From NCBI GenBank assembly GCA_023334545.1, contig JAADVB010000126.1, forward strand, positions 1-52,275: a stretch of DNA of 52,275 nt. Reading direction: 5' to 3'. The DNA comes from Salisapilia sapeloensis CBS 127946. Lineage: Eukaryota > Protista > Oomycota. The notes under the pieces are model-generated. The model saw nothing but the letters and a program-made list of their open reading frames with translations, made no database searches and had not been told where the DNA came from. This document shows positions 1 to 52,275 of this stretch, one piece after another (within the stretch, counting starts at the first letter, position 1; each line of letters opens with the position of its first letter). The position numbers and the translations under genes were made by a program.

Positions 1-204
1 CTCCCATACACGCCACACCAGGTCGCGGAGCGGGATAGCTGCTCCCACGGCAGTTTCGAAACCCTTCTGACCAGAAATACGAGAGCAGCAGAAACAAAAC
101 CTATACTTTTCTCCATAGAGCTTTTATTTGTAGTTGAGTGTCCATTTATCTTCCAGCTTCACGTCGATTTGTAACTTCGAGCCCAGAGGAAGATATTCGA
201 TAAC

Positions 205-2460
205 ATGAGTTTGTGGCGTCTCACACTCACGCTTTTGTTAATTTCGCTCGCAATTTTGCCATGGCGCCTGGATGCTGGTGAATCTAAAAACTATAAGACA
301 AAGTCTGGTCTCCGACCTTGGGTGGATCCCGACACACCTAAAGATAAGCAAACGTACAGAACGTCACGCGGAGAAAACTGGGAGCTAGTCATGTCGGACG
401 AGTTTAATACTCCAAATCGAAGTTTCAAGCCGGGAGAAGACCACATGTGGACGTCGCTCGAAAAACCGGACGGTGTAAATGGTGCTCTCGAGCTGTATTC
501 TCATAACATGACATCCACTGCATGCGAGCGAGATGAGAATGGCAAAGAAATTTGCTATTTTTATATTAAAACGGTGGACGAAGTGAATACGATCAACATT
601 TACAATGCCTACTTGAACCCTCCCGGCTACGAAGACGTGGATTTCTTCTACCGAGCGGCGATGGTGCAAGGATGGAACAAGTTCTGCTTCCAAGGTGGAA
701 TGATTGAGGTGAAAGCACAACTTCCAGGTGCCATTGATCCGAAATCTGGTAACCCCGACTTGAATAAGGGCCCTAACGGATGGGTCAAAGCAAGTGACTA
801 TTACCCGACTTGGCCTGGTATTTGGATGCTTGGTAACCTCGGCCGAGCGATTTTCACCGCATCAACAAGTCGCATGTGGCCATTTTCGTACGACGAATGC
901 AACGATGAGATATTTGACTCAAAGAATCAGCGTATCAGCGCGTGCGATGATGATCCAGGTTTCGGTTTAAACCCGAATCAAGGCCGAGGAGCTCCTGAGA
1001 TTGACATCTTGGAAGGAGGAGGCACTCACATCTCGAGCTCTTTGCAGGTAGCTCCAGGCATGCCGACGAACTTTAGACTCTTTCCGGCAGATGTAGATGG
1101 TGTGGATGCAGCGAATCCGTACTGTGTCTACTCGTATGATTGTAAGACGCCTGGTGCGAACTACATTGATGTACCGACGAACTACTACATGAAAGAAAGA
1201 GGACACAAGAGCTGGTATCAAGGACTACGATATGCTGCCAATAACTTTTGCGTGAGTGAACCAGATCTGAAGCAAAGTTATGAATCTGTCTCTCAGTCTG
1301 TGGAAAAAGGGATTGATAAAAATTCATGCTCCGTGTCTACTTGTCCTGCATCCTTCGATGTAAATGCAAATCTAGGGCTCATTGATGGTGTTGGTCCAGA
1401 TCACTGGGGTATCAACAAAAACGGTACTTGCTACCCCGTGATGAATTCGTACATGGGAGCTTATTTGTGTGATCCGGACAACACGAACAAACTGTGCGCA
1501 GATCCTCGGGACCCAAACACAAAGCCGAGCAAGACAATGGAACCATTTAATTATCAAATGGATGCCATTTCTTCCAATTGGCCTGTACACGTAGGAGCGT
1601 ATACAGGATATCTAGTCTATCAAATCGAGTGGGTTACTGGCACAAAAGGGTATACAAGATGGATGCTTGCGAATCATGTCCTCTTTGAAATTACGTCAGA
1701 GGCGTTTTCGGACGTTCCACAAGATAAAAAGAAGTCGAATCCGTCGAAGAAGCAGCTGGAGGAACCCATGTACTTGATATTCAACGTAGCACTCTCTAGA
1801 TCATGGGGTGCTGTACCTCCCAATGCTGGTAGCCCATGTCGCGGTGATGGAACTGACGAGAAAACGAATGCTATTTGTGAATCGTTTCCCATGTACATGA
1901 AGGTGGACTATGTACGATTGTACCAAGACACGAGTGAAAACCTCAAGGATGGCTCTTTGATGCAAGTGGAATGCGACCCAAAGACCCATCCGACAAAGGT
2001 TTGGATCGAAAAGCACTTGGACGAGTATGAAGATATAGATAATCGCTGGGAGAAAGTGGATGGCAAGGGATTTTGCAGAGACGATGATGATTGTACGCTC
2101 GGAGGCGAAAACTCTCGTAAGTTACTGGTAACTGGTAGATGCATCAACGGTCGATGCAAGTGCAAGCATACAGAGTCTTGGAGTGGACCACGCTGCACGA
2201 CTGCCTTGGCAGAAACATCCTCTGATCTTTCTGATCGCGTATACGGACCTCCATGGGGACTGACGATTGGGATCGGCCTCATCTCACTATTCCTTACAGC
2301 CATTTCGATCTGGCTATCGTATCGTGCGACTGCAGCATCGATGAACAAACTAGAGAAAGCACAGGAGACGAAGCAAGCAGCTCTACAGGCTGAGAGGAGC
2401 GCAAACAATGTAGAGTCCTCAAGGATCATGCGAGATAACTACCACCAAAACTTCATCTAA
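205..2460 (+). CDS. Beta-glucan synthesis-associated KRE6/SKN1-family (GH16-like) protein with signal peptide, EGF-like module and C-terminal transmembrane helix
   Basis: 751-aa single-exon ORF. Hydrophobic N-terminus (MSLWRLTLTLLLISLAILPW). Family motifs WELVMSDEF, GWNKFCFQGG, TWPGIWMLGNLGRA, GRGAPEIDILEG (GH16 ExDxxE) and MKVDYVRLYQ. Cys-rich CINGRCKC...WSGPRC, then TM LTIGIGLISLFLTAISIWL. Confidence 0.9.
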   Translation: MSLWRLTLTLLLISLAILPWRLDAGESKNYKTKSGLRPWVDPDTPKDKQTYRTSRGENWELVMSDEFNTPNRSFKPGEDHMWTSLEKPDGVNGALELYSHNMTSTACERDENGKEICYFYIKTVDEVNTINIYNAYLNPPGYEDVDFFYRAAMVQGWNKFCFQGGMIEVKAQLPGAIDPKSGNPDLNKGPNGWVKASDYYPTWPGIWMLGNLGRAIFTASTSRMWPFSYDECNDEIFDSKNQRISACDDDPGFGLNPNQGRGAPEIDILEGGGTHISSSLQVAPGMPTNFRLFPADVDGVDAANPYCVYSYDCKTPGANYIDVPTNYYMKERGHKSWYQGLRYAANNFCVSEPDLKQSYESVSQSVEKGIDKNSCSVSTCPASFDVNANLGLIDGVGPDHWGINKNGTCYPVMNSYMGAYLCDPDNTNKLCADPRDPNTKPSKTMEPFNYQMDAISSNWPVHVGAYTGYLVYQIEWVTGTKGYTRWMLANHVLFEITSEAFSDVPQDKKKSNPSKKQLEEPMYLIFNVALSRSWGAVPPNAGSPCRGDGTDEKTNAICESFPMYMKVDYVRLYQDTSENLKDGSLMQVECDPKTHPTKVWIEKHLDEYEDIDNRWEKVDGKGFCRDDDDCTLGGENSRKLLVTGRCINGRCKCKHTESWSGPRCTTALAETSSDLSDRVYGPPWGLTIGIGLISLFLTAISIWLSYRATAASMNKLEKAQETKQAALQAERSANNVESSRIMRDNYHQNFI

Positions 2461-2885
2461 CTTGACTTGAATACAAGCAATTCACGGTCTTTTTATATAT
2501 ACACTAATGTTATTTGATCACAAGTCACTACTGGACGACCTTTCGATCTCTAGTCGTACTCGAGCACTTTGTCTTCGATGGAGGTTGTCCAGTCTACACA
2601 GAGCGAATGTGCTACTGACAAGTTAACTCACCTTAGTACACAAGAGCTGGGAGAGCTTCGATCGGTACTTTTTAATATGATTAAAATCTTACAATATAAT
2701 TCGACATATCCTAGTAGATCTTTATGTATTTCGATTCCGACCACGACGGCATCATATCTCCAAAATATGCTTCCAGGATCTTTAAATTGGTAGTCTCTAC
2801 ATGTTCATTTTAGTACATGCGATGCTATGTACAAAAAGCGGGCGAAGACTTATACGTTATTAACTTTGCGCAGCTTGGTCTTGAC

Positions 2886-3752
2886 ATGAACTTCGACTCT
2901 TCGACTCAAATACAAGATGTCCATTGGGATGGTATAACATCCACCTCTAATCGGTGTATGTCAACCAACTGAATGCGTTTCCAAGCAGATTTCATTGGAA
3001 TGGTAAATAGCCACGTGCTTGAGACTGGGAAGGATGCAAACCAGCAAAATGAAGAGGACTCGTCCGCCAGTTTAAAAGATGGGACTGAAAGGGTGAACGC
3101 GTCTAGCCTTGCATCATCTTCCACTGGTCCAAGCAAGAAGACTGTATCTTATTATGAAGACGATGACTCAGATGACGAAGGCCCTCCTCCGCCTAGTGAA
3201 GCGGAAATTCTTGCTGCCAAGATGGCAGCATGTGAAGCAGAGTGGAAAGTATTGGACCCACATGATAGAGGACAGTTGACTCTTGAGGAGTTTCAGTCAT
3301 TCTTAACGAGCTGTGGAACTCATCAATCGATCACTGACTTGGAACGATTTTTTGAGCTGTACGGGAACTACTCGTAAGTACGTTCATCTTAACGTTTAGT
3401 GAGCCACAAGTAACCGTCGTTTGATAGCATTGAAGACGAAGACGAAGAGGACGAGCTTACCATATCAAAAAGCCAATGGCTGTCATTTCGATACGAGTAT
3501 GCGCTGCAAGATTGCCGCGAGGATGAAGAAAGAGAAGAACGAGGAGCGTTAGGTAGTTTTCCAGAGTCTCTCGCTTTCGACAATGATCGTCTAAACGATA
3601 ACAACACCGACTTAAACGGAACGATCCAACCACCTGACGCGGAAGTGGCTTCGATTCATAAAGATAGCATAAGCCTCCAGAGTGAGACCACTGTAGAAAT
3701 GACCACCGACACAAACCTTCATGACTTCAGCACCGATGGCGTAGACAATTAG
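2886..3752 (+). CDS. Acidic EF-hand-like protein (spliced, about 251-259 aa)
   Basis: ATG at 2886. Intron 1 ends at AG 2988, with donor at 2932 or 2956 (both phase 1). Intron 2 is 3374-3427 (GTAAGT..TAG, 54 nt) and restores frame into EDEDEEDEL...; stop TAG 3750-3752. Degenerate EF loop DPHDRGQLTLEEF. Confidence 0.65.
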
Positions 3753-3931
3753 GAGGCACAAACACGATCAACATGATTCTTGTTGCCAAATTCGCTTCAT
3801 TCATTATATGACAAGCCTGTCGCTAGCAAAGGGGCACGAGCATGTATGCAAACGCTAGTCCAGTTCGATCAACTTGCCTCCTTGCGCCTTCGACTACGCC
3901 CTACAGTCCATTCGAACACACTAAACAAAGT

Positions 3932-6655
3932 TTAAAAGGCCATGTGGAACGAACTTGGTGGCGTGATCTGCGCCACTTTGCAACGATCGGCCTTGGAATA
4001 CCGTTTCTTGATCACCGCGAGCTCCGACGTCGGTGCCAGTGAAAACAAAGTCTGCAGCTCACCCATGCACTCCTTCAAGTCACGCCAGGTCAACTGCGTC
4101 GCATCCGCCAGTTCCCTCGTCATCGGGTACCCTTCGACCGTATACATGGCCATGGACAGGCAGCAAGTGGCGACGACAGACGGCCTGTAACGTAGGAACT
4201 GGTGCTCTTGTAGCGTCAGCTCTAGTAGATACTGCGCCAGCATCGGCGTCTTCTTCTGCATCGGAGGGATCATACGCTCAAAAACATGCAAGAGGTCGAG
4301 CGCGGTCGGAACCGTCAACGAGAACTGGAGCGTCGTCAACAGTTTCTCTTCCATCTGCAGCACTTCACTCGACGTATAGACATTGTCGGCACACATAGCC
4401 AAGTCTTCCACACCAATGTACGAGACATCTTCGCATTTGGATGCGACGTGAAGACACGTTGCGCCGAGTAGCTGGAACTGATTCTTACGCACGAGTTCTT
4501 TATCGAGGAACCTGTCGGTGTAGTTCACAGCCAAGAACGCCGTGCGTAAACACATTTCAAAGACATCGACGACTTCAATGAGCCAATCGACAAGCATCGA
4601 TCGATGCGACGGACGCAACGTCCGCTGTCGATGGAGGTACTTTGTCTCTTTCCAATTCTCTGCTTCTGCCTGTCGCAAGAAAGCATGGTACAACTCAACA
4701 TGCTCGGGGGTAGAGCATCCTTCTCGCATACGATAGACGGCATCGCCCATCTTGATTTTCGGAGACAGTCGCGGCATTTCAGGAGACACATCTTGGAAAT
4801 ACGGATGACGCAGTGCTTGTTCAGCAGAGATACGTTCTTCCGGATTGTACAAAAGCAGTTGCTTCATGAGATCCAGACCTTGCGGAGATATGGTAGGAAA
4901 GAGTCGATGGAAGGGTTTTTGACGCCAATTCGGGAATTTAAAGTCATAATTCGGAAGTGACGTGAAGCCAGGCCAGGACTCCGAGTTAGGTGTCGACAAT
5001 TTGCTGAAGATCTGGAAGAGCTGGTCGATCTCCGAGATACCAGTGAACAATGGACGACCTTGCGCCATCTCGGCAAAGATACAACCAGCGCTCCACACGT
5101 CCACGGCACTTGAGTACCCTCGCACACCCATAAGGATCTCAGGTGGACGGTACCACAGCGTCACCACTTCCATCGTGTACGTCCGACGAGGGATCCCAGT
5201 GGCCCTCACGAGTGCAAAGTCGGACAGTTGGAGCTGCGCATCTTCCAGCGTATCTGGATGTTCCGTCTCAACGAGCAAGTGCTTAGGCTTGAGATTTCGA
5301 TGCAAGACACCTCGGCGATGGCAGTAGGCCATGGCATCTAGCAATTGGTGCAGTAGCCGACGAATGACAGGTTCCGGAAGCACTCGACCACCATTTGGAT
5401 CTCCCGTCGGGTTAATCAGCTCATGCAGCGTCTTGTCGACGTACGGGAAGAAGACGTGGAGCTCATCATTGGCCAAGCTCACGAGTTCTAGACTCGCGAT
5501 GTGGTCGTGTCGCATGCCTTGAAGGACTGCGAGTTCACGCAGCATGTAGTACGGGACACCTTCGCCTTTAGGAAAGACGCGTGCTTTTTTCATGGCTAAA
5601 ATCTTGCCGGAAGATCTTTGTCGGCACTTGAAACACGTTCCCTCGGTGCCTTTGTTCTTGACACCAAGGTTTTGGAAGTTGAGCCAATTGACACTTCCAT
5701 CTTGTTGGAGGTCTGATAGAGCACGACATAAGGACTTTCGATTCGTGAGTTCACGCCAACGCTTAGAAACACAAGCAAGATTTAACAGGTCTTCGGAGGA
5801 AACGAGAAAGGAAAAGATGTGCAGGATCATGTCCACTGGCTGCATATCGAAATGCTCCGAAGTGGGGATGGGAGACGATGTCGGCACGTCATTCGACGAT
5901 GTTGAGGCGATAACTGTTGATTCCAACTCCTCGTCTTCTTGTGCAGCCGGAGATGCGATGACGATTTCACGACGCACGAGTTTGTTGGCGCGATGCTCGA
6001 CGGCACGGTCGGACGGTTCGATGGAGAAGCCACCTTCATCGCCAGCGTTTGGCTCTTGGCTGTTGAGCACATGCTCTCGAGCGTAGACCGTCGAGGCTTC
6101 ATCCGTCGACATGTCTTCGTCAATTGTATCGTCTGTTTGGGTCTTGGAAGCACTTCGTTTTCGTTTGCCATTGCCTAGAGCAGACATTTAGCAACTATTG
6201 TCAAGTGGAAGAGTGTACAAGATGCTGGAAATACCTTTTGGAATACGAGAGACGGATGCTGTGGAAGAGGAAGAAGTGGAGCGAAGAACGAGAGGAGGAG
6301 GAGGTTTCTGCGCCTCTTTCGACATTGGAGCTTCCTCCACATGCATTTGAGCTCGAGTAGGCTTTTGTTCCACTACTCTGGTATCATCCGCCTCGACTCG
6401 AGGACTGGAGCCGACGGAATTATCGAGCGACCAATTGGATTCGGCATTGGAAGCAGTCGACGGAGACCTCGTCGGCCCTGCCCGAGGTGTGTGACCTCCC
6501 ATGGCGACTAGTATCGGGTTATCCCCTTCGTTTTTATTGGCCAGAGCTACCGAAATGGAGGTTGACACACCGGAATCGCTGGAAGAAGGCGATGGTGATG
6601 GTGCTCCAACAGCACGTCGTTTTCGAGCAGGTGTATCCTGTTGCTTTCGATTCAT
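3932..6655 (-). CDS. F-box + CDK1/2-like pseudokinase + cyclin (A/B-type) fusion protein, 887 aa
   Basis: ORF 6188-6655 joins ORF 3932-6187 through a 60-nt GT-AG intron (6175-6234, phase 1). F-box QPVDMILHIFSFL..DLLNLACVSKRWREL. Kinase motifs GTEG, AMKK, EGVPYYMLRE, HRNLKPKH, SDFA, YTMEVVTLWYRPPE. Cyclin box HRSMLVDWLIEV...QLLGATCLHVASKCED plus a C-terminal cyclin fold. Confidence 0.92.
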
Positions 6656-7036
6656 ACCAGTAAGAACGTCGTCTGGCTAATCTTAATAACAACGTGACTC
6701 CGAAGCTTATCACGGTCCAGTGTGGATGATTTCAGGACACAATACAAATCGTACGAAAAGGCAGGAACAAGTACTAGCTACAAGTCTCTTTCTCGCCTAC
6801 TAGTCTATCAGAGATTGATATACAAGATTAGACACACGTAGGAGGTAAAAGGGAAGAGGTAGACGTACTCTTTGTTGCTAAAATCGAACGTACTTTCCTC
6901 CTTGTACTGTATCGATGTCGAATGGCTTTTTCTTCCGGTTCGACTCGGAAGGGCTATTCTGTAGAAAGATATCATCCTTTTGACTTGTGCATTGTATGGG
7001 GGAAAAGCCATTTGGTACTCAAGTACTTAGTACGGG

Positions 7037-8423
7037 ATGGACGAGTCTGTGCGTCGATGTGAAGTCTGTGGTGGACATGGAAAGGAGCTATTGATTAATC
7101 CGCATAGGATATGCAGACATTGTGCTCGAGAGACGAAACGATTCTTTGATCCAGACACGAATGTCTATACCCGAGATGATGGGTTCATCGACATCTCACC
7201 GAAAGTCGATGGAGGCGTCCTAAAGAAAGTGATCAAGGAAGGGAAGGCTGGAGCGAAGCACATTGAGGAAGGATGTCCTACTCGTGTGCAGTACATTGGT
7301 CGGCTCATGGACGGGTCTATTTTTGACACAACGAGAGACGAGGTCGATGGCAAGCACGTCGGCGGTACGGACGATCCGTTCGAGTTCCATTTGGGACGAG
7401 GAAAAGTGATTGAAGGATGGGACATTGGTGTCGCTACGATGCAGCCTGGAGAAATCTCTCGCTTCATCATATCGCCTCAATACGCCTACGGATCGCAAGG
7501 CTTCGCTCCTAAAGTATGAAGTATCGATCGTATCGAGAAGAGATTAATACTTATGATGCTCTAGGTGGAACCAGATGAGACGCTGGACTTTGAGATTGAG
7601 CTCGAGTCCTTTAAAGTAAGCCATTCCATCTTGTACTTATAATCAGTCTAGTAACGAGTATGTGTAGGATCCACTGCCAAAGTTCCCGACGCAAGAGGAG
7701 ATCGCTATGAGCCGTAAGCAACAAGCAGAGGAAGACCGGAGGATGCTAGAGGAGAATCCACCTCCAACCGTCGATGAACGCATCACAAATGCAACGAAGG
7801 AGAAAGAAAGAGGAAACACACATGTCGCGCAAAAAGAATATGAAGAAGCCCAAAAGTGCTACGACTCGGGCTTTGTCAACATCTTCTACTCGAAGGAAGA
7901 GTGGGAGAACCTCTTATCTGATGAAGAGCGTAGTCGAGTGAATCAGATCAAACTCGTCTTGTACTTGAATCGAGCATTATGTAAGCTAAAGCTTGGTAAG
8001 ATCGATGAAGCCGAGTGGGATGCCGACCAAGCCGTCACTTTGGACAAGGACAATAGCAAAGGACAGTTCCGAAAGGGTCTCGTCTTTCTAGAGAAACTCA
8101 AGCGAGAGCTAGGTAAGGAAGAGCGAAAGGAGTTTTGGATTCTAGACAAGGGCTTCCAGTACGCCCAGACGGCAGAAGCTTGTTTCACCAAGACAGGGGA
8201 ACTCACCTCCGCTTCCGATGCAAAGCTTCTGCGTGCTCAGCAAGATCTGAAGCGTCAACTAGCTCTTCTCCAAAAGTGTAAGAACAAGTACAAGCAACAG
8301 GAGAAGGAATTGTACAAGGAAAAGATCTTTGATCGGATGGAAAGAGCGAATCGAATGAAGCAAAAGAAGGAGCAACAGCATGCGCAAGAGCATGAATTCG
8401 ACGATATGCCGCCACTTGAATGA
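7037..8423 (+). CDS. FKBP-type peptidyl-prolyl isomerase with TPR domain (large immunophilin / Hsp90 co-chaperone-like), 427 aa
   Basis: Introns 7514-7564 (51 nt) and 7616-7667 (52 nt). FKBP motifs VQYIGRLMDGSIFDTTR, FEFHLGRGKVIEGWD, YAYG, TLDFEIEL. TPR motifs KERGN, LYLNRALC, KGQFRKG. Confidence 0.9.
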
Positions 8424-8454
8424 GGTGAATACAAGCCAAATTACTCGTTTGTTC

Positions 8455-32159: not shown

Positions 32160-34465
32160 TTACTTGGCACAGATCGAAAGCACACGCTGGACGCGGTCAC
32201 AAGTGTCGTCAATGGCTTGTTGGGCTTCCGGGACCAAGTCGCCGTAGATGATAAAGCCATGGGACAGACCAGAGTAGATCTTTAGATTCGATGGTACGCC
32301 AAGGTGACTGAGTCGCGTGTGGAAATCGACGCTGTCGTCTAAGAGAGGATCCAAGTCGCCCACAAGGAGACACGTCGGTGGGAATTGACGCAGTAGATCG
32401 TCCTCGGCCAATCCAGGCGACACACAAGGGTCATGTATATTCTCCTTGTACTGGCTTTCGTGTCCGTGGGACGGATAGTACGAGTTCAGCGCGAGCTCCA
32501 AGATGCCTCGTGGTAGCACTGGGTCGCTCTGGTGTAAAAAGCGAGATGGAGATGGCGATAGGTGGAGATTGAGTGCTGGGAACATGAAGACATTGCCTCT
32601 AGGTAACGGCACATTTTCCTGGATGCACTGGATACACAAGGCCGCAGCCATATTCGCACCTGTCCTATCGTTAGCACAACTGCATCGTTCTATTTATGAG
32701 ACAACGTACCTGCACTTTCGCCAAAGAGAGCGACTCGAGTCGGCTTGAAGCCAAGCCCGCCGCCTACGATCCACTTGTAGACACCCATGCACTGGTTTAA
32801 AGAGTCTGGATAGTGCGTCTCTGGTGCTAGACCATAGTCTATTCATATGATCAGTCCAAGATCTCTATCGTTTAGTAGTTGCATGTACCAATGTAGACGA
32901 CGACTGCGCCAAGTGTCTTTGCCCATGTCGATAGCGTCACCCAGTCTTTCCCGATGAAGCGACCAAAGAACCCTCCGCCATGAATATACACTAGTACAGG
33001 TCTCGTCATAGGTAGTCCCATCGCGATCATATCGTCTGTCAATGCGGTCGACGCTCCTTTCCATGTTCCTAGCTGTACACTTTCCATCGGTCGAGCGCTC
33101 AGGACGTAGACACCAACGTCTGACTCGTCATGCTTGGAGCTAGTCGCATAGACTTTCTCTTGACCGTACAAGTGGACGTACAAGTAGTCAAAGACAGCGA
33201 GTTTCGGACACTGGCACCACATAAGTAGACGTACGAGTCTCGACTCTCCATACAGCCTCCAGCTCGCTCGGATGACATCGACATTCGGATGATCGATCAA
33301 CGTCCGAGACGTGTATCGAGCAGCCTTTTGATGTCGTAGAATGTAGTACGGGATAGCTAGGAGCATGAGAGGGGAACGAAAGACTGTTAGTAGTTTCTTA
33401 TTACGAAGACCGAGAAGCGAGTGGGTGAGAGCACTAGACGATGTCAGGACGTTGGTACCGATCTTGAAGGCTATGAAGCCCCACGGCTCGGACGATCGGT
33501 CATAGTACTCGGCCGGGAGTGGTACGCGTTCCACCAGTAACGTCGTGGCGTTCTTCAAGTCGTCATCGATATCAGCGGCGACTGGAGACGAGATGAGGAG
33601 TCGCTGTTCTGGGGAAGAGCCGTCCACTGGTCTAGCACGTTGGAGGACGTGCTCGCAGAGTAGGAAGAGGCGAAGAGCCATGAGCAGCTTGGCATGGTGG
33701 CACTTGATGCGTCGGAGATTGGAGAATCGGTACAAGAGTCGTTGCCACTGATCTGCAGCGACTGCCATGAGCAACATGTACTTGATCGTGTGGCGAGATG
33801 GCATGATAAAGCGTACAAAGGTAGCGACAGTCGTCTGGTGACGGTATCTACGGTAGATATAGAGAAGCGTGAAGACGATGGCGATGGAGCTGAGGGACCA
33901 GCGAGCCTCTCGATTGGGATCGTAGCTAGTCTGCAGCTCTTCCAAGACCTGCTTTGTCTCGTTTAGCGACTTGGTAGCGTGTCGTAGCAAAGAACCAATG
34001 CCACCAGAGAGTAATGGGAAGCGCTCATGCGTTGGAATAAGAGGCATGATGTCCTTTAGTGCTGGTTTAGACGATAAATCCATTGGCTGCTTCTCATGTG
34101 TAGACGATGCTTCTAGGATCTCTTCTTTAATGAATGTGTAGAGGACGCGTTCGAAGGACGCGACCGTGAGCGAAAGGTGCTGGAGCTCACGACCCATGCG
34201 ACCGTAGGCATACTTGCGTATTATACGTCGCAGCAACTATAGAATGGTCAGCAACAGAGCTCATCTACTTGTATTCCAATGTACATACGAGAATGCAGGA
34301 CAGGACCGAGGTGCAGGCATTGTTGAGCGTTTCATGCCCTTTGACACGAAGCTCGCAATCATCTTCGCTTTCAGAGGGTACGCCAAGACCTATCGTTGAC
34401 TCGAGCTTCCCTAGAAGCTGGATTGAGGACGGTGATCGCATATTTGCTCCCCGAGAAGAGTTCAT
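32160..34465 (-). CDS. Hormone-sensitive-lipase-family alpha/beta hydrolase with long N-terminal extension, about 717 aa
   Basis: Introns 34237-34288, 32839-32888, 32660-32709 (52/50/50 nt). Oxyanion HGGGF, nucleophile GESAG (split by an intron), DPLLDDS, HGF. The start codon (34465) is the first ATG and is uncertain. Confidence 0.85.
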
Positions 34466-34686
34466 GGTCTTATCAAGATCGACGCCGACTGTCCTCTCGC
34501 GAAGATATTCTGCCAACTCACGTCGGAATCTCCTTATGGCTACATTTTCATGTAAAGAGGTTCATAATCCTTTATATAGTGGCATTGTCCACGGAATGTC
34601 CACTTCAAGAATAGTTGATGAGGAGATTAAAGGCGTAAATAGAATTTGAAACGGATTCTTGTGCAGAAGTATATGCGTGAGGTGGT

Positions 34687-36976
34687 ATGCGTCCTGCTAT
34701 AGTGTCTAGCAAGGCCAATGAAAGAAAGCTGGAGCAACTTAGAGATACGCAGAATGATATTACGGATCATCCTGTCTCTGGTGGTAACCTCGCCGAAGGT
34801 ACTGGCAATCCTATGACATTGGCAACGGTCAAGTCTCAAGCAAAAGTCGCGAAAGCAAAGATGCAAAGGGAAGGTCATGTCGGTGCTTCCAGTGAAGAGT
34901 TGATTCAAGATCTGGAAGCGAAGATTCGGAAGATTGTGGAGCAAAAGCGGACGGAAAGTGATCGACTGCGGTTTATACTGACGAAACGACGAGAAGAAGT
35001 GAAGCGATCGAATCTTGTGTTGCAAGGACTTGTGAAAGAAAGCGAGGCCTTAGGTTTGCACTATATTTCTGCTGCTCACAATGATGAATATGCCGAAAGT
35101 GGATCAAACCAGTTGAACGGACTAAAGAATGAAGCTACTGTCGTTCGCGAGGTGGTGGATGAAGCACCAGATCGACTACAGCCAATAACATCGGTGTCAC
35201 GTCGACCAGTATACTCAAAGCATACTTCGATTGCTGAACTCGAATCGAGGCTTGAGAAACGAGCCAAGGAAGCCCATGAAGTTCAGCGACGAACTTTAGT
35301 CTTAGAGCATATCAAGCGGCGTCTAATGGTAGATCGACATCGATAAAAGTATTGCCATCATTAAATATTAATTGCGCGTATTGGATATAGCATGAGCGGC
35401 TGGAGCTAAACCATACAACAATGGAGCTAAAGACCCGGTACAATGAGCTATGTCACTACAAACAAGAGCTTTGTACACAAGAGATAGCTGCTGCCGAAGC
35501 TGTTAGTCAGATTCAGTCTCGTCTTTCGCAGCAAAAGGAAGACATGGCAGCCAATACGAGGAAGCATAAACGAGAACTAGCAATGAGGGAGAAGTGGGCA
35601 CGTGAGAAAGCAAAGTTTGACAAGTATTGCAGCGACCAGGTAGAATATTATACGCCATAATGTCTCCATCTAATGATTAAAGGTAGCTTTGTTATTTAGA
35701 TGCGAGCATTTACATCCAAACAAGAGAATGAAGTCAAAGAGAAATGCAAAGATGACACGACAGAAGTATTCCGAAACAGCCTGTCAGCGAAAGGAAGTAT
35801 TAGTGCTTCACACATCGTGCGCCAGTCTTCAAAAAGAGGTAAGGAATTTATTTAATTGTCGATTCGCTTTCGATTGTAACTTTGTTTTCGTACGGTAGGC
35901 TCCAACGATATGCTTCGAAAGACTAGGCTTCGTCGAATGGGCAGCATCATTAACAATGGAGATGATGAGCGTGAGCGACAGCAATATCATGAAGCTTTTC
36001 AGCGTCTTGGCTTCGCCCTTCATGCTGATGCTGTAGACCCACATGAAATTATTCAACTTTGTCTTTCCCACAATGAAATTCGTCGCGAGTTGGATTCAAA
36101 GCATGAAGAGGAAACACATCGAGCAAAACAGCTACAAGATAGTATTGTAAGATATTTATTTCCGCACCAAATTAGCCTGCTTGATTACATTGTATATGGG
36201 GCTTTAGTCCAAATTACGTAGTGTTGCAGCGGAGGGACCACCACTATCAAAGCGAGGAACATCGCAGCGAGTTGAAATGAAAGAGATCGAACTCGCTGAA
36301 GCGGATCGTGAACTGGCTACAGTCATAGACCAATACACCTATGTGAATCAAAGCGTTCAGCCGATTAAAGTAAGTCATCACTTCATATAAAAAATCGATT
36401 TTATAGATTCCGAGTAATCACTTCCGTGCGTAGATCGGCCTCCAGCAAATTGTTCAGAATTTCAGTAAGGACAGTGTGTCTTCGGAGGATATACAAAGTC
36501 TTGAAAGAACACTGCTTGCATCATGTGAAGAAATGATGGCTGTTGTTCGGAGGAATCCCGACGTATTTGCAACGCCATCTAGCGGCGAGAGCTGCCGGTC
36601 TATCGACTCTCCATCTCTCTCGCAGTTGCAATCGAATAATCCGTTAACACCTTCAAAGGGAGATGAGGAACTGGAAGTGGATTATGCAGAAACGTTTACA
36701 TCGCCCTACAATATCCGCGTAACAAGAAAGGAAGAGCAGCCATACTACGCTCGTGGTATTAGTACGGAGGTTGATAGTGCACCAGACTCAAAAGACAAGA
36801 ATGAACTTAACTTTGATGTAATGGATCGAGCGACAGTTAAACGGGTGTCATCCGTCCTAGTTTGTACAAGTGCGGCGAAAAAAAGCAAAGACGAAGAAGA
36901 CAAAATAACAACAGTTCCGTCATATTCATTACCAACGAAAAGTGCCTATCTTTCGCCGGCGAAGGGAGGACGCTAG
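34687..36976 (+). CDS. Long coiled-coil protein of unknown function (flagellar/cytoskeletal-like), 660 aa
   Basis: Five GT-AG introns (35329-35390, 35640-35699, 35839-35898, 36147-36207, 36370-36433; 62/60/60/61/64 nt) join ORFs 34687, 35421, 35910 and 36476 in frame. E/K/Q/R-rich heptads. Function not established. Confidence 0.7.
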
Positions 36977-36983
36977 TCGCGAG

Positions 36984-38231
36984 CTAATCTGCATGCGCGG
37001 GGTCATTTGCGTATAAGCGAGCATAGTTCTGTAAAAATACATTCTGACATTCCTTGCTACAAAAGCTTTTCCCAGTGTGGTCGTCTAGTTCAAGCTCATT
37101 TTCCGCAAATACTTTATAACACTCCCAGCAACTCTTTCGGGCTTCTGTGGTCATACTATGATCAGATTGCTGGACTACATTATCGTCTATCACCGCGTTT
37201 CGTGCTACATTTTCTCTCCATAACTGTACAGCGAATTTAAACTCTTCGTGGGCTTTATCTTCATCATATTGACCATTCAAAAGCTTTCCACCCTTTTCGC
37301 TGTTCACTTTGTCGGTATTAAAGCTCGTGCCTGTCTCAACTGGATGTACAGGAAGTGTCCATACATCCTCACCTCCGTTCTGTTCCGGCTTAGATTCAGA
37401 AGCTTTGCTTTCAGCTTCATCTCCACGCCATTCGAGTAGAGCTTTCATAAAGGAGGCATGACTCTCTGCTTCGTCAAATTCTCCATCGGCGAGGTTAACA
37501 GTAGAATTCAATACTGCAGAGTCATTAGTTGTATCTTTAAGTGGAGCGACGTGAGACCAGTGTATCTTCCCAACCGACCCAGTTGTACTCAGAGATGAAG
37601 GCGCCACTGTTGTTAGCATGGGGTCCACAATGTCTACCGGATCACTTTCACTCTGGTTACTAGCAGGTCGAAACTTATTGATCGCATGATAGAGAGTATT
37701 TCGAGCAGATAGTTTGACAACTCCGATGCTTTTATAATCTTCCAGCTGCATTTTTAATAGCATATTTCCCGTGACTTGATGAAACTCAAAAGCACTTTCG
37801 TACTCGCTCATACCAATCGATGCTAACCACGTCAAAACGTCAGATGTACTCCACTTTTCGATTGATCCTGTAGAAATTATATCTTCGTATCCATTACGAT
37901 GACCAACTGCATCCTTCTTCGTTAATTTATTACCACGTTTTTTATCATTCGACTTAGTTTGGACATCCTGACCATACTTTCGCATCGTTCCACGATCTTC
38001 TCTCGCACTACGCCATCGATTGCCATTGTGTTTAAGTGGACGCTCTTTCATCAATTTTTGTTTGTCTTCAATTGCTTGCTTGCGCAGTTGTACTAGTTGC
38101 TCCTCCATGTGATGCGCTTCAAGCTCAAGGCGATTCGATAATTTGTCTTGACGCGCGGTACTCTTCATTCGCCTCTGAGCTCCATTTCCAAAAGGCTGGC
38201 TAGAGCGTACGCTTACAGCTTCTCTCCCCAT
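36984..38231 (-). CDS. SAM-domain protein with ZBBX-like motifs and C-terminal FCS/MYM-type zinc finger, about 415 aa
   Basis: ORF-track start is TTG; first ATG is 38231. SAM KWSTSDVLTWLASIGMSEY..VTGNMLL..DYKSIGV. Two [FY]DE...F..A...WR repeats. C-terminal CWEC...FCSKEC. Confidence 0.75.
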   Translation of the reverse strand: MGREAVSVRSSQPFGNGAQRRMKSTARQDKLSNRLELEAHHMEEQLVQLRKQAIEDKQKLMKERPLKHNGNRWRSAREDRGTMRKYGQDVQTKSNDKKRGNKLTKKDAVGHRNGYEDIISTGSIEKWSTSDVLTWLASIGMSEYESAFEFHQVTGNMLLKMQLEDYKSIGVVKLSARNTLYHAINKFRPASNQSESDPVDIVDPMLTTVAPSSLSTTGSVGKIHWSHVAPLKDTTNDSAVLNSTVNLADGEFDEAESHASFMKALLEWRGDEAESKASESKPEQNGGEDVWTLPVHPVETGTSFNTDKVNSEKGGKLLNGQYDEDKAHEEFKFAVQLWRENVARNAVIDDNVVQQSDHSMTTEARKSCWECYKVFAENELELDDHTGKSFCSKECQNVFLQNYARLYANDPAHAD

Positions 38232-38426
38232 TAACTTTGTTGACCAGCTATATTTGTCAGTGATAAACTTGTTTATTTTTATTTTTGGATCTGATCTTGA
38301 GGACAAGTCTACTTAAATCACCAATAACATCCATGTTTTTCAACTATACCCCCGATCAGATCAAGATGATGATGAACTTGCTAGTCTTTGGAAGTCTTAG
38401 ACACTTTTGCTTGGGAGGCCTTGAGC

Positions 38427-40184
38427 ATGCTACATCGTAATATGCAAAACGAACTACGTGTCAAAGTTTCCAATGATGAAGTTTCCACACAAACTAACAT
38501 ACGTTCGACGGACAAGAAGCGTGCGCAACTATCTCTTCCAAGTCCACTCCATTCGCCACTTGGACGATGCTTATCGTCTCCATCTCAGATGAAAGATTTG
38601 CTTGAGGAGGATACAGTCGCTCGGAGGAGTGATGAGAAAGAAATTGATGGGAACTTAAGGCGACTTTGTACTCGAAGTAAGTCGTTCGACAACAAATTTT
38701 CTGACAAAAAGTTTATTGCACAAGGAGGATGTGGTAAGGTTTACAAGTGCCGATCTGTGCTTGATAATCAATGGTACGCAGTAAAGGTAGAGACCTTCTA
38801 CTTTAAACCGCAGGCGTATTTTACACCTGAAGAAGTACGAGAGGTGATCATGAACGAGGCATTGGTCTTGTCTAAACTAGATCATGAAAACGTTTGCCGA
38901 TATTACCACGCATGGGTTCATACAGAGCTTGTTTCCATGCCTCTTTCTCAAAACAAGTTAGAAAGCAAAGTTGCTTTAAAAGCGACAAGTAGTAAAGGAC
39001 GCGCCGCTAACCATCAACCGAATCATTTTCTACCACGCTACGATTCGCGAATTTATACGAATGATAGTGGGAGTGAGATCAGTAGCAGTAGCTTTGAAGA
39101 GCAAGAGGACATTATCCAGGTTTCTGAGAGTCCTGATTTGGGATTAAAGTCTTCGGGAAGCTCTTCGGAAGAAGAAGAAGGATTGGGTAGAAAATGCCAT
39201 ACTGATGGCAAGAGACAGCCAAGCCCCACTTCCCTAACAGCATCCTTATGCACACGTATAGATACCTACATCCAAATGGCGCTTTACGATGGAAGGTCAT
39301 TGCGGCAGTGGCTTGACGAGCGTACAGTTGTAAACTATACTGAAAGTCTACGCGTATTTCAGCAACTAGTTGTGGGACTGAAGTACATTCATGCTCAAGG
39401 TTTAATTCACCAAGACATGAAACCATCAAACGTATTTCTGACCAGTGACTTTTGCGTCAAAATCGGAGACTTTGGACTTGCTCAATCGATACTCAAGACC
39501 GGTGATTACCTACACCCGCTTCAGTACGTAAATTCATCGTCATTCGATACATCGGCTAACGATGAGGGTGAAGATGCGACCGTTTTATCGCTTGCATCGG
39601 ATAGTGATGGCTCAGCACCTATTATGGGCACTTTAACGTATTGTAGCCCTGAAAAGCTTGATCGTCGAGAATACACTGCTGCTACTGATGTGTACAGTCT
39701 CGGAATCGTGCTATGTGAGCTCTTTTGCGTCTTCTCTACGCAAATGGAACGAAGCATTGTACTCAGTGATCTTCGTAAAGGGGAACTTCCGTCCGAGCTT
39801 GATAATAAGTACCCACAAGTTGCATTGTTAATCCGTCAGATGCTTTCTGTGGATGCCACTGAACGTCCTAGCTGCGAAAGTTTAGAGGATGCAGAACTTT
39901 TCGATGTCTTGACGAGGCGCTCGAGCATATGGAGCAGCACACGTAGTTCATCTTCAAGTTCTGTGAGCATGAACAACTGTGATTCGCTTTTTTCAGCGGT
40001 AGATACTATCTCTAAGTGGGAAGTTGTTGAAAGCATATTGGAGCTAGAGCAGCAAGAGGACAATTTGCTTGCTGTTTTTCGATCGGATATGCTACCCAGT
40101 GATAAAATTCTTGAAGTAATTCAGAAACTTCAAGAGCTGAGTGATGAGCGAAAGAAGCGGCTTTCATATTTGCTATCGAAATAA
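38427..40184 (+). CDS. eIF2-alpha kinase (PEK family, HRI/PKR-like, no obvious sensor domain), about 585 aa
   Basis: Motifs GGCGKVYK, WYAVK, LSKLDHENVCRYYHAW. Ser/acidic insert of about 110 aa, then YIQM..RSLRQWL, IHQDMKPSN, KIGDFGLA, GTLTYCSPE, DVYSLGIVLCELF..STQMER. Confidence 0.88.
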   Translation: MLHRNMQNELRVKVSNDEVSTQTNIRSTDKKRAQLSLPSPLHSPLGRCLSSPSQMKDLLEEDTVARRSDEKEIDGNLRRLCTRSKSFDNKFSDKKFIAQGGCGKVYKCRSVLDNQWYAVKVETFYFKPQAYFTPEEVREVIMNEALVLSKLDHENVCRYYHAWVHTELVSMPLSQNKLESKVALKATSSKGRAANHQPNHFLPRYDSRIYTNDSGSEISSSSFEEQEDIIQVSESPDLGLKSSGSSSEEEEGLGRKCHTDGKRQPSPTSLTASLCTRIDTYIQMALYDGRSLRQWLDERTVVNYTESLRVFQQLVVGLKYIHAQGLIHQDMKPSNVFLTSDFCVKIGDFGLAQSILKTGDYLHPLQYVNSSSFDTSANDEGEDATVLSLASDSDGSAPIMGTLTYCSPEKLDRREYTAATDVYSLGIVLCELFCVFSTQMERSIVLSDLRKGELPSELDNKYPQVALLIRQMLSVDATERPSCESLEDAELFDVLTRRSSIWSSTRSSSSSSVSMNNCDSLFSAVDTISKWEVVESILELEQQEDNLLAVFRSDMLPSDKILEVIQKLQELSDERKKRLSYLLSK

Positions 40185-41230
40185 AACTGCTTTCTTTTAT
40201 ATCATTCATTGGTTGTAGTTCAAGCTACAATCATCCTATAAATCTAGCTATAACTTCGAAGCGCATGGTCAACATCAGTCTCAAGCAATAGAGGATTATA
40301 ACAGTTCGCGAGGTTGGAATATGATCAAGGGCAGCGTTGGATGACTTAAAGCAAAAAATCTTCTGTGGGAGTGGAATGGCTATATCTTAAAATCTGTTCT
40401 CGTTTTACTTTCATAGTATACACATAAGATTGACTCAAGTTTCAAGGCACTTACAAGACTAGCTGCGTGACAACAAGGGGCGGAAGTGTACTGCATTGTC
40501 GAAATAAATTTGTTTCAAAGCAGCATTGGAGCTAGAATCTTCACTTGCGACAAAAGAGTTTGCAGCTGGAAAGTACTTAAATGCGTGGGAGATCGGAAAT
40601 GCTCTACTACTTCACGCAAACCGATGACACTGGAAATGTACCTTCATCTAGAAGTTTTAGAGCGTTAGATTAAGCTATCATCAACTTTATATGATCTCAA
40701 ATACATCCATTGAGCAGAAAATCTTATAATAATATTTCAAGTGTCTCAAAACTAGAACCTAAAGAACAAAAGAATGCATCTTCAAATCTAGTAAAGGCTC
40801 TACTTCTCAGCGATTTTTAATCGGAGTGAGATAAAAATACCATCAATGCTACTCAACTTCCATCAATATAATGATCATACAAGCTAAGTAAAGGCTAGCA
40901 TGTTGTGAACAAGAGAGATGAGTATAAAGGCAACTGCTACTATAGCGTAATTAATCTATACTTAAATGTATGCTAGTTTAGCACAGATAAATTAAATTTA
41001 TTATGTCAATACCGAAGCTCAGGACTTAGCGCTATAAGTCAGTGTCGAGTCGATGGTCGAATTGCACAGGACTGGAGCGAAATGTTGCTGACGGCACGTG
41101 AAAACTCTTTTGTCCTCATAAAAAAGATGCAACCATGTATAAACCTTTTTATTTTCTTGGTTTTGTTGATCTAGTGTAATTGATAAAGATAGGAAATTCC
41201 ACCTTGCAAAGGGTCTAGCCAAACTGGCGG

Positions 41231-43432
41231 TTATTCATTTGGTGTAGCGAGATCATCTTCTTGGGATGCCTTCTGGGTTGGAATGCTTGTTACAAACTTT
41301 CGAAGGTGGTCACTCATATAGTACTGTCCAGAAGTCTGATTGATTTCCTTGTCATGGCAGTAGCATAGAAGGATGGTATCGATAGCCATTTCGTAGACAC
41401 CAATAAAGGTGGAAGCGACGAAGTAAGCGAGGAGAAGCGTTAAGAGGATAGGTGCCATCGGAGATGAGATTTCGTTGGGTCCGCCAATAGCATACATATC
41501 TGCGTTCATATCGATGTAGTTAAAAGCAAGTATTGCACAGCAAACTGCGATCGTTAGCTTTCCTGCACCGAGTAGCATGAACGAGATCATAGAGACTATA
41601 CCCATTTGAGCTGCATTCGATAGTAAAAGCTTAAATGCTTCTTTTGCAGCACCGCAGAAACTTCGCCCTTGCATAGCAACAAGTATGTATGCGTTTTTCG
41701 AGAGAAATCTCAAACATTTTTCAAAGCACCACATCAGACACTGCACAACTTTCATGGCAACGCGAGCAACAGCATTTCGTTTTTGTACATCCTTTGTTTG
41801 GTGATCAATGTACATTAATATGGCACGAATGAACTCCACGAGAGCGATGATAAAGGACCCAAATGCGAGGGAGCCAAAATGGTATCGGAAACAGTTCTTG
41901 AAGGAAGTCATAACTGGAAATCTTCCAATCTCCTCGCTTGATTTTTCTCTACTCCAGTAATAGCGACATACAACTCCTGCAATTGTACACAGACTTATCG
42001 CATGGATCAGTTCAAATGTCCACAAGAAGCCAAAGAGATGATATCCGAATAAAATTCGCATAAGGTTGTCTGGCTCAACTTTTTCCACGACGACTGTGGC
42101 GTTTACATCCACTCCGGTCGCTGAAGAAAGCGTATTCAAGTCAATGCTTGCAGAGCTGTATATATATGCGCCGATTACTAGACTGTAAATAGCCACAATT
42201 ATCATCATGATGGTCGGGATGATAGGGAAGAGAGACAGCGTAGGAATGCGTAACATGGGTCTTGATGCCTCTTTGATGATTGCTACTGCGATGCGAATCT
42301 TTTTCTGGAAAACACATACCAAGACGAAAAGGATGCCAGTGATGGCGAAACTGACATAGGCTGCTGCTGCAAATACTTTGCGAGTATCTTCACTAGCACG
42401 AAGACTCTCCGGTAACTCCTCTGCTGGTAAATTGAAACCGGATGCCTTCGTTGCATTCCCCAGGCTTGAGGTCCAAACAGAAATATCTTCGTTCGTGATT
42501 AGACCTCCTTTTGTACTTAGCATAAGCGACAGTACAAGCATGACTAGTACTAAAGCCCAAACTAGCACCCAGACGACGCATCCAGCACACGCTCGCAAGA
42601 AAGCTAAGACAACAAAGCCTAAAAGAAACGCTGCAAGCACTCCACAGAGCAAGACAACTCTCCATGTTGCTTGAATATCTCCGATCCACCGTCCAACTAG
42701 AGAACCAAAGGTATTTAGCTGGTCAAAAATCGGATTTTGTTGCGCTGGGCTAACTGTGTCCGAAACTGTTCGAGTACGCTTAATTTGACATTTATCATTA
42801 GGAGTTCGAACTCCATTTTCGATATCATAGTATTCGTCCGTGTCTTCAGGGTAAATGCATACTTCAATCGACGTCGTATTTACTTCCGAGAGTGGTAGGC
42901 ATCGATAGAAGACGGTTTGCGTCGGCATACCAACAAACCAACAATCAGTTGAGCCAAACCACTGCGTTGCTCGGCGCTCACGCTCTTGTTCTTTAGCTTC
43001 ATCAGTCGTCAATGTGGCGTCTGCTTGTATTTCGGCTTCAGCTTCATAGTTGCAAATATGAGTACTGACATTTGGACATGCAGCTACGCAAACACCGTAA
43101 AAAGTAAAATCTCCTGTCGACATGGCACTCGCATTCATGGCGTTCTCCATTAGATCCTGACTGAGCCTTGGGTAGTAGATGAGGTGCTGATCAGTGTGTA
43201 AGCCAGTACCACAAGTAGAACCGTTGTAATCTGTACCATACAACAGACGCAGCGGTTCCCCGTTGACGAGTCCAACCGCCGCAATTCCAACCATACCCAC
43301 CCAAAATACTGCAAAGAAGATGGTACATAGTACATCGCGACACTTTCGATCCCTTGCCGGGGCGACACCTGTTTCTAATTTTTTGCTGTCTTCATCCGAG
43401 ATGCTTGACGACTTGGAAAGCGCACAACCCAT
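41231..43432 (-). CDS. Choline transporter-like protein (CTL/SLC44 family), 733 aa
   Basis: First ATG 43432 (MGCALS). Motifs RKCRDVLCTIFF, LLYGTDYNGSTCG, YHFGSLAFGSFIIA, NAYILVAMQGRSFCGAAK, AIDTILLCYC; about 10 TM segments. Confidence 0.92.
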   Translation of the reverse strand: MGCALSKSSSISDEDSKKLETGVAPARDRKCRDVLCTIFFAVFWVGMVGIAAVGLVNGEPLRLLYGTDYNGSTCGTGLHTDQHLIYYPRLSQDLMENAMNASAMSTGDFTFYGVCVAACPNVSTHICNYEAEAEIQADATLTTDEAKEQERERRATQWFGSTDCWFVGMPTQTVFYRCLPLSEVNTTSIEVCIYPEDTDEYYDIENGVRTPNDKCQIKRTRTVSDTVSPAQQNPIFDQLNTFGSLVGRWIGDIQATWRVVLLCGVLAAFLLGFVVLAFLRACAGCVVWVLVWALVLVMLVLSLMLSTKGGLITNEDISVWTSSLGNATKASGFNLPAEELPESLRASEDTRKVFAAAAYVSFAITGILFVLVCVFQKKIRIAVAIIKEASRPMLRIPTLSLFPIIPTIMMIIVAIYSLVIGAYIYSSASIDLNTLSSATGVDVNATVVVEKVEPDNLMRILFGYHLFGFLWTFELIHAISLCTIAGVVCRYYWSREKSSEEIGRFPVMTSFKNCFRYHFGSLAFGSFIIALVEFIRAILMYIDHQTKDVQKRNAVARVAMKVVQCLMWCFEKCLRFLSKNAYILVAMQGRSFCGAAKEAFKLLLSNAAQMGIVSMISFMLLGAGKLTIAVCCAILAFNYIDMNADMYAIGGPNEISSPMAPILLTLLLAYFVASTFIGVYEMAIDTILLCYCHDKEINQTSGQYYMSDHLRKFVTSIPTQKASQEDDLATPNE

Positions 43433-43518
43433 TGCCACCAAAAACACAAAGACTTTGTGACCGTTATTGATCAATTCTGGACTACTTTTCTCATTTGTGA
43501 AACGATCGCTGTATATAA

Positions 43519-44239
43519 ATGGAAACAAGGATTATCCCCCACCGGCATGATATGCACGTCATTCAGGCTATCTCAACCGGAGATAGCATCCTCTTGAAGC
43601 GTGTGCTCGAAAAAAGAAGGGATTTTATTAATACTTCGATCGAAGCGCATGGCTATGGATCTCCCTTTTCCTTTTGCGCTTATGGTATCTTAAAAACATT
43701 CGTGCTATGTAAGTATGGGTATATATATCAAATCGATAGGTTTCTTCGATATGAGGAGCAAAGTAAGCGATGACGGTCTATTCGGCTACGTACTAAACGG
43801 CGATACGTTGCTTCATTTAGCACTCCGACACTACAAGCCAGAATGTGCACTTGAACTCGTGAAAAGAGGCGCTTTGATTGACAAGCCAAGTTCAGATGAC
43901 ACGACACCACTTGATCTCATCTATGCTTCCTTCTGTTGTCTACGTCTCATGCAAAACCAATCAACGTCTACTGTAGAAGACGTAAATGTTGGATCATCAT
44001 GCTTGAAGCCAAGTGTGGTTATCAACAATGAAAAAGCATATGAAAGCTTGTTCGCTGCACTCAAAGAAGACTTGACCAAGTACGGATATCAGAAGAAGAA
44101 GCAAGTGCGCAATGAACTACACGATATATATACAATATATGCACCGGAAAGAATCGAAAAGTTGGACGCACAACTCGACGCTTTTGAATACCGAGTCGAT
44201 GCGCTTCTGAAACTTGTGAAAGAAAAGTACTCCATCTAG
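43519..44239 (+). CDS. Small ankyrin-repeat protein, 221-229 aa
   Basis: Donor GTAAGT at 43709; in-frame acceptors at 43739 or 43763. Ankyrin NGDTLLHLALRH..ECALELVKRGA..DTTPLDL. Confidence 0.75.
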
Positions 44240-44245
44240 TTCCTT

Positions 44246-46136
44246 TCAAGAAATAGTATCGATTAAGGCATTTACGTGTGGTAAAATAAAATCATCGCAT
44301 GCCATCTCTCCTCTCTGAATTCGTTCCAGAAGATCATTTAATGCGACAGCATCTAACGAGATGTGCGTCCTCTCGAGAAACGACATATCGGAGACCATCA
44401 GCACTTGGATCTCAAGTGCATACGACGCACTTCCAAGTGCGTACTTGACTATGAAGTACGATCCATTTCGCTTGATGCCGCGGCGGCGGCGACAGTGTCG
44501 TAGTAGATCTTCAAACATGCTGTAAATGTTCTCTTGGTCCAGCACAAGCTGCTCATTTTCAGCTAAGAAGGTTGCTGGACACGACTTCGGTCGATCTTTG
44601 GTTTGGCTATTGGGACTGTTATTCGCTTTCTTTGCTTGCATGTATCGAGATGTAAGGGAGAGTGATGGAGGATCATCTATAACTTGGATCTGAGTCTGTT
44701 CCAAGACCCGAACTAATAGCTTCTCAAGCTCGTCATCAGTCAGAAGCGTTGAAAGGCGTGGTAAGTTTCCAATCGACGGTGAGGCCATGATCGTTTCCAG
44801 TTTGATCCTACATTTTGCGTCAGCTTGGAAAATGCTTAGTTCTATAGAGATATATAATAAACGTACATGATTTCCAAATCATCAATGTCTTGCGCGGCAT
44901 CACGAAGAAGATCTAGTGGGGCACTATATCTATCTTTCAGTCCATCTTCTCGAGCACCTATGACAGTCAGGCCTCTGTGTACATATATATTAGTTCGGTA
45001 TAGACTTTGGGTTTCACTTAGGAATGACCAAACCTGTCTCCGAGTTGATATTCGTCGGGGGTATTCGGGTCATTATATATCTGGATGGGGACTTCTTCCA
45101 CTTGCAGGCAAATTCCTTGTGCTGTCTTAGCTTCCAACAAAATGTACGGTTCTCCCTCTTGCACCACTGGCGCGTTGTCTTCATGGTCTGAAATTGCATC
45201 ACTACCAACACCACTAGCTGTGTTAGCAGACTGTAAACTACTTGTAAAGTTGGCATGCTGCTCGAGACGGGCCGCTCGACTACTTGCTCGATTTTTACTG
45301 TTTTCGTGTATCGACGGTAAATCTTTTTTACTCTTTGCTTGTGTTGGTACCATCGGGCATCGTTTTATAGCGGGCTTTTCATTTTGACCGCCCACAAGTT
45401 TTTCTACGATCCCCGATGGTCGTCTGGATCGACTAGGCTTTGGTAGCAAATGTCCTACTGTTCCATCTTGTCGTAAGTGATGAAACTTATGACCGTGCTG
45501 TTGCCATTCGGAATCCCATTTCTTGGTATTATAGTATGGCTTTTGCTCAAGCAAACGTCGTCTTAGCCGTTTGTTTTCCATTTCAATCTGCTGCTGTCGT
45601 TGAGCCACCACTGTCTTGTTGACTAGCGTCTTCTTTTTACAAGCATTACCTCTACCCATTGCATATTCAGGAGATAGATGACAATCCAATAACGGTGTCT
45701 GCCGTGCATCTAGTCGAATGCCTGGCATAAAGACATGAGCTGGGCTATGTGCTTGCACTTTAGATGGCGACAACCCAACCGACTTGCCTGTCTTTGCGAG
45801 CGATCTATCTGTTGGAGGAGGTGAGTGTGGTATGTCCAATAATCCTGATTTAGCGAGGAGCTTGTTTTCTCTTCGAGCGTAAATATGTTCCATCCTGGAA
45901 ACTAGTCTCCGATTTTCTTCATACACCTCTTGCTGCTTCTCTCTATCCATTTGCTGTTTCTTTGCATTGTTGTGCGAGTGACTAGCTCGCACTGGAGATA
46001 TACAATCCATTTGGACGCGAGCATGAGAATGACATGTTGGTAACATCATCTTCACTTTCTCCTTGTGGAATTTTTGCTGACGAACGATGTCACGCTCATA
46101 GCAGAGGCGGTTGTCGAACGGTAGTGCTCGGTTCAT
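44246..46136 (-). CDS. CFAP97/KIAA1430-domain (cilia/flagella-associated) protein, 590 aa
   Basis: ORFs 45018-46160 and 44246-44788 are joined through a middle exon by two 59-nt introns (44975-45033, 44808-44866). CFAP97-like NNAKKQQMDREKQQEVYEENRRLVSRM and QIEMENKRL..RL...KPYYNTKKWDSEW. Confidence 0.75.
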
Positions 46137-46167
46137 TTTAGCGACTATCAACAACACCACTACGATG

Positions 46168-46174
46168 AGAATGA
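46168..46174 (-). promoter_or_regulatory. INR-like element upstream of the CFAP97-domain gene
   Basis: Minus strand TCATTCT about 32 nt upstream of ATG 46136. Confidence 0.3.
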
Positions 46175-48694
46175 TAACTTTGAACGAAGGATGTTGCGTA
46201 ACTTGCCCCAGGTTCTCATAAGAACAAGTCTAAAAATACTTTTACAACTAGGAAGGCTGTGCTTGTAAAGGGCTTTGTTGGATATTATATAAGGAATAAT
46301 GAAACATGAGGAATTGTAATAGGAATCAATGCCCAAGTCTTCGGCGGTTCATTCTATTCTTAAGTTGCTATTCACCTTTCTATCCCCATCCACAAGTATC
46401 GTCTATTCCTCTGTCATGTTTTAGCAGAGAAGTGTGTCGAGCATATCGTTGGAAGTCATCCAGGTTGAAGTTGCATTCGATTTACTTGCGCTATTGAGCT
46501 CTTCGCCATTTAATTAGGACGGAGTACAGTGTGAGTCGCAAATATCGCTTATTATTTCGTCTACTACTGTGCTATTCTTGTTCCGAAATAATAACGAAGA
46601 GCTCAATACCGCAAGTAAAGCGAAGAGCTCACCGAGTCTTTTGCGCCCTTTTTCAAATGTGCATATTTCCAGCACCAGGGGTGACTTGAAGTCTTCTTGA
46701 AGATTTTTCCTTCTGATTGTATAAAAGACGAAGACAGATGTAGACGAAGACTATGAAACCGCATCTCCATTAATAGTAGAGACTACTCACTTTAGTACTC
46801 CTATTTGGTGGGTAAGCTTATACTGAAAAGTTACGCTAGGTTTCCAATGACAAATGGCAAAAGACAATGGGCTATTCTCAGAAAACGCAAAATTGCTCGG
46901 TTCGATTATTGTGAGTAGAATTACAAAATGTGAATCCTCAATTAAGGCGAATTGGTATTCAAAGCGCACACTGCCTAAATTATTTGTACTTTAAATCGCA
47001 TACGAACTCACTGCAGATTGTTACCAGTACATTCACATAAAATATGCGAGTGCTCGATTTGTAGTCCTGCTTTCGCACTGCTAAAGCAACAAAGATGTAT
47101 GCGACCTTGAACTACTTCAGATCGTGGCCATATTTATCGTTTGAGTCTGTACAAGAAATCGAGTCAAATTTCTTTGCGCTGCAAGAAGCAGTGTGGTTAT
47201 AACATACATTTCTACAATGCAGCTTTCGCAGCCTAAGATGTATTATTCGCCGAATCGCTTCGACTAAATGACGTCACACGAATCCAGCAACCTCCGCACA
47301 AATAGTAATTTGTGGTCATTCTTGTACTAGGCCACCGCAACTTCTCGGTGGAAATGCGAATTACTTTAGTGCTTGCTGCAGACACATGGAAATGCTAGTC
47401 TTCTTGCATACTCATTAGATCTTGCATGCAATGAAATAACATCTTTTTAGTTAAAATTAAATGCGTATCGGCTCAGCCTCGCTGAATTCTTTTGCTTACT
47501 TCTGCAAGCCAACTAGGAAGTTCAAATTCTTATAATTCCATCGGTGGCTAACTTGAGGAGCCTGCATTTATCTCTTGGTTGTGTCATACTGTCCTGTGAA
47601 AATGAAAAGCAGGTTTCTTTTCATCAAGAGTACGATCGGTGGAAAGACACACGTAAAACTTTTTATATGGCTAAAAGACTAGATATAGAGTTTATGCTCA
47701 ACTTGAGCTTGGAGAGTTGAAGCCGGAACAACTTTATATAAGGCAAACGTTGAAATGATAGGTAGGAGTACAATTGATTCTTACAAGCAGACACGTAAAG
47801 ATGAGCAAGTTGAAGCTGGAAGGATACACGGGTGATGCTTGATGATTTTCTTTTCAAAACTAATAAGCACAAGCTAGAGTAGTGACTGCATGCTTTGTAA
47901 AAGAACAAGAAGATGCTTTGAGATGCACATTAGTAGGAAACGGGGTAGTAGAGCTTTCAAGAGATAAAAAGCAGAGACGTGTCGAGGTTCCACCAAGTAT
48001 AAAGGGACGTGAAACGTATTTGTATCAAGGGCTGCGGCTGAAGTACCAGAATGTCATAAAAGAGAAGAAGTGGTGCGATATTTAAATAGGATTCCGTAAA
48101 GTTATCTCTCTCGCTTGCCGCTATGGTACCCCAGCTTTCGCTTTTAGATTGTGTTCGTGGAGTATAAAATTCTGGGCTGTCTATACTTTGTTAGCGTTTT
48201 CCAAATTATTTACAAAAGTATGTTGGGATAACTCTGTTGACCGTACCATACAAAACTCAAGCTTTTTTGACATGAAGCGTCGCAGTCATATTAAAAGGCT
48301 ACAATACTAAAAATCGACAGAAGCGAAAGCAAGATTCTCCTGCGGTGTAGCAGGAGTGGGACTTGCGCACATATCAGCCATCACTGCCAAGCCTATTCAT
48401 CTAATGTTCTCCCTGCTTGAACCTTTGCTTGAAGAATGCATTTTTTACCATAAACTTCGTTCCAAGATTTCAATGGGGGAGTTTGAATGATTGAAAGGCA
48501 TCTAAGGATATATTTATCGTAGGACTTCTATCTTCGTAGATATATCTTGCTATCAATACGAAAATTACACTAGAGCTGTAAAATAATAAATCTTCTTTAG
48601 CCCGTCGTATGGTCAGTGACGTTGAAACACATCCAGAAGGGGCGCACAGACCATTCCGACGACGACATAGCTGCTCCAGCTTTCATCTTTAGTT

Positions 48695-48708
48695 TCATTT
48701 CCCATTTT
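48695..48708 (+). promoter_or_regulatory. INR/FPR core promoter
   Basis: TCATTTCCCATTTT matches YCATTYY-N-CAWTTY exactly, about 55 nt upstream of ATG 48763. Confidence 0.6.
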
Positions 48709-48762
48709 GCGAGCGAAATATCACCTCTCCTTCACTTGAACCCCAGCATTGACCAGTCCACG

Positions 48763-49854
48763 ATGCATCTGACGTGCGTGACTGTGGCTCTCCAAATTCG
48801 ACACGAAATTGCCGGTCTTGACCATGTCCATCGTGAAGTGAATAGCTACCTCGACCATTCTTTTCGATGGACGCTGGCAACTGCTGCAGGCAATGGGCAT
48901 CTCTACTTGGCATCGTTATTGCATAGCAATGGCGCAACAATCACGTACAAAGAATGGCTGACAGCGAATCAAACAGCTACCGGTCTAGGAAATGTTACTG
49001 CGTTGCGTTGGCTTCAGAGCCTCAAGCCTGATTGGGATTTTCATATCGACACGACCGAAGAGGCGGCTTTAAAGGGTCACTTAGTATGCCTGCAATGGCT
49101 ATTTGAGAAGAAGCCTTCCCATTGTGTAAATCTTCGCATTGCTGACCTCGTGGCAGTCAAAGGTCATCTCGATATCCTGCAATATCTTGCGGAATCGCGT
49201 CATGGGGTGATAACTCCTACGACGATGGATAATGCAGCAGCTAATGGTCACCTTGAGATGGTACAATGGCTCAGCTGCTACAGCACCATCGGATGCACGA
49301 CCAAAGCCATGGATGAAGCTGCAAGTGGAGGCCATCTAGAAGTAGTCAAATGGCTAGATGCCAACCGTAGCGAAGGATGTACAACGTCAGCTATGGATAG
49401 TGCAGCGGCAAACGGTCACTTCGATGTCGTGGAATGGCTTCATGTAAATCGGACGGAAGGATGCACTCGCAAGGCGATGAATGGTGCTTGTGAAAATGGC
49501 TTCATGAACATTGTTCTCTATTTGCACGCAAACCGTACAGAAGGATGTACTTTCAGTGCGATGGATGAGGCGAGTGCTCGAGGGCATTTCGAAATTGTCA
49601 AATGGCTCCATGCGAATCGAAGCGAAGGCTGCACAAACAGAGCCATGGACACTGCTATCGTGAATGATCACATGGACATCGTGGCTTGGTTGCACGAAAA
49701 TCGAAGTGAAGGATGCACTAGTAGCGCACTGTACACAGTGCAGCGACAAGGAAGACAAGATGCATTTGCTTGGTTATGCCAAAATCGCAAGGAGCTCGAA
49801 CGGGAAGTAATTGCGTTGGGAGAAATGCAGCAAACACCAGAATCAGTGCAGTAG
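48763..49854 (+). CDS. Oomycete-type ankyrin-like repeat protein (28-aa repeats), 363 aa
   Basis: ATG 48763 follows the INR/FPR match (ORF-track start 48616 is GTG). Repeats GCT..AMD.AA..GH..VV.WL..NR.E. Confidence 0.85.
   Translation: MHLTCVTVALQIRHEIAGLDHVHREVNSYLDHSFRWTLATAAGNGHLYLASLLHSNGATITYKEWLTANQTATGLGNVTALRWLQSLKPDWDFHIDTTEEAALKGHLVCLQWLFEKKPSHCVNLRIADLVAVKGHLDILQYLAESRHGVITPTTMDNAAANGHLEMVQWLSCYSTIGCTTKAMDEAASGGHLEVVKWLDANRSEGCTTSAMDSAAANGHFDVVEWLHVNRTEGCTRKAMNGACENGFMNIVLYLHANRTEGCTFSAMDEASARGHFEIVKWLHANRSEGCTNRAMDTAIVNDHMDIVAWLHENRSEGCTSSALYTVQRQGRQDAFAWLCQNRKELEREVIALGEMQQTPESVQ
49291..49794 (+). repeat. Coding tandem repeat, six units of 84 nt
   Basis: GG(A/C)TG(C/T)AC unit starts at 49291, 49375, 49459, 49543, 49627 and 49711. 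Confidence 0.85.
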
Positions 49855-50409
49855 ACTGAAAGAGAATAACAATCTATATTTCAATCATCTTTGTAAGACT
49901 TTGAAAGGTGATAGTGCAAAGATAAGTTGGGATGTGTATGAGGAAACTAAATAAACACGTATCCAACCGGGAAAGGTGCTCATCAGTTCCTTCGACAGTC
50001 AGCTTCGAGCTGGTAGTGTAACCATGGATCTCAGTATGTCAGATTGAGAAGAAGCTAAAGAAGTAAACACTTAATCATGTTTTCCGAAAGTTTTGTAACG
50101 TTATATGTCAGCTTGATGAGGAGAGCTCACTCCCATCACCTCGATGGACCAAAGGTCCTGGAATTCTCACTTCTGAACTTGCCACCTAGGGCGCAAGCCA
50201 AAGAAACCGATTCCTTCCAACTTGCTTTTGTGATGGAAGTCGACCATTCTATTGAGCTTAATTTTGGATCCGAAGTTACCATAACTACGAGATATGAAAT
50301 TGCTCCTCCTACTGTCACGAACAAAGACGAGAGATTAGCTTGGCTGTATGAGAAGAGCAAACGAAAGAAGTAGAGCGTTATCAATGCCACATTAAAGCAT
50401 GACTCGTCA

Positions 50410-51640
50410 CACCTTCCCCATCAAGGTGTCCAAGGTTTCACGGACAATGACGCGTCGACCCGCTAGACGATTCCGCCGACGACTCCTATTGGAAAGCTTT
50501 TTTTAAAGGGAGCTTTCCTCTCCAAGAGAAGACGAAGCATCCTGGAGACTTCAACACTTTCCGTCCTGCGAGTGAGGAACAGAGGGCGCTGGAACTGTGC
50601 ACGAGGAGCACTACGATACACTTCGCCACTCACCGGAGACCCATCGGCACGTCAGCAAATTTGCCCAGAACATCGCCCGCCCTGGCATTAAGCTCTTCGA
50701 TGTGTGCTCGCAACTGGAAGATAAGACATGAGAGCTCGTACAGGAAGACGGCCATAAGGTATATTTTCAACATTTGTCAATTACGAGGGTATATGCTATC
50801 TAGAAAGAGATCGTGTAGACAGGAATTAGCTCCACCACACGATGCTCACTAAAAAACGCGGCGGCTCACTGAACACCGAATTTCGGAGACAACACAGTGC
50901 TCAAATACAGCGACGTGGTGAAGCTGGACTCTGTAATGCACACAGGCGGCTATGTTATCGACAGTGCCTTCACGGTGACCTATGACCCAATATTTGACCT
51001 CCTGGAAACGACACGTAGCGCCGTGAATGCTGGACACAAGGTGGATGGCATTGATGCTCATCTGGGAAACGTCGAAGCTGCCATTCAAGAAGTCGTGGAG
51101 TTGTACGAGGATGCCATAAACGGAAAACGTATCCAATAAAGCCGATTCGCAGCATTTGCGACCATAATAATATGTCTTCGAATCTCCATGCTGAAAAAAA
51201 GTGTACCGGGTGTTAGCAGCAAGAAACAGGACGATAACAAAAACGGAAAATGTTTGCCATTGAGCCATTCGGATTCATCGGTCGAGGTTTCATTGAGCAG
51301 AAACTCGAAACCTCGCACTATTTCAAGACAGTAGATGCCTCTCGCGCCCCGATCCGCATGCATAGAGCAAAAAAAACTGTATGCTCACAACACCAAGATT
51401 TTTGGAACACTCCCAAACTGTTGTCGTTTTATCGGGCGAACTGTTGGAGGTTCAGCTGTGGTGAACCCGAGCGGCGCCAAGCAAGAATGATATCTGTTCG
51501 TACTGAATGAGCTCGTGAAGAGTGGCCTATGACTTTAAACCCTCCTTTTATAGACATACGACACCAACATGAAACGACATAGCTACACCATTGACTTTCC
51601 TACTTGCAAAGAAGTTCTTTAATGTGGTGATGAGTATTAA
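50410..51640 (+). pseudogene. METAP2: Methionine aminopeptidase 2 pseudogene (unprocessed, one intron retained)
   Basis: MetAP2-like peptides across shifting frames: TIPPTTPIGKLF, HPGDFNTFR.SEEQRALE, HRHVSKFAQ..RPGIKL, CSLKNAAAH*TPN, VKLDS..HTGGYVIDSAFT, IKPIRSICDH, FAIEPFG..GRG, TSHYFK, FGTLP, PTCKEVL*CGDEY*. Stops at 50464, 50729, 50870 and 51620. GT-AG intron 50759-50818. Confidence 0.88.
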
Positions 51641-52275
51641 ACTTAGTTTGCAAACGCCAAACTGCGATTTTTCTTTTATCTTGGCAAGCGAATTCATGAA
51701 TAATTGGAAACGCTCCATTGCCAATGCCTTTGCTTTTGTATACACGACAAGTACGCATATAAATCGATTGTTACACAGCTTACATTTTGGTAGGTGCTGT
51801 CGGTGCGAACGAAACCAAGCTTACAGCGTTTATACGTGCCGGAGTAACTAAACGCAAACCAAGATAGAGTGACCACTAGTTAAAGTAACACTAGATAAGT
51901 TCATCGTAAATATGGCATTGGTGAGTTGCTAGCACGCTTCTAGCGCGCTAGAGACGATCTTCATGGCTATCGATATGCCCCTATTTGCATCTGATAATTT
52001 CTTGCCGTTTTTAGTTGTCATCGTTGGGTCAACCTTCCGGCCACCTGCGCAATTCTCCTGACCGGTAGCCCGATCGGATACCAGCACAGTCGCTCTGCGC
52101 TCTCGAGCATGGACGCTGGTCCTCTCGTAACTGCGACAATGTGGAAGAGACTATCGGAGACAATTGCAGAGACAACGAAAACTTCACCTTTAAAGATAAC
52201 TTGTTCTTCATGAATTGTCTAAATACGATTGCTACTGGATGCTGCAGAAGAGAGGAATGGGAATACAGAAAAAGC

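Follow-up and report, generated by a model that had tools for sequence, protein, structure and literature searches.

Results

A single transcript encodes an F-box, a CDK2-like kinase and a cyclin

The window analyzed here is a 52,275-nucleotide stretch of the genome of the oomycete Salisapilia sapeloensis CBS 127946 (contig JAADVB010000126.1, positions 1 to 52,275). Its minus strand carries a gene for a protein of 887 amino acids, encoded by join(6655..6235, 6174..3932); the frame of the spliced CDS, 2664 nt in length, was checked. RNA contigs ~3.0 kb long in runs X1, X3 and X4 match the locus at 100% identity with both introns spliced out, and a contig from a fourth run, derived from a relative that is ~96% identical, also lacks the coding intron. 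The start codon (6653-6655) is the first ATG in the transcript, as read by eye, and a frame check shows that splicing of the coding intron removes an in-frame TAA (6188-6190). The F-box, the kinase and the cyclin all lie inside one uninterrupted ORF of 751 amino acids (3932..6187, minus strand). The features are collected in Table 1.

Table 1. Features of the F-box-pseudokinase-cyclin gene; positions are those of the window, and residue numbers refer to the 751-aa ORF.
Feature	Position	Strand	Basis
Single mRNA (N-terminal extension, F-box, pseudokinase, cyclin)	3773..6920 (approx.)	-	RNA contigs of 3013-3024 nt
Transcript 5' end	~20-35 nt past 6900	-	RNA contigs
5'UTR intron, 64 nt, GT..AG	6805..6868	-	Joint 6804/6869 in three runs
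Coding exon 1, encoding the 140-aa N-terminus	6235..6655	-	RNA contigs
Coding intron, 60 nt, GT..AG	6175..6234	-	Joint in four RNA runs
Coding exon 2, stop codon 3932-3934	3932..6174	-	ORF and RNA contigs
F-box, PVDMILHIFSFL...CVSKRW..., three predicted helices (aa 117-155)	5723..5839	-	Pfam F-box-like (PF12937), 46 bits, 4.4e-12; Pfam F-box, 1.2e-5
CDK2-like pseudokinase domain	4766..5683	-	phmmer against human CDK2; Foldseek
Pfam Pkinase (aa 179-464)	4796..5653	-	3e-51
Glycine loop GTEG, CDK2 Tyr15 replaced by Glu	5639..5650	-	CDK2 and family alignments
HRNLKPKH (CDK2 HRDLKPQN): catalytic Asp127 to Asn, Asn132 to His	5279..5302	-	CDK2 and family alignments
DFA in place of DFG, Mg-binding Asp kept	5213..5221	-	CDK2 and family alignments
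T-loop TYTMEVV, Thr160 equivalent kept	5162..5182	-	CDK2 and family alignments
Kinase-cyclin linker, flexible	4706..4780	-	pLDDT ~51; mean column identity 0.17
Cyclin A-like double cyclin fold	3956..4684	-	Pfam; match to cyclin A2
Pfam Cyclin_N (aa 502-624)	4316..4684	-	2e-37
HRSMLVDWL, counterpart of the cyclin A hydrophobic-patch helix MRAILVDWL	4580..4606	-	Cyclin A2 alignment
Pfam Cyclin_C (aa 628-744)	3956..4306	-	2e-21
Transcript 3' ends	3773-3796	-	RNA contigs

The original prediction had proposed one spliced ORF of 887 amino acids with an F-box, a kinase and a cyclin, in that order, in one chain. The RNA contigs, the CDS and the Pfam matches all agree with it, the Pfam limits to within a few tens of bases, and the contigs show one mRNA in place of the separate kinase and cyclin mRNAs that it had named as the outcome that would overturn it. 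These domain assignments are not due to chance, given E-values of 1e-12 to 1e-83 and orthologues with 59-75% identity. That adjoining F-box, kinase and cyclin genes were misread as one is practically ruled out, because a single 751-codon ORF and spliced RNA contigs from four runs span all three domains; a Phytophthora fusion was likewise verified by RT-PCR (PMC3019232), and we found no point in favor of merged genes. The 140 N-terminal residues, for which a Pfam scan of the exon 1 region gave no family match, are probably disordered; they are rich in Ser, Pro and Ala and contain an RKRR cluster and a single complete CDK consensus site (TPAR). In a comparison with a sister species, 33 of the 35 differences listed are synonymous, and the two amino-acid differences among these sites fall at codon 480, in the linker between kinase and cyclin, and at codon 496, two codons past it on the cyclin side.

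A CDK2-like domain without the complete catalytic residue set, joined to a cyclin A-like domain

The kinase domain aligns over its full length with human CDK2 (phmmer 2.6e-83, 44% identity). By fold and by sequence it belongs to the CDK1/2 class, but it lacks the complete set of catalytic residues: in CDK2 numbering, the substitutions are G11N, Y15E, D127N, N132H and G147A, and the ribose-binding Asp86 is replaced as well. Lys33, Glu51, Asp145, Thr160 and the three arginines that hold phospho-Thr160 are kept, and the equivalents of these arginines (Arg50, Arg126 and Arg150) are invariant in the family alignment. So are the Glu at Tyr15 and the Asn and His at positions 127 and 132. The CDK2 alignment thus bears out the original description of a CDK1/2-like kinase without its catalytic base, Mg-binding Asn, DFG glycine and Tyr15. 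With no catalytic base, no metal-binding Asn and a Glu at Tyr15, no phosphate transfer is expected; that is, the substitutions point to a loss of catalysis. Nucleotide binding or trace activity is possible, because Lys33, Glu51 and Asp145 are kept. HER3 likewise carries an HRN motif.

The cyclin portion scores best against cyclin A2 (3.7e-39), ahead of cyclin B1 (3e-30), cyclin D1 (1e-20) and cyclin F (9cb3; 2.9e-20). The double fold, the MRAIL-type helix and the Lys/Glu pair that contacts the CDK (the Lys of ASKCED and the Glu of QMEE, in a full-length alignment with cyclin A2) identify it as an A/B-type cyclin with its MRAIL-like helix retained, as had been foreseen. Orthology to cyclin F was rejected, given that the domain is far nearer A2 and B1.

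The predicted structure is a closed CDK-cyclin-like body

The original prediction had called for modeling of the protein on its own, and the AlphaFold (AF2) single-chain model is indeed one compact, closed CDK-cyclin-like body, with a pLDDT of 89.1 and a pTM of 0.89 despite the disordered linker. In this model the kinase adopts the cyclin-bound conformation, with a T-loop free of helix, and the F-box is rigidly joined to the kinase. The best 50 PDB matches found by Foldseek are all CDK2 chains of cyclin-bound complexes, at ~2 A and TM 0.90-0.93. An orthologue modeled independently in the ESM Atlas superposes with a TM of 0.94 (2.2 A over 637 residues), and AFDB models at 22-23% identity match over the full length with a TM of 0.79-0.83. 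From the pTM, the cyclin-bound shape of the kinase and the agreement of the ESM and AFDB models, we infer a canonical CDK-cyclin interface. The kinase half, similar to CDK2, and the cyclin half, similar to cyclin A, most likely form a permanent CDK-cyclin complex in an active-like shape.

The gene belongs to an ancient protist family

This gene is the S. sapeloensis orthologue of an ancient and widespread protist family of proteins with an F-box, a pseudo-CDK and a cyclin. Orthologues with all three domains, which the original prediction had proposed to look for, occur in every oomycete sampled; they match the protein at 57-75% identity, with coverage of up to 100% and the same Pfam set. Beyond the oomycetes, the family extends, with its inactivating substitutions unchanged, to brown and yellow-green algae, labyrinthulids and one dinoflagellate. 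Ciliate membership rests on a published report and on fold matches; when P0091, the most distant member with a name, served as the seed of a further homologue search, neither new named lineages nor ciliates emerged. In databases the orthologues appear as 'Cyclin-F' (UniRef), a name that looks to have been drawn from domain content, or as 'cyclin-dependent kinase with F-box domain'.

The signature GTEG / PYYMLRE / HRNLKPKH / DFALVR varies hardly at all among ~100 homologues with identities as low as 35%, and the kinases that bear it form essentially one clade relative to canonical CDKs (107/109, support 0.85). The 'dead' substitution signature is, by these alignments and this tree, ancestral and nearly invariant across the family. 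Conservation is highest in two regions: the cyclin-binding beta3-alphaC segment of the kinase, where it reaches its maximum for the protein, and cyclin helices alpha3-alpha5. The counterparts of cyclin A Lys266 and Glu295 lie within these helices. The hydrophobic-patch helix is degenerate in the most distant subfamilies, so that RxL docking is not a universal function of the family.

The F-box is conserved across the family

The proposed F-box exceeds the Pfam cut-offs of both relevant models, namely PF12937 (46 bits against 24.3) and PF00646 (25.4 bits against 20.5); the lack of any such profile match was another outcome that the original prediction had named as refuting it. Its helices have pLDDT values of 82-92 in the AF2 model. 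Its best PDB match is the F-box of Skp2 (E=0.011), a weak match that is not evidence for specific descent. A family-specific HMM of the 80 residues upstream of the kinase matched 72 of 76 non-seed members and none of 309 shuffles, and eight of the ten members without a Pfam F-box call have a sub-threshold F-box match at the same position. On this profile evidence, the F-box is ancestral to the pseudo-CDK-cyclin family. Where helix 1 of the F-box begins, all oomycete members carry the dipeptide QP, as opposed to the LP of many distant family members and of most F-boxes. In other F-box proteins, LP-to-AA mutations abolish Skp1 binding, and some F-box proteins do not form SCF ligases.

Discussion

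The pseudo-CDK-cyclin fusion is not new: it has been in print since 2010 (PMC3019232), and further instances are known from Stentor (10.1101/168187). Judelson & Ah-Fong described Phytophthora CDKs with integral cyclin domains, verified by RT-PCR and carrying an Asp-to-Asn change in subdomain VIb, and reported relatives in other oomycetes, ciliates and Theileria (PMC3019232); two Stentor CDKs with a cyclin fusion are described in the other paper (10.1101/168187). Both share with our protein a CDK followed by Cyclin_N and Cyclin_C, and the Asp-to-Asn change of the Phytophthora proteins is also the same. The S. sapeloensis gene thus has this domain order, the Asp-to-Asn change, a single transcript and orthology, which place it in the family of Judelson & Ah-Fong; as an unremarkable orthologue within a family described in 2010, it adds no new kind of protein. 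In these two papers the F-box goes unmentioned and no SCF role is proposed (PMC3019232; 10.1101/168187), whereas the F-box here is ancestral; a literature search, most subscription journals being outside its scope, likewise found no paper on the F-box of these fusions or proposing an SCF role. What is new here is that, as judged from the sequences, the F-box is ancestral and nearly invariant family-wide, and so is the precise set of 'dead' substitutions.

Several known systems are partly alike. Animal cyclin F (FBXO1) is the substrate receptor of SCF-cyclin F. Both proteins have an F-box ahead of a cyclin fold with a hydrophobic patch that might pick out substrates, with no kinase activation. 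Cyclin F has no kinase domain and does not pair with a CDK, but here a whole CDK2-like domain, predicted to pack on the cyclin, stands between the F-box and the cyclin. Given that the cyclin domain resembles A2 and B1 far more than cyclin F, this likeness is one of architecture and not of orthology, and the original description of the protein as a convergent analogue is a reasonable one. Tribbles pseudokinases are adaptors for the COP1 E3 ligase. In them, too, substrates of a ubiquitin ligase are held by a dead kinase fold; however, they are of the CAMK-like group, recruit the ligase through a C-terminal peptide, and have neither F-box nor cyclin. Closer than cyclin F, perhaps, is the animal assembly of SCF-Skp2, Cks1 and CDK2-cyclin A, which ubiquitylates p27 (human; PDB 8bya) and in which a CDK2-cyclin A body also forms part of an SCF receptor. 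That assembly is built from four separate chains and includes an LRR domain and a kinase that is active, whereas the fusion is one chain with no LRR and a dead kinase. An engineered fission yeast Cdc13-Cdc2 fusion (for example, PMC4319789) shows that a covalent cyclin-CDK folds into a working complex, although it is artificial, places the cyclin before the CDK, is active and has no F-box.

Based on the domain content, our best inference is that the protein is an SCF adaptor, a reading we consider about equally apt to be right or wrong. The F-box would most likely bind Skp1, making the protein a substrate receptor of an SCF ubiquitin ligase, with the dead CDK-cyclin body as its substrate-binding domain. 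Candidate binding sites on that body are the cyclin hydrophobic patch, for RxL motifs; the intact T-loop/P+1 platform, for S/T-P sites; the CDK N-lobe, for CKI-type inhibitors; and the Cks site of the C-lobe. A CDK-cyclin body inside an SCF receptor has precedent, as Skp2, cyclin A2 and CDK2 are found together in PDB 8bya. The QP of the oomycete F-box, where the canonical LP sits, is counted against an SCF-adaptor role. More tentatively, the family could be an SCF receptor throughout SAR whose permanent dead CDK-cyclin serves as a substrate trap, capturing without turnover either RxL motifs together with unphosphorylated S/T-P-x-K/R sites, or CKI-type inhibitors. Were this so, CDK targets or inhibitors would be ubiquitylated according to their phosphorylation state, by a logic complementary to that of phosphodegron-reading F-box proteins and in a one-chain counterpart of Skp2-Cks1-CDK2-cyclin A.

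The same conserved docking surfaces, identical to those invoked for an SCF adaptor, would also serve a stoichiometric decoy, in which the dead body sequesters CDK regulators such as CKIs, Cks, Wee1/Cdc25 or CAK, and the F-box, instead of handing bound proteins over for ubiquitylation, mainly destabilizes the decoy or tethers it to a non-SCF Skp1 complex. That the cyclin part might control the stability of the protein was suggested by Judelson & Ah-Fong (PMC3019232), and the N-terminal S/T-P sites and basic clusters are typical of regulated cell-cycle proteins. Yet the F-box has been retained through the history of the family and is rigid to the kinase in the model, which is the layout of a substrate receptor, and a motif search of the N-terminal 250 residues found no D-box, KEN box or RxL. 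We regard a decoy as rather unlikely.

Two further alternatives retain the activity of a cyclin or of a kinase. The CDK-contact residues of the cyclin are intact, and the protein might be mainly a cyclin that activates a separate, active CDK in trans, with the pseudokinase as a scaffold or an autoinhibitory plug, an idea raised by the Stentor authors (10.1101/168187). This is improbable, as three independent predictions (AF2, AFDB and ESM) set the cyclin on its own kinase with high confidence, and the exceptional conservation of the alphaC segment suggests an interface held permanently within the chain, which would exclude a second CDK. Still less probable is a self-activated, active CDK with an unusual catalytic arrangement. 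The retained Lys33, Glu51, Asp145, Thr160 and phospho-Thr arginine triad would suit such an enzyme, as would the active-like fold seen with Foldseek, but replacements affect Asp127 (the catalytic base), Asn132 (metal binding), Gly147 (DFG), Gly11 (the first G-loop glycine) and Asp86, a Glu occupies the site of inhibitory CDK phosphorylation, and this set of substitutions is nearly invariant across the family.

The pseudo-CDK-cyclin family has been left unstudied, even though it combines in one chain two central devices of the cell cycle, CDK-cyclin recognition and SCF ubiquitylation. Animals and plants have no F-box-pseudoCDK-cyclin protein, and the oomycetes include major pathogens of crops and fish. 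If the SCF-adaptor reading is true, the family would show that recognition of CDK substrates and inhibitors is tied to proteolysis in much of eukaryotic diversity, and it would provide a natural substrate-trapping CDK-cyclin with which to find CDK partners in these organisms.

Gene structure and transcript

The fusion gene contains an uninterrupted 751-codon ORF on the minus strand (3932..6187) and, upstream in the same frame, a 155-codon ORF (6188..6655, minus strand), with a single TAA between them. The locus is present in four RNA data sets, and in three runs of one organism ~3.0-kb contigs of 100% identity span 3773-3796 to beyond 6900. Two introns are removed from these contigs, which therefore derive from RNA. 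Removal of the 60-nt intron deletes the TAA and fuses both ORFs in frame into a CDS of 2664 nt, join(6655..6235, 6174..3932), which encodes the 887 aa of the original prediction. When the transcript sequence was read by eye, no ATG was seen upstream of 6655. The N-terminal extension, F-box, kinase and cyclin lie on a single mRNA, the contigs spanning all parts of the one polypeptide that had been proposed, rather than separate kinase and cyclin mRNAs.

The domain spans, converted to window coordinates and confirmed by translation, coincide with the earlier placement of the F-box, CDK fold and cyclin. The older Pfam F-box model also matches (1.2e-5), and no Pfam family matched the upstream 155 aa. 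The transcript starts ~120 nt from the divergently oriented ORF.

Features of the fusion gene and its surroundings (window coordinates)
Feature	Window	Strand	Residues of 751-aa product	Evidence or remark
F-box-like	5723-5839	-	117-155	Pfam E=4.4e-12, 46 bits vs cut-off 24.3
Pkinase	4796-5653	-	179-464	Pfam 3e-51
Cyclin_N	4316-4684	-	502-624	Pfam 2.3e-37
Cyclin_C	3956-4306	-	628-744	Pfam 2.4e-21
Intron, 60 nt	6175-6234	-		GT..AG; skipped in RNA contigs of three runs and of the ~96%-identical relative
5'UTR intron, 64 nt	6805-6868	-		GT..AG; absent from each of the three 100%-identical RNA contigs
Flanking ORF	2973-3377	+		Convergent with fusion gene 3' end
Flanking ORF	7037-8423	+		Divergent from fusion gene 5' end

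Among 35 listed coding differences from the ~96%-identical relative, two change an amino acid, both at the cyclin-side end of the kinase-cyclin linker: codon 480 still belongs to the linker, and codon 496 follows it at a distance of two codons. The other 33 are synonymous. The relative's transcript also carries an in-frame 6-nt insertion at 6262 (GGAAGA on the plus strand), in the serine-rich disordered N-terminus; the differences in this count lie further along the CDS.

Kinase and cyclin halves

The kinase aligns with human CDK2 residues 2 to 297 (E=2.6e-83, 44% identity). In this alignment HRN replaces HRD, with loss of the catalytic base Asp127, Asn132 is His, Asp86 is Thr, and DFA replaces DFG, Asp145 being retained. 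The glycine loop, NKGTEG, has Asn for Gly11 and Glu for Tyr15, with Thr14 and Gly16 unchanged. Lys33 is present, within AMKK, and the PSTAIRE helix has the counterpart PYYMLRE, in which Arg50 and Glu51 are retained. The T-loop, RTYTMEVVTLWYRPPE, is nearly identical to that of CDK2, the Thr160 equivalent and P+1 residues included. Judged by sequence, the kinase half is a pseudokinase by the usual criteria; the predicted catalytically dead CDK holds at this level, the catalytic base, Asn132 and the DFG glycine all being replaced, and kinase activity is probably absent. With the Lys33-Glu51 pair still in place, together with the three arginines that clamp phospho-Thr160, the domain appears built to hold an active-like shape.

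Cyclin A2 is matched over the full length of the C-terminal 277 aa (3.7e-39), including the N-terminal helix, which in CDK2-cyclin A rests on the CDK; matches to cyclin B1 (3e-30), cyclin D1 (1.2e-20) and cyclin F (2.9e-20) are weaker. With HRSMLVDWLIEV as the counterpart of MRAILVDWLVEV in cyclin A2, this is the A/B-type cyclin with a retained MRAIL-like helix that had been described. Of the residues that form the RxL groove of cyclin A, Leu214, Trp217, Glu220 and Gln254 are unchanged, Ile213 corresponds to Met and Leu253 to Phe, and the only further change is Met210 to His. ASKCED and QMEE hold the equivalents of Lys266 and Glu295, the conserved cyclin-box residues that contact the CDK.

Predicted structure

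ORF residues 100-751 were modeled with AlphaFold2 from a 64-sequence alignment (A1), giving a mean pLDDT of 89.1 and a pTM of 0.89. Low confidence is limited to the initial six residues and to the linker between kinase and cyclin (pLDDT about 51), and the F-box forms three short helices (pLDDT 82-92). A 652-residue three-domain chain attains a pTM of 0.89 only if its domains are confidently placed relative to one another. In the PDB, the best 50 Foldseek matches are without exception CDK2 chains of cyclin-bound complexes, with TM by target of 0.89-0.93 and rmsd of about 2-3 A, and the T-loop contains no helix; the kinase is thus modeled in its cyclin-bound state. Further predictions give a concordant overall arrangement: for an oomycete orthologue, the ESM Atlas model fits with a TM of 0.94 (2.2 A, 637 residues), and two AlphaFold DB cluster representatives at only 22-23% identity, Q231B8 and G0QSS3, match over the full length with TM 0.83 and 0.79; from their accession range, these are presumably Tetrahymena and Ichthyophthirius proteins. 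The kinase conformation and conservation pattern point to a canonical CDK-cyclin interface, and the protein is confidently predicted to be a closed CDK-cyclin-like body.

Family distribution and age of the F-box

A search of 5.8 billion proteins recovered orthologues with the same Pfam set, at 59-75% identity, from every oomycete group sampled, including Lagenidium, Pythium, Phytophthora, Plasmopara, Bremia, Peronospora, Albugo, Aphanomyces, Saprolegnia and Achlya. At 35-55% identity, more distant members occur in brown algae, Tribonema, Chrysoparadoxa, Phaeothamnion, the labyrinthulid Hondaea and the dinoflagellate Durusdinium, and others in MMETSP transcriptomes and many metagenomes.

In an alignment of 99 homologues, GTEG, A-x-K-[KR], PYYM[LM]RE, HRN[LI]KPKH, DFALVR, the T-loop Thr and WYRxPE are near-invariant. 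Invariant columns of A1 include Gly81, Thr82, Glu83, Gly84, Arg118, Glu119, His197, Arg198, Asn199, Lys201, His204, Asp224, Phe225, Ala226, Arg229 and Thr239. Conservation peaks in cyclin helices alpha3 to alpha5 and in the beta3-alphaC segment of the kinase, the main cyclin-binding element of CDKs. In a kinase-domain tree, a split with support 0.85 separates 107 of 109 sequences bearing the family signature (GTEG, PYYMLRE, HRNLKPKH, DFALVR) from canonical CDKs. Eight sequences in this clade score as lacking the signature: seven are oomycete records with the HRN or DFA stretch missing from the gene model, and the eighth is P0108. This one-sided distribution indicates that the inactivating changes arose once and have been held since.

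The MRAIL-type helix is invariant in oomycetes, well preserved in ochrophytes, labyrinthulids and the dinoflagellate, and degenerate in the most distant subfamilies. These last (P0081-P0099) have the exact pseudokinase signature, and their MRAIL-type helix is largely gone, its Trp included (e.g. QRLKASQRIIEI), so RxL docking may not be the universal function of the family.

The F-box of the original prediction scores above the Pfam cut-off. Its best PDB match is the Skp2 F-box, followed by other F-box proteins (E=0.011 to about 1), and it fits the usual pattern P-x-[DE]-[ILM]-[IL]-x-x-I-F ... V-S-K-R-W with the leading Leu changed to Gln. At its start (5836-5841, minus strand) all oomycete orthologues have QP where LP is normal; LP is present in many non-oomycete members. 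Precomputed Pfam annotation calls F-box-like in all full-length oomycete members and many distant ones. When ten distant members lacking the call were rescanned, eight gave a sub-threshold F-box or F-box-like match, with E=1e-4 to 0.7, immediately before the kinase. An HMM of the 80 residues that precede the kinase, built on 27 Pfam-positive members, recovered 72 of the 76 remaining members at E<=1e-3, with no hit among 309 shuffled controls. The modeled segment also spans the short F-box-kinase linker and first kinase residues, so that the score is not necessarily all F-box. Together, these matches indicate that the F-box is ancestral to the family, not an oomycete addition.

Some members stand apart. 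P0091, filed as the chytrid fungus Batrachochytrium salamandrivorans (BASA81_008581), carries the F-box, HRN signature and cyclin domains, and P0097 is 85% identical to it; all other named members are stramenopiles or alveolates. P0091 may reflect a contaminated assembly or a wider family distribution. Four Phytophthora paralogues (P0027, P0030, P0033, P0039) share the HRN/DFA changes and have a diverged glycine loop (CEGSEGE or CKGTEGV) and the T-loop QAYTDEV; two retain the F-box, and P0033 and P0039 do not. Such diverged paralogues fit the four copies reported for P. infestans; the window holds one copy only.

Relation to earlier reports

Judelson and Ah-Fong (BMC Genomics 2010, PMC3019232) described four CDKs of P. 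infestans that carry Cyclin_N and Cyclin_C at the C-terminus, confirmed by RT-PCR, noted the Asp-to-Asn change in subdomain VIb and proposed that the fusions are inactive. They listed relatives in other oomycetes, Paramecium, Tetrahymena and Theileria, and none in diatoms, Plasmodium or Toxoplasma. A Stentor kinome preprint (10.1101/168187) added two fusions that have lost the GxGTYG motif, its authors suggesting a cyclin function on a pseudokinase scaffold. Neither report mentions an F-box. GenBank titles of Achlya and Thraustotheca records read 'cyclin-dependent kinase with F-box domain', an F-box is listed in a record from Plasmopara, and UniRef names many orthologues 'Cyclin-F'. In literature mostly outside subscription journals, we found no paper discussing an F-box or SCF function of the fusions, and none besides the 2010 paper citing any of five PITG gene identifiers, four of which that paper lists only as PSTAIRE-type CDK2-class kinases, not fusions. 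The gene is a new member of a known family and its architecture is not new: reports of the kinase-cyclin fusion with its inactivating Asp-to-Asn change go back 15 years, and database records already annotate the F-box. Two points appear new in print: that the F-box and the complete inactivating signature date from the ancestor of the family and hardly vary among its members, and that a closed CDK-cyclin-like body is confidently predicted.

Proposed function

Skp1 binding is the only well-established role of F-boxes, and most F-box proteins are SCF substrate receptors in which the remainder of the protein holds the substrate. Because the remainder here is a dead CDK-cyclin body, we favor, at an even chance, an SCF receptor. 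A main weakness is the QP-for-LP change in oomycete F-boxes. We give perhaps half that weight to a decoy that presents the same body, with an F-box that controls the decoy's own turnover or a non-SCF Skp1 complex. It is improbable that the cyclin, whose CDK contacts are kept, acts in trans on another CDK; the model places it in a closed body. Least probable, and hardly to be expected, is an atypical active kinase, with its Lys33 and T-loop intact and its catalytic base lost. An annotation artefact is refuted by spliced RNA contigs spanning all domains.

The sequence observations of the original prediction prove correct in every detail (Pfam, RNA contigs, CDK2 and cyclin alignments), and its interpretation, a candidate SCF adaptor mimicking a CDK-cyclin complex, seems soundly drawn. 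Besides cyclin F, the nearest working precedent for the proposed SCF receptor is the animal SCF-Skp2/Cks1/CDK2-cyclin A assembly, in which the CDK-cyclin body helps hold p27 for ubiquitylation. PDB entry 8bya contains Skp2, cyclin A2 and CDK2 together. A substrate-trap geometry is a speculative reading of two features, the intact T-loop platform and the Asn in place of the catalytic base. In the favored SCF-receptor reading, the F-box would bind Skp1, and a pre-assembled, inactive CDK-cyclin body, with its conserved partner-binding surfaces, would serve as the substrate-binding domain.
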